The notes: generated from the letters alone by a model not told the origin. 64,000 nucleotides of DNA from Macrostomum lignano (GCA_002269645.1 NIVC01002026.1:1-64000), one strand, 5' to 3'; numbered from the stretch's first letter, positions 1 to 64,000 are shown. Program-made: numbers and translations.

Positions 1-199
1 CTGGCCTCAGTTGATCGCTAGATCAGGATCCTTGATTCTTTTGCAATTCTGGTCCTGGTTCTTCTTGTACTGCCGATGAAGTGTTTCCGGCCGGTATCTG
101 CAGTCAGGACCAATCGGAGGCCTCGTATCAACAATGGTACCCTGCGCCAAACTGCGGTTTCGCTTAAGCCTTCTCCCTCTAGCAGTGCCTCAATGCACT

Positions 200-619
200 C
201 TAGCTATTGCTCCGGTAATCGCTGATAGTTCTTCTAAGAACAGGCGAAACAGGATTCTGCATCAATGTCGACAGGTTCAGCCTGTCCATTGCCATGGTAA
301 CTAACAGGCACTGTAGCCTGGAATCCGGGGCTAGTTTTATCCTGAATGGTGACATCATTATATTGGCGCATTTGATTTCAAACAAATCGCCGCTGGTGTC
401 CATTGGGATCATGACGTCATCAGTTACTGGATCGATTGCGTCATTCTCCTGATCAGATTTTGAAGTGGCCGCATCGGCGGAGGCTGCGGTGGCTGCCGCT
501 GCGTGTCCTTCGCTTCTTTCTGAAAGCCGTCGCTTTTTATGCAGCTCTTTGGTCAATTGCCCGAGCTGAGCGGCCAGAGCGTCTTTGGCTGCTGCCGCTG
601 CTGCCACAGGTGTTGGCAC
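200..619 (-). other. Unassigned ORF or possible exon (139 aa, Ala-rich, coiled-coil-like start)
   Basis: Open frame with a possible acceptor (..AATAAG|TG) at its 5' end. No recognisable motif; could be a TE remnant. Confidence 0.2.
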
Positions 620-1490
620 TTATTTAGCAGTGGAAAAATTTCTTGAGAATTTCTTTTCTCGCTTGTCAATTTGTGTACTGAACACAAAAACAGTATTTTT
701 ATTAAATTATCAAATCTTACCCATGGGGAAAAATAGCGTGGTCTTTCTACTGTTAACTGGTTAGTGCAGATGCAGGAATGTTTTTATCAAATATATTATA
801 TGCTACTTAAAGTAGGCAAAATGAGCGACTGGAGATTTTCATAAAAAATTCTTTTCTGCTAAAAGTAAGTAACTGAAAGCAAATTGCAGAAATCCTGATT
901 TACCCTTGCCCATTTGCAGGAGTCACCACCAAAAACTAATATTTTGAGTAGCCGATCCATTAGATCGATTTGCTTCCGCTAATCCCCAAGGCACCTGCAA
1001 CAGATTCTAGTCGATGTGTCTGAAGAGATTCAATTAAACCTGAAGAGATTATCCCCTTTTTGCAGAGTTTTATCCTCGGAGGGCAGAACTAACGGAATTT
1101 AAGCGGTATTATTTCAGCTAAAACTCGTATGTAATTTAAATTTCGATAGCTTGCTCAAATGAGGACGAGCTGATGATCCGTGCTTGCACTGGCAGGACCC
1201 TGAGGCGCACTCTAACTCCGACTGAAATCCGATCAGAATAGTTGCCATGGAAACGGAACAATCTACATTAGATGGACATGGTAATGCAAAAGGTTTTGAC
1301 TGTAATGCAGCTTTATTGTCGATCAATGATTGACAAGAGGTTGTTATGCTTGTACAGCAGTGAGACTCCTACCCGTTCGTCTCTTTTAAACCGTTTCATG
1401 TTTCCATCAAAGCGCTTAGTGGCTGCATTTCTGATCCCGAAAAGTTGTTTTTTTTTCCCAAAGCCGGCCTATATGTAGCTAGATCCCATG

Positions 1491-3055
1491 CAGGGGCGTC
1501 GCCACCTGGGGGTACAGGGGGGATCTGTCTCCCCCCCTCCCCAATAAAAGCTATAATTGGACATGCCAATACAATGTCTCCCCCGCCCAACCTTGGGATC
1601 CATTATGGAAATCAATAATTTTGCTTCAGGGCGCCAGTATATAGCGACTTCAGCGCTAAAATCAGTGCCTGCCTCTAGCGCCAAAATGAGTGCCTGCGGC
1701 GCCAAAATGAGTGCGTGCGGCGCCAAAATGAGTGCCTGCGGCGCCAAAATGAGTGCCTGCGGCGCCAAAATGAGTGCCTGCGGTGTCAAATTGAGTGCCT
1801 GTGGTGCCAAAATGCAGTGCAAAAATGAGTGCCTGCGGCGCCAAAATGAGTGCCTGTGGCGCCAAAATGAGTGCGTGCGGCGTTAAAATGAGTGCCTGCG
1901 GCGCCAAAATGAGTGCCTGCGGTGTCAAATTGAGTGCCTGTGGTGCCAAAATGCAGTGCCAAAATGAGTGCCTGCGGCGCCAAAATGAGTGCCTGCGGCG
2001 CCAAAATGAGTGCGTGCGGCGCCAAAATGAGTGCCTGCGGCGCCAAAATGAGTGCCTGCGGTGTCAAATTGAGTGCCTGTGGTGCCAAAATGCAGTGCCA
2101 AAATGAGTGCCTGCGGCGCCAAAATGAGTGCCTGCGGCGCCAAAATGAGTGCCTGCGGTGTCAAATTGAGTGCCTGTGGTGCCAAAATGCAGTGCCAAAA
2201 TGAGTGCCTGCGGCGCCAAAATGAGTGCCTGCGGCGCCAAAATGAGTGACTGTGGCGCCAAAATCAGTGACTGCCGTGCCAAAATGCAGTGCCAAAATGC
2301 AGTGCCAAAATGAGTGCTTGTAGAGCGAAAATGAGTGCCTGCGGCGCCAAAATGAGTGCCTGCGGCGCCAAAATGAGTGCCTGCGGCGCCAAAATGAGTG
2401 ACTGCGGTGCCAAAATGCAGTGCCAAAATGAGTGCTTGAAGAGCGAAAATGAGTGCGTGCGGCGCCAAAATGAGTGCCTGCGGCGCCAAAATGAGTGCCT
2501 GCGGCGCCAAATTGAGTGCCTGCGGTGCCAAAATGCAGTGCAAAAATGAGTGCTTGTAGAGAGAAAATGAGTGCCTGCGGCGCCAAAATGAGTACCTGCG
2601 GCGCCAAAATGAGTGCCTGCGGTGCCAAAATGCAGTGCCAAAATGAGTGCTTGTAGAGCGAAAATGAGTGCCTGCGGCGCCAAAATCAGAGCCTGCGGCG
2701 CCAAAATGAGTGCCTGCGGCGCCAAATTGAGTGCCTGCGGTGCCAAAATGCAGTGCAAAAATGAGTGCTTGTAGAGAGAAAATGAGTGCCTGCGGCGCCA
2801 AAATGAGTACCTGCGGCGCCAAAATGAGTGCCTGCGGTGCCAAAATGCAGTGCCAAAATGAGTGCTTGTAGAGCGAAAATGAGTGCCTGCGGCGCCAAAA
2901 TCAGAGCCTGCGGCGCCAAAATGAGTGTTTGCGGCGCCAAAATGAGTGTTTGCGGCGCCAAAATGAGTGCTATTACAACACCAATTCTCAAACATTGTGC
3001 ATGTAAAATTTTTGGCTTTGTCCCCTCCCACCATAAAATCCATGACGTGCCCCTG
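1491..3055. mobile_element. Non-autonomous hAT-type DNA element carrying a 21-bp minisatellite
   Basis: 8-bp TSD ATCCCATG at 1483-1490 and 3056-3063. Termini CAGGGGC(GTC) ... (GACGT)GCCCCTG. 8-bp TSDs and CAGGG ends are typical of hAT. Confidence 0.8.
1675..2970. repeat. 21-bp tandem repeat (GCGCCAAAATGAGTGCCTGCG), about 60 units with variants
   Basis: Seen directly; the ORF track shows 7-aa periodicity (SACGAKM). Confidence 0.97.
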
Positions 3056-3823
3056 ATCCCATGCATTGCTTTGCTTGCCTTGCATATAAGATAGCCAACT
3101 TTATTTAACAAATTTACCGCTAAACTAATTCATATTTGCTCAGTCCTCATCTCTGTTATCCAAGCATGTTTTACTTGCTCGATCAAGTCCTATCGCCATT
3201 ACGTGCACTTTAACAGCCGCTTAACTACCAGTCCCAGCCTCTCTCTCGTTGTCATTCATCCTGTTAGCCAAGCTCGCAGAACACTCCAACTCCCAATTTC
3301 CTATAGTCGCCCCCCCTTCCACGTCAATCGGTTTCCACCGATTTCAAGCCTGTTAGCTCGTAAAAGTCCTCTCTGACCCTCCCCGCATCGCTAGCCAGCC
3401 TGAGCTGCAGTGGGGTTGGCAGGCAGGACCATGCAGTCTGCTTTGGCTTGGGGAGAGACGTAGACCAATGCTTGTGTTTCTCCTATGATGTGACTGGGCT
3501 ATGCTGTACGCTCAGGTGAGAGAAACCCGACCCGTAGCATAACTATTAGTTGCTAGAGTGCCCCACCTCCCCTCTGTCTGAAGCCAATCTCCGGCTCTCT
3601 CATTTCCTATTCTTCGTTCCATCTCTTCCCCCCCCGCAATGTCTCAAACTACCTCCACCCCGAACGTCGCCATTCGTTCGCCATACATCTGTTTCTTTCA
3701 AATGAAGCTAGATATAGCTACCACAGCTCCCAATTTTGGCTATGCAATTAAAAGAAACAATGCCGTATTTTGGAATAAATTTTTCACGAAATCAGTAGGT
3801 ATTCTAGTAGCGCCGGACAACAA

Positions 3824-5214
3824 ATGACTTCAGTGAGTCCAAGCATCACAGCAGAGCAACTGTCTAGCCAATTACGCCAGCTGAGCAAATGGCTTGCTCA
3901 GTGCAAACTGCTCACTAGGTACATAAGCAGTAGTCTGCAAAGCGGATCTGAAGCCAACATTCGAGGCGCTTCTCAACAGGTGAATGAGAAAATGTCTCCA
4001 AATGGTAACCATGTCTTGTATCTCTTTATGCTGGGAGGCTGCAAGCATGGACTACTCAATGACTAGGACGGGAAACTGCAAGAATTGGAGGCCGATTTAT
4101 TAATAACTTAGTCCTCGGAAAAGTCTAGTTTCAATAGGTTTCTACCACAGACGCAAAGTCACTGACTACAAGGTAAAACCTATCTACGCTCGTAAGTAAT
4201 GCTTTTCGAGGACTAAGCTATTATTAAAAGATCAGCCTCCAACTTCTGTAGGTAGTTTCCCGTCCGGAGTATTGAGAAGTCCCTGGCTGCAAGATTGTCA
4301 CTAGAGAGCTGGGGCCAACGCAGGCCAACCCCCCTAAGGCACACAGAGATTAGAATGTCAGGTCCGCTGTACATAATGTGTGAGCGTGTGTATGAGTGCA
4401 CGCGTGCCTGCGTACAGTATTAGCGCATTTGGATGTGCTCAGAAGTCTGTGAAATGTCAGTAAATCTTGACGCAGTGAAAGCGCACTACCTTATATCCTA
4501 CAACACGCGTTAGGATACAGTTCACATAAATTTTAGCAACTTTAATTCACTGAACAGGTGGCAGAGGTCTGGTCTCGCCTGCTCGCAGCCCTGAATGTCA
4601 CAGCGGACAATGCCCTGCCAACAGTGCAAGCCCAGCAGCAGCTGCAGCAGCGCCGGGCTCAAAGCAGCGATGCCGATGGAGATGGCGAGTCGTCCGCTTG
4701 GCGCGACTGGGAGGCGAGATTTGCAACTCTGCTGCAGCTGGCCGAGTCCACTGGAGACAACATGCAGCGAGCTCTCGCACTGATGGAGCTGGGGCCTAAA
4801 AGGCCTGTTCAGACTGGTCTCGGACCAGCTGATCGAAGGTTCTTCAACGTGACGATGAGCGGCAATGCTGCAAAGCAGAGATGCGCCATCGCTGCTGCAG
4901 CCCTGCCCGGTGAAGTCACACCTGCTGACGAGCCAGCAAGCTCGGGAGCTTCTGCCACTGCCGACCCGTCCGAAGCGATAGCTCGACAGCTTCGTCGAGA
5001 CGTTCAAGCCTGCCGACGACTGGTGGACAGACTGCAGTCCGGAGTTCGAGTCGCGCATTGGACAGTTCAGCACGACTGCGATCTGGATTCGATCGCGAGA
5101 GAGAATGGAGAGCTGGACGATGATGACGACTGGGAGACTTTGGTTCTCGCTAATGAATCTGCCGCTGCTTCTGCTGGAGGCAAAGCCAAATCCTGTCTGT
5201 GCATACCTTGCTAG
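3824..5214 (+). CDS. Uncharacterised two-exon protein, about 270 aa
   Basis: Exon 1 3824-3979 (MTSVSPS..ASQQ, donor CAG|GTGAAT, phase 0) joins exon 2 4558-5214 (acceptor AACAG|GTG) in frame. GC-rich coding-like composition, predicted helices, ends CLCIPC*. Confidence 0.6.
4320..4416 (+). mobile_element. Fragment related to the SINE at 6230-6589
   Basis: Shares GCCAACCCC..AAGGC and CCGCTGTACA..TGTGTGAG.GTGTG..TGCCTGCGTAC blocks with the SINE body. Confidence 0.4.
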
Positions 5215-6229
5215 CGTTGTATGCACACAGTATTGCAGAATTGAAGTAGTGCGCATGGTTTTCTGTAACTGCTCCGATGATAAACTAGACATTGAACGTC
5301 TCTTTTGACATTGCAGAAGTTTCGTTGTCTAAAAGATGCACCTAATCCTAAAAAATGCGCCTAATTGTCTGCAGAGATTTTACAAGCGAATACACTATAT
5401 CCCAATTCGTAAAATTTCCTCTTTCGTTTGCTGTGTCTTCTATGCCTAAACAGGCATTGAGAAATGCTTTGTTCTAAATGTAAATGAAACGTTTCTCAAA
5501 TGCGAAGACCACTGCGACTATATTTTTATATGACGTAAGTACAATACATTCCATGAGAAGTTAAGCTGTGTTAAGAATACTCTTAGTTAATAACCCAATT
5601 CGTTGCAAGATTGATTTACTTTTCCTCAATACATTCAGACAGAGCAGGAGTACTGCATGTACCGGTATGGGAAATATGTGGCTCGTGTATCAGACTCCGA
5701 ATAAGCAAAAAAATCCGAAGAAGCATTCGTGCAGTTTTCTGTCGATATTGGTCGAGAATGTTGATTGAGATATGCGTCGAAGAAAACTGAAAACCGTAGA
5801 GATCTCTGCCTTGCTCTAAACTCGGAGGCTTTTCCCTGGCCTACCCCAATCTGCTACCTCCTGAGTACACGCAGCCTACCATCCCGGATGCAGATGCTTC
5901 TCTTACCAGTCTTTTGTTCCCCTTTTTCTGCAGAGTTATCGATTGTTCTGCATTCTCCATGACTGGTTGCTATATCTGTTCTGTTTAACTTACACCCTTA
6001 TCCATCCTTGCCATTGTCTAGCATTGCAGATTTATTCAAATATTCATGCCTCTGCTAGACCATGAGTACAATTGGCGTAGCATAGCAACCCAGGATATCA
6101 ATTTTCAGCTGTACAGAAAATGCACTTTTCAACCACGCCAAGTTTGGACTGAGTTTGAAATAATTTGTTTCGGCATCGTATGGATTATTACGCTGCCTCA
6201 CCCCGCGTAGTTGTGAAATGATGTTATTT

Positions 6230-6589
6230 ATTTTTTTATTAGAGGCAGGGGGTTGTGTGCACCCTGGCGCACTTTAAGCTCTACATGGGCACACAACCGG
6301 CGAGAGGCATTACTGCCCATTCCGCCGACTCCCCTGAGCAGGCATACAAGCGCGCGGATACGTACGCAGGCACACACTCACACAGGAGTGTACAGCGGCC
6401 CTAACTTTATATTATCGTTAGGCATGTACACTTCACTGCGCCTTGGGGGGTTGGCTCTCAAGGCCGTTAATTGCACGAGCAGAGCCAAGCCGAGATTCCA
6501 ATTCAGCCCCAAATTAATGTGGCTACACTTGGAATCGAGCCTGGGTCGCTTGCACCAGAGCAGCTGCTACCGCTGGGCTACGGCCCCCC
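6230..6589 (-). mobile_element. Full-length tRNA-derived SINE
   Basis: 18-bp TSD TGTGAAATGATGTTATTT at 6212-6229 and 6590-6607. Minus-strand 5' end GGGGGCCG-TAGCCCAGCGG (A box) ... GGCTCGATTCC (B box). A-rich tail at 6230-6240. Confidence 0.85.
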
Positions 6590-7030
6590 TGTGAAATGAT
6601 GTTATTTGGATCATCAAAACGAGAGATGTAATAAAAAATACGAACGAAATACTACTTTTGGGACAGCCCTCCTATTTACTCAGTGACTACTAAATACTCT
6701 TTACTAAGTATTACTAAGTAAGTAAATCTAAATACTAAATGTTATTAAGTGTATGTGCGTATCTATCTCTGTGAAAGATCATCTACCGGAGTACAAAAAA
6801 TGTCCCGCGCAACTACTGAACTTTGACTTTTATCAGCGGAGTAGTCAGCTCAGAAACCTTTTTCCATTCATACGAAATCTTCAGTCTATGGTCCGTGTCT
6901 ATGGCCTGCGAATTAAGTACGAAGCTAGCGTGTTAGCAGAGAATTTCTCTTCACGTTTCCCTAAGTAGTTCCCCGCACCGCAGGCACTATAGCATTCAAT
7001 ATTTCAGCCAAGGCAATATAAGCCTGCACA

Positions 7031-10000
7031 ATGGTAAACCACCAGGCGGATGCATCAGTCGACAGAATCAGGGAAGTCAGACGAAAACTTGTCCAGGACC
7101 TACTCAATGGCATTGAGCCTGATCCCAGAGCGTTAGACCCGACAGCGGATATTGAAGACAACCGTCAATTCAGCTCGCCAATTCTGCAAAAGCTGTACAC
7201 CACGGTGGAGCAATTCGGTGCTAGGAGCACCATACACGGTTTGCAGCACATCTTCCATTCCAGGGAGCTGACTCGCCGGATATTCTGGCTGGTTCTGATG
7301 CTGGTCGCATTGTGTCTGGGCCTGGCGCACATGCACGCTACTGCGATGGAATTTCTAAGCAATCCACTGACTTCCCAGCTGAAACTAATGAGCGAGCAGG
7401 TGAAATTTCCAGACATCACTTTGTGCAACTTGAAGCCAGCCTCCGAGTCGATGTCTCTGGCTCCGGAGTTTCGCCAGTACATCCGCGATAAATGGGGCTA
7501 CTTCGACAATTGGTACGTCGAAGAGAGGAAACGAAGAGGGAACGAGAGCAAAGTGAACTTTTATGAACGAGCGCGGCTTGTGTTCGGCCGGCTGTTCCAG
7601 ATCCTGTGGGTCTCTGGTGACTCGCGCGATATCGGAGTCCTGGACGTCACCCTTCTTCTGGATTGCTCCTACAACAGCATGAAATGTCACCAAAAAAACT
7701 TCAGTCTGAGGCAGAATTATCGCTTTTGGAATTGTTACACGTTCTTCGTGCACAAGGACAACTTGGTCACGGGAAAGGGCGGCAAGGGGGCCGAACTTGA
7801 CTTGGTGCTGTTCACTGACAACCACAACACCGTACGACTTGAGGATTTGGACGGCAGCGCTAGGCAGAAAAATCTCAGCACTGGAATCTATAAGAGAAGT
7901 CGGCAGATGGAAGAGCAGGTTAATTTTATTAATTTATTTAACCTCAGAGGTGTTGCTTTCCTTTGTGGAGGCAACAAAGAGGGAATAAATTTAGAAATAA
8001 AGATACTCCATATGAAACGGGCCTTAAACCAGTGCATCTCTGAAACCAATCCTTAAGCCATGGCTTAACTATAGAGCCTTAAACTAGCTCTTCCATTGAT
8101 TCTTTGCATGTGAGCAACGCCCACTAAGACCCTTTGCATCTGAGCAGTTTTCCATGAGCCTGAAGTAAACTTCTTTTTTGGTGCAGCAACATGCCCAATA
8201 AAGTTCAAGTTCAAATGCAACTTTGGTTAATCAAAAAAGCATGGTGCTATGTTGTTAACTCTTATACAGGAACCGATATCACTGAAAGAATTGCTCAACG
8301 AGGCCACAGGACTCAACCACCTGCTCACTGAAGGCAGCTACGAACCCGGCGGATTTCGCGTCTTTATCCACGAGAGGAAGCTGTACCCGATGCTCAGTGA
8401 GTAGTTTTTGACGGTTGAACTACATTCGACCCTCCATTGACTGGGGGTTGCCGCTTGCCGCACACATGCGCACACACACACACACACACCCACCAATTAC
8501 ACCAACTAAACCTAACAAGGCTTTCGCACCAGGTGCGCCAAAAACAGGGGCGCCAGAACCACGTGCGCCAAAGCGGGCGCACTACAATGGACTTAAAACC
8601 ATCCAGACGCTTACCAAATCCAATGCAGGTCGCGAATTCGTGGACGTGCAGTCAGGGACCAAATCAATAATTAAATTGCGACCCTTGCAGCATTCGCTGC
8701 TCTCCAGCGCCGCGCACCAGTGCACACCGAGAAGCGCCGCAGAAAATGTGTCTTACGTCCGTTACTTTGCTCACGGATCCAAGCATATTGGACACAAAAA
8801 ATATCAGAAAACTGATAGCGACTTTGTGGCTGAAGAGAAACAGAATCTCGTGCATGAAAACTGCGGCTGCTATTCTCACAGGTGGGCGTTATGCTAAGTG
8901 GTATGACATAATGATAAGCGTACTTACGATTAACAAACTGTTCTATTAATGTCACTCTGTCCGAATGTCACTCTGTCCGAATGTCACTCTGTCCGAATGT
9001 CACTCTGTCCGAATGTCACTCTGTCCGAATGTCACTCTGTCCGAATGTCACTCTGTCCGAATGTCACTCTGTCCGAATGTCACTCTGTCCGAATGTCACT
9101 CTGTCCGAATGTCACTCTGTCCGAATGTCACTCTGTCCGAATGTCACTCTGTCCGAATGTCACTCTGTCCGAATGTCACTCTGTCCGAATGTCACTCTGT
9201 CCGAATGTCACTCTGTCCGAATGTCACTCTGTCCGAATGTCACTCTGTCCGAATGTCACTCTGTCCGAATGTCACTCTGTCCGAATGTCACTCTGTCCGA
9301 ATGTCACTCTGTCCGAATGTCACTCTGTCCGAATGTCACTCTGTCCGAATGTCACTCTGTCTGAATGTCACTCTGTCCGAATGTCACTCTGTCCGAATGT
9401 CACTCTGTCCGAATGTCACTCTGTCCGAATACCACTATGTCCGAATGTCATCGTATCAGGTTGAAGTCACTTTTGGCCACAAATTTCAGGTACCCATTCA
9501 CAGTAGACAACAGTGAGCTGTGCTACTATGTGCCACCATCCAGCTGGAAGACTCCTCCTGAGCAGGTGCTCAGGAAAATCCGATGTCACGATCGCTGGAT
9601 CCTAGACGCCGAGAAGCGAACTTACGAGCTGATGCAGAAATTTCATTCGAAAAGATTCTGCGAGTTCACTCTGTACCGACCCTTGGAGCAGAGCAGCTCG
9701 TGGCCTCGTTTTGAGCACGTTCAAGACATTTGGACGGATTTCATCGCCCCGAAAATTGCCTCTGGCAAAGAGTTCACGATGGAATGCGGGCACAATCACC
9801 ACATCTTTAACAGGACCGAAACTGCAGCCTTTAATCGGTAGGGATTTGAGTTGGCCTTGGGACATTGGGGAATGATGAATAAAGATATCAGACATCGGGG
9901 AATGAGGAATATATTAATTAAAAATTGGTGAATGATGAATATGTTAATCAGAAATTGATGAGTGATAAAGGTTGATATCAGAAATTGGTAAATAATGATT

Positions 10001-11363
10001 ATAGAAATCAGGCATTGGTGAATGGTGAATATAGAAAAAAAATTGGTGAATGATGAATATAGAAATTAGAAAATTCAGTTAATGATAAAGATTGTAATCA
10101 GAAGTTTGTGAATAATGAATATAGATATCAGAATTATGTGAATGATGATTGCAGAAATCAGGCATTAGTGAATGATGAAGATTTCAATCAGAAATTGGTG
10201 AATGATAAAGATTGTGATTGTAAGCAGAAATCAGTGAATGATGAATATAGATATAACAAATAGGTGAATGATGAATGTAGATCTCAGAATTTGGTGAATG
10301 AGGAATATATTAATTAAAATTTGGTGAATGATGAATATATTAATCAAAAATTGGTGAATGATAAAGATTTTAATCAGAAATTGATGAGTGATGAAGACTG
10401 ATATCAGAAATTGGTAAATAATGATTATAGAAATCAGGCATTGGTGAATGGTGAATGTAAAAAAAACTGGTGAATGATGAATATAGAAATTAGAAATTGG
10501 TAAATGATGAATATAGAAATTAGAAATTGGTGAATGATGAATATAGAAATTAGAAATTGGTGAATGATGAATATAGAAATTAGAAATCGGTGAATGATGA
10601 AGATTGTAATTAGAAATTGGTGAATGATGAACACACAGCAACCACTCCCAACCATCAGGTCCACTAGTCGCCAGGAGCTGGTGTACTACCCTCTACTTCT
10701 CACTGACCAGCTCTGCCTTGAGCAGTTCTGCAACGGAACGGACACCTCCTGCGACCTGAACCTGCTTCGGCGCCTCTATCCCACCGCCACCAATTGCCTT
10801 CAGAAGGCTGTCATGACCAAAAATATGGCACTAATTGGAATACACCTACTCTCGTCTGCTGCTGACTCCTACGTGGAATCTGTCAGCTATGAGTGGACCG
10901 AGGCCCTGTCCGAGGTCAAGATGCGTCTCTTGACTTTGAAAATCCGCCCTCCCACCATCAAAATTCACCCTCCGACAATCAAAATCCGCCCTCCCACCAC
11001 CGAAATCCGCCCTTCAACCATCAAAATTCATTTCTTCACAATCAAACCCCACCCTCCCACCATCAAAATCCGCAATTCCACCATCAAAATTCGCTATCTG
11101 ACAATCAAAATCCGCCCTTTAACCATCAAAATCCACCCTCCCGTTATCAAAACCTGCCCTGTAACTATCAGCATCCGCTCTGCCACTATCGAATCCGCCC
11201 TCTTGTAATCAAAATCCGCCCAACCAAAATCCAGACGGGCGGCATCCTGGGCCTGTGGCTGGGCATCAGTCTGCTCTCTGTGCTGGAGATTTTCGAATTT
11301 TTCTACGTTCTAGCCAGAAACTGCTTCGACCAGCGGCTGGCGCTGCGCAATCGCGATGCTTAA
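7031..11363 (+). CDS. DEG/ENaC (amiloride-sensitive Na+ channel family) subunit, 666 aa, 6 exons
   Basis: Exons 7031-7918, 8270-8396, 8629-8881, 9490-9837, 10659-10914 and 11235-11363 sum to 2001 nt in frame with GT-AG introns. Motifs: STIHG before TM1, FPDITLCN, NCYTF, GFRVFIHE, CGC, and TM2 LSETGGILGLWLGISLLSVLE with a G-x-S filter. Confidence 0.93.
8948..9445. repeat. 16-bp tandem repeat (AATGTCACTCTGTCCG), about 30 copies, ENaC intron 3
   Basis: Seen directly; near-perfect. Confidence 0.98.
9862..10632. repeat. Degenerate AT-rich, about 30-bp tandem repeat (GGTGAATGATGAATATAGAAATTAGAAATT), ENaC intron 4
   Basis: Seen directly. Confidence 0.9.
10935..11230. repeat. Degenerate 21-bp repeat (CCACCATCAAAATCCGCCCTC), ENaC intron 5
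   Basis: Seen directly; ORF periodicity PPTIKIR. Confidence 0.85.
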
Positions 11364-12600
11364 TTGGGTGGATTCTTGACATTTTTACTTGATTTTTTAA
11401 CGTAGTCAACGTAGCTTATTTTGCTCAAAGAAATTCAGACACTGTGAATGCTTGCTTGGACTGAAAGCAGCAGACGGCAGTCGCTCGAAATAGAGTATCT
11501 CAATCCTTCAAAACGATTTTCCAAATATGCAACCACGACTTCACGATTTTGTGACGAAAAAAAATAGATTAAGGCGCGTAGTATTTAAATAAATAGTTCG
11601 ATTTCATTATATATACGATAGTTATTGTCGAGGGGAAAATAAAGCAACAACTTGGAGCTTAAACTCAGCAACATCGAAAAATCGCCATCACAGAGGATTC
11701 CGTCTGTTGTCGCCACTTTTGAGAGTGCAGGTGAAGTCTCTCAGTCTTTGCGAGTGACGCAACTCAGCTACGCCATGCGACAGACTTGGGTTGAGGAATG
11801 AAGTGGGGCCGTTGGGGGGGAGCGGTGTGCGAGGATTGGACGGATTAAAACTACCCGGATATCAGTTTTCAAGTATCTTTTTTCAGAATAGTCCAAGAGA
11901 AATTGCTCACTGGCGCATAGAGTGGCGACTTTTCAATGTTGCCGAGTATAAATGCCTTGATAGGCTTCAGTGTTCGCAGAAGAAGGGTAGCACAGCAATC
12001 GTAATACCGACTTGATTAAAGCGAATTATCAGGCAGTCTGGGGACTGTAGCTTTTACAAGAAAGTTAGGGATCGTGGTAGACAGCACACAAAAAAGTAAA
12101 ACAAGCAATTTCCTCGCGTTCAATCACAAGCGTACTATACACATTTTTAAAATGCGTTTAGTATAGCAATAATAATCATAATAGAAATGCAATAACGATA
12201 CGGATACAAAAGATTGACGGAATGACGTCGACACAGTCACATTTCTTTTTAAAGAGATTTATCAAGTGCGGTATGTTTACTTAAGCCGAATGTGGCGTAG
12301 CCTACATGCTGTACTTAAAAATAGAATCTAATTAAACAAACAAAATACGAACAAAAATACAATGGTCTCAGTTTTAAAACATACGAGCGTATAGCAAAAA
12401 TCAACATGAGCAGCCAAAGATATTCAAACAAAATACGGACAGCACAGCATAAATTTAGTATCAAAGCATATCACTTAAAACATGCAGCATGCACTACTAG
12501 CAGTGCATCAAGTCTAACCAGTTTAAGCAGCTTGAGTTTCTTGTCTTTGCATGGTCTGCGACAGTCTGCATCAGAAATTTCAAAGCTTCCAACTGACCAT

Positions 12601-14811
12601 TCATTGCAGCAGATTGCGTTGCTTGCCTGCAGCATCAGACGTTCTTTTTTGATCAGCGACTGTCTGCAGCAGAAACTTCGTCAGTTCCTGATAGCCCCCT
12701 CTAGCAGCAGCTTCCGCTGCCTCTATGCAACAACGGGTTCTCTTTTCTTGGTCAGAAACTGACTGAACCAGAAACTTCACAACTTCTAGCCTTCCAGATC
12801 TTGCAAAAAAGCTGGCCGCCTTCATGCAGCACTGATCTCGGTTTGTTTGATCAGCGACTGACTGCACCAGAAACTTCATCACTTCTAACTGACCATAAAT
12901 TGCGGCAGGCTCCACGGCTTCCATGCAGCAGTGATCTCTTTTTTCTTGGTCAGAAACTGTCGGCACCAGAAACTTCAAAGCTTCTAATTGACCATAAATT
13001 GTGGCAGGTTCCACAGCTTTCATGCAGCACTGATCGCTTTTTTCTTGGTCAGCGACTGTCGGCACCAGAAATTTCAGCACTTCTAACTGACCATAAATTG
13101 CGGCAGGTTCCACAGCTTTCATGCAGCAGTGATCTCTCTTTGCTTCGTCAGCAACTGACAGCACCAGAAACTTCACCACATCTAAATGACCATAAATTGC
13201 AGCAGGCTCCACCGCCTCCATGCAGCACTGATCTCTGTTTGTTTGGTCAGCAACTGTCTGCACCAGAAACTTCACCACATCTAAATGACCCTGTTCTGAA
13301 GCCCATTTTGCTGCCTCCATCAAGTACTGATCTCTGTTTGTTTGGTCAGTAACTGTCTGCACTAGAAACCTCACCACTTCTAAGTCACCATGAATTGCAG
13401 CAGGCTTCACGGTCACCATGCAGCACTGATCTCTGCTTGTTTGGTCAGCGACTGTCTGCACCAGAAAGTTGATCAATTCTAACGGACATTTTTTGGCAGC
13501 TTGTTTTGCTGCCTCTATGCAGCACTGATCTCTGTTTGTTTGGTCAGCGATTGTCTGCACCAGAAATTTCAGCACGTCCCACTGACCATTGGCTGCAGCA
13601 GATGTGGCTGCCTTCACACAGCACAGATCTCTCTTCGCTTCGTCAGCAACTGACGGCACCAGCAACTTCACCACATCTAAATGACCATAAATTGCAGCAG
13701 GCTCCACGGCCTCCATGCAGCACTGATCTCTGTTTGCTTGGTCAGCAACTGTCTGCACCAGAAACTTCACCACAACTAAATGACCCTGTTGTGAAGCACA
13801 TTTCGCTGTTTCCATGCAGCATTGATCTCTGTTTGTTTGACCATCGGTTGCCTGCACCAGAAACTTCAGCACTTCTAAGTGACCATCTTTTGAAGCACAC
13901 TTTGCTGCTTCCATGCAGCACTGATCTTTCAAAATTTGGTCAGAGACGGTCTGGACCAGTAACTTTGTCATTTCTAACTGACCCTTTGCTGCAGCAGATT
14001 CCGCTTCCGTCATACAGAACTGATCCCTCAAACTTTGATCAACGACCGTTTGCACCAGAAACTTCACAACTTCTAACTGACCTTCTGCTAGAGATTTTGC
14101 TGCTTTGATGCAGCACTGATCTCTCTTTGCTTCGTCAGCGACTGTCTGCACGAGAAACTTCAGCACTTCCCACTGACCATTGGCTGCAGCAGAAGTCGCT
14201 GCCTGCACGCAGCACCGGTCCCTCAGGGTTGAATCAGAAACTGTCTGCACCAGAAACTTCACTACTTTCCACTGACCGTTTCTTTCAGCAGAGCTCGCTG
14301 CCTCTATGCAGCAATAATCTTTTACACTTTGGTCAGCCACTGTCTGCACCAGAAACTGCACCACTTCTAACTGACCAGAACTTGCTGCCGGTTTGGATGC
14401 GTCTATGCAACACTGATATCTGCTTCTTTGGTCAGCCACTGTCTGCACCAGAAACTTCACCACTTCTAACTGACCAGAACTTGCTGCCGGTTTCGATGCG
14501 TCTATGCAACACTGATATTGTTTTCTTTGGTCAGCCACTCTCTGCACCAGATACGTGACTACTTCCCACTCACTCTTCCTTGCAGCATGTTCCACCGCCT
14601 CCACGCAGCAGCGATCCTTTACACTTTGGTCAGCAATCCTCTGCACCAGAAACTTCACCACTTCCCACTGACCACGCTGGGCAGCCAGGCGCGAATTTTG
14701 TATGCAAAATCGAGCTTTTCTTCTTTCCCCTAGTTGAAGCCAGAGACGAGCTCTCAAAGCTATGATGTTTACACTGGTGACGGCTCCATGTCGGCTGAAG
14801 CTCTGACCCAT
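12601..14811 (-). CDS. Atypical ankyrin-like repeat protein (21 x 33 aa), 736 aa
   Basis: Single long ORF with repeat consensus xxAAxxGHLEVVKFLVQTVADQxxRDQCCMEAx. The AAxxGHLEVVKFLV half is canonical ankyrin. N-terminus MGQSFS. Confidence 0.85.
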   Translation of the reverse strand: MGQSFSRHGAVTSVNIIALRARLWLQLGERRKARFCIQNSRLAAQRGQWEVVKFLVQRIADQSVKDRCCVEAVEHAARKSEWEVVTYLVQRVADQRKQYQCCIDASKPAASSGQLEVVKFLVQTVADQRSRYQCCIDASKPAASSGQLEVVQFLVQTVADQSVKDYCCIEAASSAERNGQWKVVKFLVQTVSDSTLRDRCCVQAATSAAANGQWEVLKFLVQTVADEAKRDQCCIKAAKSLAEGQLEVVKFLVQTVVDQSLRDQFCMTEAESAAAKGQLEMTKLLVQTVSDQILKDQCCMEAAKCASKDGHLEVLKFLVQATDGQTNRDQCCMETAKCASQQGHLVVVKFLVQTVADQANRDQCCMEAVEPAAIYGHLDVVKLLVPSVADEAKRDLCCVKAATSAAANGQWDVLKFLVQTIADQTNRDQCCIEAAKQAAKKCPLELINFLVQTVADQTSRDQCCMVTVKPAAIHGDLEVVRFLVQTVTDQTNRDQYLMEAAKWASEQGHLDVVKFLVQTVADQTNRDQCCMEAVEPAAIYGHLDVVKFLVLSVADEAKRDHCCMKAVEPAAIYGQLEVLKFLVPTVADQEKSDQCCMKAVEPATIYGQLEALKFLVPTVSDQEKRDHCCMEAVEPAAIYGQLEVMKFLVQSVADQTNRDQCCMKAASFFARSGRLEVVKFLVQSVSDQEKRTRCCIEAAEAAARGGYQELTKFLLQTVADQKRTSDAAGKQRNLLQ

Positions 14812-15061
14812 TGTGCCTGCGCGAGAAGAAATCTTTAATTAATTTTTGTTAAAAGGCATGCTTAAATTGCAGTATGTATTTGTTATAGTCACTATTTTCG
14901 TCGTTTTATTAAATAAGAAAATTTAGAAGCAGTAAAGATTTTGGAGAATGGTCACAGATCTCCCATCATCCTGATGATTAATTTAATTCGAAAGCAGAAA
15001 CCGCGAAATATGGTGCAGGATACGTAATTATGGAAGCTTTAGAAGGAAGGAGGAATGAATT

Positions 15062-15220
15062 TAGGGATAAAGAAGGAGGTAAGGATTCAGGGATAAGGAA
15101 GGAGGGAAGGATTCACGGATAAGGAAGGAGGGAAGGATTCAGGGATAAGGAAGGAGGGAAGGATTCAGGGATAAGGTAGGAGGAAAGAAGGATTCAGGGA
15201 TAAGGAAGGAGGGATGAAGG
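15062..15220. repeat. 26-bp purine-rich tandem repeat (GGGATAAGGAAGGAGGGAAGGATTCA), about 6 copies
   Basis: Seen directly. Confidence 0.85.
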
Positions 15221-15694
15221 AATAAAATTAAGGCCCAAACGGACGAGGAAGGCAGCCATGGAACCACAGGCACTGCTCAGATTATTTCCAGTTTTTAAAT
15301 CAGTTCACATAGCACTAGCTATAAGCATAATTGTAACCTGCAAAAGGTGTTTAGCTGCTCTTACCTGTATATACTCTGTCTGTCGTCACATACGAGCGTA
15401 GAGGCAGACGATTCTTAGATTCGTTGAGGCCAAGTGTTAAGGAAATTTAGCGCCCAGTTTTTTTTGTAGCTTCTGGCAGTGACCGACCAACCCTATTTTA
15501 GAAACTGAAACTTCTCTCCGAAGTACAGTGAGGCAGCTGTGAGACTGCCAACCTCATCAACCCTCCCTACGCACCGCATAATGGAGCGAAAACGCGGGGC
15601 TGCTGCGGCTGCATCAGCCACCCCTTCTCAAGTTCTATTTGAGAACTGAGCTCATTTATTGTACGACAGCGAAGTGCTGCACATTTGTGAATGC

Positions 15695-15704
<10 letters not shown>

Positions 15705-15745
<41 letters not shown>

Positions 15746-15795
15746 CAGGTAGTTATTTAGTTAGTTAGTTAGTTCGTTAGTTAGTTAGTTAGTCA
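15705..15795. repeat. (TTAG)n microsatellite
   Basis: Seen directly. Confidence 0.95.
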
Positions 15796-16124
15796 GTCAA
15801 ATTAGGCTCAATCAGTAGACTTCATTTTCTTTAACTGTACAGTAGTATCCACTCTGAGTACAGCCTCAGTGTACGCTAGAGCAGCCTCCGTTCATTTTAT
15901 AGCCTAGACCGGTAGGTGCACACTGTGAAGGAGAAGAGGTGAGCGCGGGTCGCTCAGCTCCTTTGTGACCCATCGCGCTCACAAAGAAACCATAGCTGCG
16001 CACGTGCGTACATCTGCTGGCATGAGTTTCATTGTGGAAGACTTCTGCTCACGATGCATTGCTATGCTCAGATAGGTAAAAGCAGTTAGCTCTCTTGACT
16101 GGATGACAGGATTCTAAAATCAAA

Positions 16125-19100
16125 ATGTCGCAGACTTTACCACCTGATGTGATGCCGCAGGACCTGCCGCCACACCTGCTGATGCCACACCTGCATATGC
16201 CGCATCAGCAGCTGCACAATCAATTTGTCAGGCCAGCCACGGATGAAGATCTTATCGATATGGTAAAACGTGAGTCATTTATTTAGACTGATCGTGGTTT
16301 TTCCGAAAAATTGGAATGCTAATAATAAAATTACTAATATTAATAATAACCGTTTACAGCAAGCTCCAAATTTTCTATAATTGCTTTAAACTGCGTTTAT
16401 CCAGAGCGACTTACAAGCTGTCAGCTTTGCAAAAATTGACTTTCACTCTGACAAAAAATCTGATTTCTTCTAAGCAAAGAATCGCCCCAACCATAGAATC
16501 GCCACAACCATAGAATCGCCCCAACCATAGAATCGCCCCAATCATAGAATCGCCCCAACCATAGAATCGCCCCAATCATAGAATCGCCCCAACCATAGAA
16601 TCGCCCCAACCATAGAATCGCCCCAATCATAGAATCGCCCCAACCATAGAATCGCCCCAACCATAGAATCGCCCCAATCATAGAATCGCCCCAACCATAG
16701 AATCGCCCCAACCATAGAATCGCCCCAACCATAGAATCGCCCCAACAATAGAATCGCCCCAATCATAGAATCGCCCCAACCATAGAATCGCCCCAACCAT
16801 AGAATCGCCCCAACCATAGAATCGCCCCAATCATAGAATCGCCCCAACCATAGAATCGCCCCAATCATAGAATCGCCCCAACCATAGAATCGCCCCAACC
16901 ATAGAATCGCCCCAATCATAGAATCGCCCCAACCATAGAATCGCCCCAATCATAGAATCGCCTCAACCATAGAATCGCCCCAACCATAGAATCGCCCCAA
17001 TAATAGAATCGCCCCAACCATAGAATCGCCCAGCCATAGAATCGCCCAACCATAGAATCGCCCCAACCATAGAATCGCCCCAATCATAAAATCACCCCAA
17101 TCATAGAATCGCCCCAATCATGGAATCGCCCCAATCATAGAATAGCCACAACAATAGAATCGCCCCAACCATAGAATCGCCCCAACCATAGAATCGCCGT
17201 AATCATAGAATCGCCCTAACCATAGAATCGCTCCAACCATAGAGTCGCCCCAACCATAGAATCCCCCAACCATAGAATCGCCCCAACAATAGAATCGCCC
17301 CAACCATAGAATCGCCCCAATCATAGAATCGCCCAGCCATAGAATCGTCCAACCATAGAATCGCCCAACCATAGAATCGCCCAACCATAGAATCGCCCCA
17401 ACAATAGAATCGCCCCAACCATAGAATCGCCCTAACCATAGAATCGCCCCAACCATAGAATCGCCCCAACAATAGAATCGCCCCAACCATAGAATCGCCC
17501 CAACAATAGAATCGCCCCAACCATAGAATCGCCCCAATCATAGAATCCCCCAACCATAGAATCCCCCAACCATAGAATCGCCCAACCATAGAATCGCCCA
17601 ACCATAGAATCGCCCCAACAATAGAATCGCCCCAACCATAGAATCGCCCCAAACATAGAATCGCCGTAATCATAGAATCGCCCCAACCATAAAATCGCCC
17701 CAACCATAGAATCGCCCAAACCGCCACCAGAAACCTCTGCTCCCATCTGCTTGCAGGGCAGTGGATCTCTCACCTGTCGATCTTGAACTACTTTCGGGTC
17801 GACGCTTTTCCACGCCGGCCCTTCACCCGTGACTGGATCAGCGCCTCATCCAGGTCAAAGTACTACGAGTCCTTTCTGAGCACCTGTGTGTTCATCCTCG
17901 CCATCCTGCTGATTCGCTGCGTTGAATATCTGCTACTGGCCAGAGCCAAGCTGAGGCTGCGCAATGGGTCATTATTTGTGCCGTTGATGTTTGGGTTTGC
18001 AATACGTCAACTACAAAATCGCCGTAACTTCGGGAATCGCAACCAACCATAAATTTTTCCCACCAAAGAATCGCCATAGCCATAGAATCGCCCCAACCAT
18101 AGAATCGCCCCAACCATAGAATCGCCCCAACCATAGAATCGCCCCAACCATAGAATCGCCCCAACCATAGAATCGCCCCAACCATAGAATCGCCCCAACC
18201 ATAGAATCGCCCCAACCATAGAATCGCCCAGCCATAGAATCGCCTCAACCATAGAATCGCCCCAACCATAGAATCGCCCCAATCATAAAATCACCCCAAT
18301 CATAGAATCGCCCCAATCATGGAATCGCCCCAACCATAGAATCGCCCCAACCATAGAATCGCCCCAACCATAGAATCGCCCCAACCATAGAATCGCCCAG
18401 CCATAGAATCGCCTCAACCATAGAATCGCCCCAACCATAGAATCGCCCCAATCATAAAATCACCCCAATCATAGAATCGCCCCAATCATGGAATCGCCCC
18501 AACCATAGAATCGCCCCTACCATAGAATCGCCCCAACCATAGAATCGCCCCGATCATAGAATCGCCTCAACCATAGAATCGCCCCAACCATAGAATCGCC
18601 CCAACCACAGAATCGCCCCAACTTTAGAATTACCCCAAACACAGAATCGGGGGACAACCAAGCACAATAACCCACCACAACCCGAGAACCAACTAAGCAA
18701 ACCATTTGCTGAAATTCCAGCCCAGCATCCTGGCTTCAATTCTGCATTTTGACAATCCCATTCGTGATCTGCGTGACCGACTTCCCAATTGAGCGCTACG
18801 CCATTTTCTCCCTGGCCTTCAATGCCGTCTGCGTGGTGACCTACCTCGGCTGCCTGCTGCACAAGAGCCTGTCTCAGGGGTCTGCCGCCTCATCAACTCT
18901 GCCCATCACTGCTCATGCCATAGCTGACAATGGAGCGAAGAAGCTATCCAGACCTCCGTACAATGACTTGCTGGCGATCTACCGATCCATAGTGTACATC
19001 AGCACGACTGTGTGCATCTTCGCTAGGGACCAGCCCTGCTGGAATAACGATTTCAGCAAGACGCTCAATTTCGGCACAGGGCTGATGGACGTGGGCATCG

Positions 19101-20650
19101 GCTGTTTTGTGATCTGCATCGGGTCGCTTGGGCCGACCGCTAATCAGGCGATCGATAGGGTGGATAAGTGAGCCTGTCAATCTCATAAAATATCACGCTT
19201 TTGATTCAATAGTCAGGCTGTAAAACCGGAATCATCTCACCTCATAGAGTCACACTTGAAGTAGAATACCACGCCTTTTCCTAATAATTTTACCCAGATA
19301 ATCTTATTGCTAGATAATCCACCGATCCTCAGAATCACACCTCAGAGAGAATCACACCTCAGAGAGAATCACACATCAGAGAGAATCACACCACAGAGAG
19401 AATCACACCTCAGAGAGAATCACACCTCAGAGAGAATCACACCTCAGAGAGAATCACACCTCAGAGAGAATCACACCTCAGAGAGAATCACACCTCAGAG
19501 AGAATCACACATCAGAGAGAATCACACCACAGAGAGAATCACACCAACAGAGAGAATCACACCTCAGAGAGAATCACACCTCAGAGAGAATCACACCTCA
19601 GAGAGAATCACACCTCAGAGAGAATCACATCTCAGAGAGAATCACACCTCAGAGAGAATCACACCTCACAGAGAATCACACCTCACAGAGAATCACACCT
19701 CAGAGAGAATCACACCTCAGAGAGAATCACACCTCAGAGAGAATCACACCTCAGAGAGAATCACACCTCAGAGAGAATCACACCTCAGAGAGAATCACAC
19801 AACAGAGAGAATCACACCCGAGAGAATCACACACGAGAGAATCACACTGGAGATTCACATGCAAAACAATTGTTCAAGTACCGAATCAGCACTGCCAAAT
19901 ATTGCAGAGCGCTGGCTCTCCGCAAAGCTGCTCTGCAGTCGATCATTCTGACAGTCTGCGGTCTCATAAAGACGCTCTTAGTTGTTCTGAGCATACGCAT
20001 CTACAGTATCGAATATGACGAGTCCTGGACAGAGTACGGCGTGCACTGGAATGCGTACTACTCCTTGGCGGTGGCCCGGGGCCTCGGCGCCACCCTGGAG
20101 CTGCTGGTCCTGCCGCGGTCGCTGCCACCGCTGGCTGCGGCGCTGGCATCGGCAGCAGCTCACGAGCTTCTACTGGCAGGCGGCCTCGCTGAGCTGGTGC
20201 TGGCGCCGGGCCAGCCGCAGTCCCACAACCGGTCCAATCTAATTGGCCAGAACCGGGAGGGCCTGGCCTCGATTCCCGGCCTGGTCACTTTGTACTTTTG
20301 CGGTCTTCAGTTAGGCAGGTGGATGAAGCCGACCGAGTCGGGCTCCAAGTTTGCCGTGCCGGCGCGGCTGCTGGCGCTGATGGTCGCCGCGGCTGCCGTG
20401 CGGCCGCTGACGATGGCCAGCGACGGTTTCTGGCTGCTGCCGGAGTCCCGGCGGCTGATGAACCCCGCCTACTGCGGCTGGCTGCTGGCCTTCTCCTGCT
20501 TCAACCTGGGCGGCGTCTGGCTCGTGCTGGAGGCTGCCGACAAGCTGCGCGTTATGGCCGAGCCCCGAGACAGCTGCAGCAGCACTGCGGGAGCTGCGGA
20601 GACGCGGCGGACACCAATTCACCTGCAGGAGGTGGGAATGCATCACTGCC

Positions 20651-20743
<93 letters not shown>

Positions 20744-20746
20744 TAG

Positions 20747-20781
<35 letters not shown>

Positions 20782-21055
20782 ATTTTTTAAATTAAAAAAA
20801 TTAAATTTCCACAATCTTACCCAGGTGGACTCAACAGGCCTGCTCTACTTCCTGATCTCCAACCTGCTCACCGGCCTGCTCAATCTGGTTCTCAGCCGTC
20901 TGTTCCCCAACCGAGAATCGCTTGACGGAAGCCCCTGTTCCCTGATCATCCTGGCCTACTCAGCCGCCGCCTTCTCCTGCAGTCGCTTGGCCAGTCGCTG
21001 GTTCAGCTTTCGCGATCTGCAGACCGCCTTGATGCAGCGGCTCAAAAAAGCTTGA
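16125..21055 (+). CDS. PIGW: GPI inositol acyltransferase PIG-W/GWT1, 585 aa, 5 exons
   Basis: Exons 16125-16269, 17757-17967, 18721-19167, 19908-20631 and 20825-21055 sum to 1758 nt in frame. Motifs: KTxxFGTGLMDVGIG, TEYGVHWN, NREG, SRRLMNPAY, YFLISNLLTGLLNL. The exon 2 donor (GTCATT) is weak, so that boundary is less certain. Confidence 0.9.
16488..17720. repeat. 17-bp tandem repeat (CATAGAATCGCCCCAAC), PIGW intron 1
   Basis: Seen directly. Confidence 0.97.
18040..18625. repeat. Same 17-bp tandem repeat, PIGW intron 2
   Basis: Seen directly; same orientation as 16488-17720. Confidence 0.97.
19330..19850. repeat. 17-bp tandem repeat (AGAGAGAATCACACCTC), PIGW intron 3
   Basis: Seen directly. 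Confidence 0.97.
20648..20780. repeat. (TGTC)n microsatellite, PIGW intron 4
   Basis: Seen directly. Confidence 0.95.
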
Positions 21056-22609
21056 ATAAAAACAGCTTGTGCTGGCAAAAGAAACAACTAGAAGAGAATT
21101 CTACATTTATTTGAGTCGCACCTACCCTTGCCAGCTAAATTAGTACGCTCCCAGTGGAAAATGTTTTTTGGGCGACTGCAGGCGACGGTTGCCCGGAGTT
21201 GCCCCGCATCGGAAAATTTGATTTTTTTTTGCTGTGGAAACGTCCGATTCTTCTTTTGATAGTAAAGAGAAAGTATAACTCTTATATGTCGTGCATTGAT
21301 GACATCCGTCTGCCTTTTTTTAACTGGCCGTTTGCAATCAGCTTCAAGTTCGCCCAAAGGACTTCAGGCGACGGTATTTTTATCTCATCATATGTTGCCT
21401 ACTTCACCCCTAGAACAAGTACTAAAGACTGTTTAATTTTGCATCCGGATATCTGTGATAAGACTTTGAAAGTGATTGTACTTTAGATAGCTTAGTTTAT
21501 AGGTCTTTCTGCTATATAACAATTAACTTAATTAGATTCGTGTATCAGCGTGTTCCATTGCACTACTTAATTTTATATGCTGCAGTAGCAAGCTAAGAAT
21601 TTTTTCTTTCGCTTTCGCCTGGTCAGCGCCAATTTGCACGCCAAGCTCCAAGCAAGTGTTGGCCTGTTTGACGGAAAAGCATGCGGACCTAAACCTGCCA
21701 CACGTGCGACACTGCCTGAGAAAGGGCATTTTTTATCACAGTAACGGCCCAGAGAACAATAGCTTGAGGGATTTTCGCTTCACAATGAGTTTTGGCAGTT
21801 TTGGCCTTTTTTCGAAAACCGAAGGCGTCCCTAGCTTCATGGAGTTGATCCACCTGACCAAGAACCTGAACTCCACCAATGAGGATTTCAAAAGGCCAAC
21901 CGGCGACAGTTTAAGGAGACGCTGAAACTGTACTGCAAGTCGTGCATTGAAGTCGTTCTCGGCATAGTAAAGAAGGAGCCTGGATTTTCATACAGCGTAT
22001 TCGATTTTTTGCTGGCTTAACGATTCTGCAGCCTGTTTTTAGTGCTACCAACAGTGACAGCTTTCTTAAGATATCTTCAGATTTCAAACTAAGCAGCCAG
22101 ACAAAAGCCTTTTGCGTCACATTTGCCGAGACCGTGTACGAAACGTCGTGTTACTACGCCGCTCTTGGTAGATTAACACAGAACGTTAAAAACAGTGTCC
22201 AAAACGCAAAAGTTAACGTGAATTCGTCGTTGCCAAATAATAGCCTGTTCTTGATTCGGTTCGCCGAGAAACAGTGGGGCGCTGATTTTCTCGTCGTAAT
22301 GCGGAATGGTAAAAATGTGCTGCTTCTCTTCATAGAAAGTAAGTTTTAAGGTTAGGAAAATCTTCATACTTTTTGCATTTTCTGATTTTCGAATATAAAA
22401 TTACCCAATAATAAGGTATTTGAAATAACCTGTAGATTAAAAATCCAGGCGACCCTTCGGTTTCCTGCTTTGAATATTATTTTAACATGACATTATATTA
22501 TAAATCGAGATTGAATAGCGCAACAAAGCATAAAAAAAAATGAAAAAATACAGTACAGTACATAGTGGCTAATCAAAATCACTTCAGGCTCAGGTTCATT
22601 TGCTCCATT

Positions 22610-23690
22610 CATAGTCGGGTTCATTCACCTAGGATCGGGATCATTCACTTAGGATCAGGTTCATTCACCTAGGATCGGGATCAACCACCTAGGATCGGGA
22701 TCAATCACCTAGGATCGGGATCAACCACCTAGGATCGGGATCAATCACCTAGGATCGGGATCAATCACCTAGGATCGGGATCAACCACCTAGGATCGGGA
22801 TCAATCACCTAGGATCGGGTTCATTCACCTAGGATCGGGATCAATCACCTAGGATCGGGATCATTCACCTAGGATCGGGATCAATCACCTAGGATCGGGA
22901 TCAACCACCTAGGATCGGGATCAATCACCTAGGATCGAGATCAACCACCTAGGATCGGGATCAATCACCTAGGATCGGGATCAACCACCTAGGATCGGGA
23001 TCAATCCCTTAGGATCGGGATCATTCACCTAGGATCGGGATCAACCACCTAGGATCGGGATCAATCACCTAGGATCGGGATCAACCACCTAGGATCGGGA
23101 TCATTCACTTAGGATCAGGTTCATTCACCTAGGATCGGGATCAACCACCTAGGATCGGGATCAATCACCTAGGATCGGGATCAACCACCTAGGATCGGGA
23201 TCAATCACCTAGGATCGGGATCAATCACCTAGGATCGGGATCAACCACCTAGGATCGGGATCAATCACCTAGGATCGGGTTCATTCACCTAGGATCGGGA
23301 TCAATCACCTAGGATCGGGATCATTCACCTAGGATCGGGATCAATCACCTAGGATCGGGATCAACCACCTAGGATCGGGATCAATCACCTAGGATCGGGA
23401 TCAACCACCTAGGATCGGGATCAATCACCTAGGATCGGGATCAACCACCTAGGATCGGGATCAATCCCTTAGGATCGGGATCATTCACCTAGGATCGGGA
23501 TCAACCACCTAGGATCGGGATCAATCACCTAGGATCGGGATCAACCACCTAGGATCGGGATCAATCACCTAGGATCGGGTTCATTCACTTAGGATCGGGA
23601 TCATTAAATCAGGATCGGGATCATTAAATCAGGATCGGGGTCATTAAATCAGGATCGGTATCATTAAATCAGGATCGGGATCATTCACTT
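22610..23690. repeat. 20-bp tandem repeat (AGGATCGGGATCAATCACCT), about 53 copies
   Basis: Seen directly; unit junctions form CCTAGG. Confidence 0.97.
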
Positions 23691-24050
23691 CAGAATCAGA
23701 ACGAACATTTTAGAATTGCCATTCAAACTCTTTATAGTATAAGATCACGTTAATATAATATCAGCAGGAAACCAAATGATCGCCAAAATCCATACCTAGA
23801 ATGGAGCGTACATATAAGAAATTCAACATCCCCTCTAATTCCCGACACACGCAGCCAAGTACCGCGCCAAGGAGGACTCGAAACTGCAAGACACAGGAGT
23901 TGGACAGAAGTCTGGTGCTCTCCAAGAGTCGTGCGGGAAGCTGATTGAGCAGGAGTCTACTAGCGCCAGCCCGTCGAATACGGCCCGAGACTTAGAAGCG
24001 AAAAACATTGACTACGCGATGGAATTCAACGTATCTCACAGAGGCTTTCC

Positions 24051-24266
24051 TTGGTTCTTCCTTGCGCCAGAAGATCTGCGTTGCGAGTATATTCGCAAGT
24101 GCCTCGCCTCGAAGGACAAGCATTGTATGATATGGCATCCAGACATCCAGACACCGAGCCCCCAGACAACATGCAGCCTCAAGTTGAAAACCCATTCTGG
24201 AACCGAGCACGTGCCACGCAGCCAATCGACCTGGAGAGAGAGCTGCGGAATGCAAGGCTGCGGCTG

Positions 24267-24297
<31 letters not shown>

Positions 24298-24407
24298 GGC
24301 TGCGGCTGCAACAACTCGAGGCAGAAATTGCGTCTCTGCGGGCCGCGAGGGGTGCAGCTGCAGCAAGCGCCTCCGAGGGCAGTGACGAGGAGCTGCCGAC
24401 CCACTAA
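24051..24407 (+). other. Unassigned poly-Q coiled-coil ORF (possible exon or TE ORF remnant)
   Basis: GC-rich frame ..LERELRNARLRLKQQQQ..LEAEIASLR; no family motif and no clear start. Confidence 0.25.
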
Positions 24408-24574
24408 GAAGTCGCGGCCTAATTAGCTGCACATGCACGCCAGGCGGGTTACGGTCAAGCTCCGCGTTGAACTGGTTTATTGTCTGATACTCTTGGGTTT
24501 CTTGGTCAGACTCTTGGGTTTTTGAGAGGTTTCTTAAATCGAAATTAGCAGACTTAGTAGTAAAATTACTCAGT

Positions 24575-26950
24575 ACTCAGTAGTAAAATTGGCAGCTTCT
24601 GTAGATTCTGTAGTAAAATTGGCAGAGTCAGTAGTAAAAGTGGCAGCTTCTGTAGTAAAATTGGCAGCTTCTGTAGTAAAATTGGCAGCTTCTGTAGTAA
24701 AATTGGCAGATTCCGTTATCAAATTGGCAGATTCCGTTATCAAATTGGCAGATTCCGTTATTAAATTGGCAGATTCCGTTATTAAATTGGCAGATTCCGT
24801 TATTAAATTGGCAGATTCCGTTATTAAATTGGCAGATTTCGTTATTAAATTGGCAGATTCCGTTATCAAATTGGCAGATTCCGTTATCAAATTGGCAGAT
24901 TCCGTTATCAAATTGGCAGATTCCGTTATCAAATTGGCAGATTTCGTTATTAAATTGGCAGATTCTGCAGTAAAATTGGCAGATTCCGTTATCGAATTGG
25001 CAGATTCCGTTATCAAATTGGCAGATTCCGTTATCAAATTGGCAGATTCCGTTATTAAATTGGCAGATTCCGTTATTAAATTGGCAGATTCCGTTATCAA
25101 ATTGGCAGATTCCGTTATTAAATTGGCAGATTCCGTTATTAAATTGGCAGATTCCGTTATTAAATTGGCAGATTCCGTTATTAAATTGGCAGATTCTGTA
25201 GTAAAATTGGCAGATTCCGTTATCAAATTGGCAGATTCCGTTATCAAATTGGCAGATTCCGTTATCAAATTAGCAGATTTTGAAGTAAAATTGGCAGATT
25301 CCGTTATCAAATTTGCAGATTCTGTAGTAAAATTGGCAGATTCCGTAGTAAAAGTGGCCGTAATATAGACAACTTCAGCAGTATATTTGGCAGGTTCGGC
25401 AGTATATTTATCCATCAGCTGAAACAGCTCTTATTTACAATAAGCATTGACAATGGATAGAAAGGGAATTCTTTTTCGCCCTTTTCGGCAGCTTGAAAAC
25501 AATTTAGTGAATAAATTGAAGCTAAGAATTGAACCTGCCAAATATACTGCCAAATCTGCCAAATATACTGCCGAACCTGCCAAATATACTACCCGAATCT
25601 GCCAAATATACTGCCCGAATCTGCCAAATATACTACCGAATCTGCCAAATATACTACCCGAATCTGCCAAATATACTACCGAATCTGCCAAATATACTAC
25701 CTGAATCTGCCAAATATACTACCGAATCTGCCAAATATACTACCCGAATCTGCCAAATATACTACCGAATCTGCCAAATATACTACCGAATCTGCCAAAT
25801 ATACTACCCGAATCTGCCAAATATACTACCCGAATCTGCCAATTTTACTGCAGAATCTGCCAAATTTACTACAGAATCTGCCAATTTTACTACAGAATCT
25901 GCCAATTTTACTACATAATCTGTCAATTTTACTACAGAATCTGCCAATTCGAATACGGAAGCTGCCAATTTTACTACAGAAGCTGTCAATTTTACTACAG
26001 AATTCGAATACGGAATCTGCCAATTTTACTACAGAATCTGCCAATTTTACTACATAATCTGCCAATTTTACTACATAATCTGCCAATTTAATAACGGAAT
26101 CTGCCAATTTAATAACGGAATCTGCCAATTCGAATACGGAAGCTGCCAATTTTACTACAGAAGCTGTCAATTTTACTACAGAATTCGAATACGGAATCTG
26201 CCAATTTTACTACAGAATCTGCCAATTTTACTACATAATCTGTCAATTTTACTACATAATCTGCCAATTTTACTACAGAATCTGCCAATTTTACTACATA
26301 ATCTGTCAATTTTACTGCAGAATCTGCCAATTCGAATACGGAATCTGCCAATTTTACTACATAATCTGCCAAATATACTACACGAATCTGCCAAATATAC
26401 TACCGAATCTGCCAAATATACTGCCCGAATCTGCCAAATATACTACACGAATCTGCCAAATATACTACCGAATCTGCCAAATATACTACACGAATCTGCC
26501 AAATATACTACCGAATCTGCCAAATATACTACCCGAATCTGCCAAATATACTTCCGAATCTGCCAAATATACTTCCGAATCTGCCAAATATACTGCCGAA
26601 TCTGCCAAATATACTGCCCGAATCTGCCAAATATACTACACGAATCTGCCAAATATACTACCGAATCTGCCAAATATACTACACGAATCTGCCAAATATA
26701 CTACCGAATCTGCCAAATATACTACCCGAATCTGCCAAATATACTTCCGAATCTGCCAAATATACTTCCGAATCTGCCAAATATACTGCCGAATCTGCCA
26801 AATATACTACACGAATCTGCCAAATATACTACCGAATCTGCCAAATATACTACACGAATCTGCCAAATATACTACCGAATCTGCCAAATATACTACCCGA
26901 ATCTGCCAAATATACTTCCGAATCTGCCAAATATACTGCCGAATCTGCCA
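24575..26950. repeat. Composite 21-22-bp minisatellite in two inverted arms (core TTGGCAGATT / AATCTGCCAA)
   Basis: Left arm 24575-25410 reads TTGGCAG.. and right arm 25530-26950 reads ..CTGCCAA, with a unique spacer of about 120 bp. Confidence 0.92.
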
Positions 26951-27857
26951 AATAAGCTTGTCCTGTGCAACAGTTTTCCAGACGTGATGCCATGGAATTT
27001 CAGGTTTTATTTTTCAGAATTGAATTATTTGAAAACTCCTGTCTCAATTACATTAGGAGGTTACATTAGTTACATTAGGCACTTAAAAAATAAAAAATTT
27101 TGATGACTTCTGAAAAATTCCACCGTTTATATGAAAAAGAGAATAAGAAGATATGTATTGATGTATAAAATAATTAACTAAAGTCTTTTGTTCCATTACT
27201 CTTACAAGAAATAGTTTCCTCTGAAATTAAATACTGCATTGAAAAAATGTTATGGTGCGTAGCGGCTCGAAGGCCGGTGCGTTGCGGTGTGGCGGCTGAT
27301 TTTGGGCACGGCCCCCCCCCCGTTGAAAACAAAACTCATTTCCATTTTGTTTTTGTGACATTACAAAAGTTATCAAAGTTTCAAGATTAGATGAATGGAG
27401 CTATAAGAGAAATTGGCACAGCCGCTGTCCACTGTGCCTGCAAGTGGCGGGTTTCAGGTGGCAGTGCTCGGAGATAAGTGCGCCTCGGTCACGAGAGGAG
27501 CCCCTCCGAGACTCCAGGGACAAAATATTTGGTGCGGTATCAAATCCTGGAGTGCTGTTGTGTGTTAAAATAACAAGTGGTGTGCGTAACCGTCTGCTTT
27601 GAGTAGTGCAGAATTAAGAGTACAAAATTAAGCCACTGATCAATCAAGTCGTGCATAAAGCATGTTTCCCTATCCCGCAACTCTTAATTCATCTCTTCAT
27701 TCCTAATTATCAATATTTTTCCATTACTTATTTGACCCTAGTGTCTAAAATACGAGCGTAAAATGCCACAGGAAACGTGCAATTTATTCGAAAATTTAGC
27801 ATTGATATTACGACATGAGCATTAATTATACCACCTTCTCTTTCATTGAATCCCCCG

Positions 27858-28450
27858 ACTCCCCAAGAATCTGTCCTCAAACTCCCCAAGAATCTGTCCT
27901 CAAACTCCCCAAGAATCTGTCCTCAAACTCCCCAAGAATCTGTCCTCAAACTCCCCAAGAATCTGTCCTTTAACTCCCTAAGAATCTGTCCTCAAACTCC
28001 CCAAGAATCTGTCCTCTAACTCCCCAAGAATCTGTCCTTTAACTCCCTAAGAATCTGTCCTCAAACTCCCCAAGAATCTGTCCTCAAACTCCCTAAGAAT
28101 CTGTCCTCAAACTCCCTAAGAATCTGTCCTCAAACTCCCCAAGAATCTGTCCTTTAACTCCCCAAGAATCTGTCCTCAAATTCCCCAAGAATCTGTCCTC
28201 AAACTCCCAAAAATCTGTCCTCAAAGTCCCCAAGAATCTGTCCTCAAACTCCCCAAGAATCTTTCCTCAAACTCTCCAAGAATCTGTCCTCAAACTCCCC
28301 AAGAATCTATCCTCTAACTCCCCAAGAATCTGTCCTCAAACTCCCCAAGAATTTGTCCTCAAACTCCCCAAGAATCTGTCCTCAAACTCCCCAAGAATCT
28401 GTCCTTTAACTCCCCAAGAATCTGTCCTCAAACTCCCCAAGAATCTGTCC
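27858..28450. repeat. 22-bp tandem repeat (AACTCCCCAAGAATCTGTCCTC), about 27 copies
   Basis: Seen directly; abuts the truncated RT. Confidence 0.96.
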
Positions 28451-31400
28451 TTACCATACTTATGTCCTTACCATAGATGGTGAGTTTCCGCATACTCCAC
28501 TTCCGCTTCCTGGTGAAGATAATGGCCATCGTCTTAGCGGTGCTAATGGTTAGGCCGTGCCGGGTAGCCCAGGCTTGCGCCTTATCGGCGAACTGCTGCA
28601 TCAAGCTTCGGAGGGTGCTGGTGTCAGGGCCACTGACAATAGCAGCAACATCATCAGCGTAGCCTGCCTTGACTATGCTGCTGGGGACGTCAGCCGTCAG
28701 GAGCTCGTCCATCACGAGATTCCAGAGCAGCGGGGTGAGCACCCCAACTTGGGCTCCGCCCTTAGTAACCGTATGGGTGCAGGTGGCATCCATGAGAAAG
28801 GAAGTCACCTTCCTGTTCCGGATCATAAAGTCGATCCATCGCACAATGCTGGATCGGACCTTTTTCTGCAAAAGGGAGTCACTGAAGGAGCCAAATAAAA
28901 CGTTATTGAAGCCCCCATCGATATCGCAGAAAAGCCCACAGGCAATCTGCTTACTCAGGATAGCTTTCTCAATGGCTGAGGTAATAACATGCAAAGCGTG
29001 CTCGGTGGTTTTACCTGGTTGGAAGGCGAATTGGTGCTTACTTATGGGTGCCGTCCTTAACTCGCAGTCGCGCAGCCTCCACAAGATGAGTCTCTCCATC
29101 AGCTTTATACAGAAGGATTTTAGGCTGATGGGGCGGAAAGATTTAACATTGGTATAGTCGTCTTTGGCAGGCTTGGGATGAAGACCACCCGAGCGGTCCT
29201 CCAGATAGTGGGAATATACCCAGTGGTGAAACAATCAATGATGAGCTTAGAGAAAAAGGCATAGAAGCTCTGCAGCTTAACCGCTTCCTGGAGAACACAG
29301 GGGGCGATATTATCAATGCCGGGGGCTTTGAACGGTTTAAAAGTGTTGGCGGCCAGCTGAATTAAGTTCTTGGTGGCGCACTGCTCGAAGAGTTGTCGAT
29401 CTCTCGGGTTGTGATCAGCAACGATTTGCTCAGGATGCTCGCATGTGGGGAAAAATGACGAGAAAAGCAGATTGAGGGATTCCTCGGAGGTTCTGGAATA
29501 GTTGCCATCCAAATGGAGGAGGGAGTTACACTGGGCGAGGTTGTCATGCCTGAGGGACTTGACCAGCCGGGCAGTAGGATGCTGGCCCTCCAAACCGGCA
29601 CAGAAGGCCTTCCAGGTGTCCTTTTTGGCCTTCCGGATACAACTCTTGTGGGTTCTCAAAGCAGAGTGGTAGTTGTCCCAGTCTTCTGGGGTGTTGTTCC
29701 GGTTGGCAATCCGATGCAGCCGACGGGAGGCCTTTTTCAAGCGGGTGAGCTCCTTGTTCCACCAAGGTGAGTACTTCTTTCTACTGACAATCGGAGGAGC
29801 GTTCTTAATCGAGGCCGCATTAAGCAGCTCGACACATTTGTTGCAACGTGCTTCAATGCTCGGAATATCATCGCAGCCTTCCAGGTCATCGGCCGGTTCG
29901 CTGCTGATCAGAGACTCAAGGTCCCTTATGAAGCCAGTCCAGTCCGCCCTTTTTAAATTGGGACGGTTCGCCTTGGTGACGCGAGCGCCGCCAGCTGTGA
30001 CGCTGAAATGGATGGTAATGGTCCGAGAGCGAGGGGACCTGACCATCCATTTTTAAATCCGATTAAGGATGCTACTGGACGTAAGGGTGAGGTCAATGAC
30101 CTCCTTCCTGCTAGCATTCGCAAAGGTGGGTTTACGCCCCAAGTTGCAAATATGCGAATTCGAGGTGTTAATGAAATCAATAAGCAGACTACCTCTGAGG
30201 TTAGTGTTACTGCTAGCCCACGCAGTGTTGTGAGCATTAGCGTCGCAACCAATAATGAGGTTCCGGTTCTCGATGGTACAGAAGCTTGCGAGATCCTGCA
30301 GGGGGGGGTGACGGAATTTCATCCTGGATGTCCATGTACACGGATGAGAAAATCATCCCGTTCACGGTGAAGGTACAGATGCCTTTATTGCAAAACATCG
30401 GCATGAGCATGGCTGAGAGCTCGCACTTGACCAGGGCAATGGCCCTAGGGGTTTCCCCTCTAGAGAGGAAGAGGATCTTGTAGCCTTTCGGCAGCAGGGT
30501 GGGCTTACCTCTCACGGTGTAAGGCTCCTGAATGAGGTAGATGTCAACACGGGTGCCACCGAGGGTGTTGGTGAGGCTGCTGGAGGCTGCGACCGCGTGG
30601 TGCAGGTTGATCTGCACAATGTGCAGGTTAGGATCACTGTTTTGCGTGAGTGTAGTAAAATCATCATTGGACCCACCCGCAGGGTTGGTCCTCAGACGGT
30701 CACGCCTCATCATTGATGATCTGGGCATGGCAGATCGAGAACAGCTTAAGTCTCGCCCTCAGAGCTGTCCGGGCTCTCGGGGTCGTCCCGGCGCTGCTCA
30801 CCGCCGGCGTTGCGGTGGAAGACTAACTTCCATGCCCCAACATAGGCGGCGTGGTCTTTGCCTTGCATGTGGGGCTCCCACTCAGCGGAGAGGCCCATGT
30901 AGAGGGTCTTCCCGTTGCCGTCCTTGGCCGGCACTTCCTTGTAGGCCCGCAGAGGCCGTCCGCAGGCAACTCGGGGGGCTTGGCGACAAGACGACTACGG
31001 ATCTCCTCGATCGTCCTGTGCCGTGCGGTCCTCAGGCTGCTGCCTCTTGCGGACAGTGCTGGGAGCCGCGTTCGCCTTGCTGTCGCGGTACGTGGTTGAG
31101 TCACCACCAGAATCTCCACCAGTGGGAGTCGAACTTACCCCTCCCGAGCCGAAAAATATTTTGTTCACAATCCATAGAAGCTGAAACGGAGAAGAAACAC
31201 AAATTAGAAAAGGCAGACCGACCGCTCGGGGACTGGATATACCCCCAGTCAGCCAAAGGCTACCCCTGCCACAGCGAACAGCAGGAAGGCTTTGGGTTGC
31301 CATCTTTCCCGCAGGATTGCTCCCAGGCGAGGCTCCGGCAGGCCCCCGGTCCACACTCTGCAAGATCAGGGGGCGGGAGGCCGGCTGCGGGCTTGGGACA

Positions 31401-31714
31401 CAGGCGCCAGGTCGGGTTGACAGCAGACGCCCGAGCCCTCCCCCACAGGAGCGGCCCTCGAGAACCCATGTGGTACCTGTTGCAACTATGGGCTGTCGAT
31501 GGGTAGTTGGCGCTTAGCCAGACCAACTACTTAGCAGCCACCTGCCCTGCAGAAAAGCAGCAGGGGGGATCCGTCCTCCCCCAGCAGACAAAAACGAGGA
31601 AGCTAGCCGCTTCCACGCCAGGCCAGGGAGAAAAAGGAAGGAAAAGCCTCCTCGAAAGTCGAAAAGCTGGCGGATGTCACAGAGTCCCTCGGTTTAAGTT
31701 GCCATTTGCCCCCC
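28440..31714 (-). mobile_element. Non-LTR retrotransposon (R1/LOA-type LINE), 3'-truncated and frameshifted
   Basis: APE endonuclease QINLHH..IQEPY, IIGCDANAHNTAW, PTF..VIDLT (30630-30053). [34 protein letters not shown] (29170-28430). Frameshifts near 30305 (G run) and 29175. Broken ORF1 at 30740-31520, with a C-terminus resembling DUF4780-type ORF1. Confidence 0.9.
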
Positions 31715-31788
31715 AATCAATCAGTCAATCAATCAATCAATCAGTCAATCAATCAGTCAGTCAATCAATCAGTCAATCAATCAATTAG

Positions 31789-31831
<43 letters not shown>

Positions 31832-31832
31832 G
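31715..31832. repeat. (TCAA)n microsatellite flanking the LINE 5' end
   Basis: Seen directly. Confidence 0.95.
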
Positions 31833-32254
31833 TGGAAGGGTCAAGTTCGGCGTTCCGTCTGCTGTCAGGTTGAAATTGAAAGCCGCTCCTTTCTGTCTGT
31901 TTTTCTAAGCTCTGTGGAGCTTCGGCAGTTTCGAGTGACGATTTAAAAACTCTTGCTCCTGCTGAACTCAGGGACTTCTAGACTGGAATTTCTTGCAAAC
32001 TTCTGCTAATGATCCTTGGCTAAATTATGACTCCACGTGCTAATATAGCCATAGATAGCATTTGTGCCAGCAGTGAGATCTGGTCAAGCGTCTAATTTGA
32101 ATGCCCGCAGTTCAAACTTGACTGCATAATGCTATAAAAGGAAATTGTTTTGGTTTCGAAGATAAACAAAAATATATAATTAGGTCTCGATACAGTGTGA
32201 CAGTTAGAGTAAACACATTTTTCTGTCTGCACAGTGTTAAATAATTATTGGCTG

Positions 32255-32306
32255 TGTGTCTGTGTGTCTGTCTGTCTGCATGTCGGCATGTCTGTCCGTC
32301 TGTCTC

Positions 32307-32344
<38 letters not shown>

Positions 32345-32345
32345 A

Positions 32346-32412
<67 letters not shown>

Positions 32413-32420
32413 CGTATGTC
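32255..32420. repeat. (TGTC)n microsatellite
   Basis: Seen directly. Confidence 0.93.
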
Positions 32421-32597
32421 TGTGGCCCTATAGACAGACATAGATAAACAGATAGACCGACACAAGCCTCATTCATTTCAATTGGCCCGTGGCAGCGCTG
32501 CCAATGGCAGACAATTGTGACGCAAATGAGCAGAAATAGATAAATTCCAGCAAAATGCGGCGCTCTCCGCAATACACAGCACCGATACGGAGCCGAA

Positions 32598-35500
32598 ATG
32601 GAAGCTCTTTGGAGAATCCTGACAGCGATTGCAGCAGTTCTGATGCAGACCTTCGGCAGGTCCGCAGGCCAAAGCGAGGGCCTTGATGGCACTGAGCTGG
32701 ACATCCTGGAAGCTGACGTCAATCTTCAACGAAACACTGGCGAGTCACCTCTCTACATTGCATCACAGAATGGTGACCACCAAGTTGTGAGCTCACTCAT
32801 CAAAGCGCAAGCTGACGTCAATCTTCAAGAAGTCGATGGCTGCTCACCTCTCTACATTGCATCACAGAATGGTCACCACCAAGTTGTGAGCTCACTCATC
32901 AAAGCACAAGCTGACGTCAATCTTCAAAACGTCAATGGCTGCTCACCTCTCTACATTGCATCACAGGAGGGTCACCACCAAGTTGTGAGCTCACTCATCA
33001 AAGCACAATCTGACATCAATCTTCAAAACGTCAATGGCTGCTCACCTCTCTACATTGCATCACAGAATGGTCACCACCAAGTTGTAAGCTCACTCATCAA
33101 AGCACAAGCTGACGTCAATCTTCAAAACGTCAATGGCTGCTCACCTCTCTACATTGCATCACAGGAGGGTCACCACCGAGTTGTGAGCTCACTCATCAAA
33201 GCACAAGCTGACGTCAATCTTCAAAACGTCGATGGCTGCTCACCTCTCTACATTGCATCACAGGAGGGTCACCACCAAGTTGTGAGCTCACTCATCAAAG
33301 CGCAAGCTGACGTCAATCTTCAAAACGTCGATGAGTGCTCACCTCTCTACATTGCATCACAGAATGGTCACCACCAAGTTGTGAGCTCACTCATCAAAGC
33401 ACAAGCTGACGTCAATCTTCAACAAAACACTGGCGAGTCACCTCTCTACATTGCATCAGGGTATGGTCACCACCAAGTTGTGAGCTCACTCATCAAAGCA
33501 CAATCTGACGTCAATCTTCAAGAAGTCGATGGCTGCTCACCTCTCTACATTGCATCACACAATGGTCACCACCAAGTTGTGAGCTCACTCATCAAAGCGC
33601 AAGCTGACGTCAATCTTCAACGAAACACTGGCTCGTCACCTCTCTACATTGCATCACAGAAGGGTCACCACCAAGTTGTGAGCTCACTCATCAAAGCACA
33701 AGCTGACGTCAATCTTCAACGAAACACTGGCGAGTCACCTCTCTGCATTGCATCACAGAATAGTCACCACCAAGTTGTGAGCTCACTCATAAAAGCACAA
33801 GCTGACGTCAATCTTCAAAACGTCAATGGCTGCTCACCTCTCTACATTGCATCACAGAATGGTGACCACCAAGTTGTGAGCTCACTCATCAAAGCACAAG
33901 CTGACGTCAATCTTCAAGAAGTCGATGGCTGCTCACCTCTCTACATTGCATCACAGAAGGGTCACCACCGAGTTGTGAGCTTACTCATCAAAGAACAAGC
34001 TGACGTCAATCTTCAAGAAGTCGATGGCTGCTCACCTCTCTACATTGCATCACAGAATGGTCACCACCGAGTTGTGAGCTTATTCATCAAAGCACAAGCT
34101 GACGTCAATCTTCAAGGAAACACCGGCGAGTCATCTCTCTACATTGCATCACAGAATGCTCACCACCAAGTTGTGAGCTCACTCATCAAAGCACATATCG
34201 ATAGTCAAGAAGTGGCTAAAAGTACATTCGCTGTGGAAGAGCCACCGAAACAGTTAGATTTTGTGTAAGATTCATTTTTTATTCTAAATAACTCTTTTGA
34301 TTAGTTTTTCACGGATCCGAAGAAGATTAGGCAATTGTGCAAGCAAGCGGTCATGAGAGGCAGTGTTGGCAGTTGGCAGCAGAAAAGCTGGCAAACAGGT
34401 GAAATCGAGAGCTTGCTGAATGCTGAGTCAAGATGGATTTAACATGGCTGATATCACAGGAGAGTACATGTGCTCACACGGTTTATCCCTGTTGCAAGTA
34501 AATGCAATGTGAATGTGGAGTTCAGGACTCCATCTACCGCCATCCCCATAATCATCATCGTCAGCAAATCAGGTTTTCCGATTTACTCGGACCGCTCAGA
34601 CCCGTTCGACCAATAAAGTTCCCTCGTAACCATGCCACTCTACAGACACTCTAATTGGCAGTCACGGAAATGGACCATTTTCAGGAGCACACTTTTCTCC
34701 GGACATTAAGCTCAATTATGGACCCACCTCCAGCATGCCCCAACTCACCTCCAGCATGCCCCAACTCACCTCCAGCATGCCCCACCCCACCCTTAGCATG
34801 CCCCACCCCACCTCCAGCATGACCCACCCCACCTCCAGCATGACCCACCCCACCTCCAGCATGCCCCACCCCACCCTTAGCATGCCCCACCCCACCTCCA
34901 GCATGACCCACCCCACCTCCAGCATGCCCACCCCACCTCCTTCCTGCCCCACCCCACCTCCTTCCTGCCCCACCCCACCTCCGGCCTGCCCCACTCTACA
35001 TCTCTGATCTAAAATATCAAATCCTCATCGCTGAATCAACTCTTTTCCCACCTGCCAACCATATCACAGACACTCTGCATGGAAACTGTATGGGCAGCCA
35101 TGGAAATTGGACAGTTTTTCAGGAACAAAGCATGCACACATTTGCTCTAAACTAAACTAAAAGAACTAATTAAAGGATCAACTGCCTGCAAAATGATCAG
35201 CAAAATCAATTCACGCACTGTTCGGGAGAGCTGCCCTGTGCTACACAAATCAGTCAATTAACCCGTCTAGACCTGCAAGTTTTTCACCTATAACTCACAT
35301 TTTAGATGCAGTCCCAGCGACTCAGAGCTGAGCCATCAGCTGCACTCAGCACTGGAGCAGTCAGGCTTCACCGAATCCCGAGCCGCATTGCAGAGCGCGG
35401 CTGCCGATGTCCTGCAGCAGATTCTAAGAAGTCGACTGAACGTCGATAATTATTTTGTCGTCGGCAGCTACTCAGAAGGCTGGGGCAACAGCCTGACGAC

Positions 35501-38104
35501 ACTGGACGGCAGAACTGACGCCAATTCCGACATTGATGTGATGCATTTGATTCCCGGCCGAGAATACCACCAGAAAAGTCTGTGCGAGTGCGATGGAGCT
35601 CCGGAGCAGCACGAGTTGGTGAACGGGCACATTCAGTGCTCAGGATTCGGTGAGTTCTCTCTTGGGGAGTGAGATTGTCTGGTAGTTTTTTATGACTGTT
35701 AGAGATTCTGGCAGTGAGATGTTTGCTTGTTGTGTGCAAAGCATTGGTGCAGAAAATATTCTGAATGAGACAGCTGGAATCAGTCAGCAGATCTAAACAA
35801 GAGCCTGACTATCCTGACAGTCTGTGTTGGCAACCTGCATTTATTTTGCACAAGCTGTTAAAACCTGCATATTTTTAACCCGCTGAAGTTCGATCTCCGG
35901 ATCTCTTTGCATGCATTCTGAAATCTGAAGTCATGCTCAAACAAAGCTTGTTAATAGCTAGGATAGGGGTGAGACAAACTTGGAGTGAATTTGGAATTTA
36001 AACTCTTAAGCCAGGACACGGGATTATAAAATGCAACTTTAAAGTGAAATGATAAGAAGCGATGGCGATTGCCGTCTGAGTGAAATGGAAAAGCAATGAT
36101 GCTGTCCAAGTGTTCTACAGAAACCAAGCAGAGTAGGCATGCAAAACGTCAGCAAAACCAATAAAGAACATGTGTGAGAAGTGATCAAATATTATTTAGT
36201 ATACAAAGTGCAAATTGATAGTAGAAGTTCTTGTTTCAGAAGGTTCACAACAAACAGTTCAACCATGTCCTTGAGTTCCGTGTCCTAGGGTTGGTCCACT
36301 CTGGCAAGAATGTAAGAAAACTTGGCAAGATTGTTGGATTTAAATTTGAGTAGGATTGTTAAAAGTGCAGCAATGCTATGGAGGATTCAGAGAAAAATTG
36401 GCATTACTTTCAGGTAAGAAGACTCGAATTTAGGGAACTTATAGGTAGCCTTTGACCTCTCTGTTGTGAGTTTAGGGTGGGTGCAAATATGGTGTCATTT
36501 GGTTGGGCGGTTTCTAAAGCTGCATATTGTCCGAGCAGTCCAAGGCATCACCGCACAGACTCAAAGCTGTATATTGCCCAATCGGGAACCGAATCGTTTT
36601 TACAGCCTCCAACCCTGCTGATGCGACAGACGGATGCACACTGAGGCCAGCGCTGGACAATGTCTCTGCATGCGGTCTCTGCCGCTACCCGCCCATCGCG
36701 CCGCTGCTGCCAAACCGCGTCTCCAACATCCCCCATGCGGTGCTGGAGGCTCTCCGGAAGGTTCTCACCTCCGCCTCATCGCCCTGTCACGTGGTGTACG
36801 CAGCCTCTCCTGACCGAGGAGGCGAAGAGCTCCGTGTGAGCACCAGCTTCCTGGAGAACCGGATGCTGCGAAGTCTCACTACCCTGCAAGGTCAACTGTT
36901 CGTCACACTCAAATACCTGGTCAAGAAGGTCATCTGTCACAAGAATGGCTTCAATCAGCAAGGCTTGAAGTCCTACCACGTGAAGACCATCACCTTCCGA
37001 ATGGTGGACGAGACGCCGGTCGAGCAGTGGAAGAAGGAGAACCTCGTGAGTCTCACGAGACAGTCGCTGCAGATGCTGCTCGACTGTGTGGAGAAGAGCC
37101 GAGAGCAGGACAGACAAACACCTGACACACCTGACCGATCTCGGGGTCGCATCATGAACCATTTCTTTCTCAGCGATGCGGCCATCTACCTCAAGGGTGC
37201 GGACAAGGAGAGAGCGGACCAGCATTTGGACGGCATCATGAGCACACTGAGAACAGTAATCGATCGGCTGCCCCAACTGCTGCAGCAGTTCATCGGCAGT
37301 CTCAGACCTGTGAGCGACTCAGGCACATTCTACTTCCACCCGTTCCAAATCCTGCCGGATCTGAGGCCGAAACCACTCACGAAGTCCAGTACTCTCGAGT
37401 ACTATCAGATCTACGACGTGGTGAGAGAGTGTCTGGTGCGTCTCTCGCGCAGTGACTGCAGCCAGCGATCTCAGGAGTCGCTCACAGAGCTGATTGCCAG
37501 ACTGCCAGACTGCGCCCTCTCAGCACGGGAGGCTCTCAGAGCGCTGGCTTGCCTGAAGTTCGGCTACCGAGAAACTGCAGAGAGAGTCGTGAGCTCGTGC
37601 TCAGGTCACTCGGTGAGCAGAGGCATCGCTTGGTCACGTGAGAAGTCGGCGACTGAAGCGACTGCGGAGTTCGTGATGCGGCATCTGAGCAGCCGCGACT
37701 CGGCGTGGAAGTTTTGCTTTGAGTTCGACCAGCGACCGAAACTCGAGTTCTTGACAGGAGCTCTGAGGGAGTGCTTTCCCCTCGGGTTTTCAAACGGAGT
37801 TGTCCATTTCTACATGAACTTTGATGCTCTGCTGTGGGCTCTGCGGCTCGAGCTGCGGACTGATCGAGAAGCGCGCGCTCAGGACTGGATCCGGGAGGTG
37901 GCTGAGAGAGAGGACTCGGATGAGCAGGAGCTGCTGGTTGCCGCTTTGAATTCTTCGAATCTGGAGCAGGTTCAGGAAATAGTAAAAAAGCTGAAGATGA
38001 TGAGAGCAGATCTTCTCAATTGGCTGAAGGCGAGACTTCAAGAAAAATGGAGCGATCAAACTCAGGAAGTTCCGAGTAAAAAACGAAAACTGTCTTGCTT
38101 GTGA
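32598..38104 (+). CDS. Ankyrin-repeat / Mab-21 cGAS-like nucleotidyltransferase (cGLR) fusion, about 1169 aa, 3 exons
   Basis: Exon 1 32598-34264 (15 ANK repeats, donor GT|GTAAGA), exon 2 35306-35649 (VVGSYSEG..SDID, donor G|GTGAGT) and exon 3 36606-38104 (acceptor TTTTACAG|CC; LDNV, LRVSTSFLENRML, LKYLVKK, LKSYHVKT, NHFFL) sum to 3510 nt in frame. The Mab-21 part is secure. The ANK-to-NTase splice is inferred, and a small extra exon near 34331-34427 is possible. Confidence 0.82.
34716..34992. repeat. 21-bp C-rich tandem repeat (CCACCTCCAGCATGCCCCACC), intronic
   Basis: Seen directly. Confidence 0.9.
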
Positions 38105-38227
38105 GCTGGTAACTATACGCTCGTATTTCTATTTGCCTTGAATCGAAATTTCGATTTTTAAACAAAATTTTCAGTTTAACATTCTGCTATTCTCTTATTA
38201 TCGAACTTAACCAATTCCGCTTTCACC

Positions 38228-38930
<703 letters not shown>

Positions 38931-38931
<1 letters not shown>

Positions 38932-39080
38932 GCTCATGGGGAATTGCTGAGATGCTGAAGCTCATGGGGAATTGCTGAGATTCTGAGGCTCATGGAGAAT
39001 TTCTGAGATGCTGAGGCTCATGGGGAATTGCTGAGATGCTGTGGCTCATGGGGAATTGCTGAGATGATAAGGCTGATGGA
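38931..39080. repeat. About 28-bp tandem repeat (GCTCATGGGGAATTGCTGAGATGCTGA), about 5 copies
   Basis: Seen directly. Confidence 0.85.
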
Positions 39081-39619
39081 GAATTGATTGCACTTTTAAT
39101 GTAAAAAATAAAATGTAAAAATGGCTGTGAGAATCGCCCCTAATCGCTGAGAATGGCCCTCATTTAAATTGCACTGAGTATTAATGCAGCATACATGTAA
39201 TAATGGCCTCTGAATGATATCAGCTACTTGATGCTGCACATTTAGATACTAGCCATCAGTCCAACTGCTGCCAAAATATCCTACCAGATGTTGAATACCG
39301 CAGTTAAATAGTGGCTCTGCTATTTCCTAATTGTTCTTAACGTCAATTTTAATGAGTTTGTACTTTTATAAAACTGGTAAATTTTGTTCTGATCTGTGCT
39401 TAAACTTGCACTTTTCCATGGCTGTTTGCTGTCTTGATTGCAGTGAGCTTAATCATTTATATTAACGCTGAGTTTTGTAAATGCATAAATTTTGTGTTTA
39501 TGTTTTTGTATGCACTTTTGCTTTGCTTTTATTGCGCACAGTTGAAGTTACGAATAAATTTCATGCGTGTTTGTGCGTCAATAAAACGCGTATTTTGTTA
39601 ATCTCTCACTTTGCCTCCC

Positions 39620-39714
39620 CTGTCTCCCCCTCTCTCTGTCTCTCTCTGTCTCTTCCCATCTCTCTCTCTCCCTCTCTCTCTGTCTCTTCCCATCTCTATC
39701 TCTCTCTTTCTCTC

Positions 39715-39781
<67 letters not shown>

Positions 39782-40164
39782 CTCTATCTCGACTCACACC
39801 AATTGTGTACATACTTACTGTATACGCTCTCTATCCACCTGTCTACTCCCTCTCCCCTCTAAATCTGCCTGTTTAGTAACTTTTACAACGCCACTTGTCG
39901 CTACTTTTCACTTGCCCTGACGAAGAAATATAATAATTTGGAAATATCGGCAATTCAACTAAATTGACTTTTTTCAGTTCTTTCTACAGTGTCAAGGCCT
40001 GAGATTGGAGGTGCTATCCACTCTCTCTCCCTCTCTCTCCACTCTCTCTCTCCCTCTCTCCCTCTCTCTCTCTTTCTTTCTCTCTCATTCTTTCTCTCTC
40101 TCTTTCTCTTTCTCTCTCTCTCTCTCCCTCTCCCTCTCTCTCCCTCTCTCTCTCCCTCTCTCCG

Positions 40165-40201
<37 letters not shown>

Positions 40202-40265
40202 TCTCTCCCTCTCTCTCCCCTCTCTCTCTCCCTCTCTCCCTCTCTCTCTCTTTCTCTCTCTCTCA

Positions 40266-40298
<33 letters not shown>

Positions 40299-40335
40299 CC
40301 TCTCCCTCTCTCTCTCCCTCTCTCTCTGTCTATCT
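39620..40335. repeat. Two (CT)n-rich tracts (39620-39790, 40020-40335)
   Basis: Seen directly. Confidence 0.93.
39912..39953 (+). ncRNA. Minimal type I hammerhead-like motif (Penelope-type), one core-adjacent mismatch
   Basis: TTGCC-CTGACGA-AG-AAAT/ATTT-G-GAAA-TA-TC-GGCAA. Stem I TTGCC/GGCAA pairs perfectly. Confidence 0.55.
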
Positions 40336-43300
40336 CTTCGTTCTTTCCCTCGGTTCCCGTTGCGGGAGCGGAGCGAAGTGGGCACAGCAGTGGCGAGTGC
40401 GGCTTTGAGAGCGCTGTCGGGAGGGGGGATAAAAATTCGGTTCCCGCAATATGGCGCCCCGGTGTGGAGCTCAGAGACACACAGACAGCCGAAGCCGGGG
40501 GTCTGAATCAACAGCCAACGGTATAGTTTCAGAGGCTCAAGTGAAGGGTTTTGTGAGGAAAAGGTTATGGGGCAGAGCCGGGATCTGACAGGGGCACCAA
40601 TTATTCTCCACGGCACTCTGAGCTCGTCCTCTGCGAGCTCCGGGGATTGCAAAATGGGTTGAGCTGTGTGTTTATTTCAGCACACGGGAGCAAGGACTGG
40701 GGGGGGGGGCAGCAGCCGTTTTTCGTTTTCCCCGTGTGAGTCGGGTGTGTTTGTGTGTGCAGGTGAGCCCCCCCCCCGGCTGCTCGGTGCCAGGAGGCTT
40801 CGGAGCTGCTGGCAGAGCTGAGCAGTTTTATTGCCGAGAGTTCCGCGAAGTCAGTCAGCCGCCTCTACCTGGGGATGACTGGGGCTGGGGCTTTACCTTT
40901 TGCTCCCCCCCCCTTACCCGCGCACACGAAATCGCAGGCAAAAAAATTATATAATATGTGAGCTGGCAGAAGAGGGCGGGAAAAAGTGGGTGTCTGCCGC
41001 TTGTCGCCGCTTTTGAGCTTCGTTTCGGGCTCCGGTCCGCGAAGTTTTTTTTCCGCGGAGCCAGCGAGCGAATCGTCAGTTGTTCGGCAGGTTAGACGGT
41101 TGAGCAGTGAGCACCCCAGTCTGTAGGGGGGGGGGGATAAATCCATATATGGCCGGGGCTGGTAGGGGTTTTAAAAGGGGAGCCGAGAAAATGGGATTTT
41201 TGCCCACCTGGATTTATGCAACCAGCAGGGTGCCGCAGCAACCCCCTCCCGTAACTCGAACAGGGGGCCCACACCGCTAATTGCATTGTTTGTGCAGTGC
41301 ATGCACTTTAACAATGGACTTCTATTCTCCCTATGCAGTTCATTTTGCTTTCGCGAGCTTCAGCTTGTTGAACCAACGAGTATATTGCTACCAGCCACCG
41401 CTGCATCTTGGTCCTTCTGCTATAATCCCACTTGAAAATCCCCTGATCACTGAAACCTACTTTGCTCCCTCAGCTTCCCCCTAGCCATTATTCTTCTCAC
41501 GGCGGCTGGTCAGCCCAGGTGTGAGGGGGTGGCGCCCTGGTGTACTCGTAGCTTCCTTCCTCCTTAGCCGAAAGCTCGTGTCCATCCATTCTCTATTTCA
41601 GTTCTAAACTCTCACTCTCACTCTCAGAGAGCCATGGGGCCAAGAATTCCTGCCTTGTTCCTCCCCAACTCTCCTCGCGCGGGGCCTCGATGCCGGTAAT
41701 AGGAACGAGTAATTCTTAAGTGATGAAGGGGGATGAGTTCTGGACTGTGGAAGCCGGTCGGGTTTAATAAGAGCCAGAGAGAGAGAGAGAAGGCCCCGGT
41801 GTAAAACGGAGCCTCCATGTGACTCCATATAGCTGGCGCTGTTGAAGAATTTTGATACAATGCGGGCGGCGACTCAATCAGTTCAATTCCAGCTGCATTG
41901 TGAAGCTTACTGGGGAATTCGCATTAAAATTAAGATCCCCTACCAGATAGGCCTCTTCCCCAGCTCGAACACGCCTGGGTCGGGCTGGTTGCAGGCCTAT
42001 GCTGCTAGATTACGTCGCAAACAATGGAGAGGCCTTGCAGAGGGGAGGGGAGGCCGAGCTCGGAGGCTCATGTGTGTCAGATTAATGGCTTCTCCAGGCC
42101 CGCACCCTCATGAGCTCAGAGCTCTGCAGCCCCCATTTATCGCTCGGGCATACGGCGGCCATTTCTGTTCTTTCCTTGCTTTCCACGATTCCGCACACAG
42201 CTGAGGCGGGGGGCTAGCTGGGTTTAGAGAAAGCAGAGAGAATGTTTCTAGGAGCAGTAGCCCAAAACACACAGCGCCATCTTTCCTGTATAATATGATT
42301 CCTGAGTTTCCCCCCTCCCATTTTCTCTTTCTTCGTCACATTTCTCAAGCTTGTCAAACATTGTAAATTTATTGCGGCTTTTTTGTTCCTGACGCGTTTC
42401 TGCTTGAGCTGCTGCCTCTGTCTCACTCTCGAGTTGGTTTCGTCTGGGCCATAATAGACTGACTGGCTAAACAGCTGCTAGCGAGAGCTATGGTATATGA
42501 GCCATGCGGATGCGGCGTTGCTTGACGGTGAGCAGTTTGATGAGGCTAACAATTGGATGCTGGGCTGGCCGCGAAGGCCGGCAAAGGGCGGGGTTGGTTG
42601 GCTTTCTCAAGGCCCGAGCGATTCTTCCCGCTCTCTGTCTCAGAAGCTCAGGTTCCCAGGTTCAGGAGTGTCTGGTGGGTGGGGGCGGTTTGAGCCTGCG
42701 AGTAATGAGTTTTTAGTGGTTTAGGCAAGCAGCTTGAGGAATAAAGAAGTTTGAAAAAACCTGCTGCCGGAATGCCGGGTCTCGCTTCCCACCTGGTCGG
42801 CCGCGCGGCCCCCCTCCCCACCCTCCGCTTTTGGATGCGGCATTCCGGCATTCAATGGCGTGCGGGTCCGATGGCTGCCGCCGCTCTCCCCGGGATGATG
42901 AAGTGACGGGCGCGACCCCCGCGCGGGCGGAGGCGGAGGAGGAGGGTGGAGCTGCCGCCGCCGCCACCGCTGATTCCCCGGTATGATAAGGGCGGCAGAG
43001 TCCGGCGCGGAGTTAAAACTCCGATGAGGCTCTCCGGAGTGGAATGGGGGACTTGCGGGGGTTAGAAGAGTCGGCCCCCTTCCTGCCATTGTTCCCCGCG
43101 GCCCAGGGCATTGTGTGATGGCAGCAGACCTACAGGTAGAGATGATTGGGGAGAAATAGAATTACTGCTCAATTATTCATGCGGCCCCGGACCCGGAGTT
43201 CGCGAGTGGCCCCCGGACCGGGTAGAGAAAGAGAGAAGCTGGAGAGGGACTAAAGTTGAAGCATGGCAGAATAGGGGGGGGTGTCCGCCTCGTATTGTGT

Positions 43301-46300
43301 TGTTGTTGCGGCAGGCAGATACAGCTTGCGCTTGCCGCCTCTGCCTCTCTTTCCTAAAAACTGTGTCTGCAACAGGAGGCAGGAGGGTTGGACTGGGGGA
43401 GAATTTGGGAATGCTCCCCCGCTGGGCCCGACTCGACCCTCAACCAGCTGAATACCCTCTCTCTCTCGCATTGCCGTGAAAAACCTTTGGAAAAATGTCC
43501 AAACGCCAGAGCCGCGGGGCTGGGGGGGGGGAGGGGCTCGGACCTCGGAATACCATTGTCGGGGGCCCGCAGCATTAAACATGTCTTTAACAGTGCGGGG
43601 CGGTGAGCATAGGGGGGAGATGATGCTCTAGAAGATGGAGGAACATAATAATAAAAAGCCTCTCCTGAATTCTCCTCAACGGCAGACGAGTTCCGCCGCC
43701 CGACTCAGTCGCCCCCCCGCATAGCTCGAGCGCGTCTGAATCGCCATAAATTGGGATCATTGCTCCGCTCCTCAATGCCCCTGTCTCTCGTGCGGAGCTC
43801 GTTCGCTTCACTGCCTGCCCTGCCTCCCTCCCTACATGCGCCTGTCTGCTTGTTAGCTTCGCGAAGATCTATATACAGCGCGTCTCGCACCTGCTGGTAT
43901 ACAGCAGACAAACTTCAGGCCGCGAGATCGGGGGGTTTTCTGTTTAGATTAGCTGTGGCAGGATAATAGAACCGCCCGCAGATCCTCGCGGAGGGTGAGG
44001 CGGTTACTCCTATAAAAATTATTTTGGTGAGGAACGGGACAAAGGAGCAGAGTCTGCAGATCTAACTGCTGAATACCGAGGTGCGGCTCGCATTCTCGCG
44101 CGTTGTTAGGGAGAGAATAGGGGGGAGGAAGTCTAAGGAATAAGAGCGTTTGAAACGCGGTGAGCTGGGCGGAAGACCTCTGGTAGGCGAATTCCCTCCC
44201 TGTACCCGCCCTGCTGCATTCCGCCTCGAATCGCAAGGGTTGGGGGCGCTCGAGGGGGAAGTGGGAGTAGAGAAACAGATGGAGGTAAGGGAGCGATGGA
44301 AAAGGTGGAAGTGGGTGTAAAGAACAAAGAAACTCTATGCTGCTGCAGTTCCCACGAGCTGCTTTCGGCACAGAAGATGCGGCAGAGTGAGCCAGGCTTC
44401 CTCCATCAGCCCGCAGCTTGCGCCCTCCCTCCTTCCGTCCCTCCCTCCCCCATTATCGTCGCTGCTCGCAATTCGGGAGAACTGCCTTTTAATGGCTTCC
44501 TTCTCCATTCCAAAACTGTCCCGGTATCATTCATACCTGTATGAGCGGTATATAGCAGTCTATTTGGGGGCCCCGGGCGACTTCGGCATTGTCAAGGTGG
44601 TCGAGGGAGCTGAGCTGGTATTGGGATATCTTGTTCGTCGAGTCCAATTGAGTTCCCCAACTCTTAATGAAGAAACTTGAGCACCGCAGATCCAATTAAC
44701 AATGGCCGCCCGCTCTGTGCATCCAAAAAAGCGCCTGACACACGAAGGGACGGCTGTTGTTGTCGCTGCACCCATGGACCGAAAAAAAAACTTGTGCGGT
44801 CTCCCCCCATCAAAATGGGAAGATGACTCTCAAAGAGATCCATAGGATTATCAATCTCTCCACACAGCGTTTTGGTTCAACAGCTTTGTTTGAGGCCGGG
44901 CCCTAATTTCTTGCTTGCTGTCGCGATCAAAAAAAACTTGGCGCCAGAACAATGGCGCGCAGGAGCGATGCAAAAAAGTAGTCTATTTCGTTTCGCAGCC
45001 CAGTCAGCCTCCTCTCTGCACACTCGGGTGACAGGGGGGCTGCCCGAGGTGGTGATATCGATTTACGCAGCCGACTCAGAAGCCGCATTTGTTCCCCTCC
45101 CCTCCCCCCCCCCGATTTCCCGCAAAAACCAGCCTCGCTGGAGGTAAAGAGGAGGAGGGCGCTCGAGAGAATCGAGAGAATTCCCGCATTTTTTGTGTTG
45201 CTGTCATCCTGCCTCTCGTCTGTATCCGTCATCTCCCCAACACCGCAGCTTGCAAGCTTTCAAACAAAGATTTTTGAGCGCCCCCAATTTCCTATATAGA
45301 GCGGTTCAATGAAAGCTCTCGTCATTTCTTTCTATTGCTCTGCCGCCTGCTCAGGCACGCGGAGTCGAGGCTGGTAGGCAATGAGTTGCCCCCCTCCCTT
45401 CCCCTCCCCTCAAAATTCCCAATTTGGGAGCTTGAGTCTACTCGCATACGGAAGTTGCTGCTCGGAGCCGAGCTGAATGAGCTTGATAGAAAGTGTTTGT
45501 TTGCAAGGTGGCAAGCAGTTTTCAATTTGTGTTAGTAAGCGAGAGCAGAAAGCGACTGGAGATGTGGAAGGAGAAGCAGCTGGAACTGAGGACTGAGGGA
45601 CTGCATTATCGATTTGGCTTTCACCTCTTCTGTAGCAGGTAGCTGGGCCTGGCCAAGCCGAAGGGTTAGAGACGCTGGAGGGGGGAGGTGATGCTGTGTG
45701 TGGTGAGCACGGCAACTGCCTGAAATGGGATTAGAAATTGGTTATGGGGGAGGGAGGGTAGAGCAATGCGACGAGTGGGGAGAGAGGAGGGACAGGCCCG
45801 GCCCAGAGGCTTCACTCAGTCGCTCGCAGCATCAGCAGCAACACTGGTTGAGCCCCCGGGGGGAGCTTGAGACTCGAGCGAAACAATGCACTCGCCAGAG
45901 ACGGGTCTATTGTATTTTGAGGCTGGGGTTGAGGTAGCTGGCGGCTCACCGCGGGGGATGGGGGGGGCTCTGCGAAGGGTTGGCAGTGACTGAGGCATCT
46001 TTTGCTGCTGCCTCCGCCGCCACCGCCGCTGCTGGGGGTCGCCAGCGGCTGATTTTGCTTCGCGCTGCTGAGGCTGACACCTGTGGGGGGAGGAGGCTGA
46101 CGATGAGGGGCACGCGGCGGCGGGAACGAGCGGAAAGAAATCGATTTCTAGAAGAGGCTCTGGCCTGATGAGAAAGAGAGAGTGGGGGGCTGAGAGCGAG
46201 CCAGCATGGTGGTGAAAAAGCTGGCACCCTCCAGGTCCCGGCGGGATCTGGAATTCGGGGAGCTTTTTTATCCATGCCTCGCTGCTCCCCGCGGTCTTCC

Positions 46301-47668
46301 CTTTCCCCGGCTTGACTACCCTCCCCCCTCCCTGCCTCTCCGCCTCACGGTCGACTCAAATCCCATTGTTTGAGAATGGCATCAAAAATAGAACACGAGG
46401 TAGCGGGGGGTGGGCTCTCGTGTGGAGCGGGGGAAGCGGGAAAGGAGAGAGAGCGAAGGCGACCTTATGAAAGCACCCCGCTGAGTGGAGAACAATGAAC
46501 AGCAGCAGCACAGTGAAAAAGAGAGGGGGCACAGAGCAGAGATCGACTCCCAGGTGGAGGTCTGGCTATTTGGGAACTCCGAGGGTGGAGGGGGCTGCAG
46601 GGGGCGCCGGAATGTCCCGCTCCAGGGGGACAGGAAGCTCTTGCGAGCGCCGCGGCTGAGCGCGCTGTCTTCTGCGTGAATGGGCCGGGGCCCGCACTGT
46701 CTGTTCAGGTAATTATTCAGCCGCCCCACTCCGCCGCAACCGAGCTTCTTCTCGGGGGTGGCCCTCTTCGGGTCCTCCGCTGCTCCGGAAATCGGCTCCG
46801 TTGGTAACAATGGGCACAGAATCCTCTTATTGCTCAGCCTGTCACCCCCCGGGACCGAGGCGAGCAATGCCGGGGGGTCGGTTTGAGGCTGAGGGGAACG
46901 GAAAAGAGGACGGTTTTCAGGTCGGGGAATCGAGTTGCCGTCCTCCCCCTCTCTCTCTCATTCACTCAGTCAGATCGCTGGAGGGGCGGGGAACAATGAC
47001 TTTCGAGTGTTGGCATAGGAGGGCCCGGTAAGTGTGTCACACAAAACGGTGGGGAAGGCAGCAGGAGAGCCCTGTCAGGGGGGAGGCAAGTAATAGAATG
47101 AGCACACGAGCCATTCGCTATAGGCTGGGGCTGCGGGCTGCGCTTGGATATCAGCTGCTGCTGCAGGTCCCGCTCACACACTTCAGCGGCGCCCCGCCAC
47201 GCCACCCCAAGCTTGGGGCAGTTTGGGGCAGTTTCCTAGGCTAGAAGAGGCAGGCCCCCCTGTCTGCTAGGGTATTATTTGTTGTATTTTTTGCCGGCTG
47301 TAATAGGGGGGGGGGGAGAAGGAGACAACACAGAGACAGAGAGACGGAGTGATTGAGCGAGTGGGCTTTAGAAGAGGAAGTCGCTTCCTGTTAGCGGCAC
47401 CAACAATGGCTCCGGCCGAAGTCTCAGCGCCGCAACCCCGCCGGCCTCTAAAAAATTTTTTTTTCTCGTTCGGCGTCATTCGCGAGTGGCGCGCGGTGTT
47501 TGTCCAGGTACTGCACGGCCCATTCTCTCTTCCCTCTTCTCTTTTCTGCTTTTGCGTCAGCTTTTGCATTATTCACACTGGCTGCTCAGGGGGGAGGGCA
47601 GGCATTATTATTCTTTCGACTTCTGCTCCCTAACCCGCATATCGACCCCCACTGTGGCACATTTGCAG

Positions 47669-50600
47669 CGCCAGGTGCAGAGCCTGGCGCCCAGGTGCGA
47701 GCCGCCGAAGCGCGACCGGCTACTCGAGCAGTTGCTGCCGGCCACCCTGACCTCCGAGCAGGCCGCGGTGAAAGCCGCTCTAATCGGCGGCTCCCCCGGA
47801 GTGCGCGCCTTCTCAGCCGAGGTGTGGCGCAATCGTGCCGGCACCAGGCTGCTAACGCTCAGAGCGTTTGTCCCGCAGGACAGCACTGCGGCACAGCAGC
47901 CGCCGCCGCCGCAGCAGCAGACTCTGTCATCGTCATCCAAGTGTCGCGTTCTGGAGACTCGACCGGTGAGTGACTTTTTAACTACTCAAGATGCACCACA
48001 ATGGCCCTTTACACTGCCTATCCTTAGCGTCTTTCTTAGGCCTGTTTTAGTGTCCGTCTCTTAGTCTGTCCTGTCGAGCCTATCCGCTATTGTCCACCAG
48101 TCTGTCTTGTCGAGTCTGTCCGCTATAGTCCACCAGTCTGTCTTGTCGAGTCTGTCCGCTATTGTCCACCAGTCTGTCTTGTCGAGTCTGTCCGCTATTG
48201 TCCACCAGTCTGTCTTGTCGAGTCTGTCCGCTATTGTCCACCAGTCTGTCTTGTCGAGTCTGTCTGCTATTGTCCACCAGTCTGTCTTGTCGAGTCTGTC
48301 CGCTATTGTCCACCAGTCTGTCTTGTCGAGTCTGTCCGCTATTGTCCACCAGTCTGTCTTGTCGAGTCTGTCCGCTATTGTCCACCAGTCTGTCTTGTCG
48401 AGTCTGTCCGCTATTGTCCACCAGTCTGTCTTGTCGAGTCTGTCCGCTATTGTCCACCAGTCTGTCTTGTCGAGTCTGTCCGCTATAGTCCACCAGTCTG
48501 TCTTGTCGAGTCTGTCCGCTATTGTCCACCAGTCTGTCTTGTCGAGTCTGTCAGCTATTGTCCACCAGTCTGTCTTGTCGAGCCTGTCCGCTATTGTCCA
48601 CCAGTCTGTCTTGTCGAGTCTGTCCGCTATTGTCCACCAGTCTGTCTTGTCGAGTCTGTCAGCTATTGTCCACCAGTCTGTCTTGTCGAGCCTGTCCGCT
48701 ATTGTCCACCAGTCTGTCTTGTCGAGTCTGTCCGCTATTGTCCACCAGTCTGTCTTGTCGAGTCTGTCAGCTATTGTCCACCAGTCTGTCTTGTCGAGCC
48801 TGTCCGCTATTGTCCACCAGTCTGTCTTGTCGAGTCTGTCCGCTATTGTCCACCAGTCTGTCTTGTCGAGTCTGTCAGCTATTGTCCACCAGTCTGTCTT
48901 GTCGAGTCTGTCCGCTATTGTCCACCAGTCCAGATCCACAAAGAATGTAAAGATCCACAGTTGAATCCATTTATTTCACCTAGATAGAAATAGATGGAGA
49001 GAGATTTTATGAACCAATCAAGACGGGAACGGAAGCCGCTAAGTCGATCTGGTCAATTTGAAAGGTGTGGGCCGAATTTTTTCTTATATAAAAAAGAAAC
49101 TTAAAATCGAGGAGTCTCCTGTCAGCTCAGCCTGAAATTGAGCTAAGAGAGGGAAGACCGGGGAGCTTGAAGGCTCCAGGCTGACAAACGCGCCGAGGGA
49201 GGAATCGCCGGGCTTTGAGAATATAAAAAGGATGCTGAGGGATGAGGCTGCGGGCAAAGAGAGATCCTGAGCTCGGTGATGGAAGAAGCTTGTCAGTCTC
49301 CCTCCCAGCCGAGCCTTCAAGCCAGACAGGAGAGACTTGCACGGACGTCTTTTCAAGTCGGAGAGGCTGTGACAATGAGCCCGAGTTCCGCTCCGAACAA
49401 TGGAGCCCGCCACCCCACCCGCTATTCTCCCTCTGTCCCGGGGATGCCTATAGGGGATCTCATAACCTCTACTCGATCTTCGCGGCGCGGGAACGCTTCT
49501 CACTGTTCAATTGGCCGGGTAAGAGGAGCTATTAGGGGGGCCACTTCCTCTCCGTGTCCCCCCGTCCTATTCTTTGCTTTCTTCGCTGCGGCCTCAAATC
49601 TGGCCTCAAGCCGACACCCGATGGCGGTTGTTAAGTCACGGCACGCTTAGCTGATGAGCCGCTGCCAGCCCGCATCTCCCGCCCACAGCCTGCATTGGCG
49701 TCGCGCCTCTTTCTGCTGCCCATTAAAAGCAGCCTATTGTTGAATCTGCCTGGCCGCGGTGCTCGCGATCGCCACTGTGTCGCCAGGGCCTGCCTCAGCT
49801 TTGCTTTGATGAAGCATCTGCTGCAGTGGCATGCTGGGGGGGAGCGGGGGAGGGGGCACGCGCACAATGCGAACACGAAAACGGAGAATCGCGGCAAGTC
49901 GCCTTGACAACTATGGAGATGGAGAGAGGAAGCTTCATAGAAGGAAGGAAGGGCCTCCTTAGCTCGCATATCGCATCGCTGGGTCCGACTTCTTTTTCTT
50001 TGCTGGTGCTGAACGAGAGGAGGAAAACAAGTCAAGAGTGCGGAGGGATTGTTGTTCTCGACACCTGATCTACTGATGCAGTTCGACTGATAAACGAGTA
50101 TAATTGCGTGAACTCGGTATGATATGCAGTGACAGAATGCTATTGACTGGTGGATTAAAACTATCTTACCACCCCTCTTACCACCAGCTGCCCGACCTAA
50201 ACCTGCTGGCATCCAGCTGCCTGGAGATCATCTCCGCCTACACCGAGTCGCAGCTGCCGCAGGACTTTCTGCCCATCGTCTGCAACCGGCCGGCCGACTT
50301 TGTCCGACAACTGCAGCAGGCCAACCAGAACGGGATGCACGACTCCATCGACAAGATCATCATCGTGCCCTGTCTGCACGCCGCCATGTCTGAGGCCGTC
50401 AGCAACGCCCTGGCCGAGACGCCGGCCTGCCAGACGATCCTCAGCCGCTGCCGCAGCTGCCGCTGCAGTCGTCGCCGCGGCAACTGCGGACATCGCCAGA
50501 TCCTTGGCGCTAATCGTCGCCTAACTGCTAAAGACGATGATGCCCGACCGAAGAAGGCGGACGTGAACTGTAACGACCTGCTAGACGATCAGGAGGCGCC

Positions 50601-51514
50601 AACCGCGACGGACGGCGAAGGCAACGACGATGCCGTCGGCACCGTCGCCACTGACGCGCCATGGATGCCGACGGCAAGGTCGAAGCGGCTCAGGACGTCA
50701 ATGAAGACGAGGATGCTGAGGACCAGGAGGAAGAGGAGGACTTCGATGACGAAGCCGGCTGGGAGTCGGCGCTGGACGCCCTGCAGCAACTCGTGGACGA
50801 CGCCTCCGTGACGAAGCCGCAGTCGCCGCCGCTGGCTGCACCGATCAGGAGCTTCGCTCGGCCCGCGAGTTGGCGGCCGCTCTTGTCCGGTTCCGCGACC
50901 ATCTTGGCCGGCTTTTCTCCGCCTCGTCTGGCAGCCTCGGCCAGGCTCTGCCAGTGGTGCGCGACCTGCCCGCCGTGCTGCGCCAGTCGGCGACGTCCTC
51001 GTCGGCGCCGCCCTCCTCCCACGCCGACGCCGCGGTGGATCCCGCTGTGGAGGCGCTGGCTGAGGCAGCCGGGGAAGCCGGAGAGCGGCTGCTGGCGGCC
51101 TACCGCAGCCCGGACAAGGTGTGGCGTCTCGCCCACCTGGCCGCCTTCCTGCAGCCGCGGCTGCCGCTCCCGGCCGAGACGGACCGGAAGTCGGCCGTCG
51201 CCCAGCTGGTGGAGAAGCATGCAGCTGGCCGAGGAGGCCGGCCACATCAGCCGGCGGAAGCGGAACTCGCTGGTGGTGCAGCAGAATTTGGACCAGGCGC
51301 GCAAGTCTGTAGAAGACGAGGCCAGACGATACGAGTCGCTGCTCGAACAGGCGGGAGCTTCCGGCTCGGCGGCTCAGTGGTGGTCGTCGTCGGCCAGTCT
51401 GGCGAGGCCCGGCTGCTGCTGCACATCCCGGCCTGCTGCCTGCGGCCTGGAATTCGCCGCCTACCCGAGACGGAGCTGAACGCCCTGCTGGCGCTGCACC
51501 AGAGCCTGGCCTGA
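47669..51514 (+). pseudogene. hAT-transposase-derived ZBED1/DREF-like gene, with an intron and at least 4 frame switches (pseudogene or assembly errors)
   Basis: Exon 47669-47965 (LAPRCEPPKR; FSAEVWRN..LLTL; donor CCG|GTGAGT) splices to 50188 (ACCAG|CTG). Later blocks IVPCLHAA..ILSRCR, GWESALDALQQL, ELAAALVRF, AAFLQPR, AQWW and RLPETELNALLALHQSL match the order of ZBED1/hAT motifs. No BED-finger exon was found. Confidence 0.75.
48062..48930. repeat. 36-bp tandem repeat (CCAGTCTGTCTTGTCGAGTCTGTCCGCTATTGTCCA), about 24 copies, intronic
   Basis: Seen directly. Confidence 0.98.
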
Positions 51515-53310
51515 GACTGGGCGAAGCCTGCCGAACTCACAGCAAATAGAATTTTTTTGTTGTTCAAAAACAGCAAAACTTGCCGTCCCGCAACTGTTAA
51601 TTATTTGCGTTTTTCCTCATCTCTCCAAGGGTGGCCCATCAGCTGAGCGATTCTGTACGTGTATCTTTCTACAACAGTCCACACCTTTTATTGCACTTTA
51701 TCAAAGTTTTGCTCGCACACACAAACACACACCTTGGATACTGCTGCCTTTATTGTCTTCTGGTTGTTTTTTTTCTAATCAATTTTTTTTCTATTGCAAT
51801 AGTAACGGTAACAAACCATATGCATAGTACTTATTATTATTATTATTATTATAATTACTAACAGCTCAAGTTTGATATTCTAGTCCTGCCAGATTTGAGA
51901 TGGATTCTCGAAGAATAAAGCAACTCCACTTGTACATTGCTCGGCAAACTGATTGTTGATTAACTCTGTTTACTTTGAGTAGATTTGCTGTGTTTGGCAC
52001 CATATTAAACTCAAGTGTTGCACTTCATTAATAGCTGCACGTCGCTCTGTCTTCATGAATTCCTTCGCCTTCACTTGCAAATAGGGGAAAAATTGAAATT
52101 ATACGCGCAATACTTGCTTAGCGTCTGTCCTCATGCAGCTGTTGATAATACATTCTTTATTAATATTTTGTTTGAGCACATTTTTAAGAAGCTGCACACA
52201 CACAAAACTTTAATGTAGCCAGCAATTTCTGAGTCCCAGCTTCATCATATATCTGATATTTATGGTGTCAATTAGCAACAAAGACGCCTCGTTTTTCACC
52301 CCCACCTACTCATCTCCAATGTCAATTCGATGCCCTTTGTACCCCCGCCCCCCCAGTTTCCTGCATACATATTTATTTATGATTTATTAGTTTGTATCTG
52401 CATGAATAAATGGAGCATTGGCTCTACTAAAACTGTCAAAAAATCAAAACGAAACATTGAAAAAAGTTACAACTTTTTCTATTTTGTTCATCGGTGCTGG
52501 CTTCCTTACAGGAGGGCTGCGGGCGCCCTGGCGCTGACGACAATCTGCCCATTCCGAACCAAGGGGTCATGGCGCGACCACTGACCTTCTCTGCCCCTGC
52601 TGGTTTCCTGGAAACTAGTTGAATTTCTTAGAAAATTCCAATGAAACGGGATAGTTCATGTTTGATGGCGGCAGAGAATTACACATGTAAATCCGATCAA
52701 AATGCATACATCCGAGTCGATATGAGAGAATGGCATTGATAAATCCTCTCAAACCACCACCTGCGCTGTCTCTGCGGTGTCCAAAAGTACAAGAGTTTTT
52801 CGTCAAAGTTGTAACGAAAATTTGCAGAATCTCACCTCTAATCAAAGATTTACATGTACTTCAATTTTTTTTAATCACAACGCAGTTGATGTATTCTTAG
52901 CATCTCAGCTCCGCTCCGGCCTCCGAGGCACAATTTTGGAGGAGGGTTAGGGTGGATGAGTAAACACTTGGCGGCTTGTATAGCTCTCTTGCATCTCAGT
53001 TTGACAGCTCAAAATGCTGATATTTCTCCCAATATAGAGGCGTCGATCGGAGGGATGGGAATTATTCCCGTCAGACTGATTCATTCTTAAACTACTGGCA
53101 ATAATTTTGAAGACATATTTTTCACACCATCATCAATATTACTGTCCCACCTGGGAGAATTTCTCTCAGTTCAAAACCGGGGCTTTGGGTTTAAGCTTGA
53201 GCTGATGGCTGATAGGCCAGAATCTGTAACAGCAGTTAATAAAAAATCTTGACAAACAACATATATCAAATAAAAAATTAGAAACATAAATAAAACTTTC
53301 AATTTGTAAC

Positions 53311-53802
53311 GGTGACCGGACATTCGTCAACCGTCATTTCGTCAACCGTCATTTCGTCAACCGTCATTTCGTCAACCGTCATTTCGTCAACTGGCATTTT
53401 GCCAACCAGACATTAGGCCAATGAGACTCGGCACTCGACACTTCTTGGAAGTAAATTTTCGTAGAAACGTTTGGTCCTTAATGGTATCTCGCCTTGGGGT
53501 TCCATCTGCAGCTGACACAAAGCCTCGCGGGCGTCGGTGAGCTCCAAAAGAATCCTGCAAAACTTTCTTACTTAATATAATTAAAGCATATACATGTAGC
53601 TGCTGATTCTATTATTAGATAAGAGTATTAAACGTTTCTACGAAAATTTCCAAGAAGTTTACACGTTTTAAACAAATTTGAGACCGCATTACCGCTTCTC
53701 CCATTCTCTGACCAGCAGCTATAATAATCAGCTACAATTTGCCGAGTTAACGTATAAATGTCATGGTTGACGAAATTCCGGTTGACGAAATGTCCCGGAA
53801 CC
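53311..53802. mobile_element. MITE with GG...CC termini and 8-bp TSD (Merlin- or Mutator-like)
   Basis: TSD TTTGTAAC at 53303-53310 and 53803-53810. TIRs GGTGACCGGACATTCGTCAACC / GGTTGACGAAATGTCCCGGAACC. 15-bp subterminal repeats. Confidence 0.8.
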
Positions 53803-54584
53803 TTTGTAACGATGTCGATATTTATTTTTTAAAATAATTTGGTATTATTAATGTCTTTTTAGTATTATATTAATCTAACTACTATTTATTAGCGAAAATT
53901 AAAGTTATTTAGTATATTTAATCGGAAAATACGCTCAAAATTTGTTTTACTTTATCCTTCATAGAAATACGAGTATTGCATTATTTAAAAGTCGACGGTT
54001 ATATCGCGTTTTGCGCTCTAGTCTCCGGTCTCGTGCGTGCTTTTTGGTTGGTCCGCCGCGTGGTGCCCGTTCGCAATAGCTTACCACCAATAATTTAACG
54101 GCAATAGTTTATCCTGTGTGTTCAAATACATAATTCAATTAAATACATCAGTCAAAGTTCAAATTTAAGATAATTCAACTAGATTCGGCCGTAAGACTCT
54201 CTTGCTACGAAGACTCAATTTATTTTTGATAGTGCATAGCCGTCAGCACCGAACAAAGAAGGGTCGCTTCACAAATTCTTTGTTTTATTCACAGAGTAAC
54301 ATTTGCATTAGAAACATAACAGAAATGTACACAAAATATGAGAACAAGTGGCGGATTATCATCTTGAATATCAGCAATAAAATACAACAAATTAAATGTA
54401 AAAAATCAACTCGGTAAACCCACACCCGGTTTCAGAGTCCCCAAGTTTAAAATCGCTGTCACGGCTCGAATACATGCATACTCGGACATTTACACACACA
54501 GAAATTAGTAGCATCAGAAGAAAAAGAGTTCTAAAAAATCCAAATCGCTACTAAATTGGCGTCTGAGTAGTAATATAGGAGGAA

Positions 54585-54762
54585 CGATTCTGTGGTTGGG
54601 GCGATTCTGTGGTTGGGGCGATTCTGTGGTTGGGGGCGATTCTATGGTTGGGGCGATTCTATGGTTGGGGCGATTCTATGGTTGGGGCGATTCTGTGGTT
54701 GGGGCGATTCTATGGTTGGGGCGATTCTATGGTTGGGGCGATTCTGTGGTTGGGGGCGATTC
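54585..54762. repeat. 17-bp repeat (GGTTGGGGCGATTCTAT), reverse complement of the PIGW intron repeat
   Basis: Seen directly. Confidence 0.93.
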
Positions 54763-55243
54763 ATCCATAGAACTATGAATGAAATAATAGTCTAATTCTG
54801 TGTATGTATTTCTGAGATCTACTTTGTTTCACTTCGATCCCCTACTTAGTATTCTGTGTATCAGTAGTATATTCAGTATGATTTTCTTCTATTTCACTCT
54901 TCATAAAATTATCCAAGACTCAGTTTTGACGGGATGAGCAAGTAAAAATCGATTTGGTTGGCTCACTGGTCAGCTCGCAAAGAGACTTGATCAATGTTAA
55001 TTTTGAGATACTTATCATTAAAACAAAGGTAAATATTAGTTTTCAGTGTAAAAATAGGCGTAAATTGAGCATGAATATAATTATTATTAGAATATAGAGT
55101 TTATTTACAAAAACTATTATTATTACTATTAGTAGCACTCGTGCAATTGCAACCCCCGCTGGTCAAAAATGAAGCGGTGCCCCAAATGTTTTATTCAGTC
55201 TTCGGTCTTTTGATTCTCTGAAATCGCAAAAACAAAAATCATG

Positions 55244-55922
55244 CATAGGCGTTCAGGGGGACAGTGGGGCCATGGCCCCCCTTTTAAATGCAAAATGAAG
55301 ACTTTTTGCTTATTTTTTACTCTTCTTATATTTTTTTGCTGCTTTGCATGAATGCATTTTGCTGCAGGGCAACAAAGCATTCATACATGTAGCCTCTGTG
55401 GCGCTAAATTGGCCTGCGGCGCCAAAATGAGTGCCTGCGGCGCTAAAATGAGTGCCTGCGGCGCCAAAATGAGTGCCTGCGGTGCCAAAATGAGTGCCTG
55501 CGGCGCTAAAATGAGTGCCTTCGGTGCCAAAATGAGTGCCTGCAGCGCTAAAATGAGTGCCTGCGGCGCCAAAATGAGTGCCTGCGGTGCCAAAATGAGT
55601 GCCTGCGGCGCTAAAATGAGTGCCTTCGGTGCCAAAATGAGTGCCTGCAGCGCTAAAATGAGTGCCTGCGGTGCCAAAATGAGTGCCTGCGGCGCTAAAA
55701 TGAGTGCCTGCGGCGCTAAAATGAGTGCCTTCGGTGCCAAAATGAGTGCCTGCGGCTCCAAAATGAGTGCTGAGAACACTATTTCTGAAAATATTTGGTA
55801 CATGATGTGCATTTTCCATATAAAACAACAAACCTAACTCAACGAAGGGTCTGCAACCTGTGCGCCCGCCCCCCCCCCCTAAATCCCCCACTGAACCTTT
55901 TGAAACGTTCCTTAAATTATGC
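55244..55922. mobile_element. Second element carrying the 21-bp GCGCCAAAATGAGTGCCTGCG minisatellite (array 55410-55770)
   Basis: Same unit as 1675-2970. Flanking direct repeat AAATCATG(CA) at 55236 and 55923; TIRs are degenerate. Confidence 0.6.
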
Positions 55923-56239
55923 AAATCATGCAAGGAGTTCGCAACAGCAGTAGTTGTTTGACGTCAGAAAGCTTCGTTTTTGGGACAATCACTTAGAGTA
56001 TTTATGCGAATATTATAGTAAACATTTTTCTCAATTTTACACTTTATATCTGGCTCAGCAGGTTCGGCATGCCAGGGAATTGTGAGGCACAGACAAGACC
56101 TTTCATGTAATGGTAGCAACGGGCCCAAAAGATTCCAGGGCAATTTGTCAAGCCTAAAAGCAGAGAAAAGTAGTGCAGGTCAAAGCAAAGCTGGTGGGAA
56201 TTGAAACTGCTTATAGCTCATCTAGTGGAATGGGTCGCC

Positions 56240-57070
56240 ATCACAAACCCGCAATATCACAAACCCGAAATATCACGAACCCGAACTATCACAAACCCGA
56301 ACTATCACAAACCCGAAATATCATAACTCCGAAAACCAAAATAGTGTTGGACATTGCTAGAACTTTCAGAGTTATGATATTTCGGGTTTGTGATATTTCG
56401 GGTTTGTGATATTTCGGGTTTGTGATAGTTCGGGTTTGTGATAGTTCGGGTTTGTGATAGTTCGGGTTTGTGATATTTCGGGTTTGTGATAGTTCGGGTT
56501 TGTGATAGTTCGGGTTTGTGATAGTTCGGGTTTGTTATATTTCGGGTTTGTGATATTTCGGGTTTGTGATATTTCGGGTTTGTGATATTTCGGGTTTGTG
56601 ATATTTTGGGTTTGTGATATTTCGCGTTTGTGATATTTCGCGTTTGTGATATTTCGGGTTTGTGATATTTCGGGTTTGTGATATTTCGCGTTTGTGATAT
56701 TTCCGGTTTGTGTGATATTTCGGGTTTGTGATATTTCGGGTTTGTGATATTTCGGGTTTGTGATATTTCGGGTTTGTGATATTTCGGGTTTGTGATATTT
56801 CGGGTTTGTGATATTTCGGGTTTGTGATATTTCGGGTTTGTGATATTTCGGGTTTGTGATATTTCGGGTTTGTGATATTTCGCGTTTGTGATATTTCGCG
56901 TTTGTGATATTTCGGGTTTGTGATATTTCGGGTTTGTGATATTTCGGGTTTGTGATATTTCGGGTTTGTGATATTTCGGGTTTGTGATATTTCGCGTTTG
57001 TGATATTTCCGGTTTGTGTGATATTTCGGGTTTGTGATATTTTGGGTTTGTGATATTTCGGGTTTGTGAT
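56240..57070. repeat. 16-bp repeat in inverted arms (ATCACAAACCCGAAAT 56240-56325; ATTTCGGGTTTGTGAT 56378-57070)
   Basis: Seen directly; MITE/foldback-like layout, no TSD found. Confidence 0.9.
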
Positions 57071-57261
57071 CCCCCTGCAGACTCTTTTTATTGCCCCTGG
57101 GCCCAGGTGAGCACTGCATCATTTTTGGTAATTTTAGAAGCATTTATTTACATGAATTATGCCCTAATTTGAGCTGGCTGTGTCTCATCTTTCTCAGAAA
57201 CCTATGGATTGGAATCCATTCTCAGCCCTCGCCAAAGGGAGCCGAAGTGACCATGAGTCAG

Positions 57262-58378
57262 AAAAGAGAAGAAAAGAAAGAGGGAGAAGAGAAGGGAGGG
57301 AGAAGAGAAGAGAGGTAGAAGAGAAGAGAGAGGGAGAAGAGAAGAGAGGGAGAAGAGAAGAGAGGGAGAAGAGAAGGGAGGGAGAAGAAAAGGGAGAGGG
57401 AGAAGAGAAGAGAGGTAGAAGAGAAGAGAGAGGGAGAAGAGAAGAGAGGTAGAAGAGAAGAGAGAGGGAGAAGAGAAGAGAGGTAGAAGAGAAGAGAGGT
57501 AGAAGAGAAGAGAGAGGGAGAAGAGAAGAGAGGGAGAAGAGAAGAGAGGGAGAAGAGAAGGGAGGGAGAAGAAAAGGGGGAGGGAGAAGAGAAGAGAGGT
57601 AGAAGAGAAGAGAGAGGGAGAAGAGAAGAGAGAGGGAGAAGAGAAGAGAGGTAGAAGAGAAGAGAGAGGGAGAAGAGAAGAGAGGTAGAAGAGAAGAGAG
57701 AGGGAGAAGAGAAGAGAGGGAGAAGAGAAGAGAGGTAGAAGATAAGAGAGGTAGAAGATAAGGGAGAGGGAGAAGAAAGGGAGAAGAGAAGAGAGGGAGA
57801 AGAGAAGAGAGGTAGAAGATAAGAGAGGTAGAAGATAAGGGAGAGGGAGAAGAAAGGGAGAAGAGAAGAGAGGGAGAAGAGAAGAGAGGTAGAAGATAAG
57901 AGAGGTAGAAGATAAGGGAGAGGGAGAAGAAAGGGAGAAGAGAAGAGAGGGAGAAGAGAAGAGAGGTAGAAGATAAGAGAGGTAGAAGATAAGGGAGAGG
58001 GAGAAGAAAGGGAGAAGAGAAGAGAGGGAGAAGATAAGAGAGGGAGAAGATAAGAGAGGTAGAAGATAAGGGAGGTAGAAGATAAGGGAGAGGGAGAAGA
58101 AAGGGAGAAGATAAGAGAGGGAGAAGAGAAGGGAGGTAGAAGATAAGGGAGAGGGAGAAGAAAGGGAGAAGATAAGAGAGGGAGAAGAGAAGAGAGAGGG
58201 AGAAGAGAAGAGAGGGAGAAGATAAGAGAGGTAGAAGATAAGGGAGAGGGAGAAGAAAGGGAGAAGAGAAGAGAGGGAGAAGAGAAGAGAGGTAGAAGAT
58301 AAGGGAGAGGGAGAAGAAAGGGAGAAGATAAGAGAGGGAGAAGAGAAGAGAGAGGGGAGACGGAAGAGAAGAAGGGAG
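57262..58378. repeat. AG-rich low-complexity repeat (GAGAAGAGAAGAGAGG variants)
   Basis: Seen directly. Confidence 0.95.
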
Positions 58379-58399
58379 ATCATGCAGGGTCCACGTTAA

Positions 58400-58556
58400 G
58401 GTTCAGTCAGCGTTAGCGCATTCACCCATATTACAGCTGAGGACTGAAGAAATGCAGAAGTGTCTTGCTCAAGGACACAGATTGTTCCAATTGGATCGGC
58501 AATCGAACCCCCAACCTTCAAGCCGTGAGTCCGACGAGCTAACCACTAGACTGCAA
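58400..58556 (-). mobile_element. tRNA-derived CORE-like SINE
   Basis: Minus strand: A box TAGTGGTTAG, B box GGTTCGATTGCC, then GTGTCCTTGAGCAAGACACTT..CCTCAGCTGTAATATGGGT, resembling the CORE domain. Confidence 0.7.
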
Positions 58557-58749
58557 CCCCCTGAGTGGCCAATGACTGCCTACAGCTGTATGATCTGAGT
58601 CAAGCCGGAACTGGGTCCGTTTGTTCTCGAATCGACTGACCCGGAACCAGGGGCGTCGCCACCCAGCATCAGCTGCAGACTCAGAAAAGCAGGAGTCTAG
58701 CAATGGCACAGCAAATAACGCTGCTTTGAACTGAGTCTTTTTGCATCTG

Positions 58750-58890
58750 CTTTCACAAAGCCTAAATTTCACAAACTGTCATGAGCTGTAAATTTCATAA
58801 ACCCTAAATTTCAAAAACTGTCATGAGCTGTAAATTTTATAAACCCTAAATTTCAAAAACTGTCATGAGCTGTAAATTTCATAAACCTGT
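58750..58890. repeat. 42-bp tandem repeat, about 3 copies
   Basis: CTGTCATGAGCTGTAAATTTCATAAACCCTAAATTTCAAAAA repeated. Confidence 0.85.
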
Positions 58891-59074
58891 AAATTTCATA
58901 GCTGTAAATTATTTTTAATAATTGCTCGTTGCATTTTCTATTGTTTATTAGTAGATATTAGTAAAACCATTTCCTACACAAGTTTTACACTATTTGACTG
59001 GCACAAAACATGTTTCCTGACTTTTCATTTGTTCTATCTCTCTCAAAGTTATTAGATGCGATGAGAGAGAGGAG

Positions 59075-59457
59075 GGTACAGGGAGGAGAGTGAGAGGGGT
59101 AGAGTGAGGAAGGAGAGGGAGAGGGGTAGAGTAAGGAGAGGGAGAGGGGTAGAGTGAGGAGAGCGAGAGGGGTAGAGTGAGGAGTGGGGTAGAGTGAGGA
59201 GGAGTGGGGTAGAGTGAGGAGAGGGGTAGAGTGAGGAGAGGGGTAGAGTGAGGAGAGGGGTAGAGTGAGGAGGAGTGGGGTAGAGTGAGGAGAGGGGTAG
59301 AGTGAGGAGAGGGAGAGGGGTAGAGTGAGGAGAGCGAGAGGGGTAGAGTGAGGAGTGGGGTAGAGTGAGGAGGAGAGGGGTAGAGTGAGGAGGAGTGGGG
59401 TAGAGTGAGGAGAGGGGTAGAGTGAGGAGAGGGGTAGAGTGAGGAGAGGGGTAGAGT
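59075..59457. repeat. 17-20-bp purine-rich repeat (GAGGAGAGGGGTAGAGT)
   Basis: Seen directly. Confidence 0.93.
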
Positions 59458-59711
59458 GCTCCATCAAGAATCTGAATATTGGTTTTTATTAAGCTTGAAA
59501 AGTCAAATTTGCGCAATTTGGCTTCACTTTCAGCATGCCACAGAAATCAAAATCTCACCGACATGTGCAGTTTGCGGAGCTCTCACAGGTTCTTGCTGCA
59601 CCCGAACAGATCCTGATGAAGAGCTGCGGAGCCTGGCCGACTCAGCTGGAGAATTTCTGACTTTGACTGCCACTTTGATTGTACTTTGAATGTAAAAATA
59701 TAATGTCAAAA

Positions 59712-60290
59712 TAGCTGTGAAAATCGCCCCTAATAGCTGTGAGAATCGCCCCTAATAGCTGTGAGAATCGCCCCTAATAGCTGTGGGAATCGCCCCTAAT
59801 AGCTGTGGGAATCGCCCCTAATAGCTGTGGGAATCGCCCCTAATAGCTGTGAGAATCGCCCCTAATAGCTGTGGGAATCGCCCCTAATAGCTGTGGGAAT
59901 CGCCCCTAATAGCTGTGAGAATCGCCCCTAATAGCTGTGAGAATCGCCCCTAATAGCTGTGGGAATCGCCCCTAATAGCTGTGAGAATCGCCCCTAATAG
60001 CTGTGGGAATCGCCCCTAATAGCTGTGAGAATCGCCCCTAATAGCTGTGAGAATCGCCGTTTATAGCTGTGAGAATCGCCCCTAATAGCTGTGAGAATCG
60101 CCCCTAATAGCTGTGAGAATCGCCCCTAATAGCTGTGGGAATCGCCCCTAATAGGTGTGAGAATCGCCCCTAATAGCTGTGGGAATCGCCCCTAATAGCT
60201 GTGAGAATCGCCCTTAATAGCTGTGGGAATCGCCCCTAATAGGTGTGAGAATCGCCCCTAATAGCTGTGAGAATCGCCCTTAATAGCTGT
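59712..60290. repeat. 22-bp tandem repeat (AGCTGTGAGAATCGCCCCTAAT), about 26 copies
   Basis: Seen directly. Confidence 0.97.
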
Positions 60291-60524
60291 GACTTGCACT
60301 TTTCCATGGCTGTTTGCTATCTTGATTGTAGTAAGCCAACTAAGATTGTGAAATGCATAAATTTTGTATTCAGTATTTTGTATATTTTGCATTTTGTATG
60401 CATTTTTTTTATTTTTATTGCATACAGAGAAAAGTTAAAACTAAATTTGATGCATATTTATCCCACAAAAAAAGCGAATTTTCTTCACCTCTCACTTTGT
60501 CTTCCCTGTCTCCCCTCCCCCTCT

Positions 60525-60855
60525 CTCTGTCTCTCTTCACATCTCTTCTCTCTTCACATCTCTTCTCTCTTCACATCTCTTCTCTCTTCAAAGCTCTTCT
60601 CTCTTCACATCTCTTCTCTCTTCACATCTCTTCTCTCTTCACATCTCTTCTCTCTTTACATCTCTTCTCTCTTCACATCTCTTCTCTCTTCACATCTCTT
60701 CTCTCTTCACATCTCTTCTCTCTTCACATCTCTTCTCTCTTCACATCTCTTCTCTCTTCACATCTCTTCTCTCTTCACATCTCTCCTTTCTTCACATCTC
60801 TTCTCTCTTCACATCTCTTTTCTCTTCACATCTCTTCTTTCTTCACATCTCTTCT
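60525..60855. repeat. 17-bp pyrimidine repeat (CTCTTCTCTCTTCACAT)
   Basis: Seen directly. Confidence 0.95.
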
Positions 60856-62598
60856 ACGCCTCCCCTGAAGAGAGAATTCGGTCGATACAATATGCCCTGA
60901 AAACTACTGATTTCCCATGAATCTGTGACCCAGCAGAAGTCTAAAAAAGCAATCCTAGAAATCCTATCGCATTGTCTGCACAGTGTACAGGCATGCAATT
61001 AGTACAGTGACTTTAGTTGATATCGGTGTAGAATGAAACTAATCCATTCTGCCAGAGCCTCAGAAGTTGGCCTTCATGGCTGAGAATGGCCTCAGGCCAA
61101 TCGCACGGAATCGAACCAACTATACATGCATAAATTTTCGCAAGAGGCAGCTGCTCAGCCTCTCAATTGCAGTCTCGGGCTTCATCAGTTGTTTATTATT
61201 AAAGTGCAGCCGAGCTCTGGCAGCCCATCTCAATTCTGTCCAGCTCTCGGCCTGCCCAGGACAGTGTGGGACTCACATGTAGGCTGATTTTGGATTTCAC
61301 ACGGTTTATCTGTGCACTGCGGCTGCCTGGCTTTTTTTATTGCATTTTGCATTTGGTGACCGGCACTTTAGCATTTCACTGCTGAGATTTGTCAACTCGA
61401 CAGCTCAGCTTCTCTACTCTCTATAAGATCCCAGCTCAGATCATGCAGAATCCGCTCAATAAACGCTTGTTTTCTCATGCTTCGAGAAAGCGCTAAACTA
61501 TCAAAAAAGTGCAGCTGGCTGGCAGCTCAGCCTCCGCCCGTCATCTCTGAGCACAGAAGCGAAGGTGCAGTGAGGGGGCAGGCAGGGTGCTCAAGCACAA
61601 TGCAGAGTCTCCATTGTGCGAGGCTGGGGCTGCAACTCATTCGGGAGCAGCCGCCACTGCAGCCTCAGACAGCTCAGGTGTGCGCTGCTCATCTCTGCAG
61701 CCTCATCGCTAATTAAATCTCCAACCTTCATCTGGAACGGCCCCACCCAGCTCAGCACTCGCAGTGCGACAGTCTGGCCTGATAAAAGCAGCCGGCAAAG
61801 AGAAAACTGATCGAGTTCGCAATCACCCCATACTGGCCTGTCGAACCACCCAAACCCCCGGCAACTCCTGCCTGCCTGAGACAATAAACAAGTCCAGCTA
61901 CAATGCAACTCCACCCAGCTCACTACTCAAAACAGAGACCGAGCTCTGCAGGGAGGCTGGCAGAGCGGTGCGCCGGCCTGAGAATAGCGAGCGAGCAGAG
62001 ATAATTACTGCTTGAGGTTGAGCTGGCCTCTCTAACCACCCGCTCCCTACAGCTCAAGACTGCGTTTTGTCCTAAATAAGCCATTGTTGCCATGCTTGAA
62101 TCTCAGAATTTGATGGCTCTCAGGCCATTCAGTGCGGCTCAAAGCCTGTCTGTTGCTGCTGGCTGCAGGTGGCAGGAGTGCAAAATGCAGTGAGTTGCTG
62201 CGGCCGAGAGCTGGACAGAATTGAGATGGGCTGCCAGAGCTCGGCTGCACTTTAATAATAAACAACTGATGAAGCCCGAGACTGCAATTGAGAGGCTGAG
62301 CAGCTGCCTCTTGCGAAAATTTATGCATGTATAGTTGGTTCGATTCCGTGCGATTGGCCTGAGGCCATTCTCAGCCATGAAGGCCAACTTCTGAGGCTCT
62401 GGCAGAATGGATTAGTTTCATTCTACACCGATATCAACTAAAGTCACTGTACTAATTGCATGCCTGTGCACTGTGCAGACAATGCGATAGGAATTCTAGG
62501 ATTGCTTTTTTAGACTTCTGCTGGGTCACAGATTCATGGGAAATCAGTAGTTTTCAGGGCATATTGTATCGACCGAATTCTCTCTTCAAGGGAGGCGT
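60856..62598. repeat. Long inverted repeat: 397-bp arms (60856-61252, 62202-62598) with a spacer of about 950 bp
   Basis: Arms are near-identical reverse complements. The same peptide MAFMAENGLRP.. appears on + (61067) and - (62387). Confidence 0.95.
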
Positions 62599-62807
62599 TC
62601 AATTCATTCTCTCTTCACACCTCTTCTCCCTTTAAATTTTAGACACTTTAGAGTCTTTAAGGCCCCACTTGCATAGCCGTAGCCATTTATTGACCATCCA
62701 TATTTTTATTATTTATTGTTTTTCATCCATTCTATTTATTTGCTCCGGGTCTGCAGGACCTGTGTGCCATCGAACTCTGCTCTCAGCCACCAATCTGTTT
62801 TTTAGAG

Positions 62808-63202
62808 TCTCTGACTCATCACACTGCACATGCACTCCATTCTCTGACTCATCACACTGCACATGCACTCCATTCTCTGACTCATCACACTGCACATGCA
62901 CTCCATTCTCTGACTCATCACACTGCACATGCACTCCATTCTCTGACTCATCACACTGCACATGCACTCCATTCTCTGACTCATCACACTGTACATGCAC
63001 TCCATTCTCTGACTCATCACACTGCACATGCACTCCATTCTCTGACTCATCACACTGTACATGCACTCCATTCTCTGACTCATCACACTGTACATGCACT
63101 CCATTCTCTGACTCATCACACTGTACATGCACTCCATTCTCTGACTCATCACACTGTACATGCACTCCATTCTCTGACTCATCACACTGTACATGCACTC
63201 CA
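62808..63202. repeat. 33-bp tandem repeat (CTCTGACTCATCACACTGCACATGCACTCCATT), about 12 copies
   Basis: Seen directly. Confidence 0.97.
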
Positions 63203-63424
63203 TTTGCGCAGTGCTGTATGCGCTTGTACATGTACAAGTTTTTGCATTATCGATTTTTGCACCCTGTCATTATCACCTCTAAATATTGACGGCAACTCGC
63301 TCAAATAAACTCTGCTTTACTCGGCCTGACGAAGAATTTACAGTATTCTAAATATTATCAAATTGAACTGAACTGACTTTTATCAGTCCTTTTTACCGAG
63401 CCAGTGCCTGAGACTGGAGGTGCC

Positions 63425-63532
63425 CTTCTCTCTCCTCTCTCTCTCCCTCTCTCTCTCCCCTCTCTCTCCCTCTCTCTCTGTCTCTCTCTCTCTCTCCTCT
63501 CTCTCTCCCCTCTCTCTCCCTCTCTCTCTCTG

Positions 63533-63563
<31 letters not shown>

Positions 63564-63565
63564 CC

Positions 63566-63611
<46 letters not shown>

Positions 63612-63613
63612 TA

Positions 63614-63645
<32 letters not shown>

Positions 63646-63711
63646 CCCTCTCTCCCCCTCTCTCCCCCTCTCTCCCCCCTCTCTCTCTCCCTCTCTCCCC
63701 CCCTCTCTCTC

Positions 63712-63759
<48 letters not shown>

Positions 63760-63815
63760 CTTTCCCCCTCTCTCTCTCTCCCTCTCTCCCCCCCTCTCTC
63801 TCTCTCTCTCCCCCC

Positions 63816-63847
<32 letters not shown>

Positions 63848-64000
63848 TCTCTCGCCCTCTCTCTCTCTCTCCCCCTCTCTTTACCCCCCTCTCTCTCTCT
63901 CTCTCTCTCCCTCTCTTTCCCCCTCTCTCTCTCTCCCTCTCTCCCCCCTCTCTCTCTCCCTCTCTCTCCCCCCTCTCTCTCTCTCTCTCTGTCTCTCTCT
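63425..64000. repeat. (CT)n-rich tract
   Basis: Seen directly. Confidence 0.96.

What the first reader, a model, noticed from the sequence alone, without database searches (positions are those of the whole stretch)
32598..38104. Ankyrin-array / cGAS-like receptor (ANK-cGLR): candidate modular innate-immune sensor
Seen: three exons splice in frame into 15 ANK repeats, a helical linker, a nucleotidyltransferase core (GSYSEG..SDID, with a likely third Asp in LDNV), Mab-21 motifs (LRVSTSFLE, KYLVKK, SYHVKT as in human cGAS, NHFF), a helical tail of about 250 aa and a terminal PSKKRKL NLS-like motif. No cGAS zinc-thumb is evident. Known: cGAS/cGLRs make cyclic dinucleotides when activated by ligand. 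Inference: the ankyrin array is a swappable ligand-binding module gating second-messenger synthesis, i.e. a diversified receptor system in an invertebrate.
Basis: partly seen in the sequence, partly recalled or inferred. Interest (0 to 1): 0.88.

Follow-up and report, generated by a model that had tools for sequence, protein, structure and literature searches.

The report
Flatworm ankyrin-fused cGAS-like receptor gene
This is an intact three-exon gene of the flatworm Macrostomum lignano. It joins 15 ankyrin repeats to a cGAS-like signalling enzyme. It is real and well formed, but it belongs to a gene family that a 2023 survey of animal cGAS-like receptors already catalogued.

Summary
Exons 32598-34264, 35306-35649 and 36606-38104 (+) splice in frame through canonical sites into a 1169-aa protein.

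- **Architecture:** a short hydrophobic N-terminus, 15 ankyrin repeats (a 99-bp tandem array), a cGAS/Mab21-fold nucleotidyltransferase, a roughly 280-aa helical tail and a C-terminal KKRK motif.
- **Gene model:** both intron positions match an annotated M. lignano paralogue, and paralogue proteins read straight across both junctions.
- **Enzyme fold:** the AlphaFold model (pLDDT 85) matches human cGAS, MB21D2, MAB21L1 and oyster Cv-cGLR1.
- **Active site:** Gly-Ser, Asp-x-Asp and the third Asp are invariant or nearly invariant across paralogues.
- **Zinc thumb:** the cGAS zinc thumb is absent.

It is not new. Li et al. 2023 list ankyrin-cGLR fusions as a known architecture. They cloned five M. 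lignano members of this same family without the ankyrin part, and none is among their 15 named active enzymes.

The window copy is 92% identical to PAA67719.1. Its one distinctive feature is a nearly homogeneous ankyrin array whose few differences cluster on the canonical binding surface.

Enzymatic product, ligand, the role of the ankyrin array and any downstream receptor are untested. I did not check whether Macrostomum has STING.

Verdict: a new member of a known kind, of moderate to low interest.

The parts
32598..34264 (+). Exon 1. It encodes the start codon, the hydrophobic N-terminal peptide, the 15 ankyrin repeats and a short acidic linker, and ends in codon phase 2.
   Evidence: ORF listing. 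GTAAG donor at 34265. The N-terminus is homologous to the N-termini of P0008 and P0046 and to an internal segment of model P0076.
32598..32657 (+). Conserved N-terminal hydrophobic peptide, MEALWRILTAIAAVLMQTFG. It could be a membrane anchor or an amphipathic helix. Its function has not been tested.
   Evidence: Similar peptides occur in paralogues P0046, P0055, P0008 and P0076.
32710..34195 (+). Array of 15 ankyrin repeats, encoded by a 99-bp tandem repeat. In my reading register the units start at 32730 and follow every 99 bp, and unit 15 is degenerate.
   Evidence: Tandem Repeats Finder: 15.0 copies, 91% matches, no indels. Pfam Ank families. Repeat-by-repeat analysis.
34265..35305 (+). Intron 1. 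It contains a 21-bp tandem repeat at 34723-34994.
   Evidence: Sequence and repeat finder. The intron position is conserved in the paralogue locus L002.
35306..35649 (+). Exon 2 (about 115 aa). It encodes the spine helices and the N-lobe of the nucleotidyltransferase, including Gly609-Ser610 (35463-35468) and Asp631-x-Asp633 (35529-35537).
   Evidence: Sequence and reading frame. G, S, D and D are invariant in alignment A2. The model places them after strand 1 and at the start of strand 2.
35650..36605 (+). Intron 2. Relative to the closest M. lignano copy it carries an indel of about 600 bp.
   Evidence: GTGAGT donor and tttttacag acceptor. Comparison with locus L001. The intron position is conserved in L002.
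36606..38104 (+). Exon 3. It encodes the rest of the catalytic domain (third Asp688 at 36656-36658), the Mab-21 C-lobe, the helical tail, the KKRK motif and the stop codon.
   Evidence: Sequence and reading frame. D132 of the 613-aa query (Asp688 of the full protein) aligns with the invariant Asp of mollusc cGLRs.
36905..37099 (+). Mab-21_C (HhH/H2TH-like) segment, containing KYLVKK and SYHVKT.
   Evidence: Pfam PF20266 scores 25.1 bits against a cut-off of 24.1. It aligns with cGAS and cGLR chains in the PDB.
37265..38101 (+). Family-specific, mostly helical C-terminal tail of about 279 aa. Its function is unknown.
   Evidence: AlphaFold model with pLDDT 80. No PDB fold match better than E = 0.59. 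Conserved across paralogues.
38072..38092 (+). PSKKRKL, a motif that resembles a monopartite nuclear localisation signal.
   Evidence: Sequence. P0008 ends with the similar APKKKVRMS. No localisation test was possible.

Best explanation
The locus is an intact, previously unlisted paralogue of the Macrostomum lignano ANK-cGLR family. This is a flatworm-specific expansion of cGAS-like receptors.

**Shown:**
- One three-exon gene encodes the N-terminal hydrophobic peptide, 15 ankyrin repeats, a cGAS/Mab21-fold nucleotidyltransferase and a family-specific helical tail.
- The Gly-Ser and Asp-x-Asp residues are invariant across the aligned paralogues, and the third Asp is nearly so.
- The differences between the ankyrin repeats cluster on the canonical ankyrin binding surface.

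**Inferred:**
- The protein is an active nucleotidyltransferase that makes a nucleotide second messenger when switched on.
- The ankyrin array, and possibly the tail, is the protein-interaction module that recruits or recognises the activating partner. It would either hold the enzyme in an off state or bring it to its activator.
- Different paralogues, carrying different ankyrin arrays, would cover different targets.

The product, the ligand and the downstream receptor are all unknown.

The confidence of 0.55 applies to the whole statement, including the inferred mechanism. For the shown part alone (an intact ANK-cGLR family member) I would put it at about 0.9.
For: **Gene model:**

**Source organism:** 94% nucleotide identity, introns included, to M. 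lignano contig NIVC01001460.1. All named protein hits are M. lignano, apart from one contig deposited as a bacterial genome bin.

**Fold:**
- The AlphaFold model has pLDDT 85 and pTM 0.87.
- Foldseek top hits are human cGAS (E = 1.5e-6, target TM 0.59), MAB21L1, MB21D2 and Cv-cGLR1. Bacterial CD-NTases rank lower.

**Sequence:**
- Pfam Mab-21_C scores above its cut-off.
- The ankyrin-free family profile hits only cGAS and cGLR chains in the PDB. The best is 8gjy 'cGAS-like receptor 1' at E = 3.4e-8.
- hhalign against seven mollusc cGLRs from Li et al. gives 99.4% probability and E = 2e-21. The third Asp sits on their invariant Asp.

**Active site:** G53, S54, D75 and D77 are invariant and D132 is at least 90% conserved in 11 diverse paralogues. 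The motifs GSYSE and SDIDVM mirror human cGAS GSYYE and EFDVM (the human motifs are from my own knowledge).

**Ankyrin array:**
- Among 14 full units there are at least 23 nonsynonymous changes against 3 synonymous ones.
- 62% of pairwise nonsynonymous differences fall on 7 of the 33 positions. These are position 1 plus the six positions randomised in designed ankyrin binders.

**Family diversity:** at least 45 clusters, with variable ankyrin content.

**Published classification:** Li et al. 2023 class relatives as cGLRs.
Against: - No activity data exist. The five M. lignano constructs in the Li et al. screen carry no 'active' note in Table S3, although they were expressed without the ankyrin part.
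- The N-lobe gives no hit to the Pfam Mab-21 core model. Sequence alignments to cGAS start only at the third-Asp strand.
- Placing GS and DxD in the active site therefore rests on motif form, predicted strand order and conservation.
- Variation on the ankyrin surface is also what relaxed constraint alone would produce.
- The counts within the array are not independent events, and the excess of nonsynonymous changes over the whole unit is not significant on its own.
- cGAS and STING are reported lost in other flatworms (PMC4117786, PMC13563047). No receptor for a product has been identified in Macrostomum.
- The closest genomic copy (L001) has no ankyrin exon within 8 kb upstream.
Confidence: 0.55

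Rival explanations
1. The ankyrin array is not the sensor. The ligand, for example a nucleic acid, binds the nucleotidyltransferase core or the tail as in cGAS and other cGLRs. The ankyrin repeats, together with the N-terminal hydrophobic peptide, only place the enzyme at a membrane or scaffold, or couple it to downstream partners.
For: - All characterised cGLRs sense ligand through the enzyme domain (Li et al. 2023).
- Several paralogue cores are basic, with pI 8.3-9.1, as Li et al. report for nucleic-acid-sensing cGLRs.
- A conserved hydrophobic N-terminus suggests targeting.
- One paralogue model (P0076) joins that N-terminus directly to the enzyme with no ankyrin repeats.
Against: - The core of this copy is mildly acidic, with pI 6.2.
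- The Li et al. constructs, which lacked the ankyrin part, are not listed as active with the pooled nucleic-acid ligands.
- Ankyrin differences cluster on the binding surface.
Confidence: 0.3
2. The ankyrin exon and the enzyme exons belong to separate transcripts or genes, and the in-frame splice is fortuitous.
For: - The closest genomic copy (L001) has homology only from intron 1 onward and no ankyrin exon within 8 kb upstream.
- Some database models of close paralogues lack ankyrin repeats (P0001, P0038, P0076).
Against: - The splice sites are canonical and in frame.
- P0187, P0002 and P0015 read from ankyrin repeat through the same linker into the enzyme.
- The annotated paralogue PAA59246.1 has ankyrin and enzyme in one gene, with both introns at the same positions.
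- Many full-length models of 830-1378 aa share this architecture.
Confidence: 0.07
3. It is a non-enzymatic Mab21-fold protein, like MAB21L1 or the MiD49/MiD51 mitochondrial adaptors. It would use the fold to bind a nucleotide or a partner without making a signal.
For: - MAB21L1 is among the top fold matches.
- MiD49/51 also combine an N-terminal membrane anchor with this fold (my own knowledge).
- No activity has been reported for relatives.
Against: - GS, DxD and the third Asp are invariant or nearly invariant over paralogues as little as 33% identical to this protein.
- Li et al. state that Mab21L1/2/3 lack a predicted functional active site.
Confidence: 0.08
4. The 15-unit, nearly uniform ankyrin array is an assembly artefact, with the copy number mis-estimated in a tandem repeat, or the copy is a decaying duplicate.
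For: - The units are 84-98% identical at the DNA level. Tandem arrays this uniform are difficult to assemble correctly.
- This exact protein is not in the public protein collection. The best hit is 92% identical.
Against: - There is no frame break or stop in 1169 codons.
- The units differ from one another at defined positions, so they are not collapsed identical copies.
- Paralogues of 1146-1169 aa carry long ankyrin regions of comparable length.
Confidence: 0.05

Closest known systems
Macrostomum lignano ANK-cGLR proteins catalogued by Li et al. 2023 (PAA86972.1, PAA45980.1, PAA57558.1, PAA93208.1 and PAA68676.1 were cloned; PAA58690.1, PAA67649.1 and PAA68216.1 are listed with Ank_2 domains). 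The closest database protein is PAA67719.1.
   Same: - Same species and the same family: 33-39% identity to four of the five cloned constructs (the fifth was not aligned), 92% to PAA67719.1 and 50-60% to many others.
- Same order of ankyrin array, enzyme and tail, and the same catalytic motif.
   Different: - This copy is not in the protein collection at more than 92% identity.
- Its 15 ankyrin units are nearly identical to one another, whereas the repeats of full-length paralogues are diverse.
- Its enzyme core is more acidic.
ANK-cGLR fusions of the coral Stylophora pistillata, and the 'ANK-cGLR' architecture class of Li et al. 2023 (Fig. 1C, 4C)
   Same: An ankyrin repeat module fused to a cGLR nucleotidyltransferase, proposed there as a ligand- or protein-interaction domain.
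   Different: - A different phylum.
- I did not compare sequences, so common origin versus independent fusion is untested.
- The conserved helical tail and the hydrophobic N-terminus were found here only in the Macrostomum family. I did not check whether the coral fusions have them.
Human and mouse cGAS
   Same: - Bilobed nucleotidyltransferase fold.
- GS, [D/E]x[D] and third Asp.
- The RxSxS..E and SYHVKT motifs of the C-lobe.
   Different: - No zinc thumb.
- No basic disordered N-terminus; the N-terminal region is an ankyrin array instead.
- A loop between GS and DxD that is 9-10 residues longer.
- An extra tail of about 280 aa.
- About 14% identity in the fold alignment.
Mollusc cGLRs (for example Crassostrea virginica Cv-cGLR1, PDB 8gjw) and PDB 8gjy 'cGAS-like receptor 1'
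   Same: - The best sequence-level relatives with solved structures.
- hhalign probability of 99.4% against seven mollusc cGLRs.
- Shared GSxxEG and SDxDxM motifs.
   Different: - The seven mollusc sequences compared are cloned enzyme-domain constructs, so their full-length architecture was not examined.
- The alignment covers only the region from the third-Asp strand to the end of the C-lobe.
MAB21L1, MB21D2 and MiD49/MiD51 (Mab21-fold proteins without proven signalling chemistry)
   Same: - Same fold.
- MiD49/51 also carry an N-terminal membrane anchor (my own knowledge).
   Different: - MAB21L1/2/3 lack a predicted functional active site (Li et al.), and by my own knowledge MiD49/51 lack the catalytic acids. 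Here the triad is conserved.
- I did not check the active site of MB21D2.

Membership tests
cGAS-like receptor (cGLR) / Mab21-fold nucleotidyltransferase | Bilobed cGAS/Mab21 nucleotidyltransferase fold | tested here: met
   The AlphaFold model has pLDDT 85. The Foldseek PDB top 16 hits are all cGAS, MAB21L1, MB21D2 or Cv-cGLR1, with E = 1.5e-6 to 6e-5 and target TM 0.47-0.59.
cGAS-like receptor (cGLR) / Mab21-fold nucleotidyltransferase | Sequence-level homology of the C-lobe (Mab-21_C) to cGAS and cGLRs | tested here: met
   PF20266 scores 25.1 bits against a cut-off of 24.1, which is borderline. The family profile hits only cGAS/cGLR chains in the PDB, best E = 3.4e-8. hhalign against mollusc cGLRs gives 99.4% probability and E = 2e-21.
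cGAS-like receptor (cGLR) / Mab21-fold nucleotidyltransferase | Sequence-level match of the N-lobe to the Pfam Mab-21 nucleotidyltransferase model (PF03281) | tested here: inconclusive
   There is no hit at E <= 1. The fold match spans about 390 columns, which includes the N-lobe, and the GSxxEG and SDxDxM motifs are shared with mollusc cGLRs.
cGAS-like receptor (cGLR) / Mab21-fold nucleotidyltransferase | Complete active site: G-S, [D/E]-x-[D/E] and a third acidic residue | tested here: met
   G609/S610 and D631/D633 are invariant, and D688 is at least 90% conserved, in 11 paralogues. D688 aligns with the invariant Asp of mollusc cGLRs. The predicted strand order fits the fold. No residue-level superposition was possible.
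cGAS-like receptor (cGLR) / Mab21-fold nucleotidyltransferase | Relatives included in the published cGLR catalogue | tested here: met
   Li et al. 2023 Table S3 rows 89-93 and Table S2 list M. lignano family members with Ank_2 domains. Four of those constructs align at 33-39% identity.
cGAS-like receptor (cGLR) / Mab21-fold nucleotidyltransferase | Synthesis of a nucleotide second messenger, switched on by a ligand | not testable with these tools
   This needs biochemistry. The M. lignano constructs in the Li et al. screen have an empty 'Note' column, so they are not among the 15 named active enzymes.
cGAS-like receptor (cGLR) / Mab21-fold nucleotidyltransferase | A cognate receptor (STING or other) in the same genome | not tested
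   The Macrostomum genome cannot be searched with these tools. A word-indexed search with a vertebrate STING would be too insensitive, so I did not run it. The literature reports STING loss in Schistosoma and planarians, and I found nothing on Macrostomum.
Vertebrate-type cGAS (DNA sensor orthologue) | Zinc thumb H(x5)CC(x6)C between the RxSFS..E motif and the next helix | tested here: not met
   In the profile alignment, the cGAS segment that carries the thumb falls in a gap of this family. It is therefore a cGLR, not a cGAS orthologue.
Ankyrin repeat proteins | Tandem 33-residue repeats that match the ankyrin profile | tested here: met
   Ank_2 E = 1e-161, and Ank matches 14 stretches. There are 15 units of 99 bp.
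Catalytically inert Mab21 proteins (MAB21L1, MiD49/51) | Loss of the catalytic acidic residues | tested here: not met
   The catalytic residues are present and conserved, so I do not file the protein here.

The most novel reading that the evidence does not exclude
The Macrostomum family is a lineage-specific receptor repertoire in a phylum otherwise thought to have lost cGAS-STING. On this reading the ankyrin arrays, variable on their binding surface, recognise proteins directly, for example pathogen or danger-associated proteins. The enzyme's signal would then go to a receptor other than STING. This would be a cGLR class that senses proteins rather than nucleic acids, with the conserved tail and the N-terminal anchor as further, undescribed parts.
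Probability: 0.2. Interest if true: 0.7.

Novelty: new member of a known kind. Interest (0 to 1): 0.3.

Why it matters
cGLRs are a major family of animal innate-immune sensors, and for most of them neither the ligand nor the product is known. Flatworms are usually described as lacking cGAS and STING. A large ANK-cGLR expansion in Macrostomum, an experimentally tractable flatworm, is therefore a convenient system for two questions:
- Can a fused repeat array act as the sensing module of a cGLR?
- What reads the signal if STING is absent?

This particular locus adds little beyond one more paralogue. It does offer a clean example: a recently homogenised array whose few differences sit on the binding face. 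It also draws attention to three conserved family features that I did not find mentioned in the parts of Li et al. I searched: the N-terminal hydrophobic peptide, a His/Cys cluster in the N-lobe, and a tail of about 280 aa with no match among solved structures.

Tried and rejected
1. **Exhaustive representative search.** I submitted alignment A1, whose profile kept the ankyrin columns (841 positions). The list was flooded by unrelated ankyrin proteins and could not show distant cGLR relatives. It only revealed more family-like models, for example P0049 with two enzyme units.
2. **Word-indexed searches.** I searched with the single protein and with the ankyrin-free profile. Every hit is M. lignano, except one 1-kb contig labelled as a Kangiellaceae genome bin. 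Absence from other animals is therefore not established.
3. **Single-sequence search of the PDB.** This gave only weak cGAS hits (E about 0.09). A family profile was needed to get clear matches.
4. **Fold search with the tail alone.** Nothing scored better than E = 0.59. The weak hits are TPR-like helical proteins, so I make no assignment.
5. **Second cGLR in the window.** I looked next to the ankyrin-like ORF at 12601-14811 and elsewhere. There is none.
7. **STING search.** I did not run one, because a vertebrate query through a word index would make a negative result meaningless.
8. **Nucleic-acid sensing judged from charge.** The core has pI 6.2, while paralogues range from 6.9 to 9.1. This is only a weak hint.

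Full report
**What is there**

The region 32598-38104 on the + strand carries three open segments.
- Exon 1 (32598-34264) ends at a GTAAG donor.
- Exon 2 (35306-35649) follows a ttttag acceptor and ends at a GTGAGT donor.
- Exon 3 starts at 36606 after tttttacag and runs to the TGA at 38102-38104.

With exon 2 fixed, only three AG sites give an open frame. Site 36606 has the best polypyrimidine tract. The spliced product is 1169 aa.

**Is the gene model right?**

All named protein hits are from the flatworm Macrostomum lignano, apart from one contig deposited as a bacterial genome bin. The locus is 94% identical at the DNA level, introns included, to M. lignano contig NIVC01001460.1. The window is therefore M. 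lignano or a very close relative.

Three lines of evidence support the splice junctions:
- The residues across both proposed junctions are contiguous in paralogue proteins. P0187 reads ..NGHHQVVSSLIKAQADV..HIDCQEVAKSTFAVELPPKQLDFGCSPSDSELSHQ.. P0001 and P0002 read ..NGHIQCSGFASNPA...
- In the annotated paralogue gene PAA59246.1 (locus L002), intron 1 lies between the ankyrin part and the enzyme at the homologous residue. Intron 2 lies before ..ASSPA.. The middle exon encodes 115 residues, as it does here.
- The N-terminus MEALWRILTAIAAVLMQTFG matches the N-termini of paralogues P0046, P0055 and P0008, and an internal segment of model P0076, so the ATG at 32598 is the likely start.

I could not test transcripts directly. 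There is one caveat: the closest genomic copy, L001, has no ankyrin exon within 8 kb upstream.

**Ankyrin array**

Tandem Repeats Finder reports a 99-bp unit in 15.0 copies, with 91% matches and no indels, at 32710-34195. Pfam ankyrin models match strongly.

The 15 units fall into two subtypes (RNTGES.. and xVxGCS..). The last unit is degenerate.

Among the 14 full units:
- 16 of the 33 positions vary in amino acid, and only 3 show synonymous variation. That is a minimum of about 23 nonsynonymous changes against 3 synonymous ones.
- 62% of pairwise nonsynonymous differences fall on positions 1, 2, 3, 5, 13 and 14, out of a set of seven positions tested. These correspond to the target-binding face used in designed ankyrin binders (my own knowledge).

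This fits a binding surface that is free, or driven, to vary while the scaffold is homogenised. It does not separate positive selection from relaxed constraint, and the repeats are not independent samples.

Full-length paralogues of 1146-1169 aa have ankyrin regions of similar length but with diverse repeats. The uniformity of the array is what sets this copy apart.

**Enzyme domain**

- Pfam detects only the Mab-21 C-terminal domain, just above its cut-off, and not the N-terminal Mab-21 model.
- A single-sequence PDB search is weak.
- An ankyrin-free family profile (A2) hits only cGAS and cGLR chains. The best is 8gjy 'cGAS-like receptor 1' at E = 3.4e-8, and mouse cGAS scores about 1e-6.
- A profile-profile comparison with seven mollusc cGLRs taken from Li et al. 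Table S3 gives 99.4% probability and E = 2e-21.
- The AlphaFold model of the 613-aa non-ankyrin part has pLDDT 85 and pTM 0.87.
- Its best PDB matches are human cGAS, MAB21L1, MB21D2 and Cv-cGLR1. Bacterial CD-NTases, NF90, Tut1 and OAS come next.

**Active site**

In A2, whose members are as little as 33% identical to this protein, Gly-Ser (G609/S610 of the full protein) and Asp-x-Asp (D631/D633) are invariant. The third Asp (D688, in ..RPALDNV..) is at least 90% conserved. D688 aligns with the invariant Asp of the mollusc cGLRs.

In the model, GS follows the first strand after the long spine helices, DxD opens the second strand, and D688 lies on a later strand. This is the order seen in cGAS.

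I had no coordinates, so a residue-level superposition was not possible.

The cGAS zinc thumb is absent. In the profile alignment it falls in a gap between the ..RVSTSFLE.. motif and the ..KYLVKK.. helix.

**Tail and termini**

The last 279 aa or so are conserved in the family and are predicted to be mainly helical with a small sheet (pLDDT 80). They have no significant fold match in the PDB.

The C-terminal PSKKRKL resembles a monopartite nuclear localisation signal. P0008 ends with a similar APKKKVRMS.

**What is already known**

Li et al. [quoted passage not shown]
- Some cGLRs carry ankyrin or TPR modules (Fig. 1C, S2A). Three Stylophora cGLRs are fused to ankyrin repeats or death domains.
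- Table S3 lists five M. lignano proteins cloned for the biochemical screen (rows 89-93). These are clearly the same family, with motifs such as ..GSFAEAWGNSL..DADVDV.. and ..LRFSTSFLER..
- Table S2 lists Ank_2 domains for these and for further M. lignano entries.
- The 'Note' column, which names the 15 active enzymes, is empty for the M. lignano rows.

I found no paper that discusses flatworm cGLRs further. Other work reports loss of cGAS and STING in Schistosoma and in planarians.

**How it most likely works**

Shown:
- One gene encodes the anchor-like peptide, the ankyrin array, the cGLR enzyme and the tail.
- The catalytic residues are kept under constraint across a large paralogue family.
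- Differences between the ankyrin repeats lie on the binding face.

Inferred:
- The protein is an active nucleotidyltransferase producing a nucleotide signal.
- The ankyrin array, perhaps with the tail, binds the activating or regulating partner.
- Paralogues with different arrays cover different partners.

Rivals:
- The array serves only as scaffold or targeting device, and the ligand is sensed by the core.
- The ankyrin exon and the enzyme exons are in separate transcripts.
- The protein is a non-enzymatic Mab21 protein.
- The repeat count is an assembly artefact.

**Verdict**

The functional reading is reasonable but untested.

The architecture and this flatworm family are already in the literature, though only in supplementary tables and without activity. 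I class the locus as a new member of a known kind, with interest 0.3.

**Methods caveats**

My one exhaustive-library search was wasted on a profile that still contained ankyrin columns. I therefore cannot say how far the family extends beyond Macrostomum.

Noticed in passing
window 32598-32657 (+): The first 20 residues, MEALWRILTAIAAVLMQTFG, form a hydrophobic segment conserved at the N-terminus of paralogues: P0046 MQAILRALASVLMQ, P0055 ..SAFFQSIAVVFMQ and P0008 MGFLQRLFSAVAACCL. It also occurs inside model P0076. It looks like a signal-anchor or an amphipathic helix. That sits oddly with ankyrin repeats and with a C-terminal motif that resembles a nuclear localisation signal.
   Followed up: partly
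window about 35568-35630 and 36680-36682 (+). Residues H644, C649, C651, H664 and C696 of the 1169-aa protein, which are H88, C93, C95, H108 and C140 of the 613-aa query.: A conserved H-x4-C-x-C-x12-H pattern plus one more invariant Cys lies in the N-lobe. All five residues are invariant or at least 90% conserved in alignment A2. This may be a zinc site, in a different place from the cGAS zinc thumb. Spatial proximity could not be checked without model coordinates.
   Followed up: partly
window 12601-14811 (-): - A 736-aa single ORF starts MGQSFS, which resembles a myristoylation signal.
- It contains about 21 Cys-rich, ankyrin-like 33-residue repeats (RDQCCMEAAK..G.LEVVKFLVQTVADQTN), and Pfam Ank families match it.
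- The same repeat type appears at the N-terminus of P0015, a cGLR-family model.
- No Mab21 domain lies next to it in this window.
   Followed up: partly
L001 (M. lignano NIVC01001460.1) compared with window 34931-38137: The closest genomic copy is 94% identical from the middle of intron 1 to past the stop codon. It has no ankyrin exon within 8 kb upstream. It also lacks about 600 bp that the window carries in intron 2 (window 35707-36313).
   Followed up: partly
P0032 and P0048 (database proteins): Fragments 43% identical to this family sit on 1-1.8 kb contigs. One was deposited as a 'Kangiellaceae bacterium' metagenome bin. This is most likely animal DNA in a marine metagenome, and it hints that relatives exist outside M. 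lignano.
   Followed up: no
P0049 (database protein, 1346 aa): This model contains two complete enzyme-plus-tail units in tandem, and the second unit has its own hydrophobic N-terminal peptide. It is either a true tandem cGLR, like OAS2 and OAS3, or two neighbouring genes merged by the annotation.
   Followed up: no
window 32252-32423, 34723-34994 and 38230-38500+: The gene is bracketed by long (CTGT)n and (TAGT)n microsatellites. Intron 1 holds a 21-bp tandem repeat of 13 copies.
   Followed up: no
window 7031-8056 (+), 19870-20790 (+) and 28428-29234 (-): Other coding fragments lie in the window: an amiloride-sensitive sodium channel (ASC) exon, a GWT1 (GPI-anchor acyltransferase) exon and a reverse-transcriptase remnant.
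   Followed up: no
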